Positions 1 to 64,000 of a stretch of DNA of 64,000 bases are shown here, piece by piece. Each line of letters begins with the position of its first letter. The first letter of the stretch is position 1. Source of the stretch: Octopus vulgaris (Eukaryota); contig OX597825.1 in NCBI GenBank assembly GCA_951406725.2, forward strand, positions 41,230,001-41,294,000, written 5' to 3'. Under the pieces are notes generated by a model. It saw nothing but the letters and a program-made list of their open reading frames with translations, ran no database searches and had not been told where the DNA came from. The translations under genes and the position numbers were made by a program.

Positions 1-2082
1 TCAACTAATGATCAATAAAGCCATAACTGAAGACAGCCACAGAAAGAAGAAAGGCCTCAGTATGGCCTAGATCGACTACAGAAAGGCGTTTGATAGTATC
101 CCCCACACATGGATCCTCGAAACACTAGCCATCAACAAGGTAGCACCAACAATTATAAAATACATAGGACACTCTATGAATAAGTGGCAAACAGTGCTAC
201 AGCTCCAAACAAAAGAGGGACTTGTGAAAACCAAAGCCAGCCATCCCCATTAGAAGACGAATTTTCCAGGGAGATACGCACTCTCCACTCCTTTTCTGCT
301 TGGCACTGTCACCTCTATCTGATATGATAAATAGAACTGGATGTGGATATAAATGTTACGGCAAAATGATCAGCCACCTTTTATATATGGATGACCTAAA
401 ACTATACGCTACAAATGACAAGCATCTGGAAACACTACTAAAGACAGTTCATAGATTCACCAAAGAAATAGATATGAAATTTGGATTAGAAAAATGCACC
501 AAAGTAACTCTGGAAAGAGGAAAACTAGTTAAGAGTAGCAACATCACACTAGATAAAGCCAATGAAATAAGAGAATTAGACCAAAGCCAAACTTACAAAT
601 ATTTAGGAATCCATGAACTTAATAAGACACAACACATACAAATGAAAGAGAAAATAAAGAAAGAATACTATAGATGAGTTAGATCAATACTAAAAACAGA
701 GCTTAATGCTAAAAACAAGATAATAGGTATTAACACTTACAGCTACAATATCCTTAACTGGATGCTAAATGAACTAACCCAAATAGATAAGAAAACAAGA
801 AAAATAATAACAGGATCTAGGATGCGTCACCCAAAATCTGACATAGAAAGGCTATATATACAACGTATAGAAGGTGGTAGAGGCTTTATAAAGCTGGAAA
901 ACTACTATAAAATAACCACCATAGGACTGCAAAAATACCTACTTCAGAGGCAAGGAAAACTGATACAAATAGCAGCAAAACATGAGCAAAACAAAAATTG
1001 TTCTCAGTATTTAAGGAAGCTGACAAATATAAACAAGAAATCATACCACCTAACAAATATGAAGGAGAAGAAGAAGAAGAAGAAGAAGAAGAAGAAGAAG
1101 AAGAAGAAGAAGAAGAAGAAGAAGAAGAAGAAGAAGAAGAAGAAGAAAACACAATAAAAGCTATAAAGCAAATGAAATCAAAACTAAAACTAGGACAGCA
1201 ACGGACCATGATAAAACGATGGCAAGAAAGCCCCTTCATGGCAAGTACTGGCCTAAACTAAATGCAAAAGAAATAGACAAAGAAAAATCCCAGCAGTGTT
1301 TGAGAAGCTCAGGACACAAAGCAGAGACAGAGGGATTTTTAATTGCTGCACAAGAACAAAGCCTCCCCACCAGAAATTGCCAAAAACATGTAATGAAAAG
1401 AAATATAACAACTGCAGAATATGTGGAGATGGACAAAAAACAATAAATCATATTATCTCTGGCTGCCCAGTCCTGGCTAAGAAGGAATATATTCACAGAT
1501 ACGACAGAGTTGGGACCTACATACACTGGAAGCTATGCCAACATTATGGAATAACAACAAAAAAAAGTTGGCATAGGCACACACCAGAAAAGGTCACAGA
1601 AAACGAGAAAGCAACCATACTCTGGGATATGCCAATACACACAGATAGAGAAATTAAGGCCAACAGACCAGTTATAGTTGTCAGAGATCATGAATAAAAA
1701 AATGCTTTCTAATTGATGTATCAATACCAGCAGATGACAACGTTTCTCGAAAAGAAATGGAGAAACTTTCAAAATACAAAGACCTGAAAATAGTGGTAAC
1801 TAGAATGTGGAATCTAAAAACAGAAACAATTCCTATCATAGTAGGTGCAATAGACATGATAAAAAAATATTCAGACAAATACATAGCAAAAACACCAGGA
1901 CTTACAAACACATATAACATACAGAAAATTGCACTACTGGGCACTGCACACATCCTACGCAGAACACTTTCAATACAGTAACCATCAGAGCATCACAACA
2001 AATCACAGCACATACCCAAGGCACACAGAGCTGCGCTCGGTAGTGAAGTGAAAGCACGTTATAAAAATAAAACTACTGAATG

Positions 2083-2125
<43 letters not shown>
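1..2125 (+). mobile_element. R4/Dong-like non-LTR retrotransposon (RT + restriction-like endonuclease), frameshifted, runs off the left window edge
   Basis: RT motifs IDYRKAFDSIPH, IFQGD..SPLLFC and HLLYMDDLKLY. Zn-knuckle CRICG..TINHIISGC, HRYD (RHD-like) and ANRPV(D)IVV endonuclease motifs. C-terminus QKIALLGTAHILRRTL, then AATAAA and a (TAA)n tail at about 2083-2122. Confidence 0.9.
1067..1147 (+). repeat. (GAA)~27 microsatellite inside the LINE ORF
   Basis: Pure GAA run that produces the poly-E, poly-K and poly-S ORFs. Confidence 0.97.
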
Positions 2126-2169
2126 TACATAATTCAACACTTTTATGAAAGGAGATAAATTCTATCACA

Positions 2170-4075
2170 CATGTTGAATGAAACTACGTATGAGCTTCTG
2201 GGTAAAGAACATTCTTTGTTTTCTGGTTTGGAGCATAGACAAATAAGTCTTGCAAACTATCAACCCTGGAGCAACCAACATAAAGTTGACCATAAGAAAA
2301 GCAAGCCAGTAGATTTCAAAATTTGAATTTGATCTTTATTAATAGACTTTGCAAAGCAAAGTCACACTGGGAATTTTGTTGGTTTGATTGGAATTCTTGG
2401 AATGAAGACTTCTTCCCTAGAGGCACATCCAGTGATTGTGGTAGCTTCTATCACATTAGGTGATAATGTCTTCACAATCAACCTTGTCCCTTGCATAATT
2501 TAGGAGGATCTAAATTTGTTAGAGGTATTATTAGAACTCCTGCCTTCAGAAAAAGTTTATGTGGAAGAGTTCCAGGTGGCTCAACAGAATTAAGGAACTC
2601 AGTTGAGTAATGAACAGTTTGATTTTCATCAAGGACTGAATCAACTAATATGTATTCCTTAATGACTTGGAATCTTATTTGTTAATTCATAGTTAATCTT
2701 TGCTACTGTCTCACTTTTTGGGAGCAAGAATTGCCCTTTCACACAACCATTTATTTGAATTATAATTATTACTTAAGTCTGGAAATATCCTGTTCTTCAA
2801 TTCAGTTAGGGAATCCACCATGATAGCAATATGAGCCAAACTGATATCACTATTCTCATCAAATGGTACCTTCCCATTTCCTAATTGGAGGAGCCATTTT
2901 GAAAACTGTTCTTCACATTGGACCACATATAATAAAGCTTTCACATTAGAATTTAAGGAGAATTGCTGTACATAGGTGTGAAGACTTAATGCATGCTTTT
3001 ATTTCATCAGATCTTGTTCGTTTCAGAATGGCTGTTAATGTCTGTCTGAAGTCTCCTGATAAAACACATGTAACTCCTACCATAAATTTATTGTTACCTT
3101 TTATGTTATGTAAGGCCTTATCAAGAGCTTCCATTGCATCTCTATGTAATATGGTGCATTCATCCCAAATAATCAGGTGGCATTGGCACAACACTTCTGC
3201 TGAACCTGAATCTTTGCTTGTGTTTCAAATTGGACTGTCATTTGTGACTAGGTATAGTGGTAATTGAAAAGCAAAATGAGCTGTTCGTCCTCCTGGGAGA
3301 ATTGTGGCAGCAAAGCCAGACAATGCTACAGCAACTGCAATTCTTTTTGTTGCCTTATCTTGGAGAGGAGCAATGTCGTTACAAATGTTTTACCTGTGCC
3401 ACCAGATGCATCAAGACAGAAAATTCCTCTGCTTTTTTCTGGCGATTGTGAAATTCCCTGCACAAACACACACACACACACTCACACACACAGTATCAAA
3501 CGGATGTGTGTGTGAGAGAGAGAGAGAGTGAAAGAGTTTGTCGTCATTTATACATAATACATAAATAAATAAGCATACGTCGTTTTTGTATGTATGTGTG
3601 CATGTGTGTGTGAGAGAGAGGTGGGGTGGAGAGTGCAAACAATGAATGAAGTAAATATGAAAGGAAAAAACTCGTATAAATAAAAGCACATTAAAAACTA
3701 TCTTGTGTTGAATATTTAAATTTGCGAACTTAGTAAATATTTCTGTCAGTAATTTATTGTAGTTGCTTCCAAATAACGAATTAAATCTTGAAATGAAAGC
3801 ATTAAAATAGAGAGTGAGAGATTTCACGAATAAAAATGGAAAATTGTGCCATTGATACGTCAATACTGGAAGTTGACATTGAAAAAACGTCTAAAGAAGT
3901 GAATCATAAATATAAAACAATATTATTTATTTTTAAATAGAAAAATAAACTGATGACCTTATTATGTTTCTGAGGTCAAATTATTCAGGCATCCCAAGTA
4001 TAAAAGCAATTCACTCAGCTGTTTTCATGTGAAAAGCAAACAAACACACACAGGTGTATTTTATTATATGTATAT
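2170..4075 (-). mobile_element. Helitron remnant: PIF1-type helicase pseudogene plus probable 5' end
   Basis: Minus-strand motifs LDASGGTGKTF (Walker A, about 3385-3415), LIIWDECT, GDFRQTL, WLCERAILAPK, IPRIPI and FSYGQLYVGCSRV (about 2260-2300). The segment near 3975-4075 resembles Helitron termini. Confidence 0.85.
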
Positions 4076-4084
4076 ATATATTTG

Positions 4085-4312
4085 TGTGTGTCATTGTTTT
4101 CATGTTTGTCCCCCACAACTTAGCTTCACAACCAATGTTGGTGTGTTTACATCTCCATAGCATAGAGGTTTGGAAAAAAAGAGACTGATAGAATAAGTTC
4201 TAGGTTTACAAAGAATCAGTCCCTAGGCCGATTTTTTTGACTAAAAATCCCTTTAAGATGATGCTCTAGCATGGCAACAGTCACATGATTGACACTAGTA
4301 AAAGAATAAAAG
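4085..4312 (+). mobile_element. tRNA-derived SINE family A, 3' part
   Basis: Matches the body and tail of the full copy at 13745-14097 (gagactgatagaataagt...gcatggc.acagtca.atga...agtaaaagaataaaaga). Confidence 0.8.
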
Positions 4313-4429
4313 ACTACATACACACATATATATATATCATATATACATACACATATAGATATATATATATCATACACACACACACACACACACATACACA
4401 TATATATATATATATTTATATATACTTAT

Positions 4430-5353
4430 ATTCTTCTTTTTATTTCTTAAGATTAAGATAAACAATTGTTCTTTTTAAATCTAAAATATACTCTCCTTTA
4501 TTTTCTACAATGCTCCTCCATCTATCTGCTAGACTCTCAAGGACCCTCTTCCAAAATTCACATGTCCGTGATGAAAAATATTCCTCCAATACTCTTCTGA
4601 CCTCGTCTACAGATTTCATATTTATTCCATGCAAATGATTTCGGAGACTGCAGAATAAATGATAATTGGATGGGGCAATGTCCGGCGAATATGGTGGGTG
4701 GGGCATTCTTTCCATTCAAACTGCTCCAGCCTTTGGAATGTCATCCTCAATGTACGTGGCCAAGTATTATCCTGATGGAAGAACACCTTTCATCTTGAAA
4801 CCAAAGATGGCCGTTTTTCTTCTAGTGGTGACTTAAGCAGCTCAAGCTACTTACAGTAGATCTCTTTTGTTATCATTTGGTTTGAGTTTAACAGTTCAAA
4901 GTTGACTAAACCTTTCAAATCCCACCAAACAGATAACAATACCTTTCGTGGGTGAAGACCTTCTTTAGTCTGGGGTGCTGGTGTTTCTCCTTTCCCTAAA
5001 CACTGTCTTCAGCACTTGACATTTTTACAGGAAAGTCATGTCTCACCACCAGTCACTATTCGGTCCAAAAGGGGTTAATTCATGAGACGTAACAGCAAAG
5101 AAGAGCACTGTGCATGAAAGGAATCAGAAAGCAAAATATGCCAAAAATGCACCTTTGTCACTTCCATTATAGCTTTGAAACAAATAACTGTTAAAATCGA
5201 ACTGCACTCTTCAAAACTTGCACAAAGAATGAGGACAGGGTAAAATTACTACCTGCTTCTATAGCAAATTGTTGCAGGTAGTTTATCTTGTCTCCCACCG
5301 ACATTTAGTTCATGCAATTGAAAAGACCCCATTATTTATGGGATGACCCAATA
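4430..5353 (-). mobile_element. mariner transposon, degenerate
   Basis: HPPYSPDIAPSNYHLF (YSPDL motif) in ORF 4440-4715. A mariner-type end, cattatttatgggatgacccaa followed by TA, lies at 5330-5353. Confidence 0.88.
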
Positions 5354-5378
5354 TACATCTATATATACATACCATGAA

Positions 5379-5606
5379 GGTGGTGAGCTGGCAGAAACAT
5401 TAGCACGCCGGGCGAAATGCATAGCCATATTTCGTCTGCCGTCACGTTCTGAGTTCAAATTCCGTTGAGGTCGACTTTGCCTTTCATCCTTTCGGGGTCG
5501 ATAAATTAAGTACCAGTTACGCACTGGGGTCGATGTAATCGACTTAATCCATTTGTCTGTCCTTGTTTGTCCTCTCTGTGTTTAGCCCTTGAGGGTAGTA
5601 AAGAAA
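5379..5606 (+). mobile_element. tRNA-derived SINE family B
   Basis: Head ggtggtgagctggcagaaacattagc, B-box gagttcaaattcc, and body gtcgactttgcctttcatcctttcggggtcgataaattaagtaccagtt, which recurs several times in the window. Confidence 0.88.
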
Positions 5607-7071
5607 TATATATTAAGGTGCCAAACAATGAGATGGTACACAGAAGAATGTAATTGCAAAGCAAACTTCTTTCTCTTACAGACACACTGAATAAACAAAA
5701 AAAAAAATAATAATTTATAGGTGATGATAATGACAATGATGATGTTGATGATGACGATTACGATGAAGACAACAGGTGATGATAATGGTGATGCATATTG
5801 AGTGCTGTAAATATAAATTATTGAAAAAATTTGAAGTAGAACTGTATGGAAGAAATTTCTATTTCAAGATGTTGTTACTGCAGCGTGTGTGTATGAATGT
5901 GTATGTGCACATGTGAGAGTGTCTTTGACTGTGTATAATACACTTTTATATATGTGAGCATTTGTGTGTATGTGTGTGTGTGTGTGTGTGTGTGTACATA
6001 TACTCTGAATTACTCTATTTTTATTTTGAAACCTCTCAGCTCTTGGCAACTCACTTCCTTTGTGAAGCATCATAAGACCAAAATCCTTCAAAACTAAAGT
6101 AGAGTCATTAGATTTGAAATAAGCATAAAAGATTTTTCAACACAGCTAAAATAAGATAATTAAAATTTTTGGGAAAAACAATATGCTGCATAATTTACTG
6201 CTGTTATCAGAGAGGGTAGTGGTCCATGTATAATCCAAGTTGTATTTCATCAGAATGCAGCAGTCAGTTCAAATCACTGCTACAAATACACAAGTGCAGT
6301 TTGTAGAGGAATGGATTTTGTCTTGTTTTCTTTTTCCCCTCGTATAATATTTATGATAATGAACTCTACAACCATTTATTAATAAGGGAATTAATTTCCA
6401 TCTGTTTTCACATATCATTTATTTCCTTGTTACTGTTTCCATAGTGTTGCATGCTTCTACAGACTGACTTCTAGCGGTTTGCTTTACTTATTTATACTAT
6501 ATTGCAATTTATGAATGATAGTAACTAGTTACAATATTCTAAAGGATCAATCATTGGTTAACTGCAATTCTAAGTGCAACAGCAATAAGGGAATGTTGAT
6601 AATTCGATTCAGAACAATCAGGACAAAATATTTTGTTCATACCACACTTTTATATTTTGCTTGCTGATGTTTACATCCTTTGATTTTATCGATGTACATT
6701 GAGAACAGGTTCGGAAAAAGAAAGAGAGAAAGACACACACCCACAACCATTTTAGAGTTTTGTCAAACCATGTTACTAATAGTTTCTAAGAAAATTCAAA
6801 TTAGTTGAGAACTGAACATCAGACATCAGTTAGCTCATACTCCCTAAATAATTTCTATGGGACCCTAGACAAACTGATTTGTTCAGAAACACAGGTAGTA
6901 GGACTAATGATGAGTATTCATTCACTTTGAGTACATTTGATGATATTAGTAACTTAGACTGATAACATTTTATAATAATAAAATCATGTATTTATTATAT
7001 TATAAAATCTATATTTATTATATTCTGTTGCAAAATTTTACTTCAATACCTGATAGTAGTACAACATTAGC

Positions 7072-7204
7072 AATGGCATCCAGCCATAAAAACCATGCCA
7101 AAACACACTCAGAAGCATGGCACCGGGCTTTGCCTGACCAGTTCCTGTCAAACCATTCATGCCAGCATGGAAGGAAGGAAGACACTGAATAAGGATGATG
7201 ATGT
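7072..7204 (+). mobile_element. RTE-tail SINE/LINE 3' fragment (family C)
   Basis: ggcatccagccataaaaacc...catgccagcatgga...gatgatgatg, homologous to 29810, 35760 and 52085. Confidence 0.7.
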
Positions 7205-7407
7205 ATGCTCTCAATACTTACTGTGAAAGCTGCATGAATCTCTAAATTCATATATTTTCTACTACACTTATATATATATATATATATAATATATATATAT
7301 ATTTAAAATTTAAATATAGGATAAAATCTTTATAAGAATTTATCAAGTATTCAGCATGAAAACCTTATAATGGAAAAGTTTATAGGGATTTCATTTTAAA
7401 TAATATT

Positions 7408-7570
7408 TATTATATTAAGGGCATTACTACGCATAAATGCCTCACACTATGAGGGACTATTAAAGTTAAAACTATCAATATAAATATACATATTTATTTA
7501 TAGTAGTTTTGACTTTAAGAGTCCCTCGTAGCAGGAGAGCTTTATGTGTAGTAATTCCCTTAATATAATA
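7408..7570. repeat. Imperfect ~160-bp palindrome (fold-back element)
   Basis: Left arm tattatattaagggcattactacgcataaa..gagggactattaaagttaaaacta. The right arm reverse-complements to tattatattaagggaattactacacataaa..gagggactcttaaagtcaaaacta. Confidence 0.85.
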
Positions 7571-7574
7571 TGAT

Positions 7575-8012
<438 letters not shown>

Positions 8013-8038
8013 TACACACACACACACACACATGCATA

Positions 8039-8070
<32 letters not shown>

Positions 8071-9462
8071 GGGAAGAGGATTTGAAAATGCAGGGTTCTT
8101 TAAATGATGCTTATTGACTAGACATGTTTTGGTTTTTTAAAAAAAGATTTTCAAAGGTAAAATGTAAGGCTTTGTGTATCCCTTGTGGTGTTAAAAAATG
8201 GTTAACATGGATATATTAAAATACAGTGATAGAAATCTTTGACAATGATAAGAAGATGTTTACTTAAAAGTGTTCAAAATATGTAGTAAAATAAATTCAT
8301 AATTATTTATAAATTCACCAAAAGTCATGATTGTATATAAGCATATATACAGAAAGAATTTATAGACAGTATTTGATAGGAGAAAGCATGTATTGCTTGG
8401 TCAAAATTTCATCAGAAAACATATTTAAGTATTTATACAGAATTGTAGGGGAATGACCAACCTTTTTTCTTCATCTCCAGTCTTCATCTCTGTTCAACGG
8501 ACAGAGTCAACAACTATTGAAAAGGTTACAAGACACAACTAAAATTTTAGAAAAATAAGTAAATAAGTGGTAATTTTACCAGTGAGTGTGTTAAATTTTA
8601 AGGCACTAAAAACAATGACTCATGCCAGACACAACAGAATGTGCTTCAACACAGGAACTCACATAAAGAATCTTGTAAACCAAATCCCCAAATGATATAT
8701 ATAATTAATTATTAATTATATCAGGGTAATAAAGATTTTAGAAAGTTTTACTACAAGTGGCCTAGCATATTGAAAAATTAGTCAACAGACTATATTTTAT
8801 ATGAATTATATATATATATATATATATACACATATATATATATATATATACATGCATATGTGTGTGTGTGTATACATACTGTGTGCTATTCTGTTTTGTT
8901 TCGTTTTTTTTTTTTGTAGGATCAACAAAGGCAGTACTCCATCCAATGAGAAATGAGAGATGAATATTTAAGAAACACTCGATTTAAATGTTAGCTACTC
9001 TAAGTTTAGTGCACAAATCATGCAATAGTTGAACAAGCTTGTATAGCAAGCCCTGTACTATTATGCTATCTCTCAGGCTATTACATGAAATTTATAACTC
9101 CCATTTAAATCCTATTTTTATTACCCTTGCACCATTAGATTACTCAGTCAAATACAATGCCCGTTTATTCATATTGTTTTCAATTAAACATAATGCACTT
9201 AAGCAGAATTTCTATCAACCAAACTCTACCCACACATCATTGGTCAACCTATGGCTTATTGCAAAGTGCTTGCTTGGGGGAATCCAATCCAGACTCACAT
9301 TGATTCTTAACACACAGCCATGTTTGTCTGGTCAAAAATTTGTATCAATATAGATTCAATTAGCTTTAGAAATTCCTTCACACCTAATGTTAAAAGAAGT
9401 AAATCTGAAGTAACCAACATTAAAATTGAAGTATGTCATATGGCACATAAAGTAAATTATAC

Positions 9463-9878
9463 TCTTTTACTCTCTTTTACTTGTTTCAGTCATTTGACTG
9501 TGGCCATGCTGGAGCACCGCCTTTAGTCAAGCAAATCGACCCCAGAACTTATTCTTTGTGAGCCCAGTACTTATTCTATCGGTCTCTTTTGCTGAACTGC
9601 TAAGTGATGGGGACGTAAATACACCAGCATCGGTTGTCAAGCAATGCTAGGGGGACAAACACAGACACACAAACATATACACACACACTTATATATATAT
9701 ATATACATATATACGACAGGCTTCTTTCAGTTTCCGTCTACCAAATCCACTCACAATACATTGGTCGGCCCAGGGCTATAGCAGAAGACACTTGCCCAAG
9801 ATGCCACGCAGTGGGACTGAACCCGGAACCATGTGGTTGGTTAGCAAGCTACTTACCACACAGCCACTCCTGCGCCTA
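9463..9878 (-). mobile_element. SINE family A, full length
   Basis: Reverse complement of 13745-14097, with head aggcgcaggagtggctgtgtggtaag and an internal (CA)/(TA) microsatellite. Confidence 0.9.
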
Positions 9879-9958
9879 TGCATAAATTATGCATAAATTT
9901 GTTTGGAAATACCTAATTCTATCTGAAGTTACCACTTCAACTGCTAAAGGAGAGATTT

Positions 9959-10051
9959 CAACAAGTAATTGAGTTGAAGTAAAGTCAAAAACATATGTAA
10001 GACACAAACTTACATATATTTTTGACTTTACTTCAACTCAATTACTTGTTG
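9959..10051. repeat. Near-perfect hairpin: 43-bp arms, 7-nt loop
   Basis: caacaagtaattgagttgaagtaaagtcaaaaacatatgtaag, loop acacaaa, then the reverse complement with one mismatch. Confidence 0.95.
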
Positions 10052-13000
10052 TTCAAATTGACCAACAATTGAACATTGTGTTTAGATTGAAAGCAATCTT
10101 AAAATTTCTGTGCAAATTTAAAGATATTTTAGCTATAGGTTAGCCCTTGTAAGGCTACCTATGATGAAAAGCACTCAAGCCATGCCAATCAAATGGTTAT
10201 ATTATTCAATGTGACCTTTTCTAAGATGGAAAGATCTTATTTGGATGTGTGGGAGTGATTGTTTGTTATTCCTAGTAAGTTTTCTGGCTATATAGAGCCT
10301 CCTATGTTAGCTTTGTTGGGTATAAAGTTATTGATGTAGGATGTCAAAGAAACGTTGTATAGTGCTTGTTACACCAATGTGTCAATGAAATGTGGATTTC
10401 AATCCCTGTATATTCTCAGTTCTATCATATTCTGATATTTTGTATCAGATTTATCTGCTTTGTTATGAAATGTAAACAGTTATTCAACAATAAACAATAA
10501 GTTAACTAACAACAAAACGTAATTTAATTGAAGTTTGAAAACAGAACAAAAAAGAGAAACAGTAAAAGAATAATTAGCACATTTGAAATATAATTTAGTA
10601 ATTGTTTTTCTTGAAATTATACTTAATTATCTATCTTTAATTTTACTTTTCTTTTCTTTCTTTTGTACTTTTCTTGAAATTTTAAGCAAAAAACTATTGT
10701 CAGACAGATTTAATGAGCCAAACTTACAGTGATGCGGTAAGCCAAAACAACATTAACTTCTTACATAAAAAAGAAATAAAAACAAAAAGCTAAAAATCTC
10801 ATTTACAAAAGAGATAAATAGTTAAACACATATTTTTGTTTGTCAGGAAAATGTCTTCAAGAGATCATTGACACCACCTTGATACCAATTGTCATAGCAG
10901 TCTGTTTTCAACAAAACTGTTTCAAATGAATTACTTAAAATATCACTAAAAGTGATAAACCAGGAAACTATTCATGGCAACTTCAATAAACCAACCCAAG
11001 TTTCAGAATTTGTGCTAGAATCAATAAACTAACAACTACATTCTTCCTCTACATCTTCTCCCCACTCATCCACCCTCTTCCTCCACCACCACCAGTACCA
11101 CTAACAAGAACAACAACACTATCATTATCGTTGTCATCATTATCATCATCATCATCGCCATCAGCACTCCTCCTCCTCAAGAACTAGAAATGTCTGCTTG
11201 ACGAAGGCTGTGCTAGAGTCACACATCAACCAGTACAACAACAACAACACAGAAATAATTATATTATCTGATGATATTCACCAAGCAGAGAGATTCAAAC
11301 ACAGATGGTTCTTATTAATATTTACTCTGCAGATCATGAAGAAATGGAGTATGCCATAAAATGTGTAACTAACTAATTTTCTTAAACACATATAATTTCA
11401 ATATTTAATGCTAACAAGCTTTGAGAATGTATCTCAGGAACTATGCATATAATATGCATGAAACAATGAATAAGAACACTGATTTTTTTTTTATTTTCAT
11501 TTCCTCTCTTTCTCTCTCTCTCTCTCTCTCTTCCTCTCTCTTTTTGACTGTTGAATGTAAAATGATGCTGCGGCTTGTGTGAGGTGCAATTGCTGCATAA
11601 GCAGATGAAGTATACATTTCTGGTGCCAATACTATAATTTCTATTACTGAATCTCTTTTATTAAATAGAATTGTTTACATAAACAATTACTCATTGTAAT
11701 TTGGTTTTCCTGCAATTTGCCAGGGAATTCTTTAACAAAAGTGCTATATTTCAATATCTATCAAATGTAATTATAAATATTCGATGTTTTATTTTACTTT
11801 TATCGGAAATATTTACTGTGTTTTACAGAGAGAAACAACAAATAAACTGATAATATTCTGAAAAATGGTGAAGCAAATATACAATAATTTAATTTGTATA
11901 CTGACAAAACACAAATGACTAATAATGTTTCTCTAGTTTCAGATATATGAGAAAGCTGCCTGTGAGGGGAATTCTATGAAGAAATGTTTGCTTGTCATCA
12001 GTTACAGATAAACAAGTTATAATATGATTATTGTCTGCAATATTTTGATAAAATAGTACAGCAGAAAAGTCCTTCAAATTTTGTTTGGGTTATCTTTACA
12101 TTTTATTCCTCTATAACTGATTAAATACCAGTAACATACAACTCTATTCAAATAGACAGTTATACATCTTACTCAATAAAAAGCTGCAATATTTATCAAG
12201 TTGAAAAAAATACTCCTTAAATATGATTTTGTTTCCATCAGATATATTCTTAGCTGGTCCCAGTAGCAAATCAGGTTTTCTATGAACAGAAGTTTCTAGC
12301 TCAATTCTGCTCCATTTTTGGAAAGAGAAATTCTATGAATGGTCTTTCTCAATCCTTCACACAGTGCAATATAGCCAATTCTAAAATAGAAAGGGAAGAG
12401 AGTGGGAGAGAGAAAGAGTTGAGAGTGTATGTGTGTGTGTGAGAGAGAGGGAGAGAGAGAGAGGAGGGGGAGAAGAGTTGGCTTCAATTCTTGACTGGTT
12501 TTTTATTTATTGATGACAGAAGGATGAAATTTATAATAGATTTATTGGATTAGCAAAACTAATTTTGGACCAGCTTCCATTTAGGAAGGCCATTTCCTGA
12601 GTTCAAATCCTACCAGAGCTATTTTTGCATTCATGACCTCAGTTTTTTTAGGTCATAAATATTTACAGCAGACATTTCTGAGTTTGATGCAATGGATAAT
12701 ATGAACCAGTTACAAAAACATTTAGTTCATGCCTAGCCAAAAGTAATCAATATTTGCTGATGTTATTCACTTCTTATCATATAGTACTAATCTCTTCCAT
12801 GGTTAGTTGGCAAAAAAAAAAAATTATGGAAGAATTCAATGAATTTAGTTGCCATAATGTTTGAAAACTTTTAACAGTTTAATCTTTTGTGACTTGTTTG
12901 TGTTGGAAAGTGAGATCACATGCTGTTGTCACTTTATTCTTTCTTTCCTTCCTTGAAACCTCACCTACTGCTCAAACTGGTACAGTGCTGTTGTAACATT

Positions 13001-13535
13001 CAACATGCCTTAGGCAGATCCCATACATATCCATGTCTGATCATACCCAGTTTCTTCCAGAGAGAAAAATGAGAGAGAGCATGAGGAATTGGTTTTGGTA
13101 ACAGAGTAGCACTTTATTAATTTTGAGGGGATACCAGGTAAAATTGATTGTGTAGGATTTGGACTTAAGATAAAGACAGCCAGACACCAAGAGGCATACT
13201 TTCTGACACTCTAATGACTGCTAATTAGCCAACATTTTGTAATAAAAAAAAAAGAAAATAACACTACTTTCTTTCACTTTTTGACCATTCATGGGAAAGA
13301 ATGCAAAATGGTAGATTATTTGCTCTTTCAAGCTATTGAATCTGAAATCTAAATTGAGTTCTTCCATGAACCCTCCTAAGAAAATATCTGACTAACAAAA
13401 AACAGCATAAGTTTTCTTAGATCTTGGATTTTACATTAGTTTTTCATGTATGTAAATTTAAACCAATAAGGGAGTTTCTACAGGTGACATTTCTAATATT
13501 TCTGTGACCCTGTCACATTATTTTCTTATGCTTAG

Positions 13536-14122
13536 CCCTTTAACATTCAGATTAGTTAGGTTGTCAAATGTAATATTTATTTATTCCCATTGTTTTGATT
13601 TAATCATGCATTATCTTGTAGCTTTGAGATTTCTATTATGGGATTGTTTACTTTTAGTATGATATTGTAGGGTAAGTGTCAATGACTGTATTTGACCAAT
13701 TTGAACATAAACAAATAAAATATTTTAACCAGATATTTTAGCCAGGTGTAGGAGTGGCTGTGTGGTAAGTAGCTTGCTTACCAACCACATGGTTCCAGGT
13801 TCAGTCCCACTGCATGGCACCTTGGGCAAGTATTTTCTACTATAGCCTTAGGGAAACAAAGCCTTGTGACTGGATTTGGTAGACGGAAACTGAAAGAAGC
13901 CCATCGTATATAAGTATATATATATATGTATGTGTGTGTATATATGTCCCCATAACTTAGCGGTTTGGCAAAAGAGACTGATAGAATAAGTACTAGCCTT
14001 ACAAAGAATAAATCCTGGGATCGACTTGCTCAACTAAAGGCAGTGCTCCAGCATGGCCACAGTCAAATGACTGAAACAAGTAAAAAAGTAAAAGAGATAT
14101 GGTTGGTTTAAATGCTAAAGGG
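13536..14122. mobile_element. piggyBac-like MITE interrupted by a SINE
   Basis: Ends ccctttaacatt / aatgctaaaggg, flanked by TTAG and TTAA. Confidence 0.65.
13745..14097 (+). mobile_element. SINE family A, full length
   Basis: A-box-like ggagtggctgtgtggtaag, B-box-like ggttcagtcccac, and tail gactgaaacaagtaaaaaagtaaaaga. Confidence 0.9.
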
Positions 14123-15606
14123 TTAAAGTACGTGACACTCTTGTATTAGTCTAACACATAAAATATAAGCTCCATAGGAAACCGTGCAATACCTCAACTA
14201 CTGTAAAAATAATGTGTCATAACACTTCAGTTAGAAACACTGTAAAAATAACAGCTTAATATGGAATAAACTAAACAACTAAATCTTTCTCATCTCACAA
14301 ACTGTTGTGATAAAAAAAAAAATAGATGATGTGGTCCGGGGTACCCAACACACAAGAAAAAGACAAAGCTATAATAACTTTGCTTATAGAACTCCTCAGT
14401 TAGGTTTGAGTCATGAATACTGAGAACAATAATATATAAGGGAATTAGCAATGCTTCTATTTTTCATGCGAACATTTAAATAACAGTCTTTGAACAAACA
14501 GAAAAATGTGCTTACATCTAATCTGATCTCTGAACATGCTGCAAAGGACTTTTTACTCACAGAAAATAGAAGGGGATGGGGAAGGAGACCTTAGACTTTC
14601 TCATTCCAGCGTTTTTATCTCCCCACCCCCCTTGTACTGCCTACAAATATGACCACCAAACCAATCAGAAACTACTAGCTTTGTAGAAAAAGAATATGGA
14701 AGTGGGTGCAGGAAGATGATCAGGAATTTGCAAATATACACTGCTCTTATATTGGTGGGAAATAATTTTTTACAGTGGTCTTTCTCATATACTATTAACT
14801 AATCCAACCTCTGAATATGCTGCTTAGGGCTTTTCCCTAGTTAAAAAGACACGGATGGGGGTCATGATCGAAGGCTAGATTAATTGAAAGCACATGAAAA
14901 AAAGAATGAGGAAAAATAATTATTTCCCATTGAAACCAAGAGTGGGGTCGTATAAATTTACCACCTCATCATTATCCTCCAAAAAGAAACATACATATCA
15001 TACTTGGCAGCATATAAAATAGTTTTTTTTTCTATTTTAAAATCTATTTAAAAATTGGTTCTACATCTAAGGTGGTCATATTACAGATGAGAAACTGAGC
15101 TCTATAGACTAGGGAACTGGACTAGCAAAAATCTTCTCAGTACAATAATAGTCACTAATAATAAAATATTGAAAACAAACCAAATTATGACTGTCTGTTT
15201 GCAGGCATGGCTGTGTGGTTAAAAGCTTGCTTCCCTACCGCATTGTTCTAGGTTCAGTCCCAGTGCTTTTATATATGATAAATTTGTGGTTTCATTCTTT
15301 ATTTATCCATACTGTCACAGAATCATAAATTTTCCCTACAAAATCACTCTGAGATACGTTTGAATAGGTATATGATGAAACATACTAAATTTATTTTTCC
15401 ACAAAATATACTTGTAAAATAAGAATGTGTCTTGTGTCTTATATGCTGGCAAATATGGCATATATAAACAAATGTGATTCTTTCCCAAAAAATACACTTC
15501 ATATTCGTGGCTCTGATGAAGTTATAAGGTGTTAATCTGGCACTCAACTATGAGTCTACTGCATCTTATAGCAGAAACAGCTGTGAGCTAATGAAGTTCA
15601 TAAGCA

Positions 15607-15734
15607 AATCATTTATTCCCTTGTCATCTCTCTTTCTTATTACTGCTCTATACTTAGCTAACACTTCATGAGATAATCATTTATTCTTTTGTCATCTCTC
15701 TTTCTTATTACTGCTCTATACTTAGCTAACACTT
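15607..15734. repeat. Tandem duplication, 68-bp period, about 2 copies
   Basis: aatcatttattc..ttgtcatctctctttcttattactgctctatacttagctaacactt occurs at 15607 and at 15675. Confidence 0.92.
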
Positions 15735-16194
15735 TGTTCTCAAACATACATATATTGAGTTCTACACCAGATTATTAGTCTTTTAATGCCAAAGCAAAAT
15801 ATTAAAAGCATATGGTGGTTTTTGGAGTAATGGCTCTGATTTTAGCTAGTGGTATTTATATACCCTACTGAATCTTAATTTACTTTATATCATGTCTGTA
15901 AAGGTGTAAACTTGCTAGCTACCTTATCATTATAATAATACTTCTTTATTTAAATTTATGTGTGTGTGTGTTGTTGTAATTATATAAGAATAATAAATTT
16001 GTACCCTATAAGTTATTGAGTAACCCATCAGATTATTATGAAATTGTTTTTTATGGTAAAAAGAGAGATTTCTTTTCTCCAAGGTAACTGCAATGAATTT
16101 GCCTTTAGACACTGAAATATATTACTTATGCTTAAACACTGTTTTGGTGCTGTTACTGCTGTAATATATACATATATATATATATGTGTGTATA

Positions 16195-16620
16195 CAGGGT
16201 GCAATTGGTAAATTGTCACCATTTTACATTTTTAATTTCATGCATGTGCATTGTTTGTTTTTGATTTTGTCAACTACACAGTATAATTAGTTGGGGTCCG
16301 TCTGTGAGAAAAACACCACCATGACATAATTCACTCTGACAAAAATTTGGAAACAACATGCTGTACTGCTTCGCATTCTTACCAGAAGCTCCAATACAAA
16401 CATTTCAGCATGTGTGGGCGTCAAACTGAGGACAGTACAATCTGAGGACATGTAAAAAGAGTTATAAAAAATCAACCATCTGGTCAACATCGTGGTATTT
16501 AGAGTGATCACTAGTGATGGTGACATTATGCCGCCATTCATCGTCCCACATGGCCTCACACTCAACATGGAGGTCTACATCAAATACCTGAAGGCAGTAG
16601 AGTTGTCCTGAGGCAAGAGG
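16195..16620 (+). mobile_element. Tc1/mariner (IS630-Tc1-mariner) deletion derivative
   Basis: TA followed by cagggtgcaattggtaaattgtcacc at the start. Translated remnant GVITSDGDIMPPFIVPHGLTLNMEVYIKYLK is typical of the DDE core. Confidence 0.7.
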
Positions 16621-16624
16621 GTGG

Positions 16625-16910
16625 CTACTCAAAGAATCTTGGTCCAGGTTATGTGTTGTGTTCTTGAGCAAGACACTTTATTTCACATTGCTCCAGTTCA
16701 CTCAGCTGCAGAAATGAGTCGTGACATCACTGGTGTCAAGCTGTATTGGCCTTTGCCTTTCCCTTGGGTGACATCGGTGGCATGGAGAGGGAAGGCTGGT
16801 ATGCATGGGCGACTGCTGGTCTTCCATAAACAACCTTGCCCGGACTTGTGCCTTGGAGAGTAACTTTCTAGGTGCAATCCCATGGTCATTCATGACCAAA
16901 GGGGGTCTCC
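16625..16910 (+). mobile_element. SINE family D
   Basis: Opposite-orientation homolog of 7690-8012. Confidence 0.8.
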
Positions 16911-17055
16911 GATATATATATATATATATATATTAGCCAGTGGGGTGGCGTCATTTGAAGGCTAAAACAATGCGAAGTGCATTGTGACTAGCGATGTGTA
17001 GCAACATCTGATACCCTGGTTAGTCACGGTGATATATATATATATATATATATAT

Positions 17056-17672
17056 ATGGATGTGCAGTGTCAGTGTACATGTACAACAGAGCACTAATGT
17101 ATTGAGAGGAAGGTTAGGCATAAGAATTATATGCAGTATGCAAGAGAGGAGACTGCACTGGTTTGGCCATGTGAAGCAGATAGATGAGGACAGTTGTCTA
17201 AGGATGTGGTGATCACTTAAAAGAAAAGGAAATTGTGGAGGGAGACCCAGGAAGACAAAGAACGAAGTATTAAAGGCCAATTTCCAAACATTGAGACTTA
17301 TGAAGGAGATGATAGAGAACCAAGATGTGGAGTGCATTGCCCTGTACTCATGAAGACCCATCCATCATAACAGAATTGATATCCTAAAACCAAGGTGACA
17401 TTTATAAAGCATTAGTATTGTTGCTGGTGCCAAGTAAGAAAGCTCTCATGCCGGTATCACATAAAAATCACTGGTAAATGGTACCATGTAAAAAGCACTC
17501 AGTTCACTCCATATAGTGGTTGGTGTTAGGAAATGCATCCAGCATTAGAAATTAAGCCAAAACAGGCTATGGAACTTGGTGTTGCCCCTGGTCTTGCCAG
17601 TTCCTATCAAGCTGTCCAACCCATGCCAGCATGGAAAACAGTCATTAAATGATGATGATGATGATGATGATT
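17056..17672 (+). mobile_element. RTE-clade LINE 3' end with family C tail
   Basis: ERRLHWFGHVKQ and GRPRKT remnants, then tail gtggttggtgttaggaa..catccagc..ccaacccatgccagcatgga..(gat)n. Confidence 0.8.
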
Positions 17673-17811
17673 GATGTGTGTGTGTGCGTGCATGTTTGTG
17701 TGTGAATGTGTGTGTGTGTGTGTATGTGTGTGTGTGTGTGTGTGTGTGTAAGTAAATAGAAGTATGCCATTAGTTGCTCACGTTTGTTTCAGGTAAGGAA
17801 AATAAATTAAT

Positions 17812-18020
17812 CCTGGTAGAAACATTAGCATGCCAGACAAGATGCTTAGTGGTATTTCATCTGTCATTACATTCTGAGTTCAAATTTCGCTGAGATCGAC
17901 TTTGCCTTTCATCCTTTCAGGTCAATAAATTAAGTAGCAGTTGCATACTGAGGTTGAACTAATTGATTGCCCCCCTCCCCAAAAATTTCAGGCCTTGTGC
18001 CTAGAGTAGAAAGAATAATT
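17812..18020 (+). mobile_element. SINE family B
   Basis: ttctgagttcaaatt..gactttgcctttcatcctttc..aaattaagta.cagttgca. Confidence 0.82.
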
Positions 18021-19553
18021 ATTAGTAAGTGTGTGTATGCGCATGTGTGTATTTGTGTGCATGTGTGTCCACTATAATGAGAAATAACTTAAAAAGAGAA
18101 AAGTGCATTTCCTATTGGAAATGATTTGGCGAGGTTTGCCAGAACTTGCCATATCTTAGAATAATTCTCCCTTCAGATATATTTAAAGGTAAAAGAAAAT
18201 TTGGTGAGCCATTTATTTGTTTGAATATTAATGTGATCATACAACCATGTTTGCTTTGTATGCAGAAAGGAAAGGAAATTGTCAATTCTGAATGTCACTC
18301 AAAGAAAGACTTTTAAAGTCAGGTGCTGTCTGAGAGAAGAAGAGTCAAATATAATAAATAATATTTACTAAGTCAATTTAATGCATACATACAAGAAAAT
18401 TATTTGGTGTATTAGGTAAAGAGGAATTACTAGTTATTTGTGGTGTTGGAAGGTGGCAGGTCACATATAGAAAGAGATGCAATGACAACATGAAATTTCA
18501 GTTCCTAGCTGGTGCACATTAAAGAGACAAGATGAAGTCATTCGAATAAAGCAATATAAAAGACAATTTTCCAGCATTATACACTAAATGTTTCTCGTCA
18601 CTTCACTATAGTGATGAGTGTCAGTTTTAGTGAACATTTCAGCTCAGAATATTTCTCTACTTTAGTATGACCTAGTTGAAAAACCAATGATTTTAGCTTT
18701 AATTTTAAAACACCTCTCCATAAAATACTGTTTGCATTGAGAGCAAAACAAATATTGACAAGTATATATATACCAAGTGCACATGTTTGTAAATTACAGC
18801 TAGACACAAACATAAACATACAAGGATGCAAACATTCGCTAATACAGACACACACACAAATACACAGACACAAATGCATGTACACACATTCAAGAAAATA
18901 TAGATTAACTTAAAATGTGTCTACAGTTTGTCCTTTACATCTTCAGTAATTTTCTTTAGACAGAGATTAAGATGAGAAGCAAGACAATAAATTACATACA
19001 TTAAACAAGTCTAAAAACATTGAAACTGTTTTTACTGCATAGATATTTTAATGCATTGCCAAGGCTTCTTTCAACAAAAGATAGAGAGCACTTATAAGGT
19101 ATCTTTTTTGTACTAACATTTACAGAAATGAAATACAGTATTCCTACCAAAACTATGAATAATTGCCCAGAGCAAGTGATAGAACTTGGCTTCATAATTA
19201 TAACTACGTTGAAAACACATCAAAATGCAAGATATTGGACGATTATAACAGTGTAAAGACAACATGATAGAAAATATCTTTAAAAAACAAATAGTAGAAA
19301 TTGAATAAGTCTGACTAATATGTACTGTGAATAGAGAAGAACCAGAATGGTTCACAAGAATGATATTGCCATAGACATCAGTTGTGACTAGACTAAAAGA
19401 GGTCACACCTACCATTGCACATGAGGTTAATTGATGATATATTAGCAGAGATTAAAGTTTGTAGGGAATCATTGTTCAGTCACCAGGTACAGTAACTCAG
19501 TGACCTGAAGATCATAGGAAATGACAATTGATTTTTTTTTCTGAATAAATAGA

Positions 19554-19606
<53 letters not shown>

Positions 19607-19771
19607 TGTAAATGTGAACAAAACACATGCATACATTCAATGAATACACATACACTATGCACACATACATTATCAGAATTTAGAGACTTTGAAAGATATC
19701 AAGTAAATCATTTTTAATGATGGAACTTCAAGTTGATAAGACTATATACATATATATATATACATATGTGC

Positions 19772-19827
<56 letters not shown>

Positions 19828-19984
19828 GTAATTTTTGGGACTAATGGGTATTTGTCAATTAGTGTGTTGAGCAAATGAATAAAGTACATACACAGTTTGA
19901 GCTACCTGGTGTCATCCACTGCTGGAGTATATTTCTGCTGGATCTACTTCAGGAATTCCACAGTATTAGTTGTGATAATAATAG

Positions 19985-20357
19985 TTGATGAAGAAGATGG
20001 AAGATATATTTGGCACTAGTCTTTATTCAGTATGACAATCATTTCAACTCATACTGAAATTGTCTGTTATGGGCAGTATTTTGAACATCTAATAGTGTTG
20101 CATAAATCCGTGCAGTTTGTGTCACATCAGATACATACAAAAGGATGGGATGTCCCACTAGATATACTGAGATGACCTATGTATGTTGTTCGTGCCTGCT
20201 GTATCTTGATCAAAGCTTGATGTGATACAAACTGCACAGATTTATGCAGCACAATTAGATGCATAAAATCCTACCCATAACAGTTTCAGAACGAGACAAA
20301 AAGATCGTCGTACTGAATAAAGACTAGTGCCAAATATATCTTCCATTTCCTTCATCA

Positions 20358-20358
<1 letters not shown>
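19985..20358. repeat. Fold-back element, ~140-bp inverted arms, flanked by (AAT)/(ATT)n
   Basis: ttgatgaagaagatggaagatatatttggcactagtctttattcagta pairs with tactgaataaagactagtgccaaatatatcttccatttccttcatcaa. The inner arms tgcataaatccgtgcagtttgtgtcacatca also pair. Confidence 0.92.
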
Positions 20359-20415
<57 letters not shown>

Positions 20416-20447
20416 TAGCATAAAGAAAATTGGGTTAAAAACATTCT

Positions 20448-20620
20448 TGCCTTGGTATAATGGTTAGAATACCTGTCAGATTCGCAGAAGATGTAGATTT
20501 GAGTCCCAATGACTGCCTTTCACTTTTTTCTCATTCAAAAAGGTTTTAACTCAATATTATACACACCATTATAGCATTATCTATTTTGAGTTCCACCATT
20601 AGAAATAGTTTACTTCATAT
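20448..20620 (+). pseudogene. Old tRNA-like (Glu-TTC-like) head element, copy 1 of 3
   Basis: ttggtataatggttagaatacc..attcgc..gatttgagtccc with degenerate A and B boxes. Diverged homologs start at about 21040 and 22913. Confidence 0.5.
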
Positions 20621-20682
20621 CTCTCAGAGTTTCTAAATTCTTATATTGTTAACATCTTACAACTGTCACTGGTAATCTCTCC

Positions 20683-21022
20683 TCTTTTACTTGTTTCAGT
20701 CATTTGACTGTGGCTATCCTGGGGCACTGCATTGAAGGGTTTTAGCTGAACAACTAAAGTACAGGGATGTAAACATACCAACACTGGTTGTCAAGCAGTG
20801 ATGGGGAACAAACACAGGCACCACCACCCCCCACACACACATACAATGGATGTCTTTCAGTTTCCATCTACCAAATCCACTTACAAGGGTTTGGTTGGCC
20901 CAAGATTACAGGAGAAGACACTTGCCCAAAGTGCCATGTAATGGGGTTGAACCCAGAATAATATGGTTGGGAAGCAAACTTCTTACCACTCACTCATGCC
21001 AGCAGCTTCTTACCACACAGCC
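20683..21022 (-). mobile_element. SINE family A
   Basis: cttttacttgtttcagtcatttgactgtggc...cttaccacacagcca. Confidence 0.85.
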
Positions 21023-21299
21023 AACAAAATTTGGAGTGTTGCTTTGGTATATTAGTTAAAGCATCCATCATGTTTGCAGATGCTGATCAAAGTTCTATAG
21101 GTGGCATTCAAATTTTTTCCATCTAAGGAGTTTTTAAACCCAGTATTCCATATTATTATTAATAGCTTTAGGTTAGGTGACAGTCTGGCAGAAATGTTAG
21201 CATGCTGAGCAAAATGCTTTGTGACTTTATGTTCTGAGTTCAAATATCTCCAAAGTCAACTTTGCCTTTCATCTATTTATGGTCAATAAAATAAATATC

Positions 21300-21377
21300 A
21301 GTTCTACATTTAAGAGACGAGGAATTATGTACATTATTTACATTTGATGGATATTCCTAAGGTATTTTTCGATGTTG

Positions 21378-21416
<39 letters not shown>

Positions 21417-21725
21417 TCACTGACTGGAATCAAACTCAGAATCTTGGGGTTGGTAACCTGTGCTCTTAACCATTACGCCATTTGCCCACAGGCATATGGC
21501 ATAGTGGTTAAGAGCACGGGCTACTAACCCCAAGATTCTGAGTTTGATTCCAGTCAGTGACCTGAATACTGATAATAACAACAACATCGAAAAATACCTT
21601 AGGAATGAGAACCCAGGTTCGAAAGTTCCTCAAGACACCTGATGAAGGCTGGAGGATATATCAGCTGAAACGTGTTAACAACAAACAAGATGAGGACAAA
21701 TATCCGTCAAATGTAAATGATATAA
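21300..21725. mobile_element. Palindromic element with two divergent tRNA-like units and a hammerhead motif (Penelope-associated/retrozyme-like)
   Basis: Inverted arms: atttacatttgatggatatt / aatatccgtcaaatgtaaat and attcctaaggtatttttcgatgttgttg / caacaacatcgaaaaataccttaggaat. tRNA-like halves at 21414-21486 (-) and 21491-21562 (+). Confidence 0.8.
21634..21676 (+). ncRNA. Minimal type-I hammerhead ribozyme motif (degenerate cleavage site)
   Basis: gacac-CTGATGA-a-GGCTG-gaggatatat-CAGCT-GAAAC-gtgtt: both conserved core boxes, a pairing helix II, and gacac/gtgtt complementarity for helix I. Confidence 0.6.
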
Positions 21726-22461
21726 ACAAGTACCAATTGCATCAACTGGGGTCGATGTGATTGACGTAACCCTCCCCCCAAATTGTTGGCTTTGTGCCAA
21801 AATTTGAAACCACTATTAATAGCTATATCTACTTTGAGTTCTACCATTAAAAATAACTGGTTTTAGATACATATAACTGCAGTATTGCTAATGAAATCAA
21901 CACAATCCACAAAAATACAAAAACAAATTTGGGTAACCTGAGTAAAGAAAGTGAATATGTGAGTGTATTAAACATCATTGTTATAGATTCCTCTTTTTAA
22001 AAGTTGAAGAGGCTAAGTTTTTTAAGTTATTACACTGGCATTGTAAAAAAGAAAACATTTCCTAAAAACATATATATATTTGAAAGTAATAGCAAATTGA
22101 AAATTCATTTTGAAACACGCCCACACACATGCATACACACACAAACATTGTGAAATTACTTTCTAATACTTTTTAAATTTGAAATTACATTCTAATATAT
22201 ATTTTTAATAAGAAATGTTTTCACTTTTATGATGCTTGTGTAATAATTTCAAAAAATTAGTCTCTTCAATTAAAAAGCGAAATCTGTAATAATAACATTT
22301 AATACATTTATATATGCTTTTTTTTTTTATTCAGGAAACCCAAGTCTATTTTTGTATTTTCTCAGATTGTTTTAGTTTTATAAGCAATCCTGCAGTTATA
22401 TGTATCTAGCCAAACATCATCATATAATTTACTTCTATCTCTCAAAGTCTTTTAATTCTTA

Positions 22462-22852
22462 TTTTGCTTCCTAACCACATAGTTTGAGATTCAGTCCCAC
22501 TGCACGACACCTTGGGTAAGTGTCTTCTGCTATAGTCACGTGCTGACCAAAGCCTTGTGAGTGGATTTGGTAGACAGAAACTGAAAAAAAATTCATCGTA
22601 TATATGTATGTATCTGTGTGTGTATGTCTTTTTGCCTATGTTTGTCTCCCTAAGACCACTTGACAAACCATGCTGGTGAGTTTATATCAGTGTAACTTTG
22701 TGGTTCAGCAAATGCAGTTGATAGAATAAGTACTAGGTTAAACAAAATATTAAGTCTCAGGGTCGATTTGTTTGACTAAAACCCTTCAAGGTGGTGCTCC
22801 AGCATGGCTGCAGTCAAATGATTGAAACAAGTAAAAGAATAAAAGAATAATA
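22462..22852 (+). mobile_element. SINE family A
   Basis: ttcagtcccactgcacgacaccttggg...gtggtgctccagcatggctgcagtcaaatga..aagtaaaagaataaaagaata. Confidence 0.87.
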
Positions 22853-23052
22853 ATTTTGCAATTCTTGTCAGTAAGAACAGAGTCTCTGAAATGGATGGGG
22901 AAAACTAAAGGTTTGCTTTGGTTTACTGGTTTAAATGCCATTCATATTTACAGAAGATATGGGTTTGATTCCCATGGGCAGCTTTTAACTTTTTTCCATC
23001 CAATGGGATTTTCAACCCAATATTCTACACGGTATTATTAATGGCTTTATTA

Positions 23053-23236
23053 AGGCAGTGAGCTGGCAGATTCATTACCACAGCTTTACATTTTGAGTTG
23101 AAATGCCACTGAGGTCAACTGTGTTCTATGTCCTTTCGGGGGTGATAAAATAAGTACCAGTTGAACATTGAAGTTGATGTAATTGACTTACCCTTTCCCA
23201 CAAAATTACTAGCCTTGTGCCAAAATTTGAAACCAT
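23053..23236 (+). mobile_element. SINE family B
   Basis: ggcagtgagctggcaga...aaataagtaccagttg...ccttgtgccaaaatttgaaacc. Confidence 0.8.
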
Positions 23237-23875
23237 TATTAATAGCTTTACCCCCTTTGAGAGTCCTACCTCTAAAAATAATTTAATACACTCGTGCACA
23301 CATATGTGAATGCATATATACATACACTCATGCATGTACACATACACTACACAAACACAGTGAAACTTGATAGTGGAACACACTTTAGCACTCTAGTAAG
23401 CTTATGATGGGAGAAACATTGGAGAGGTAATGACAAATTTGATAAATTAGTTGATAAGAAGTTAATAGATTTTTAGTTCAAATCTGGGGAACACATTTAT
23501 TTCTTTTTAATTTGTGTAGAACACTTAATTTTGATAGTTCACTGAATTGGCAGGACCAGAAACCAAATCTTCTTTTAATGCTTTTTATATCAATCTGTTG
23601 GAACTATCACTGGTTTTGCAATAGAAAACTTCATTTTAAAGTATTTATCTTAAAGTTAAAATAACACTCTCATAATTCTATGTGAAGAACATTTCCTTAA
23701 TTTATGCTCCAGCCACCAGCCTAATAATAATAAAGTTAGTTATTTAACAAAATTTCACCATTTTTCAAAGTTGATTGAAACAGTATCACAGCAATAGATA
23801 TCTTAAACATTTCTACAAACTATTGATAGACTATCTCATCCGAAGATATATTCATCTCAGTGGATATGTTCAGCA

Positions 23876-24135
23876 CAGTGGTTCTCAATCCTTTTTCACC
23901 TGTGAAACCTTTTGACCCCTATTTTTTGGATGGACCCTCATAGCGATTTGTTGTTTAAAAAAATCCTCTTATGTTTTTAGAATTAAAGATTAGGAATTGT
24001 ACAAAATTCTAAAAAAAAATTTTGTGTATTTTACAAGTATAGCCAATTTATTGCACATAAATTCTTGCTACAAAATTTTATATGGATTCTCCCTCCTGCT
24101 TCATGGGTCATATAGACCCTGGTTGTGAAGCACTG
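23876..24135. mobile_element. hAT (Charlie/MER5-like) MITE
   Basis: TIRs cagtggttctcaa / ttgtgaagcactg, with a degenerate 8-bp TSD gttcagca / atttagca. Confidence 0.7.
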
Positions 24136-24580
24136 ATTTAGCATCATAAAATTTCAGCTAAATACCAACATTTATAAATTTCAGTAAGCTAAATAAAACA
24201 TTTATCTACGAACAGTAAACTGTTGCTGTTGATTATCTTTGAATTATCCCTGACTAAACAAGATTTTCATGACCACCTGTGTCATTTTCCTGGATATTAT
24301 ATGCTGGCAAAATTGCATTATCTGATATTTCCATTTTTCTTTCTACAGGCTGCAGAGCAGAATTTGATAGAGATTTGGATGCAATTTGCAGTGTGCCAAA
24401 CAAATGCACAAGAGCTCTTTCACTGATATGTTACCGATAAGTCAATTTAAGTATGTAATTGTTTATTAAGATTGCAGTCTGTGGGTAAACTAAATATAGT
24501 TCATAGTGTTATTAAATCATCCTTATGTTTATTTCTCATGGCAGATGTTAGAATTATACAAATACAAGTATACCCTATAT

Positions 24581-24872
24581 CAGTGCTTCTTAAACTGTCT
24601 GATGTGGCATACTGGCAGTTTTTTTCCAATGTGCCAGGGACTGGTAATATTTCTTAGTAATATTAATTCATACTGGAAACAATATGTATAATGAAGATAA
24701 TAAAAGGTGACAGATTTTTTAATTTTATATTTATTTGTTTTGTAAACAAATAATACAATATTACATAAGCATTTTATAATATTTCTTTCTTTTCTGGAAA
24801 CTTGCTATGTACTGGCAGCTGATGGTTTGTGGACCAGCACCGGTCCATGGACCACCACTTTGAGTAGCATTG
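24581..24872. mobile_element. hAT MITE with perfect 8-bp TSD
   Basis: TIRs cagtgcttcttaaa / tttgagtagcattg. The TSD CCCTATAT lies at 24573-24580 and 24873-24880. Confidence 0.88.
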
Positions 24873-25184
24873 CCCTATATGACTTTATTTCTGAAAATCT
24901 TACATAAGCAAAATTACATTATACTAAACCTATTTTCTCTTTGATTTCCAACTTATTAACTGAGATGTGTTATGATAGTCTTTTTTCTTCTTGCTTTGTT
25001 TTTCTTTTTTTTTAAAGGTATCACCATCACATTTACACATGAAAATAATAATATTTAAACATGCACAATATAGTAGATAGTCATTGACAATATTTGAAAA
25101 TAATTTCAAAAGAAATATATAAGAATACAATAATAGGCAGTGCCCCAGCATGTCCAACATTTAATGATTGAAATGCTGTCATAG

Positions 25185-25500
25185 TAGATTTTCTGGAACC
25201 ACCATCGACACTGGTTTACGCTTATTGTCCGATCCCCATATACTGCATTAATATTCCTCCATTGCTTTGTTGCTATTTTTGAAATCATAAAACAAAATAT
25301 ACTGAATTTGCTCCTTTAGTCTCTTCCATCATAGCTTTGAAAACGTAACTGTTAAAATTGAACTGCACTCTTCAGAACTTGCACTAAGAATAAATACAAG
25401 GTAAAATTATTACCTGCTTTTATAGCAAGTTGATGCAGGTAGTTTATTCCACCCACCTCCAACATTTGGCTCATGCAATGGGAAAAAACGTATTATACCT
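25185..25500 (-). mobile_element. mariner fragment, same family as 4430-5353
   Basis: 25325-25490 aligns with 5162-5335 (ttccat.atagctttgaaa..taactgttaaaat.gaactgcactcttca). HTH remnant NINAVYGDRTISVNQCRWWFQK. Confidence 0.8.
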
Positions 25501-26499
25501 AATATTGTTTCTAAAAATAAATATACATACATATATATATATACAAATCATAACATAAAATTACAAACAAAATTATTAAGACATAACTGGGTTTCTGTGA
25601 GGCAGAATTACAGGTAATATCAATGAAATTAGTGATCATACTGTACAATTTTTGTAGGAACAGAATTCTGTAACCAAATTTTCCGTAACATTGGGGATGC
25701 CTGTATTTTACAAAAGTTGCATTTGTTATAGGTCAGAAGTTGTTTCTAGCCATTTTTGGAACTTGTCTGTTGGTATGAATATATTTTTTTTGTGGGAAAT
25801 ATGACTTAAGGATTCTACTTTCTTTTATACACTCAGAGTTGAATATCTTATGTTCCAAAATTGAAATTTTCATGTGTGCCAGAGTGTATTTGATCATAGA
25901 GATATTTGATTATGATACAAGAATAGCACTGTCACATGTTATATTAATAACGAGCTGAAAATTTGGAGTGCTAACTTCCTAGAGAAGCAATCTTCACTAA
26001 GCCAGTTGCAGACCACATACAAAGTACAGAGGCATTCTACTGGAGTACTGCACATACATATCTGAGACAGCATAGTTGATGCTAGCGAAAAAGTTTTATA
26101 CTGGATTGAAAAAATAGTCATTTGTTTAATTGACAAATTTCTACACACCCATAAAATCACTAGCTCATTGATGTGCTGTATCATTCCATCTCTTGTAATA
26201 TTTTTTGTTATAAGGCTTTTTTGCTGAATTAACAAGTTGTGGATGATCTTCACAAACCAAACTAATACATTTGTACAAAAAAGAAATCAACTTGAAAACT
26301 AGAGTAATAAGAATGTTACTTTGAACTTTTCAACTATAAATAAATTGTAATTTAGTTTAGCATTAACATTTGTTCTTCCTAGTGTATTCCACATATGTGT
26401 CCTTGATATATATTGATTTACATCATTTTAGATCTGTTTCACAGTACAGAATATTCCTTGTTAATTAAAGAAATACTGAAAGTTGTAGCGGGAAATATA

Positions 26500-26651
26500 T
26501 ATGTATGTATTTATGTCATTACTCAGTTCTATTTCAAGATTTCTTGCCAATAGAGAAAGAGCCAGTTTCTAACCTAGATCCAAGGCACCTTCAATGGAAT
26601 TTCAACAGCATCAACAGGGTATTTTTGTTTGTTTGTTTGCATGTATATATG

Positions 26652-26685
<34 letters not shown>

Positions 26686-27390
26686 TGTATGTATGTATGT
26701 ATGTATGTATGTATGTATGTATGTATGTATGTATGCATATGTGAAGATTTGTATGTTTTGTTTAATGTATGTATCCTCATGCATATAGTTGCACATCTAG
26801 AAATGCTAATATATACTTAAATGATAAACTTTTGAAATGTTTTACAGATTTTTACAGTTCCAGTGATGTATTGGATTTGTAATCTTCAAATCAGCTTTTT
26901 CCTTTCTGGTTTTGAGAAGCCTAATTTTTCAAGATTGGTATTTAGGCAATATTACTGTTATGTGAGAATCCTGAACACCCTCACATGACTGAAGGTGGAC
27001 TAACCACTAACCAATGACAATAAATAAGAACTGAGTGAATTGTCAGTAAGCATATTTAACGCTGTTAGTTTGACCATGTTGGTTTACTGTGTTAGTTTGA
27101 TGTATGTTGGTTTAACAGTTGGTAGTTGAACAGTGAATACTGAGTATCATACCTACGTTTCAGTAGTACAGAGTGCGCTCTGTGTTAACATATATTTCTG
27201 CGATAGGGCATTTTTTGATAATCACAACCAACTATTTATTGTGTAATACCATTTTACACCAAACATGTATACATCATAACAGTTACATATCCCAGTGCTC
27301 CAATAATTGCAGGTATAAACCTGAACTTGTAATCTGCATAGGGTAACAGCAACTTTCTCACTAGTTCAGCATATGTATGTATGTAAATGT
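26500..27390. repeat. Dispersed repeat with internal (TATG)n, copy 1
   Basis: gtcattactcagttctatttcaagatttcttgccaatagagaaagagcc...aaatgataaactt...gttacatatccc, homologous to 28457-29430. Confidence 0.8.
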
Positions 27391-27889
27391 GTGCATGTGT
27401 TTCGTTCTCCTATAGTGATCTTCTGACAAGAATCACTTACCCATATTAATGTGGTACACCATGCCTACATTGGCATTCCTATGGTTCCCTGCTGACTGAA
27501 CCTGTTGCACCTACCCATTGCTAAAAATGTGCAAATCTTTAGTGCAGTCATTGTGTTTCCTTCCACAAAGGCCCCACTTTATCGATGACTGCTGCAGGAA
27601 CAACTATTGTCAATGAAAAATAGCAGGACCAAACTCGTGTATACAGTACTCCATGGCTTGTTGACTTTAATGGGTTCATCCATTCGTTGATAGGTTTTGT
27701 CTTACATCCTGCATGTCATCCAATCATTCTTCACATTCAGCAAGATTAGTGGAGCTACCACTGACAACCAAATCATGTTGCAGGTTGTACTGGTTTTCAT
27801 GTCACCAGTAACACTCACAAGTGGCCTGACATATTGCTATTGATACTAAACTGAAGGTTTATGTAATGTGTGTGTTATCCTTTTATGCT

Positions 27890-28330
27890 TGTAAGACATG
27901 GGCAACCTACAGAAAACATATGAAATAGCTGGGGCACATTCGCCAGAAATAGCTTGAAAAAAAACATGAGAAATTGAAGTGGGGTTCTAGAAAAGGTATG
28001 AATGGGATATTTCTGGGAGATGTGGGTGATCAGAGTAAGCTGACGTGTAATGAATGTGGAAGAGTCTGCTTCAACAGAGCAGGACTGAAAAATGACAAGG
28101 AAAGTCATGTACAGAGAGTTGACAATCACAGAATAACAACAGGTCATGACTGTGACATGGTTTGCCTATCAGCTGGCTTGAAACATCACATGAAAGTGTA
28201 TAATGGCCAACAAGTGACTCATGTTGGTAGAAGCAATCATATATGTAACATCTGTGTCAAAGAGTGATGGTCACATGATGGTCTGAAAACTGCATCAGTG
28301 ATGGTCATATATGAAACACATTCTAAAGTT
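27890..28330 (+). pseudogene. Degenerate tandem C2H2 zinc-finger segment (probably a LINE C-terminus)
   Basis: CNECGRVCFNRAGLKNDKESH, (H)DCDMVCLSAGLKHHMKVY and CNICVKE* in ORF 27974-28267. The fingers are broken by substitutions and a stop. Confidence 0.6.
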
Positions 28331-28456
28331 CTTCAGGTGGTAGCTATACTCAAGAATGAGGAACTGACTATCATGCATGCATGCATGCATGTATGAATGT
28401 ATGTTATCCCACCCATGTCCACATGGAAGGTGAACTTTAAATGATGATGATGAGGA

Positions 28457-29430
28457 TGTATGTATGTCATTATACAGTTTTATTTCAAGATTTCTTACCA
28501 ATAGAGAAAGAACCAGGTTCCAACTTAGATCCAAAGCTCCTTCATCGGAATTTCAATAACACAAACAGGGTATGTATGTATGTATGTATGAATGTATGTA
28601 TGTATGTATGTATGTATGTATGTATGTATGTATGTATGTATGTATGTATGTATGTATGTATGTATGTATGTATGTATGTATGTATGTATGTATGTATGTA
28701 TGTACACTTGCGTCAGAAATTAATTAGCACTTCTCAAATTTCTACATTAAATAGGTTAAATCAATTAACCTATTAGCTGTTCAAAACGTCTTACGCGATG
28801 AGAAAACTTAGTATGGTGTGATTTCGGTCCTTGCGAGGCGCTACCTATATCTATTAAACAAAGGAAGATTTGTCTGCATCCGCACTCCAAGTTGTTGTTG
28901 CACTGCTATATCAACATCATAAGGCTGTAGACTCTCAAACTGCTCTGCAAACAAAGTTGCGTCATCGTTCTGCGCAACAGTGAACTCGCAACAAAGCAAT
29001 AGTTCGAGATATGGCCACTAGGTGACAGCACATACCTTGAGTGAAGAGCAAATCAAGGGTGCTAATTAATTTCTGACGGTAGTGTATGTATGTATGTATG
29101 TAGGTATGTATGTATGTATGTGTATATGTATTAATATACGCAGATTTGTATGTTTTGTTTTATGTATGTCTTCTTATGCATATACTTGCATATCTAGACA
29201 TGTTCATACATACCTAAATGATAAACTTCCTGAAAGTTTTACAGATTTTTACAGTTCCATTGATAGATTAGATATGAAGTCTTTGAATAAGCTTTCTGGT
29301 TTTGAGAAGCCTAATTTCTAAAGATTGGTATTTAGGCAGTGTGTTACATATCCCAATGTCCCAATAATTACAGGAATAAACCTGAACTTGTAGTCTGGAT
29401 AGAGTAACTGAAGATTTCTCAATAGTTTGT
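28457..29430. repeat. Dispersed repeat with internal (TATG)n, copy 2 (carries a MITE)
   Basis: Homologous to 26500-27390. Confidence 0.8.
28705..29084. mobile_element. Tc1/mariner-type MITE inserted in (TATG)n
   Basis: TIRs cacttgcgtcagaaattaattagcac / gtgctaattaatttctgacggtagtg, with TA on both sides. Confidence 0.9.
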
Positions 29431-29809
29431 AATGTAAGTGTACGTATATGTACTCATGCATACATGTATGTATGTGTATATGTAGGTAGGGAGGTAGATA
29501 AATGTGTACAATTTATTTCTTATTATTTGAAGTCTATCTGTATAGAAGGAGCAGGTTTTTAACAAAGATCCAAAACATTATTACTGGAATGTAGATAACA
29601 AAAAACAAAGTTTCATTTTAAACATGTGAAATGTCTTGCATACTTTTACTGTTCCACTTACAAATTGTATCTTAGTCCATTTCTTTTCCTAAAAATCTTA
29701 TTTCTAGAGTGTCACTAAGGTATTTCCAAACCAAGCTAAGTGCATCAGTTATTATGAATACAAATTAGATCTGAAGTCTTTGAATAAGCTTTCTGGTTTT
29801 GAGAAGCCA

Positions 29810-30000
29810 ATGGCATGTAAAAAGCACCCACTACACTCTCGGAGTGGTTGGTGTTAGGAAGGGCATCCAGCTGTTGAAACTCTGCCAAATCAAGACTGGA
29901 GCCTGGTGCAACCATCTGGTTCGCCAGCCCTCAATCAAAATCGTCCAACCCATGCTAGCATGGAAAGTGGACGTTAAACAATGATAATGATGATGATGAC
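29810..30000 (+). mobile_element. Family C RTE-tail SINE/LINE end
   Basis: aaaagcacccactacactctcggagtggttggtgttaggaagggcatccagctg...ccaacccatgctagcatgga..(gat)n. Confidence 0.85.
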
Positions 30001-30169
30001 AAATAAGAACCAGTCTACATACAGAAGCTAAAGGTTTCAAAGTAGTCATCAGTAATTATCTTATTTCTCTTTAGTTTCAGAAGAGATATTCACTTCAGCA
30101 TGGCATCTGACCTCTATGTTGATATATACTTTTTCTAGTCTGTCCTAAACAGCAACGCCTAGCCTGTTA

Positions 30170-30760
30170 TGCTTGCTATTGAAGTACTTTAGATCCTATG
30201 TTGCTGATATGGATTGGGAAGTGTGGAATAACATCATCACTAGAATCTGTCATCCAGCAGTACCAACAGCAACATATTGGTTGAGAGGACAGCCTCTCCC
30301 TCCAGTTGCCAGCTAGAGAAATTCAGATGCAGAACACATGAAAAAGAAGTCTGGATTACTTTACAACATCAAGCACTCAGATATTTCACAGTAAATAAGG
30401 TTGCTGACTTTCTTCGAAGCATGTGTAATGAATATCCTTATAACTGAAACTGTGAAAAAGTAGCTTCAAGATCACATTGATGGTATATACAATAGGCTGC
30501 CGTGAGAGTTTAAAACATCTCTTGGCATGAGCACAAAACCAAAGAGGAGATTTACAAACACATTCCAGCCATCTCTACAATAGTTGTTCAATATTGATCA
30601 GTCTTTGCTGGTCACTGCTAAGATGTTGGAGACTTAATCATAACAAATGTTATATTTTGGAAACATCCACACCTCAGTTGATGTTGAAGATCACTCAAAT
30701 ATATGCATGTTATTGGCAGAAATATACCAATGAAATTGAAAGTACCTAATGATAGAGAAG
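30170..30760 (+). mobile_element. Old RTE-like LINE ORF remnant
   Basis: Remnants LKYFRSY (FKYLGS-like), DGIYNRL..NISWHEHKTKEEIYKHIPAIS and FAGHC. Confidence 0.6.
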
Positions 30761-30834
30761 CTCCTGGCTTAGCATGGCATGGTGAAACACATGTCTATTG
30801 TATATAAGCATGTGTGTATTTGTGTTTATTTACT

Positions 30835-31060
30835 TATCTTTTATCTTATACTTGTTTCAGTCATTTTACTGTGGCCATGATGGGGCACCACCTTAAAGGA
30901 TTTTAGTCAAAGAAATTGACCCAAGGACATTTTTAAAGCCTGGTACTTACTTATTCTATCAGTCTCTTTTGCCAAAATGCTAAGTTTCATGGGCATAAAC
31001 ATACCAACACTGGTTGTCCAGCAGTGGTACGGGACAAGCATAGATACAAGGACACACACA

Positions 31061-31101
<41 letters not shown>

Positions 31102-31262
31102 GATGCGATTCTTTTAGTTTCTCTCTACTGAACCTACTTACCCACAAGACTTTGGTTGGATGACACTATAGTAGAAGACACTTGCCCAAGGCGCTACGTG
31201 GTGGGACTGCATCTGGAACCATGTGACTGAGAAGCAAACTTCTCACCACACAGCTAAGCCTG
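30835..31262 (-). mobile_element. SINE family A
   Basis: cttgtttcagtcattttactgtggccatga...gtagaagacacttgcccaagg...accacacagcta. Confidence 0.85.
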
Positions 31263-34200
31263 CTTTTGTTTACTTTTGTAAATCGGTGCGTCAAGATGCC
31301 ACCTTAAATGCCCAAAACATAGCAATGCTGAGTTCATATGTTCAGAGAAAAAGAAAACAACAGGTAAACTGATATTCAGAATGATCTGCTCCCTTATTTA
31401 CAAGGAGGTGAAATAACTTTCTGTGTCATGCAAACTTCTCTCAGGAATATTAGAGTTGAGAAGAAAAGTTGATTGATTCAATGAAATTATCAAAAACAAA
31501 ACTACATTACTGATGTCTTGCTACACCATCACCCATTAACATATTTATTCATAGATACAGAATCAAAACTAAAAGCAAAGTCAAAATATTTCAATCAGTT
31601 TTATTATTTCACCTTTTGTGGCTTATTTTATCATAAAATAATTTCCGTTGTTGCTTTAATTTTATCAAAATTTTACCAAAGATTTTATCAAAATAAATAT
31701 AAAATATTGTAAGATTTTCAAAATATATTTACTCCATTTCCATGGATTTCAAACTCTCACTGAAAGGCAATAAACTTAAAAATAAATATGTGACATAGTT
31801 TTAGAAAATTCTCTCTGTGCTTTTTAATTTCATCAAATATAAAATAAAGTTAAAAGAGGAAAATCACCAGAATCATGTTAAAAGTTAGTTTTCTTTTATA
31901 GTGATTTTAAATATTTTCTTTTTAGCTTCAAAAAATTTCTGGAGGATCAATTCTTCACCATTCTGGTTTAAGAACAGAATTTCAGGTATTTTGACATCAT
32001 ACTAAAAACACATTTTTCTTTTCTTTTTTTGTGCATTTTAAAAACTTTCTAAAATCTTGCTTTGGAAAATTTTAAAACATGTTTATGAAGTAATTTTATC
32101 TGGTTACATATCAAGTGTAGCAGTTATTGTGTATTCTGAGGATATAAAGAAATATGTCAAATTGTTAATGGAACAGAAGTATGTTGTATAATTTTTCAGT
32201 ACTTATTGTCTACCAATGCTTTGATTTTTCAAAGACTTCTTCCTTAAAACTATCAAGAGATGCACTTAAATATTGTGTTGCATGTAACAGACGTTGCTGT
32301 TTAGCCTCAAGTTGTTGTTGATTGAGAAAACCCATAATCACAAGCATTCCAGCTACAACTAATCCATCTTTATTTGATATAGTTTATCATCTGATGCATC
32401 TCTTTATTAAAGAAGATCTGGCTGCTATTATTAGTAGGCTGAATCTTTCTAAAGATTTATCAAAATCATGCTTCCATTAATTTTTATATCAATTTGGATT
32501 TTGGAGTTCTTTTCTTTGCCTTTCTTGACCATACTTATTCATAACACCAATGATTTTTATTCCTATCAAGGATGTAATTTTACTTGGTTAAAAACATTTT
32601 GGGAAATTAATATATATTTAGAAAATCAAAACCATTTCACTATAAAATTCATTCAGACTGATGTAAACAAATGTATATTGTGGCAGTCATTTACTTTGTA
32701 ATTGATCTTGCTGTTATGCTGAGAAATATTTGGCTTTAGTGAGGCAACTTTTAGGTTTATTTTTATCATATTCCAGATATTTCATATTGTCTCTTGAAGA
32801 CATGTACTTAGATTTGAAGTTGTAGAATTGTAACCTCTGAATCTTTAGAGAAAACCAGAGTGACTCAGGTGAGTCTGCATCAATTATGATAGAACTCACA
32901 AGTTACTATGCTTCAGTTCCATAATTGTGTTAAATAATTATCTAATTTTATTTTATTATTATCTTACACAATTATTTTAACTTCTGATCCCAAATAAAAC
33001 AATTATGAGAGAAAATATCAGGAATTATGAGAGAATAACATTTTGTGGGGCTTAAAGTGTAAGAAATTGAATCATTATAAAGAAAGCTATGTAGCCTAAA
33101 TGACAATGTTCTCATGAATGCAATTGTTTCCAAATTAAAGATAATTTAGTATAATGGTATTTGATAAAATAAAGCATTCAACTGAGAAAGTGATACCACA
33201 AAAAGAAAGGAACAAAATGAAATGGAAAAAAGTAAAAGATAATTAGAGGAAATATAAAGTAAACTGGTATAAAATTGAATAAAAATGAAAGGAGTAAATT
33301 TTGTTATTTTATATTTCTCCTCAAGAGAATAAATGAGTTCTTTTTTAAATCATTTAACAAGAAAATATTTTTGCTTTACTTTTTATAACAGAGTTATGAT
33401 TATATTTAATTAAAGCTGGATCCCATTATAATCAATGTAGAACACTGATTATTAAGAAAGTAATAAGAAAATTTGCTTTTCAAGAATGCTGTATTAAAGA
33501 GAAATATTGCTATCAATGTATCGCACAAATTGGTGAAAACCAAATGGAAACAGTAAAAAGAAACACATGTGAAAGAAAATTTTGAATTCATAACTAAAAT
33601 AGTATCTGATGGAGACAATTTTATTTATTTTATCTGAGATCTGTACATAAATTTAGATATTCAATTCACTCAAACATTAAAAAAAAGAACAATTTGAGTG
33701 TAATCAAAATGAAGAGGTTACTAAACATTAATAGAGGCTTAGAAAATCTTGATTATTGGCTTGAGCTTTTCAACTGAATTTAAAATATTGTTCTTAATAA
33801 ATGATGTTAGTATGAAACTATATATAAAAGTGTAAAATGCTAAATTAGATTTAATTGCTGTAGTTTTAAAAGCATACCAGTGAAGACTGAAGTACAATGA
33901 CAAAATGTCAGATTTGTTAGCATTTATGAAATCAACAAGTATATTCCTAAAAATCTCATAAAATCTCTTAAAATTACATTTTAATGACATATAACCAATA
34001 ATAAAGATATTCCGTAAGCCATTCAGGTCTTCTGAAACAAACTACACCCATATATATATCATTATCTAAGGTGCTTCAGGGCAGATAACAACATGTATCA
34101 ACAACATATCTGTGCTAATGATCTCTGGTAGCAACATGCACTTCACCACTGAGCAAGTTGGTATCTAAAACCATTCTCATGAGTATGTGACTTCTCATAA

Positions 34201-35308
34201 CCTAGACAGTCAAAACTCATAATCCAAACTTTCCCAAGTGGATTATGCATAGGTTCACAGCATAAGTACAAGCACAGAACATGACCTGCAACACAAAAAG
34301 TTAATCACCCACTCCATCCAGCTTTAAAACCATATTTCTTAAAATACTTGTCACCCTAAACACTTAAGCTGCCTCTACTGAGATTTTCTTTCCCTACTCA
34401 GCAACATATGCACTCCAAATTCAAGAAAACATTCAATCACTTCAAATCATCCTTCATTCCATCCCATTTATTGAAATTAGCTTAGAATATACCTCAATCT
34501 CACTACATTTCTTAAAAATCGTGGTAGAGGCCTTGGTTTCGGGACCACTCATTTCTAGAAACTGAGGTTGGAATTAAGCAAGGGCATGATCCCCGTAGAA
34601 AATCCAGCTCCAAAAGGCCTCATCATAGCAAAGGAGAATGTGCACCAGCTAGCCAAAAGATTGAGGTAGGCTGCACCTGCATACCTCAGTTGCTATGGCA
34701 TTGAGGTAGATCCAACCACCCCCATTAAAACACTGGATGATGATGATATTTAACACTCTCATATCAGTTATCATCCTGAACACCCTCTCATATATGCCAT
34801 TGACAGCTTCCACCACCTTTTCCCTCTGCACATTATAGCCACCTCTATGTACTTCTGACCTCCATCCTCATCACTGTACATCCTTCCCATACCCACTCTT
34901 ACACTTTGTGCATTATCTCTTTCTTTTCTTATTTGCCTACAGGCTTATTGTACTGCTGATCCCAACCCTTCCTGTACTACCATGACTTCCACTTTCACTT
35001 CCACTGATATTTACCATCGACTACATCTCCAAACTTTTCACTACATTCACCTCTACCTTCATCTCTAACCATTTGTCACTCACCTTTCATCCTCTTATGA
35101 GATCACATTCTACACTTCACTAATCCACTGCCTGTTTTCTCTCTCATGCTCACCTTTCTATAACTTAAGGCTGTTATGCTCTGACACCAGGCCTTCCTTT
35201 TAGTGACTCACAACACCCTTATATAATGCAGACTAGCCATGTAACAAGACTCCTCTGTAGCAAGATACCTGTACCTGTCCCTCTGTCATACTTTGGCATC
35301 TCACCCAT

Positions 35309-35706
35309 TAGTATAAAGGCACTCCTTTCTACTACAACCTTACTTAGTTGTGTGGTGATGGGTTTTTTTATCTTGCAAGTTACTTGATGACCTGACTAGT
35401 ACCAGTGTCACAAAAATAGCACCCAATACACTCTGTAAAAGGATTGGTGTTAGGAAGGCCATCCATCAGTAAAATTTATGCCAAAGCAGACACTGGAGCT
35501 CATCACAGCCCTCTGACTCACTGGGTCCTGTTAGACCATCTAACCCATGCTAGTATAAAGGCACTCCTTTCTACTACAACCTTACTTAGTTGTGTGGTGA
35601 TGGGTTTTTTTATCTTGCACGTTACTTGATGACCTGACTAGTACCAGTGTCACAAAAATAGCACCCAATACACTCTGTAAAAGGGTTGGTGTTAGGAAGG
35701 CCATCC
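35309..35706. repeat. Direct duplication of about 157 bp, 242-bp spacing
   Basis: tagtataaaggcactcctttctactacaacc...ggtgttaggaaggccatcc occurs at 35309-35465 and 35551-35706. Confidence 0.92.
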
Positions 35707-35922
35707 TTTGCTTGTGAAGACATGTTGGGGCAAGCAAAATCGAAATCGAATTGAACCAGCCAGGAGTGGTTGGCGTTAGGAAGGGCATCCAGCTGTAGAA
35801 ACATTGCCAGATTAGACTGGAGCCTGGTGCAGCCTTCTGGCTTCCCAGAACCCCGGTCGAACCGTCCAACCCATGCTAGCATGGAGAACGGACGTTAAAC
35901 GACGATGATGATGATGATGATG
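35707..35922 (+). mobile_element. Young family C RTE-tail element
   Basis: CpG-retaining ggagtggttggcgttaggaagggcatccagctgtagaaac...ccggtcgaaccgtccaacccatgctagcatggagaacggacgttaaacgacgatgatg. Confidence 0.85.
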
Positions 35923-36132
35923 CACAACTACTCTTGTTTAAACTTCTTGAGCACCAGATCTACTTTAGTCCAAAAAGTTATTGGCCCTCAACAAAGCTCA
36001 ATTGAGACCCACAATTGAATACTGGCTCCACTTGTAGGCTAGTAATGCAGGTTCACTCCCAAACACAAATATCTTAGATTAAAAATGAAGCCAGTCATAT
36101 TAATTCATTTGTAGTCACCCACCAACACACTA

Positions 36133-36573
36133 CACTACAGTTGCATCCATGAAACATAGTTCTCCAGGAGTGCAGGTACTTGATTATGCAACTGTTTCCC
36201 TGCATTATGAGATCTAGTTGTGTTTCTTCAGGTGATATATAACTATTGTCTCCATAAGTTTACATTCTCAGCTTCAAGAACATCCTCTCTGTCTGTCATG
36301 GCCTGAATTTAGTAGTAGCCATTGGTTTATCACAGTGCGTTGTTGCTGAAAGACTGTTGGCAAACAGCTTTGTATGTGTAGATGTTGTGGTGGGATGGTG
36401 ATTCTGCTACTGTTAAAGTGATTGCCATTTTAAAGGATTGGCATTTGACTGAAATCAAATGCCAGTCCCTTTAAAATGAAAACCACAACTAGATCTCATA
36501 ATGCAGGGAAACAGTTGCATAATCAAGTACCTGCATGCCTGGAGAACTATGTTTCATGGACGCAACTGTAGTG
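36133..36573. repeat. Fold-back element: ~93-bp terminal inverted arms plus an internal 53-bp hairpin
   Basis: cactacagttgcatccatgaaacatagttctccagg..gagatctagttgtg pairs with cacaactagatctc..cctggagaactatgtttcatggacgcaactgtagtg. The inner hairpin spans 36426-36478. Confidence 0.92.
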
Positions 36574-38944
36574 ATTAAAAAAATTATATGTTGACTCCAA
36601 ATTTTTTTCAATTTTTTCATTTATACATATATATATATGTACATAAGTAATATGTGTGTGTACACACACACACTTGCCTAATGTAAGGCAGTTGATTGGT
36701 AGTATCATTAATTCTTCAGAAATATGCATTCTGAGAATTGTTGCAGTCCTTTTTATTCTGAGTTCAAATTCCATTTGGCCATACACTGCTCTGCACTTGA
36801 TAAAATACCAATTAAGTATTGGAGTCAATATAATTGACTAAACCCTATGTAAATATAACACAACATGGTGTAGATCAATACCTTAAACCAGTACAAGAAT
36901 AAAAGAATGTGGTATATTTTATGACAGTCAGCTTTATTTAGTTTAGATTTCTCTTTGATTTCTTCCCTCCATGATTGATTCTCATAAAGGTAACTGTCAA
37001 TTATACAAGGTGCTTGCTGTTTACAACAAGGAGCTTTTGATCTTTGCAATACCTAATTAACATGAAGAGGATTGAAGTATTAATAAATTAATTCTATTTT
37101 TCTTGGGTCACAGTTCATTGCTATCAGAGGATTATAACCATAAATCTATTGGCTTTAGGCCTACCTTCAATCATTTCATCCAACTACAACTTTCAATCAA
37201 TTATATGTTTACTATATACGGAATAAATGCTCTCAGATAAATCTGTATAACATCTTCTGTGTTGTCACTACTCAAAGGTATTTATGTACCAATTTTTTTT
37301 TTTGATGTATCAATTTTGTTTTTTATGTATCATATGAATAATATTGGTATTCACTTTAGACTAAGTCAACTATGATAGGATTTGAACCTATCAAGCAAAA
37401 TCAGTTACTGACTTTTCATAACTTTCATTAATACAATTACCTAATATCGTTATAGTTCTGTACTTTTCTTAAATTCCATTGTAAACTTGTGCTGCTACAT
37501 CTATAAGAAAATTAGAGTCTTGAAAATACTAGTTTATATTCAGATTTAGATTTCAGAATGAAGGAGTAGCATTCATAAAGAGAACAGCTTCCAAATTTCT
37601 TCATTTATATATACTGTATTAACACCTGACACTATTATCTAGAGACAAATTGAAAGTACAGGAATTTATTTATCAATTTAGTTGTGTAGTTTGTAGATGC
37701 AATACAAATGATCTATTTTTATCTGTTGTCTATACATTCATATGTATTCAGAGCACTGCATGAGGATTATGTGGGATGAATATTTCTTGAAGATATTTAT
37801 GGTAATAAATGCCTATATGTTGCAATATTAATGGACTAGTTAATCGAAGCCAAATCTTGGCGTTAAAATCATTCTTATATCTAGTTAACCCATGTTGTAG
37901 TCGTAATCATCTGGGAAACTTCCAAAAGAACTATCATGTCAGTAATTCAGAGCATAGTTTATTGACTAGAAGCTGGCTCTTAGAATGAAAGTACTGAAGA
38001 GATAATTTCCTTTCACTGAAATTTAGTCAGCAGAATGGCTGAAGCAATTAACTTAATAGAGACAAAACGTTTTGAACACATTTAAAAGTAAAGACCTGAG
38101 GCAATAATTCAGAACATAATAAGATGCTTTAACATCAGTTCAGCTACATGACATCCCTTGGCACTAGACAGATTGGTGAAGGAAAAGAATATTATTCAGC
38201 TAGCAATAAAGAAAAATCACACAAATCTAATAGAATTATTATTAAATAATTTCTCATAATTTTCTTTGTGAAAATAAACCAAACAATTACAACGCATTTA
38301 ACACATGCATTGACTAACTGGCAACAACTTTGGATTTTGTGGTTCATTTTTAAAAGATTTCCTATTTTAACACAACTTACACCAACACCACCCATATATT
38401 TCCATCTCTCAATCTAGTATAGCCTAAAAGGAGCTTGAGGCACTGATTTCTTTCCTTGTATTAATAACTAAAAATAAAATCATATGGACTTGCTTGTTTT
38501 TCCAATAAATATGATCTTATTAAGTGTGTGTACATAGTCAAATATCTAGAAGGCTTGAATGTTTCTCTGTGTGTATCCCATCATTAATATTGTACTCTAT
38601 TCATAACCAAGTTACTAACATAATTCCATTTATCTGTCAGCTATTCTTATGGATAGAAATTATCAACAAGCATTTTATATTCTTAAAATACTGATGACAA
38701 AGCACCATACAGGTTTGCACTATAGTGGATGCACATGTATAATGAATATACCTTAACTAATTATTCCATTTGCATGTTATATGTAAACTACACAACTGCA
38801 AAAAAACTGAATACACAATGCTTCATTTATTTTGCAACTGAGCTGTATGCAGCATCATGTAGTATGGTGATGGTGTACTCACTTCTCTGTTCAGTCTGAA
38901 TAATTTGCAGGTGACTGCAGTAGAGTCAGATATTACTGAGAAGT

Positions 38945-40072
38945 AGATTTAATACTTTAAAATCTGTTTTAATATGGAGTAGGACCGCCTTTGGCAGTTA
39001 CTGCAGATTAAATTCTATGAGGTATGGATCCATACAAAGTTTGAATTGTTTCCAAAGGAATTTTTATCCATTCTTCAGCTAAAACAGTCTCCAGTTCACA
39101 TAGTGTTGATGTTGGATGATATCGTCTCCTTACTTGTTTTTCTAAAATGCACCATAAATGTTCAACAATATTCAGATCTGGGGACTGTGGTGGCCAGATA
39201 AGATCTTCAACTTCACTAGAATGTTCCTCACACTATTCAGTAACAACTTTAGCTGTGTGAATTGGTGCATTATCATCCTGAAAGATTGTGCTTCCCTCCA
39301 GAAACAGTTCTGCAAACACAGGGTGAATTTGATCAGATAAAATGTTTAAATAATGTTGACTATTAATTCTGCCATAAAGGGAAACCATTGGGCCAGCAGA
39401 TTTCCAAGATATAGCCCCACCCCAGATCATCACAGATCCTCCTCCATGTTTAACAGTTGGAAGAAGGCAGTCTGGGTCAAATGCTTCTTTTGGCTGTCTC
39501 CACACATATACTTAGCCAGTGGTCAGAAATAAGGGAACGGATGACTCATCCGAGAAAATGACATTTTTCCACTGCCCTAGTGACCAATTCTGTAGGTTTT
39601 TACTCCAATCTAAAGGTTTTGCATCGTTTGTTTTTCAAAGTAGTTGTTTTCTGATTGCACCTCTCACATGAAATCTGGCTTTGTGCAGCTCCTAGTTAAC
39701 AGTTTTTGTGGAAACTGGGCTCTTGAGGTGGTCATTAAGCTCTGCAGTAATTTTGGGAACGTACTTTTGTGATCCTTTCTAACAATTTGATTAAGAGTTT
39801 GACGGTCCGTATTTGAAAGTTTTGGTTTTCTTCTGGAGTTTTGTTTCAACAAGGAGGTTTATCCCTCTTTCACAAAGGCTGTCATTACTTTCAAGACAGT
39901 ACTTCTTGATGCACCAAATATTTCGGCTGTTTCCATTATGATAGTGCCTGCCATACGAGCACTAACAATTTGACCTCTTTGAAATTCCAATAAATCTGTC
40001 ATTGACAGTTTTATAGATATTTCAAAATTATGATGGTATGGTGTTAGGTGTTTCTATTATTATGTCCAACCC

Positions 40073-40075
<3 letters not shown>
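38945..40075 (-). mobile_element. Tc1-like transposon, copy 1
   Basis: PTVKHGGGSVMIWG, IFQDDNAPIH and WPPQSPDLNIVEH motifs. TIR ggtgtttctattattatgtccaacccctg followed by TA at 40047-40077. Confidence 0.92.
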
Positions 40076-40115
<40 letters not shown>

Positions 40116-40116
<1 letters not shown>

Positions 40117-40176
40117 TTTATTTAAAGCAGCAGAAAATTCAAATTTTTGTTGAATTTTCTGCTGCTTTAAATAAAG
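40116..40176. repeat. Perfect 27-bp-arm hairpin inside a (TA)n-embedded repeat (40116-40250)
   Basis: ctttatttaaagcagcagaaaattcaa-atttttg-ttgaattttctgctgctttaaataaag. Confidence 0.93.
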
Positions 40177-40329
40177 CATATTACTCTACCACTGGTATTT
40201 GAGTACTCATTTTTCCACCTTGTTTCACATTTATGTGTTTACTCCGGTATATATATATATATATATATACATTACTTTAATTAGTTTAGTTTGAATGAGA
40301 GGATTCTGCCCATAGCCTTTGCAAACTTT

Positions 40330-40830
40330 CTGAGACCAGGGGAATTAAAATTGTTTAATGTTTCTCTTGAAAATTTGTGAGCTGACAACATTAAGAAAAG
40401 ATGAGTGAATTGCAAAGGATCAAAGTTCTGGGAAGAAATGGCCGCTTAGTGGCTTGTGTTGGCCCTTGGGAGTGGATGCTATAAAGGTGAAGAGATTAGA
40501 AGAGACAAATGAGTTGAGATCACTTAAATAAAGGTGATATAAGACCACCCTTCACAGAGGAGCTGAGGCATTTAGAGTAGCAGAAGAAAAGTTTGTGAGA
40601 GGAGAGAGAGTACATATGTGAGTAGTTAGGGCAATGTGTGGATGCACTCAATTGGGTGACAGTTTTTAGATGCAGAATGTATAGCAGCAGCACCACTCCA
40701 GATGTAAATCAACACTTTGTTGTGTGTCTCACCTCAGCTTTGTAGGTTAATATTTAGAAGGGGACATAAAGATTTTCTGACCCTAGCCTGAAATGCCAGT
40801 ATTTGTGATTTGCAATAGAGTTTTTGCTGT
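40330..40830 (-). mobile_element. L2/Crack/CR1-group LINE 3' remnant
   Basis: Minus-strand remnants YKAEVR, IWSGAAA and HFFPRTLILCNSL (FFPRTxxxWNxL-like). Confidence 0.6.
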
Positions 40831-41409
40831 GTTAAATAATCTATCATACAATATATACATACTTACATATATATATATATATATATATATACGTGCAAAA
40901 TGCCCCCCATCCAATGGATGTTGCTGAGTTGTCAAACATTTAAACCAAATTTTCTTAAAACAACTTGTCCGACTGTCCCATAGGCCTCCCCTTTGAGAAA
41001 CACTGATTTAACCTAAATTTGAGACACCAGCAAAAGAAGAAATAAAGATAGACTTTTTCTATTTCAAAGAAAAACGATTTTATTCACATAAATGTGCAAC
41101 CAAAGAGTTTAAAGTACCAGTAATGATAAGGCTGTTGACTGGGAGAACACAAACATGGTTTAAATAGTAAGCTTGGCAGTAAAGAAACGTGCCTTTAAGC
41201 AGTACAAAAACAACAAAAAATGGAAGGTGCAGTTATGTACAGGTTGACAGAAGAAAAGCAGGACAAAAATGATGCATGCAAATGAGTTAGCTGGAGGTAA
41301 ATCTAGATGGAAAAGCATGATGAATTTATGAGAACATACCTGGGACAATAATAAGTTTATCCTATAAAACATGTAGGAAATCAACGTGGGGCGATTTTTT
41401 ATGAAAAGC

Positions 41410-41703
41410 AACAACCTAGGGAACTAAGTAACTAATTTTCAGCTAACTTACTTTACGGGATGTTCAAGGGCATGGAAAAGCTAGTGGAGCGCAGCCTTGT
41501 AAATCACATTCCTGATGTACTTGCTCGTACAAATGCTTGTTCCCACGGCTTTATCGATCGCCTTCTCACCTTGAATCGATTTTTGTAATTTTTTAAAGAC
41601 TAAAACACACTCTGATACCGTCAGTATCTACATATCAAATTTGAGTGCAATCGGATGGAGGATGCCCAAGATCCTAGAAGACACAGACAGGCAGAACAGA
41701 TTT

Positions 41704-41712
<9 letters not shown>
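41410..41712 (-). mobile_element. Probable non-autonomous Helitron terminal fragment
   Basis: catatcaaatttgagtgcaatcggatg...acagacaggcagaacagattttatataata resembles Helitron ends and is CpG-richer than its flanks. Confidence 0.45.
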
Positions 41713-41786
<74 letters not shown>

Positions 41787-41787
<1 letters not shown>

Positions 41788-42163
41788 CAAGGTAGAAAAT
41801 GCTAAAATAATTTTATTAAAAACATTTTTCAGCACCGGTTTCAGTCACTGAGACTTTTTCAACTCTAAGTATAGAAAACATATTTTGGAAAAATTAAAAG
41901 AAAAGTTTTTTAAAAGAATATTTGCATAGTATTCAAATACAAGGGGCATTTTCTTGTCTGTCTTTGTCTCAAGAGAGACAGAGACAGGCAGAAACAAGGA
42001 AAATGCCCCTTGTATTTGAATACGATGGAAATATATTTAAAAAAAACTTTTCATTTAATTTTTCCAAAATTTGTTTTCCATACTTAGAGTTGAAAATGTT
42101 TCAATGACTAAAACCAGTACTGAAATGCTTTTTATAAAATTATTTTAGCATTTTCTACCTTGA
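41787..42163. repeat. ~375-bp palindromic fold-back element in (TA)n
   Basis: tcaaggtagaaaatgctaaaataattttat / ataaaattattttagcattttctaccttga and gtattcaaatacaaggggcattttc / gaaaatgccccttgtatttgaatac. The centre is near 41972. Confidence 0.93.
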
Positions 42164-42219
42164 CTTTTTTCCATATATATCAAATCATGTGTTCCGTTTC
42201 AACCTTCTATATATATAAT

Positions 42220-42990
42220 ATACTGTGTTGGCAACTAAGTTCCCATGATTTTTAATTTTTTAAATGGTTTAATAAAAAGTAACACTAATTAATCAATAAT
42301 GTATTCACCCTTGTTGTTTACAACTTCTTCCCAACGTTCAACAAGATTTTCAATATTTCACTGGTAGAAATCACCCAACTTCGACTAGAAAACTTGATCG
42401 AACCAACCTCTCAATTTTGCATCAGTATTGAACAAAACTCTGTGCATAGCATTTGAAAGAGATCAAAAGAGGTGGAAACCCATTGGTGCCAAATCAGGAG
42501 AGTATGGTAGGTGTGGCAGCAATTCCCAGCCATACATTTGGCAATATGAGGGCAGGCGTTGTCGGACAGCAGAACTTCATGCTGCCAATTAGGTCTTTTC
42601 TCTTAAATAGCCATGTTGAGTCATTCCATCTGTAGAACATAGAGTTCTTCATTAACCGTTTGGTTCAGTTCAAGCAATTCGTAATGGATAATCCCTTCCC
42701 AGTCCCACCATATGCACATCATCATTTTATGCAGATGAAGATCTTGTTTTACGCGCGGTGTCACTTGTTTACCAGGACTAAGCCATTCCTTATGCTGCTT
42801 CATATTGATGTACAGGCATCATTTTTCATCGCCAATAATGATTTGGTAAAGAAATCATTTCTTGTGTCCATGAGTTGAGCGGTAACTAGCAAGTAAGCCA
42901 GCGGAGATTGTGGCTTGTTGATTTTTTGTTGTTTTCACTTAAAATATGCAGAACCCATGCTCCATACTTCTGAACTTTTACAACCTGTAA
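42220..42990 (-). mobile_element. mariner transposon, second family, degenerate
   Basis: HLPYSPDLAPMGFHLF and KMMMCIWWDWEGIIHYELL motifs, with end tactgtgttggcaactaagttccc. Confidence 0.88.
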
Positions 42991-44674
42991 ATTTAGACAT
43001 CCACAAGCTTTCAATAATCTTTCAAGTGCACAAAATCCAACTGATAATCTTTCCTATCTAAGAGGTAAAGCTTCTGTAGTAATCTCCTTCAACTGCTTGT
43101 CTATATCATTGGCCATAGTTCTTAATGCACCAATTATTACAAGTACAAACTTTGCAGTTTTCTTATTCCAAATTCTCACAATTTAAAATTTTAAGGGATT
43201 GTATTTAAAAATTTTTCTTAATCCTGGAATCAAATGGACATGATGGATGAGTTAGTAAGCAACTTCACTTTTTCTTTTATTATTATTATCATCATTATTA
43301 TTGATTCTTGAAGTTTTTGCCCTGAAACTATTTGTATAGCATTACTAAATAAAATTTTCTTGGAGCACATGCTAAAAAGGACTAATAATACTCTGAAGAA
43401 AGCCTGTTTTAGACACTCATCAATAGACTATTATAAGGAAAGCTTGCACTTAATGATTGTTTCCTGATTTTTCATTTTCAAATTGGCAACCAAACACAGA
43501 TATGATGCATGGAAATTCTTGTAACAGCTAACAAAGAAATACAATGCAAAAACAAAATACAGCTGAACAAACAAAAAGAAGAGAACTTAACATTTAAATG
43601 AACAATTAGTTAATAAAAAATATTCCACGTAATCTAATGGTAATTTTGATGACAGTGATAATCATAATATCAACAGCAAAACTTTAAATCACTCATAGAA
43701 TTTGTGTTAATGCTAATCTTGTCTTAATCATACAACAAACTAAACAAATAGAATTTTAAAATTTTAACACAGCTCAAAGGAAAAATTGTTTGGAGGAATT
43801 TTTAAGACCAAACAGTATTTCTTTGCTACAATCCAAGAGGAAACAAAAAGAAAAAAATTATATTTTTGCAATTTAGGACAGATAGTAAAAGATTGAATCT
43901 ACCCTCACAACATGAATTACAACAGCATTTCAGAAGACCTTAGAATAGGTTCCTCTCAACCAAAAAAGGCAAAACTATAGCAAGGGGGAAAAAATACAAG
44001 AGTGACAATAAAAGATGTCAGAAACTATGTAGATCTTTGGTTAGTCATTGGTTTTGTATTGTTGTCATAGGTAAGTGGTTAAGCAGAGATAATGGGAAGC
44101 AATATGTAATCAGGAGACATCAAAATGGATTTACCTGTCCTAATGACCCTGAATGCTATAAAGCAATATTAGAACTGTGTATTGTTGTACAGTTGCAATT
44201 GCCAAGACAAAGGGCATGCAATTTATTATAAGAGTAAAATCTTAGATGCCAAATTGTAATAAAAAGCAATTAGAGCCTTTGAAGATCTGGAAGAACTAAG
44301 CAAGAAATAGAAAATGTAAAGTAATAGGGACCAGTCAAATCAGCATCAAGAACAACAAAAGCCATTTCTGAGAATACCATCAGTCAAAACTATAGGAATG
44401 GTAGGAGAAATTGCTTTATGTCTAATACTAAAAGCAAGCTCTCAAACAGCCTGTCCCCTAACAGAAGCAACTTGTAACGCTACTCAAATGTTGCATGATG
44501 AGGCAGAAACAATTGTTATAATGGAAAGTGTTAAAGTTTAAAAGAAGACCTCAACAGAAACTGAAAATTTTGAAAAAGTGAAATCGAACATACAATAATT
44601 AAACAGATATGGATAAACAATTTCCACAAAACAACTGTAAAACAACTCTATGCATTGATGTATACATATGTATT

Positions 44675-44706
<32 letters not shown>

Positions 44707-44711
44707 CTGGT

Positions 44712-47140
44712 GCTGAATTGAAATTGGTCCCACGTCATTACCTCCTCCACAAGGTGTAACAACACTTTGGATCTGCTACTTACTGCTTCTCCTGAAACAA
44801 TTATTAGTGTCACTACTGAAGAACCTTCAGGTGACTCTGATCATTCCATGATCATGGCCAACTTGTCTCTGATTGGCTGTAACAAAAACTACAACCACCT
44901 CCAAACTGCCCACTTTGACTGGAATAAAGCAGACTGGAGCTCTTATTGTACTGAGCTGAGACGCCAAAACTGGCTCGAAGTTTATGCCTCTGGAGATGTG
45001 AACATTATACTTCAGAACATTCTGAATTCAATATGGGTGGCATGTGCAGCATTAGTACCACGCGAGCACAAAAAAACCCACCCAATATTGCAATTTGGGA
45101 GACTGCAGCAGTCCAATTTGCCAGGAAAGAATGCCATAATGCTGAACAGGAATACAAATTGCACAAATCAGAGATCAACAGGTAAAAGCGCAATAGATCA
45201 GCCAACCACCTGAATGAAGCATGTGACAAAATAGGCAGAGCTTGAATTCGAACAATGCATAGCAACAAACCCTGACAGCAAAGTGTTCTGGAAGTACGTA
45301 CACTCAAATCAGTACACTCTCCAGTTGGTCCCCTTCGCAATCCTCACACAGGGCAGATTACTGGCAATCCCAAAGAATGTGCAGAAATCATTGATGGATG
45401 CTATGCAGGCATCTTTACTGTCAAAGATCAAAATGTTCCATCTCCATCACCTCTGACACTGGCATCTGTATCTACTATGAAATTTACTCCAGCAATGCTA
45501 CAATGCCACCTTAAGAATAAACGCAACTATGCCTCTCCTGGTTTTGCTGGTATTACGTACCTACTTCTCAAACACGGTGGGTACTTTCTTCTAAATCAAC
45601 TTTCACTATTCTTCCAATTCTGTCTTGACAATGATGTTACTCCAGAGTAGTGGAAAACTGCCAGTGTTATCCCTCTGTTCAAAAAAGGTGACCGCACATC
45701 ACCTGTCAACTATCGCCCCGTTAGTCTTACTAGCTGCATCACCAAACTGATGGAATCCTGTGTCAGGGAAACCCTCTGGAACTTCTGGAAGTCTCACAGC
45801 CTCATCCAGCCGTCACAATTTGGTTTTATTCCTAACTCCAGCTGCTGTAATCAGCTCATTGAGTTTCTTGAGGACATTACCCAAATCACTGATCACGGAT
45901 CCTGGGTGGATGTTGTTTACCTGGACTTTGCTAAGGCTTTTAACTCTGTGCCACACAAAAGACTTATGGTGAAACTCTCTGCGTTGGGTGTAAGATATGA
46001 TCTCTATAACTGGTTGAAGTCCTTTATTATCGGCCGAAAAGAGGTTGTCACAGTTCTAGGACAGCACTCTTCACCCTATCAGATGACATCTGGTGTACCA
46101 CAGGGATCTGTTCTTGGCCCCCTTTTATTTGTTGCACATGTTAATGACATAGATGCCAACTTAAAGAATGCCACAGTGCTGAAATATGCAGATGACATCA
46201 AGCTGTACCTCGAAATAAAGAGGTCAGATCCTGTACACTATAGATCTCTATTGCAATCAGACCTGGACACAATGCAGCAGTGGATCATGGACTGGCAACT
46301 CAGCTGGCTGTGGACAATGGGAGGGAAAAACCCAGCATCTACTTACTCCCTCCACAACACTAATCTCAAAAAGTCTTCTTGTGAACGTGACCTGGGCGTT
46401 ATTGTTGACAGCGATTTGCATTGGACAAAACACATTGCTAAAATTGCCAAGAAGGCTGAGGGTGTCTTGTCATCACTCACCAAGTCCTTTGTGAGCTGCT
46501 CTCCAGCTATCTATTTGCGGCTTTATATAGCTATGGTACGACCTCACCTGGAATTTGCATCACCAGTCTGGAACACCTATCTTGCCCAGAATATTAATCG
46601 TCTGGAAGCCGTTCATTGAGGTGCAACCAAGAGAATACCCTCAATCAGGCATCTGCCATATTCTGAACGCCTTACTTCCCTGGGCATGGACACATTGAAA
46701 TTCCGACGTCTGGCAGCTGACTTGGCAGACACCCATAAAATTATTAGCCATCTTACAATCAATAACTCTGAGCACCTTTTCAAACTCCACCTGTCTAACA
46801 CCCGTGGACATGTTTACAAAGTCAGAAAACAACACAGCTCCCATGACTTTCGGAAACATTTTTCACGCTGAGAGTTGCTGAAGCATGGAACAGACTGCCG
46901 GCATCAGTAGTTAGTTGTTGGAGCACTGCATCCTTCAAAACTTCCATGCTTCCTGAGATTTGCCAACACTACACCTGATTTTCTCCCCTCCATACACACA
47001 TAAGCATGTATCTGACTCATACACTGTTCGCTTTCCAGACATTTGTACATTACTACATATACTTTATAAGCACTGTTTGACAAGAACTTGTGGTGCACCT
47101 GAGCACTGTATACAATAATTTCATTATTATTATTATTATT
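44712..47140 (+). mobile_element. CR1-like LINE, 5'-truncated (APE C-terminus + RT), with stops
   Basis: TRCNNTLDLLLT...SDH (APE), PLFKKGDR..NYRPVSLTS, YLDFAKAFNSVPH, SGVPQGSVLGPLLF, KYADD and VRPHLEFASPVW, ending in an (ATT)n tail. Confidence 0.93.
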
Positions 47141-47154
47141 ATATATATGTATAT

Positions 47155-47402
47155 ATAATCAATCCAAACATGAACAAGAAGAAAAACAACGACACAAGGA
47201 CATGGAATAAGTACAGTGTTATTGGACACACAGGAAAGGAAAGGAAAGAAAAGAAAGAAGATTTCACATTTGGAGCAGAGCTCTTCATCAGAAATTTGGA
47301 AAAAGTTCAAAGAAGGGAAGATGGAGAAGGAAAATCACCGGCGATTGGTGGCAACAAAAAGAGAAAAGTGCAAATAGAAAGAAGATAGGTAAAAGGAGGA
47401 TG
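47155..47402 (-). mobile_element. Penelope-like terminal-repeat remnant with a decayed hammerhead motif
   Basis: Minus strand 47262-47295 reads tttCTGATGAaGAGCtctGCTCcAAAtGTgaaa. The element is flanked by TA repeats. Confidence 0.5.
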
Positions 47403-47479
47403 AGAAAAATGGAAGAGTCATATATATATATATATATTCATATTTTACTTATGCATAGTAAGATTAATAACCTGGTGTT

Positions 47480-48715
47480 AGAATTGATCAGAAGTGGATC
47501 GCAACTAATGACCATGGGTCCTGTCAACTTTCTCATTTCAGTTACATTGACAGAACTCTTCTTAAAATCTTGGCTGTTCCAAGTAGTGCTGTTTTTTTGA
47601 GAATCTCAGTTTTTATAGTGAGCCCAAGTTTGCCAAGTCACTCCTTATATTGGCTTGTCATAGTTACAAGTGCCCCTATCGCAACAGGTATAACCACCAC
47701 TTTTTTCATGTTTCAAATCTTGGCACCTATCTACCTTGTCCTCTTTCTCTACTACGTGGATACCTCCTGGGATAGCGATATCAATAATCCAGCAATGTCT
47801 TTCTTCCTTGTCAATCAGGATCAAATCAGGTCAATTTACCTCAATCACCTTGTCACATTGTGCATTGAAATTCCATAGCATTTTCACCTTATCATTTTCC
47901 ATTACAGTGAGTGGCTGGTGTTCATACCACTTATCAGCTCATTCCAGGTTGTATTTCCTTCATAAAGTTCAATGTACAATTCAAGCAACATTGTCATGCC
48001 ATCTCCTGTACTCTCACTGTGCCAAACTGCTACATTCATATAGAGTGTGGCTTGTGGTTTCCCTGAACTTCACATACATTTTGCACAAAGGTTTTTCAAT
48101 TATTTTGTCAATTTGGAATTTTATGTAGCTAGTTCTTAATGCTTGTTCTTGAGCAGCACAATTAAGAACTTCCATCCCTTCGTCTTTCCAAAATTAGAGT
48201 CTTTATCCATATCTCTTAGGAACTGTCCATGCATCATCTTGTCCTGCAGTCATCTTTGCAATTTCATTTTTCTTGAACTCCTCTTTGTTAGTGCATGACT
48301 CTGTTTCTGTGATCCCAGCCAATTTAACTCCCGTAAGTAATGGTTCTGTGTTGCTCCAAATATACCAACCAAGACTATTTTCTTCACTTTTCAAGCAATC
48401 TTTGCCGCCTTTTGTACCTCTTCCTCCAACTTTTCATGGTAAGTATATCCTTCCTGTGCACATCACTTTTAGGGTGTAAATCTCCATACATTGTCATTTT
48501 CTTCCTCGTTTTTTGGTCCATCTGGTTTATCTCTTGTTTTCTTCATTTAAGAATGCCTGCTCCCTATTGTAGTACTGATACAGCGCAAATATTGATGGCA
48601 GTTAATTTTGATTTGAGAATTAAACACAATTGTCTTATTTATTCTTTCTTGTGTAACCTTTCCATCTTATTTCCTTTTATTCTGCCAGTTTCCAGGACGC
48701 CAAGATACTAATAAT
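47480..48715 (-). mobile_element. R4/Dong-like RLE LINE, second family, degenerate
   Basis: Minus-strand KKTALLGTAKILRRVL, YRRWHDNVA (RHD-like), ICAAQEQALRT, KTRKKMTMYG and YLGVLE remnants. Confidence 0.8.
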
Positions 48716-48822
48716 TAGTCTCTTCAATGCAGAGGAAAATAAGAGATTTTGGAGTGACTTGTGGATAGGCACAAAAACTCGATGCAGATTAGCTTAGTGA
48801 ACTGAAACAAGAGTCAACAGGT

Positions 48823-48922
48823 NNNNNNNNNNNNNNNNNNNNNNNNNNNNNNNNNNNNNNNNNNNNNNNNNNNNNNNNNNNNNNNNNNNNNNNNNNNNNN
48901 NNNNNNNNNNNNNNNNNNNNNN
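48823..48922. other. Assembly gap (100 N)
   Basis: Run of N. Confidence 1.
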
Positions 48923-50045
48923 AATTTGAAGTTGCTGACTCTAAAAACGACATAGGTCTTACCAAATTGGCTCTAGTTTTGGAAGTAATAGATTCTTCTC
49001 AAAATATATCATATTGCTCAACATGACACACACAGACTTTTGCAAATCAGATTAAAATTCAAGTTTGGAATTAAGTTAGTTCTGAGGTCATAATACTATC
49101 AAACTCTGTAACTCCACAAGTTAGGGATGCACAGCTGGATATGCCATATTTGATAATATCACAGAAGCAATGAATTTTACTAACATATTTTCTGACATAT
49201 GAAGCATAGATCAATTAACGATCTATAATGATATAAAAAAATAAATGAAAAAACAAGAATGCCTTTTAATCTATAAACTCCCTGTAAGAATTATATAACT
49301 TTCTTCTTGTCTTATGAAAGAGGAAGAACTTGTCTACTGCAATAACAACCAAGGACATTTTCTCTAAATGGGACTACCAGACTATTCACCACAAGATTGC
49401 TGGCATTTTATAGACAGCTCTACTAGAATCTTGAAATGTATTTTATTACTCAATGGGGACAACTTGCTATTTTTGCCATTGCTCATTCAATTCAACTTAA
49501 TATAAAAATATCAAAACTGTCTTGCTGAAATTCTACTATCATGAGTATCAAAATTCTGCTTGCTTTGATCAAAGGATAGTGAATCTCTTGCTTGGACAGC
49601 AAAGTGGTTACACAAAATACCCTTGTTTCATGGAGCAGCAAAGCAAAGTGAAATCATTGTCAAACTGTGACATGGCCTTGAAGGAGACATTTGTTGTAGG
49701 AACAGTGAACATCATTAACAAACCATTAGTGCAAAGAGAAAACATCTTTCTCCTTCCACTTCATATCAAATTTAAACTGATGATGCAAAAGATTAAGTTT
49801 TGAATGATGACCGTGATGGCCTCAAGTACATTTGCAGATCATTTCTGGACTTGAGAATTGAAAAACTAAAAAGAAGAATATTTTCTAAGATTTCATACTT
49901 ATAAACTCATCATAGATTCTAGTTTTCCAGTCTGGCCACTGGACAGATTTCCAGAGATTTCACTGAAGAGCAAAGAAGTTTCATTAGGCTTTAAGAGTAC
50001 TGGAGTACAGGTATCAATGCAAAAGGGACAAACATATGATGGCAG
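48923..50045 (+). mobile_element. DNA transposon remnant, probably Chapaev3/CMC-like
   Basis: LLGQQSGYTKYPCF, KPLVQRENIFLLPLHIK, LDRFPE and YRYQ..HMMAD remnants. Confidence 0.65.
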
Positions 50046-50114
50046 ATGACTATGTTGGAACACTCACCACATGAAATATCATACAATCAGCATTTTTTAG
50101 GGATTGATTCATAT

Positions 50115-50460
<346 letters not shown>

Positions 50461-50839
50461 GTATTTCAATATACTTGATTTACCAATGTTACTGTATGGT
50501 ATTTTACACTATTATTGCTTATAATACCATTAAATATTTTATGTATATTTTTTCATGTTTTCAACATTACAATGTCGTCCATGTTTTGGTATTTTAAGCT
50601 ACAGGAACAGGGGTGCAGGTGGTGCACTAGCACTTCCTAAAACTTTTGGTGGGTGCAAAATCAAAATATGCATCCCCTGTAACCTACACCAGACTCGCAT
50701 AACACCTGGTTTAAAAGATAGTGTCTAAAAATTGATCTGTTAGAAGTTGCTTGAAGTCGGGCTTCTTCTCAAAACAAGAACAATGGACAAAAATAAATTA
50801 ATAAATAAAATCAATGTCAAAATTTAAAGTATTATTGTA

Positions 50840-51052
50840 TTCTTTTCTTTTATTCTTTTTCTTGTTTCAGTCATTTGCCTGTGGCCATGCTAGAGCATTT
50901 TCTTTTAGTCAAAGAAATTGACCGTGGACTTAGTCTTTGTAAACCTGGTACTTATTCTATCAGTCTCTTTTACTGAACCATTAAGCTATGAGGACATAAA
51001 CACACTAACATCAGTTGTCAAGCGATTGGGGGGGGGGGGTGACAACACAAAC

Positions 51053-51087
<35 letters not shown>

Positions 51088-51235
51088 CGACGGGCTTCTT
51101 TCTACCAAATTCCCTCACAAGGCTTTGGTCAGTCTGAGGTTATAGTAGAAGACACTTTCCTAAGGTGTCATGCAGTGAGGCTGAACGAGAACCATGTGGT
51201 TGGGGAGCAAGCTTCTTACCACACAGCCATGCCTG
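50840..51235 (-). mobile_element. SINE family A
   Basis: cttgtttcagtcatttgcctgtggccatgc...cttaccacacagccatgcctgc. Confidence 0.85.
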
Positions 51236-52252
51236 CATGTGGCCCTGCTCGATCAGTAGAAATGGTGTAGGTAGAAACTCCATAAGATGTACCCAGTGTA
51301 AGCTATGGACACATAAGAGGTGCAGCATCATCAAAGGAAAATTAAGCGAGAAGATAGCTTTCGTGTGCGGCAGATTCACAGGGGCAATAGACACCATTGA
51401 TACTCAGAAAACAGATTCCATTACACTCCTGGGGGAGAAACTAGAAGTAGTTGATAGCTTCCACTACCTAGTCTGTAGTGGGGGGTGGATGCTCATAGAG
51501 TGTTACCATTAGAATAAGAATAGCCTAGACAAAGGTCAGAAAGCTTCTACTCCTACTGGTGACAAAGGGTCTCTTGCTCAGAGTGATGGATGAGGAGAGC
51601 TGTGTGAAGTGCCACTCCCAAACAATGGGAGGAATCCAGGGTAGAGGGAGATCCAGGAAGACCTGGAATGACGTGGTGAAGTGTGACCTTCGAACGTTGG
51701 GCCTCACAGATAATGAAAGACTGAGACCTCTGGAGATATGCTGTGACTGAGAAGACCTGGCAAATAAAATGAGTTCACAGCTGTAACCTACACCAGTGTC
51801 ACATAACCAGCCTACTCAAAAATTACCTTGGATCGTAGGGCAACATGCCATGCTTGAGGAGACCTATTGAGTCAAGTACATCAAAATCAAAATCAAATCA
51901 AATCACAATCAAATGGAAATTGTAGTTGTGGTCCCTGTGCTGGTGGCATGTAAAAAGCACCATCTGAACGTGGCTGATGCCAGCGATGCCTTGACTAGCT
52001 CCCATGCTAGTGGCACGTAAAAAGCACCATTGAATCATAGTCAATGCCAGCCCCTTCTGGCCCCTGGGCTGGTGGCACATAAAAAAGCACCCACTACACT
52101 CTCGGAGTGGTTGGTGTTAGGAAGGGCATCCAGCTGTAGAAACACAAATCGATCAGACTGCAGCCTGGGGCAGCCTCCTGGTTTCCCAGACCCCAGTCGA
52201 ACCGTCCAACCCATGCAAGTATGGAAAACAGATATTAAACGACGACGATGAT
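51236..52252 (+). mobile_element. RTE-clade LINE, internally deleted, with a Cys/His finger and family C tail
   Basis: WPCSISRNGVGRNSIRCTQCKLWTHKRCS..FVCG, KLEVVDSFHYL and GRGRSRKTW, followed by a 3' tail ending in gacgacgatgat. Confidence 0.85.
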
Positions 52253-53252
52253 ATATATATATCAGCAAAAACAACATGTCCAGCAGACAAGCCATCCTCA
52301 AAACTAGCACAGTTGATGACTCCTTAAATGCCATAATGGAAAGCCAGTCACTGTCCAGCTATCCACATTTTTCATCTTCTCTGAATACTACAACTAACCC
52401 ATCATCATCATCATTATTACCATGCTACTACCATAATCACTACTACTAATTCTAATTAGTGAAGAATCATGCCTTTCTTCCCCCACCCACTGTCCACCTC
52501 AATCTGAATGTACACCTCACTGCTCCATGACGAATCAGCTAACTGTCAATATAGTAGAGTTTATGAATGCATGAAACCCTAAACTACGCTAGTTTACTCA
52601 ATGCAAGTGACCAAGCATATGCAGTAACAGTAATTTCACTCATTTACTTGGGACAAGACACACAATTCATAGAAGCAACACCATCCAATGCCAAAGCATA
52701 CATCTTATGCTGCCACTGCCACCAACACAACTTCTGAGTGATTCTTTCCAATTGCTTCTTTGTCATCTTTCGGTGCAATTTTTCATCTGTCTGTCTGTCT
52801 CACTCTGTGTGTATTTATTCTTTAATCTTGTATTCTTTTACTTGTTTCAGTCGTTTTACTCCAGCCATGCATTAGTCAAATGAATTGACCCCACTACTTA
52901 TTTCTTTTAAAGCCTGGTACTTATTCTATCGATCTCTTTTTGCTGAACTGCTAAGTTATGGGGGAGTGTGAACACACCAATACCAGTTGTCAAGTGGTGA
53001 TGGGATGACAAGCACAGACACAAAGACACACATGAATATATAAATACACACACACACATATGTTTAATTTACAAGGAAAAAATCCAGAGAAATAGCTACC
53101 AGGGTAGCCAAATATTACATAAGCACTTTAAGATATTAGTAACCACACATACATGGGTAATAATTCCAAAGAGAAGTGAGACATGTTTTGGAGAACATAT
53201 GAGTAATAGAAAATGGAGACAAAAGCACAAGATGTTATTTAAATCATTTATA

Positions 53253-53338
53253 TCACCGACATATGTTTCAATTGATACATTAAAATTAATGCAGGGAGAA
53301 AGATAATGTGGAATAACGTATTAGTCTCATCAGGGAGA
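53253..53338 (-). ncRNA. Type-I hammerhead ribozyme with an intact catalytic core
   Basis: Minus strand: tctcc-CTGATGA-gactaatac-(~45 nt)-gtatcaatt-GAAA-catat-GTC-ggtga. Palindromic helix III ACATATGT, GUC cleavage triplet, and helix I tctcc/ggtga. Confidence 0.72.
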
Positions 53339-53507
53339 AGTTTATAAATAACAGTGTTTATTAAGAAACCATTTTTACAGATGTAAGAAATTATATATAT
53401 AGTGTTAATAAATAAGCCATTTTTACACATGCAAGAAATTATAATATATATTATAATATCTTACATCTGTAAAATGGCTTATTAATGAACACTATTATTT
53501 ATAATCT

Positions 53508-53592
53508 CCTCCCTGATAAGATTGATACATTACTCCACATTATTATTCTTCCTGGATTAATTTTACTGTATTGATCGAAAGATATATCAGCA
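53508..53592 (+). ncRNA. Degenerate mirror copy of the hammerhead
   Basis: ctcc-CTGATAA-gattgatac...gtattgatc-GAAA-gatat-ATC. Helix II pairs fully, but the core is mutated. Confidence 0.5.
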
Positions 53593-53877
53593 ATATAAAT
53601 GATTTAAATAACATCTTGTGTTTCTCTCTATTTTTCATTTGTATTATATATATATATACATACGTGTGTGTGTGTGTTTACATGTACATAAATATATATA
53701 TGACAGGCATCTTTCAGTTTCCGTCCACCAAATATATTCACAAGGCTTTGGTTGGCCAGAGGCCACAGCAGAACATAACTGCACAAGGTGCCATGCAGTG
53801 GGATTGAACCCAGAACCATGAAGTTGGAAAGCAAACTTTTTACCACACAGCCATGCCTGCACCTATATACATATATA

Positions 53878-55090
53878 CAGGGGTTGGACAAAATAATGGA
53901 AACACCTTAAAATTTCAAACAAATTTATTTTAATATGGATTAGGACTGCCTATGTCATTAATTGCAACTTAAATTGTATGAGGTGTGGACTCATACAAAG
54001 TTTGAATTGTTTCTAAAGGAATTTTTATCCATTCTTCAGCTAAAACAGTCTCCAGTTCTTGTATGATGATGGTGGATTATATCGTCTCCTTACTTGTTTT
54101 TCTAAAATGCATTATAAATGTTCAATAATATTGAGATCTGGAGACTGTGGAGGCCAGAGAAGATGTTTGACTTCACAAGAATGTTTCTCGTGCCATTCAT
54201 TAACATCTTTAGCTGTGTGAATTGGTGCATTATCATTCTGAAAGGTTGTGTTTTCCTCTGGAAACAGTTCTGCAACCACAGGATCAATTTGATCAGATAA
54301 AATGCTTAGATAGTCTTGACTATTAATTCTGCCATGAAGGGAAACCACTGGGCCAGCAGATTTCCAATAAATAGCTACCCCAGATCATCACAGATCCTCT
54401 TCCTTGTTTAACAGTTGGAAGAAGGCAGTCTTGGTCAAATGCTTCTTTTGGCTGTCCCCACACATATACTCAGCCGGTGGTCGGAAATAAGGTAAAGGAT
54501 GACTCGTCAAAGAAAATAACATTCTTCCACTGCTCTAGGGACCAATTCTGTAGGATTTTATTTCACTCTAAACGCTTTGCAATGTTTGTTTTTGAAAGTA
54601 GTGTTTTTCTAATTGCAGTCCTCCCAAAATATCTGACTTTGTGCAGCTCCTGGTGAACAGTTTTTGTGGAAACTGGGTTCTTGAGGTGGTCATTAAGCTC
54701 TGCAGTAATTTTGGGAGCTCTACTTATGTGATCCTTTCTAACAATTCACATACGAGTCCAACGGTCCCTATCTGAAAGTTTTGGTTTTCTTCCAGAGTTT
54801 TGTTTTGATGAGGAGGTTTTTCCCTCTTTCTCAAAGGCTGTCATTACTTTTGAGACAGTACTTCTTGATACACCAAATATTTCAGCTTTTTCCATTATGC
54901 TAGCGCCTGCCATACAAGCACTAATAATTTGATCTCTTTGAAAGTGCTATAGATCTGCCATTTTAATGAATTTTAATTACCTTTTTCTGGTTATATCTGA
55001 AAAGAAACGGCAATCTTAGCAAAACATATTAAGCAACACTAATAATAAATCAAAAAACATAAAAATAAACAAGCTTTTGACAGTTTTATA

Positions 55091-55100
<10 letters not shown>
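53878..55100 (-). mobile_element. Tc1-like transposon, copy 2 (same family as 38945-40075)
   Basis: TA followed by TIR caggggttggacaaaataatggaaacacc at 53878, which is the reverse-complement match of the TIR at 40047-40075. Also FQNDNAPIH and WPPQSPDLNIIEHL. Confidence 0.93.
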
Positions 55101-55153
<53 letters not shown>

Positions 55154-55196
55154 AAAGCAGCAGAAATTCAACAAAACCTGTTACTCTGAGTTTCAC

Positions 55197-55520
55197 CTAG
55201 TACTTATTCTATTGGTCTCTTTTGCTGAACTGCTAAGTTACAGGGATGTAAACACACCAGCATCAGTTGTCAAGCAATTTAGGAGGTACATGCACAGACA
55301 CACACACTAAAGCACACACACACACACATACATACACACATATAAATACAGATATATTAGACAGGCTTCTTTCAGTTTCTGTCTACCAAATCGACTCACA
55401 AGGCTTTGGTTGGCCCAAGTCTATAGTAGAAGACACTTGCACAAAAGTGCTACACAGTGGGACTGAACCTGGAAACATGTGGTTGGTAAGCAAGCTCCTT
55501 ACCACACAGCTGCTACTGCA
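55197..55520 (-). mobile_element. SINE family A
   Basis: ctagtacttattctattggtctcttttgctgaactgctaag...cttaccacacagc. Confidence 0.83.
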
Positions 55521-55624
55521 GCAATATATATTCTTTCAGACATTTTCATCAAAAATCTTCATGAAGCATCATATTATTATAAATATTTTCATCAAACATC
55601 AAACCTTAACTCTCACCCTAACTC

Positions 55625-55770
55625 TAAGCTCAACTGGTCCAAACCAGTTCAGACCAGTCCAGACTGGTCAAAAGTGAATCATCACAGTCCAAACTGGTTT
55701 AAATTGGTCCAAACTGGATCAGACCAGTCCAATCCATGTCAAACCAGATCAGACCAATCAAATCCATCAA
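55625..55770. repeat. Degenerate 10-bp repeats in both orientations (ccagtccaga / ctggtccaaa)
   Basis: Repeated accagtccag, ctggtccaaa and tcagaccagtcc units. Confidence 0.7.
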
Positions 55771-55899
55771 ACATCTTCATGAAATAAATAAATCAAAAAC
55801 AATTAAGAGAAACCCTACTTTTCTAACATGAAATTGTTGATCTGCTTGCACTTTTTGAAAAGTTTCCTTTCTTATCAGCTCTGTGTACTTTATCAGCTC

Positions 55900-56625
55900 T
55901 TCGGTACTGCATCTTGTCAAGAGAATGCAAGACTTTTGAAGATTGCAAAGATCCAATTCAGTGGAAAAATTTAATGATAAAGCACTTCCAACATGTCAAG
56001 GAGTGTCATTGGAATTTTGTACGTCTCAAAAGCAATTTGTGTCTGGAAAGACATTCAACTTCCTCAAGGAGGCAAAGAAATGTACATACTGTCAGTTTGG
56101 TTCAAAGAACTCCTGTGTCTTCATTATGATATTTAGCATAATGCTGTTATCTGTTTATATGCTGAAGGAGTTTGGTATAACAGAATTACAACACCTAAGG
56201 AAACTCCTTGTCTTATGATACAGGAAACTTCATATATCTTGTAAAAGACATTGCTGAAGAATGCAGTGCAGAAGTAAGTCAGTGGCTTAAATGTTGAGAT
56301 AATTTCCTATCTGATACCATACAAAATGAAATCCAACTGTCATATGTTCATAACATCCTGCATGAGATCAGAAAAAAAGGTTGAAGATTCCATGATTATT
56401 GGTATTAAATGTGATTGGTCTGGTATGGAACAAGAAACAATCATTATCCATTACATTTCTGAAGACCTGGATAAACACAAAGATTTTCTCAATTTTATAA
56501 TCAGAGACACTAAGGTTATTCTGGATGTTTTTTGCCACTTAAACATTTTGCTTGGTATAAAATTATGCTACTTTTAATTTGATGGTGCTAACACATTGAA
56601 TGGAAATATTTCAGGCATACACAGA
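55900..56625 (+). mobile_element. hAT (ZMYM1-like/Tip100) transposase remnant
   Basis: CRECKTF..WKNL..HVKECH (TTF-like), KCDWSGMEQETIIIHYI (DxSxxEQ-like) and FDGANTLNGNISG (YDGAxxMxG-like). Confidence 0.6.
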
Positions 56626-59019
56626 CTGAAACAGATAAAAGAATAAAAGAAAAGAATATTCTTGACTGAAACAGAAAATCAAAAATATGTACAAGAATAA
56701 AGAAGAATATTGTATAACTTTCAAGAACCTTAATTATGTTAGGAAGTGAATTCGAAAAATTAGTTCACCAGAGTCCACTTATTGCTAACCTGAAACAGAT
56801 AACAGTATTTAGCACAAGACTACAGACTATAGCTGGGGTGCATTATTGAATATATGAATGGTAATTTAAACATACTTATTTTATTAACACAACACCCACT
56901 CTGTGATGGGGATAGAAGTCAGAAATAAAGTGACATAATTATAAATAGCAAGGTATTTTGTATGCCTTTCTACCATTAATAATAACATTATTGTTTCATT
57001 TGTTGTAAAGAATAGTATGGAGTTTTTGAATTCTTTTGATTAGGCGTGATACCAACTTTTGAAAGAATGGATGTATTAGTTACATTTAGTCCCTGTATAT
57101 TGGTGAAACTTATTTTACTGACAAGGAATGTTTAGAATGCCAAGTATTTGAAGTTAGAATATGGAATAAGAAATCTAAGTATTTGATAGCATTCCCGTAT
57201 TTCTGCTACCTTGTGTTGTGTTTATGTATCAATAAAATATGTAATTTAAACAATTTATCTTCTTGCAATCAGTAGTAAATAAAGTTTAGTCTGAATGATA
57301 CAAATACTTTGTGTGGACAAAGAAATTTCTATCCCAGCATTAAAGCATAATAGCTTTAATTAATTAAGCATTGTATGAAGGAATAAATTAATGTTTTTTG
57401 CATATGTTGTTGGCATTTTATGAACTCTGTTTATACAAATGTAACTGACCCAAGTGTAAAGTAAATAAAATAAAGTATGTAAGATTAAAACACACACACA
57501 CACTTATGTACACATAAACACACACACATGAGTGTGCATTTAACTACATGTTTATGTATTTTTGTGTATTTATACATGTGCACTTGTATGTGTATATGTA
57601 ATCCCAATAAATTAATTCTATTCATTTCAAAGAATAATAAAATACTGAAAATGCTAAGTAATAGTTGACTGTAATGTGTCTTCTTTACACAGAGTAACTT
57701 ATGAGTGTAGAATAATCCCCTCCTGGAGTAGCTCTTTCCTTGTTATGAATACAAGGTAGTATAAAGAAAGCTAAACACTGATTCGTTGGTGAAATTAATG
57801 ATTGGCTAGGGATAATTGATATTTTGTCTGTCAAGTACATCAAAGTACAACGAGATCACTTCATAATCAATTTATGATAGAAAATAAACCTGACCTTTTG
57901 CTTGACATTCTCTATACATTAGTCCTTGGCAATATTGATGCTAGTAAAACAAAAACATCAATCGATAACATATTACTTGATTAGTAAAACGCAAATGTAT
58001 GCAGTGCTTTGATTCAGTAGCAATAGCCACAGGGAGACAGGTGGTGACTTTGAAAGTTTGACCTTTTTTTATCAATAGAATGGTGAATCTTATTTAATGG
58101 AACATCTTATCACTGTTCCTTATCTATGGGGAATATATCAATTTGGTACATATTTTGAATATTCCTAGAACAGCATTAGTCTAAATTACTGTTTTTGAAC
58201 AGATCATTATGACATAATCATCAAAATATTCCTTACCTTCCTATTTTCTGAAAATATATCTCTCCTTGTATGATTGTCTTTTTTAGATTACTTATTTGTT
58301 GTTAGGCAGTGCTGTAAATTATTTCAAGTTCTATGGCCAAACATTGACTGATCAGCATTTTTGTATGGAGATGAGACTAGCAGATTCAAACTCATCTCCT
58401 GGCTGCATCCACAGAGGAAGCTAAGGTCAAGAAGAAAATGCAAATCTTACAATGGTGTTAATAGATGCCGGTACAAGCTGTTCTTACTCTGTAGTGTCTA
58501 GGTTCAGGTATGGAAGGGTAATTAAGAACTATTTTATTTTATCAACACCAAAATGGGGTAAGGTAAAGTTGACTTCAGCAAGATTTGAACTCAGAGTGTA
58601 ATGATCATTTTCAACTTGCTATTTATTTTAGCAATCCACCCTGAAATGATTCTACTTTGAGCCCAAGACCATAATTTTAAGGAGAAGAGAACAGTCATTG
58701 ATATTGATGCCAAAATTTGGGTGGTACATTTATTTTGTGAACCTGGGGAGGCAAGAAATGTAAAGTGGAGATCAATGGTATTGAAACTCACACGATACAA
58801 AGCTAAAGAAGGTCTAAGGCTTTACCAATTCTTGGTAATCCACTGATATCCTCATCAATAATAATAGATAATAGTAAAGAAGGTGGTGGCAATGATGATG
58901 AGGAGAAGGAGAATAATGAGGATGATTTAAGAACAAGGCCATTTAAAGAGAGGAAGTCAATACCATTGAGCCCAGAAGGATGTAAAACAAAGCTGATCTC
59001 AGTGAGATTTGAACTCAGT

Positions 59020-59240
59020 GGTAGGATCCCAGGGGCTCATCACAAAGAAACTGCTACAATTATTCAAACAACATAAAAGCCAATATGATATTGACACTAT
59101 ACAAAAGACTGCCTCATAAGGCACTATTCATACCCTGTGAAAGATTCTCTCTGAAGTCTCAGACCTGATGGAGAGGCCTTAAAAAAAAATCAAGCTAGAT
59201 TTTTAGGAACTTCGAGAAGCACAATAAATGATGATAACCT
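59020..59240 (+). mobile_element. Short R4/Dong-like LINE 3' fragment
   Basis: TIQKTA..GTIHTL*KILS remnant, resembling the C-terminus of the element at 1-2125. Confidence 0.5.
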
Positions 59241-59754
59241 TTTCTTTATTAGCTGAAGAAGCTCAAAGAAATACAAAAAAAAAAAAATGAAATTTTCTTT
59301 TCGGATTATGAAGACTAAACTATAAAGTGGAGTTTTGAAAAGATAAAAAGAAAGTGTTTACAAATTATGGAAGGAGGCAGTAAAAGATGTTATATGGAAG
59401 GATATATTAAGAATTTTAAAAGTACATACACATGTGCATACAGATGTATACATTTATACACACACACATAGCTGTACACATGCACATTCATATATAAACA
59501 CATATTTGCATTGGAATGAATTTGAAAGTACAATAAAACACACAGTCAAAGCAACATGTAACTTATATATTTACTGTCAAGGTTGAGTTGATTACTCTAT
59601 TACATTCACCAGAACTCTTTGCATACACCTTCTCTCTCATTCTTCACCTTCAACCAATCATGTGACAGTGTAATGAATTTCAATTTTACTGCATTAATAT
59701 ATTAATAATGATAATGATGATGATAATAATAATAATAATAAATAATGATATCTT

Positions 59755-59910
59755 CTGTTATAGGTACAGATCCTGAGATTTTGTGGGGAGAGGCCTAGTT
59801 GGTTACATCAACTACTGTGTTTAACTGGTATTTATTTCACTGACCCTGAAAGAATAAAAGGCAAAGTTGAGCTTAGTGGAATTTGAACTCAGAATGTAAA
59901 GATGGATGAA
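59755..59910 (-). mobile_element. SINE family B
   Basis: aactggtatttattt..gaccctgaaaga.taaaaggcaaagttga..gaatttgaactcagaa. Confidence 0.78.
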
Positions 59911-61455
59911 CCACACTAACTTTGAACAGTGACAATGAATCTCTCAATGCTGGAGATGTAAGAATTTCATGTGGCATTTTCCAGGGTGACTCTCTATCAC
60001 CACTCCTCTTTTGTCTAGCCTTAATACCTCTCTCGAAATTGCTCAATGATGTACAATATGGCTATAAAATGTTTGATAAAAATATAAATCATATCTTTTA
60101 CATGGATGATTTAAAGCTCTTGCTACAGGGCTTACTAGCAATTGTTAAACAATTCAGTGATAACATCAGGATGCAATTTGACCTCGATAAATGTGCAAAA
60201 GCTACGTTTATCAAACGGGAAATGACAGAAACACCCAACATTAATCTTGACCAGGAGAATGACATAAAAGAGTTAGAACCAGCAGAGAGCTGCAATTGCC
60301 ACAATTGGCTTAAACACCTACCTGAAGAGCTCTAATGAGTGGATATCAAAACTTGCCTTAAAGCATGAAAACAAGAAAGCATCATAATCTGTAACAAAAC
60401 AGGCAAAGGAATATCAAAGTGAATTCCAAATGCAACAAATCCCAGAATTAAACATACTGGATACAAGCACAGAAAAAGTTAAACATATGAAAACCCATGC
60501 TAAAACTGCTGCCTTGGATATTCTCACTGATAAATGGCAAGAAAAACATCTCAATGACAAATACCCAAAGAGAGCTGATAATACCATTGTTGACAAAGCC
60601 CTTATCCATCAATGATTAGTGTTTTCTGGCTTAAAATCAGAAACAGAAGGGTTTATCATAGCAGCTCAAGATCAATGCCTACCTACAAGGAGCTACCCGG
60701 CCAACATATTAAAGAACAGCAGTAGCCTAACATGTCATGTATGTAACTCACGAAATGAAACCATTGATCATCTTGTCTCCATGTGCAGTCTTGTCCCTGC
60801 AGAGTATCTCAACAGACATGATAGAGCAGCACAGTATATTCACTGGGAAATTTGAAAAGACCTGGACCTGCCCCATGATAAAAATTGGTGGGAACACAAA
60901 TCACCTCCATTGCTTGAAAGTGATCACATCTCACTCCTCTGGAACTTCACTGTTCAAACTGACAGAAAGATAGATGCAAATAGGCCAGACATTATATTGA
61001 GGGACTTCAGACAAAAATCATGCCTCCTCATTGATATGACTGTCCAATCGACAAAAATGTATTTCTCAAGACCTACCAAAAACTGAGCAAGTATAAAGAT
61101 GTTGAAATAGAAATTGGCAAAATGTGGAACCTCAAGACTAAAACAATACCTATTGTCATAGACATGCTAGGAATGATAGCAAAGGGGGATGATTCCTATC
61201 TAGTTCAGATACTAGGAAACCCCAAAAGTCAGAAATTCAAAATGTATTCCTCATGGGAACTGCCCATATCCTACGCATTCTTATGTTTTCTTAAACATTC
61301 TCTAGAACAATATTATGTGCAAAATGAAATATATGACACCCTAGGCATAACACCAACAGAAACTTCTAACTTGTTGTTTCTTGAGGTCTCTGGATGAGAC
61401 TTGGAGTCAGCTTGTACAAATACAAAGCAAAAGTCAAACATATAATAATAATAAA
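59911..61455 (+). mobile_element. R4/Dong-like RLE LINE, third family, 5'-truncated and internally deleted
   Basis: GIFQGDSLSPLLFCLAL, HIFYMDDLKL, LKSETEGFIIAAQDQ, CHVC..ETIDHLVSMC, YLNRHD, DANRPDII and MWNLKTKTIPIVI, followed by a (TAA) tail. Confidence 0.9.
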
Positions 61456-62029
61456 ACTAATGATGATGATGATAACTCAAGGGAACAATTTTGAACATAA
61501 TTTCTGTTGAGCTTGCTTTTTCACTTGGTTTAGACTAAAATTGGCATGCTAATTTCAACCTTACAGTCCATTTTGTATAACATTAAGTTTTTTTCTACAG
61601 TTTCCTCTCTGAATAAGCACAATTGTATTGTTTGTCTATAATTTATAGGTCTGGTCATCTGCTTTTATCATTTATTTTGAATAAAGAATACAGAATATTT
61701 TGGAAAAACTTTTAGTTGTCTTACTTTTTTCAATTAGTCCTATCTGATTCTAGGTTCAGAAATGCTCTAAGAAATTTTCTGTCACATCAAGTCTTTTACT
61801 AAATAGGAATTCATTTTTTACAAGAAAAATGTCAATTTTGCTATTAAATGCAATTCTGAAATCAGAAAATAACACATACCAAATTGTACATTTTATTGTT
61901 TAATAAATAATTGTGCAAAATGTTTAATTACATATCTTAGGATAGATATTTGTGTCAAACTGGAGTTTCAGTAACTCAAGGAGTGAACTTTCTCTTTGCT
62001 GCTTTACATGAATAACTTACATCATGACA

Positions 62030-62640
62030 GTCTCTTTGCAGAGACGAGCAGTAGTCAGCCATCATGCCTGTGTTCCACCTGCCTTGATACCTAATCTCCA
62101 TGGTCTTGATGGAATCTTTCTCCTTTCTCATCACTTATTGCACTATGATTTTTCAGTGAAGTAATCCAGATCAATGCGCAGGAAATGCATTTTTACACTC
62201 ATGTTGCAGCCCAGTGCTCAAAAACTGGTTACCATGGTCTGCACAAATTCTTCCTTATTTGGTGATTCCTGTTTCCCAGAAAATCAGTCATAATTGCAAA
62301 AAACACAGTCCATTCTTGTTTTCCAACACCAGACACGGTCTCCAAAAACTGCTCATCCTACAATGGCTTATCAAACACACCAACCTCAATTTTCTCTCAA
62401 GACAAAGCTGGAAGCTTTCTGATTAAGTATTTGAAATAGTCACTGTCTCAGTGTTTCAACACATGTTTTACACAGTGGGGTGCCTCTGCTTTGTCTTGAT
62501 CCCCCAGTTTCATACCGAAGTAAGTAAAGTAATCCCTCATCACAAAATCTGTGATTTTGCTTTGCAGCCTAGGTAAAGTGTAACATTCGCACAAAAACAT
62601 CAGAAGTGTTTTTGCATTTTTTTTCTCTCACAATTGGCCA
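62030..62640 (-). mobile_element. Chapaev3/CMC-like transposase remnant, internally deleted
   Basis: Minus strand: YFTYFGMKLG (N-terminal), then LGCNMSVKMHFLRIDLDYF..SDEKGERFHQD..RYQGRWNTGMMADYC. Confidence 0.72.
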
Positions 62641-63149
62641 TATTTCTGAAACACAACATATATTCAAGTCAAAAAGCATTTTTGGAATTGTCAGCAGTAA
62701 TAAAGTAAGCAAATGCAGATTTGCAATGGCAAAGTTCCATACATACTATGAAGTTCTTCCAACAGTTCTTTGACTATGCTCATGACCTCACAAAATTCAA
62801 ACATTAAGGGCACAAGAAAAACTTTTCAAAAGAAACAGTTGAAGGTGCAGCAGACATTTTCTCACCTGGTTTGCAAAGATGGTTACACTAAATCAAGTAC
62901 AATGTAGGCATATCTGCAGGTAAATTTCACAAATATGAGATATGTATGATGTCAAGAATAACAGAAATGTGTTGTTTATTAACATCTAATTGTATAAAGG
63001 ACAATTCTGTCATCATCATGATACTTAAAACTAGTTAGATTGAAAATAGTGCAAGTTGCTCAAGTTTGATGCTTTTTGTTTGCTAAAAATACTGAAATGA
63101 TGACTTTCGTTTTCTCTTTTGTGGCTGCATTGACATTAAATGATATTGT

Positions 63150-63540
63150 AAAACTATATTTTCAAAATTATCTTAAGCTCAATAAATGGGTCTGCATTGG
63201 AGGAAGCCAACTCTATCCTTAGAAATGGTAACAATACCAAAATATTGAAAAATTGACATTTGAGTTTGTGCTTGACATGATAGAGCCAAATGGTTTTCAG
63301 TTTTGAAATCAGCACTACAAAATTACTAGGAAACATGTCTCCAACACCAGACAACAAGAACAGTGTTCCCCAATGCAATAGATGTAATGCAAAAATAGCT
63401 TTCTCAAACAGCAATTTTGTAAAACAATATCACGAACTGGTTGTATAAGAATGGTAAGACAGCTGGAGAACTTGTGCTTAATCTGGAAGATTTTTGTTGT
63501 AGTATCATAAATGTGCTGCAAGCATATGATAAAATGACAA
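63150..63540 (-). mobile_element. Possible hAT C-terminal dimerisation-domain remnant
   Basis: DMFP...SKLKTIWLY...NILVLL..IE loosely matches FSKLKxIKxYLR..LxLLxIE. Confidence 0.4.
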
Positions 63541-64000
63541 TGACAATGTCTTAGAAATTTTTTCTAAAAATATTTGTCACAAATGAAAATGTTCAACTCA
63601 AAATTTACCGGTTTTGTTTCATTATTTCATTATTTGTTTCATTATTTCATTGGCTGTTTGCATAATCCCTGAAATTACATGTATATATTTAATGTTCTCA
63701 AGACACACGTACACAATTTTCATCCATCTTTCACCCCATATATGATCATTCCTGATATAGCTTACCATAAACCATTCAATATTGAACACAACCCATACTG
63801 GTCAATCTTGCTGCTTTTTTATTATTAATGCTATTGATAATTCCACCCCATCCATTGAAACAACTTCTATAAATATTTAGTTATTAACTGATCAAATATG
63901 CTTGAGGCATATTTGGACCCATCAGAAAGCTATTCCCTGTGTTTTGTCACGGAGAAACCTTTTCTCATTGTAAACAAATGGTGTAAATGCACCAGAATCA

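Follow-up and report, generated by a model that had tools for sequence, protein, structure and literature searches.

The fold-back between positions 21299 and 21721 of the window (the whole 64,000-nt stretch of Octopus vulgaris DNA that was analysed) is, almost certainly, the truncated and inverted end of a Penelope-like element (PLE), whether its short copies are attributed to transcription by Pol III, to a stall of the reverse transcriptase (RT) or to a Pol II start. Each of its arms combines a tRNA-like head, an (AAT)n tract and a minimal hammerhead and is one terminal repeat (pLTR) from an autonomous PLE which encodes an RT and a GIY-YIG endonuclease (EN). We favour an explanation in which an ORF-less, inverted insertion of this repeat carries a tRNA-derived head that probably acts as an internal Pol III promoter, and in which the short RNA would be copied by the element's own RT/endonuclease. 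The new part is the tRNA-Arg-like head with its A and B boxes inside the pLTR, absent from related elements as far as these were searched.

Layout and state of the window copy

The core of the fold-back is a pair of inverted arms at 21393-21486 and 21491-21584 (94 nt, 89% complementary), and further inverted arms lie outside it at 21353-21394/21565-21606 and 21325-21355/21699-21729. At the centre (21484-21493) there is a micro-palindrome of 4-5 bp round the 2-nt loop AC (21488-21489); its bases are also native immediately upstream of the head in ORF-linked copies. The left pLTR copy (21327-21487) is inverted, on the minus strand, and contains a tRNA-like head at 21413-21487 with its A box at 21480-21470 and its B box at 21437-21426. 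The right copy is direct, on the plus strand, and opens with a tRNA-Arg-like head at 21490-21563 (A box 21497-21507, anticodon-like arm 21518-21530, B box 21540-21551). Outward of this head follow an (AAT/AAC)n tract (21564-21587), which looks like the tail of simple repeats on a tRNA-derived SINE and may have been captured with one, then an ATG (21605-21607), a minimal type I hammerhead (21634-21676; helix I of 5 bp, core 21639-21645, a bulged A, helix II and GAAAC at 21667-21671) and the 3' end of the pLTR without a tail (21677-21721). The 28-nt Penelope 'tail' is found at one end only, on the minus strand at 21299-21326, and continues into the ORF in full-length copies.

Much of the original prediction is borne out by this layout. 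The two head-to-head tRNA-like units that it described are present with all four boxes, each head is followed outward by (AAT/AAC)n, and the right arm holds the hammerhead core that it read there, CTGATGA at 21639 with helix II next and GAAAC at 21667. It was also right that the left arm had lost the hammerhead segment: 95 nt are deleted at a microhomology near 21353-21355, with ATT at both breakpoints, and this deletion is peculiar to the window copy. Neither part is recognised by the programs: Rfam scans covering both the window and an intact monomer returned neither a tRNA nor a hammerhead family, and ARAGORN called no tRNA on the fold-back. Rfam also gave a weak mir-885 match.

The unit was said to lie inside a SINE, and it does. 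The 5' part of the host SINE (21175-21298, plus strand) ends in about 11 nt of a degenerate left target-site duplication, and the degenerate right duplication (again about 11 nt) opens the stretch that holds the 3' part (21722-21815, plus strand). When the element is removed and the flanks are joined, they align to uninterrupted copies of the host SINE in nine matches that cross the junction, with about 13 extra nt, two of them element bases within the join.

In the hammerhead of the family, helix I measures 5 bp, a base is bulged ahead of helix II, which is 5-6 bp long, and loop 3 is palindromic; this hammerhead fits the minimal type I form (CUGANGA / GAAA-NUH) that had been predicted. The window copy does not, since its right hammerhead is missing 3 nt at the cleavage site and so has no NUH triplet; with one hammerhead deleted and the other without a cleavage triplet, this copy is predicted to be inactive. 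Related PLE loci of other organisms keep the core and the layout while their helix II sequences differ; they show 18 distinct forms, and the pattern occurs 0 times in 327 kb of shuffled DNA. We rejected the idea that the 3-nt loss is a scar of cleavage, because the loss was seen in 12 of 48 arms picked by a query that itself carried it and in just 2 of 26 unselected arms. RNA-seq read ends do not pile up at the hammerhead site, which in a fragmented library is uninformative about self-cleavage. As a separate observation, the commonest non-CpG core variant falls on core position 7 (10 of 48 arms), the sole free position of CUGANGA, which is a weak hint of ribozyme selection in the source copies.

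Minimal hammerheads of low activity which need dimers have been described by Cervera and de la Pena (2014, PMC4209133), as have opposite-strand hammerhead pairs 100-700 bp apart that are truncated PLEs, and an inverted copy with a one-sided tail is part of the account of PLEs given by Craig et al. (2021, 10.1101/2021.04.23.441226). Taken together, the passages of these two papers used here make a palindrome ordinary for PLEs, and the combination of palindrome and hammerhead is ordinary Penelope biology.

The autonomous element and its insertions

The original prediction expected the unit to be mobilised by a Penelope-type RT/GIY-YIG protein and suggested a search for an autonomous Penelope sharing the same end. 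Such an element exists in the same genome, and the unit is its pLTR. It was located via locus L051, where an inverted unit with tail is followed by a truncated ORF and then by the unit again; the ORF piece served as a query, and 40 of its 44 listed matches were retrieved. Of these loci, 36 contain the ORF end, and in 30 the head stands 29 nt after the stop codon; five that lack both head and hammerhead represent a single 3'-truncated insertion which was duplicated. Since 16 nt of this query belonged to the head, a second and independent one was taken from the 5' part of the ORF, and among the 20 of 30 loci that were extended the head follows the ORF end in 7 of 8. Long copies have a direct 5' pLTR which runs via the tail into the ORF. 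Across the positions compared in both sets, none is a fixed difference between ORF-less and ORF-linked pLTRs. The proposal of a non-coding element of its own, with divergent Pol III promoters at its core, finds no support in this.

By structural tests the partner is an EN+ PLE of the Penelope/Poseidon type, the clade name being drawn from motifs and not from a tree. Its majority ORF is open for 760 codons and contains DKG, GSPLSP and YVDD, then YSIPCxC...H...H, so that a single ORF combines the RT with a C-terminal GIY-YIG domain; the pLTRs are in partial tandem, inverted copies are 5'-truncated and the tail is on one end. Homologs (27-67% identity) match RVT_1 (PF00078), some of them also GIY-YIG (PF01541), and Pfam gave no match on two short, broken fragments of L051. 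The RT-EN linker has neither the Cys cluster of the family of L067 nor a Zn-finger (Neptune/Nematis), and the EN is not N-terminal as in Naiad. A search by GIY-YIG family was rejected as a route to the partner: the 30 loci fetched belong to other families, mostly to one young Neptune-like family which, in these loci, has no sequence in common with the unit. This second and much younger PLE family (L065-L090, for example L067 and L072) has a Cys-rich linker and many open frames of 781 aa, and a loose pattern revealed no convincing hammerhead within 1.5 kb of its endonuclease.

The ATG of the 5' pLTR opens a frame that runs through the hammerhead and the tail into the RT ORF; in L233 it is open for 110 codons, and the homolog P0005 (53% identical) keeps the same frame with a like motif at its N-terminus. 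A putative start of the RT ORF thus lies inside the pLTR and would be read through the hammerhead. Indel lengths in the pLTR, counted as a test of coding constraint, include many of 3 and 9 nt, yet also 32 of 1 nt.

The family is large, and the worry that the structure might be single-copy can be set aside: the genome (2.8 Gb) holds 6,623 candidates, and the 49-nt hammerhead form has 721 exact matches compared with 0 for a reversed control. Calibrated 18-mer counts, which are rough, give about 31,000 3' ends and about 17,000 heads. Arms are about 5% divergent from their own majority among the best matches. In 58 loci examined, 37 copies are two-ended, and the 28-nt tail is on exactly one end in 35 of the 37. 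Target duplications measure 9-15 bp, with a score of at least 9 in 20 of 36 loci and in 6 of 1,260 mismatched pairs; that of the window copy is, as noted, degenerate. Inversion, a one-sided 28-nt tail and duplications of 9-15 bp are the marks of Penelope insertion. The arms within one copy share more variants than expected (24 common non-CpG variants over 21 loci, with about 5.5 expected and 0 of 2,000 permutations reaching this), as would be the case if one template made both, and subfamilies or gene conversion could also be their source.

Two smaller observations concern individual copies. Eleven of 90 copies, counted from a printout (L041, L045, L049, L131, L132, L136, L140, L142, L156, L178 and L187), start within (AAT)n fused to the apparent 3' end of another retroelement, which suggests joining at, or targeting of, the (AAT)n tails of LINEs. 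At G000:C2:16238376-16239142 the 18-mer of the ORF end occurs six times at 150-bp spacing, a small tandem array of the ORF end.

The tRNA-like head and the 5' ends of copies

The pLTR opens with a head of 73 nt followed by (AAT)n. The head is tRNA-like, in agreement with its predicted tRNA origin: aligned by eye with the genomic tRNA-Arg(TCG) in L255 it is identical in 49 of 73 nt and scores 62.5, where the shuffled maximum is 46, and the choice of parent tRNA is provisional as few isotypes were sampled. The A and B boxes fit the consensus at tRNA spacing and the acceptor stem has decayed. Together, head and (AAT)n resemble a simple SINE that may have been captured past the stop codon. No A or B boxes were found downstream of 63 related ORFs or 5' of 25 related hammerheads, many of these loci being shortened or distant. 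Full-text searches, with Repbase, Dfam and most subscription papers outside their scope, showed no PLE with a tRNA-derived pLTR among the listings and passages covered. Albertin in 2015 reportedly gave an octopus SINE the name 'Twin', and the present family may possibly have been named already there or in the supplements.

The 5' ends of copies pile up at the head. In loci picked by the hammerhead alone, the end of the longest arm falls within -15 to +15 of the first base of the head in 41 of 90, compared with 3.8 expected; ten of the 90 extend further upstream, two of which (L049 at -220 and L161 at -18) are alignment artefacts in counts that were left as computed. Exact 18-mer counts at +215, +31, -70 and -392 are 13,182, 6,004, 810 and 611, and calibrated copy numbers at the same points are about 31,000, 17,000, 2,500 and 1,150, which makes a 6.7-fold step across 100 nt at the head start compared with a roughly 2-fold change over 185-320 nt on either side. 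Arm ends inside the head are scarce: 6 of 57 lie in +16 to +60, where a tRNA fold would stall the RT.

The element is also poor in runs of T. TTTT occurs 0 times in the 2,353-nt majority ORF, 0 times in the 291-nt pLTR and 0-1 times in each of seven aged copies. Most other elements of this genome contain 1.5-5.9 TTTT per kb, two short pieces being without any, and for 55 related PLE ORFs the median is 3.9 per kb, two of them lying at or below 0.5 per kb. Shuffles give p = 0.02-0.12 for this scarcity, which is weak taken alone, and the related ORFs of L307 and L325 are equally poor in T runs without A or B boxes, the pLTR of L325 having long T runs. Three raw RNA-seq runs showed no pile-up of starts or ends and no clear splice joint among the rows listed; the reads look unstranded, and 75-80% extend into unrelated sequence, mostly host transcripts. 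Such a library would lose short RNAs, which makes these data uninformative on the use of Pol III.

From the pile-up of 5' ends at the head, the scarcity of TTTT and the fact that the A and B boxes are whole where the acceptor stem has decayed, we infer that Pol III probably starts just before the head. If it does, the element would make its own SINE-like short copies, which we hold to be slightly the better bet; an origin of these copies in SINE-like Pol III transcription is plausible from such sequence features, and one element likely gives rise to the full-length form as well as to short, SINE-like copies in their thousands. In the proposed sequence of events an ancestor would have captured a tRNA-Arg-like head with its (AAT)n tail just past the stop codon, and any pLTR copy could then be transcribed from a start a few bases upstream of the head. 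The RT/GIY-YIG protein would prime at a staggered cut, leaving a duplication of 9-15 bp, and the cDNA, on reaching the 5' end of the RNA, would fold back on the micro-palindrome and copy itself into the head-to-head form with a tail on one side. Cleavage would need tandem copies in a dimer, making the hammerhead a passenger in palindromes.

A different account of the same ends, which we think rather unlikely, is that all short copies are 5'-truncated from a long RNA because the RT stalls, or the cDNA folds back, at a GC-rich hairpin, with the tRNA-like segment a passenger. Such a hairpin (about -11.6 kcal/mol) does span -14 to +10 relative to the start of the head, the micro-palindrome has more exact fold-backs (1,683 matches, some counted on both strands) than read-through junctions (735), ORF-less and ORF-linked pLTRs are one family, and inverted, 5'-truncated copies are normal for PLEs. 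This leaves unexplained, however, why the A and B boxes are intact beside a decayed acceptor stem and why TTTT is scarce over about 2.6 kb, and a 4-5-bp fold-back is also what would result if the cDNA ran off the 5' end of an RNA here.

It is more improbable still that Pol II starts in the pLTR from a TATA-like word, which overlaps the stop codon and lies about 30 nt upstream of the head, so that the short copies are pLTR-started and the A and B boxes unused. The distance fits, TATA-like words precede the hammerhead in several related pLTRs, and PLE transcripts are described as beginning in the upstream pLTR in the relevant parts of PMC6765202 and PMC2377424. Nevertheless, the word may be a by-product of codons plus stop, head-started copies would lose it, and no reason is given for intact boxes or for the scarcity of T runs.

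An independent palindromic, non-coding element, divergently transcribed, self-cleaving and moving as a whole (a retrozyme or a dimeric SINE), is very improbable and largely refuted: more than 1,000 exact palindromic centres and the many palindromic copies with both heads whole would suit it, but the unit is an autonomous pLTR, centre and arm length differ from copy to copy, the tail is on either arm (8 versus 9), a sole whole head is on the native (AC) side in 5 versus 0 copies (five native-junction copies excluded), and the hammerheads are on opposite strands, which means that a single RNA contains one only. The SINE/ribozyme hybrid of its own kind that had been envisaged is thus given up in favour of a known form, the inverted, 5'-truncated Penelope insertion, and a retrozyme, a label which stands for LTR-like or tandem monomers with same-strand hammerheads, circular RNA and no sequence of a coding partner, is not indicated either, as most copies are inverted or single and they are identical to the PLE end.

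The preferred reading, in which Pol III starts at the head, can be carried further, to a possibility that we regard as doubtful. The full-length RNA (about 3 kb) of the autonomous coding element would itself be a Pol III product of the captured tRNA promoter in the 5' pLTR, with a coding strand purged of TTTT and an ORF that begins in the pLTR; the same promoter in 3' or solo pLTRs would make SINE-like RNA, and the element would be its own SINE. If Pol III does start at the head, the element would allow a test of whether Pol III can produce a long coding RNA of a retroelement, something that Kojima (2024, PMC10886601) thought unlikely for LTR partners in the part of the paper concerned with them.

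Known systems and neighbouring repeats

The octopus element shares much with EN+ PLEs such as Penelope/Poseidon: the RT followed by a C-terminal GIY-YIG, pLTRs in partial tandem and an inverted, 5'-truncated copy with a short tail at one end (10.1101/2021.04.23.441226, PMC4209133), as well as a minimal hammerhead with a bulged base and a palindromic loop 3, and hammerhead pairs on opposite strands (PMC4209133). Unlike in these, its pLTR begins with a tRNA-derived A/B-box head and (AAT)n, where most copies end; the Penelope promoter that has been studied is described as internal, LINE-like and TATA-less (PMC2377424). The pairing of a SINE with a ribozyme is already known from Sm-alpha and Sj-alpha of Schistosoma, where a short repeat combines a Pol III-type promoter with a hammerhead (PMC6765202); these are characterised there as tandem multimers freed by cleavage, whereas the octopus copies are dispersed, mostly inverted, and equal to the end of an autonomous PLE. 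The TRIMp3 elements Cassandra, Helenus and Ajax likewise have a small-RNA-derived (tRNA or 5S) Pol III promoter in a terminal repeat, for which SINE insertion was proposed as the source (PMC10886601). They are non-autonomous LTR elements whose autonomous partner is argued to be unlikely to share the repeat (PMC10886601), while the autonomous octopus PLE shares the head. ORF-less derivatives with the 3' ends of autonomous families are found among the Chlamys PLEs, for example MRC1, for which the sections of 10.1101/2021.04.23.441226 used here mention no tRNA head and which belong to the Naiad/Chlamys clade with an N-terminal EN and without hammerheads.

In section 4 of SINEBase (PMC3531059), A and B boxes are treated as an indication and no proof. 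The octopus copies are short, interspersed and far beyond its threshold of at least 100, and the 49 of 73 nt shared with the tRNA exceed its at least 60% identity over at least 60 nt, but they do not form a distinct non-autonomous family mobilised by a LINE, as the head-bearing unit belongs to an autonomous PLE. The short copies act, at most, like a SINE.

Should Pol III start at the head, the family would show how the capture of a SINE can lead directly to a SINE-like burst driven by Penelope, with about 17,000 heads to about 2,500 ORF ends. The fold-back site is sharp and countable, which recommends it for the study of Penelope inversions and one-sided tails, whose mechanism of formation is called unresolved in the papers cited. 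Copies of this kind are also prone to mis-annotation as tRNA pseudogenes, as SINEs or, given the weak mir-885 match, as miRNA hairpins.

The window contains several other repeats. Two AT-rich fold-back elements with inverted arms of 60-90 nt (20000-20343 and 21864-22408) are MITE-like, and the pair of direct repeats at 20571/21819 and 20618/22436 is perhaps part of one of them. Three diverged short-repeat copies with A-box- and B-box-like words (20447-20530, 21039-21080 and 22913-22996) are perhaps an older tRNA-derived family. Broken LINE ORFs, RTE-like and CR1-like by their motifs, lie at 228-1697, 44722-46619 and 59910-61397. ARAGORN calls a tRNA-Phe of odd length at 37367-37457.
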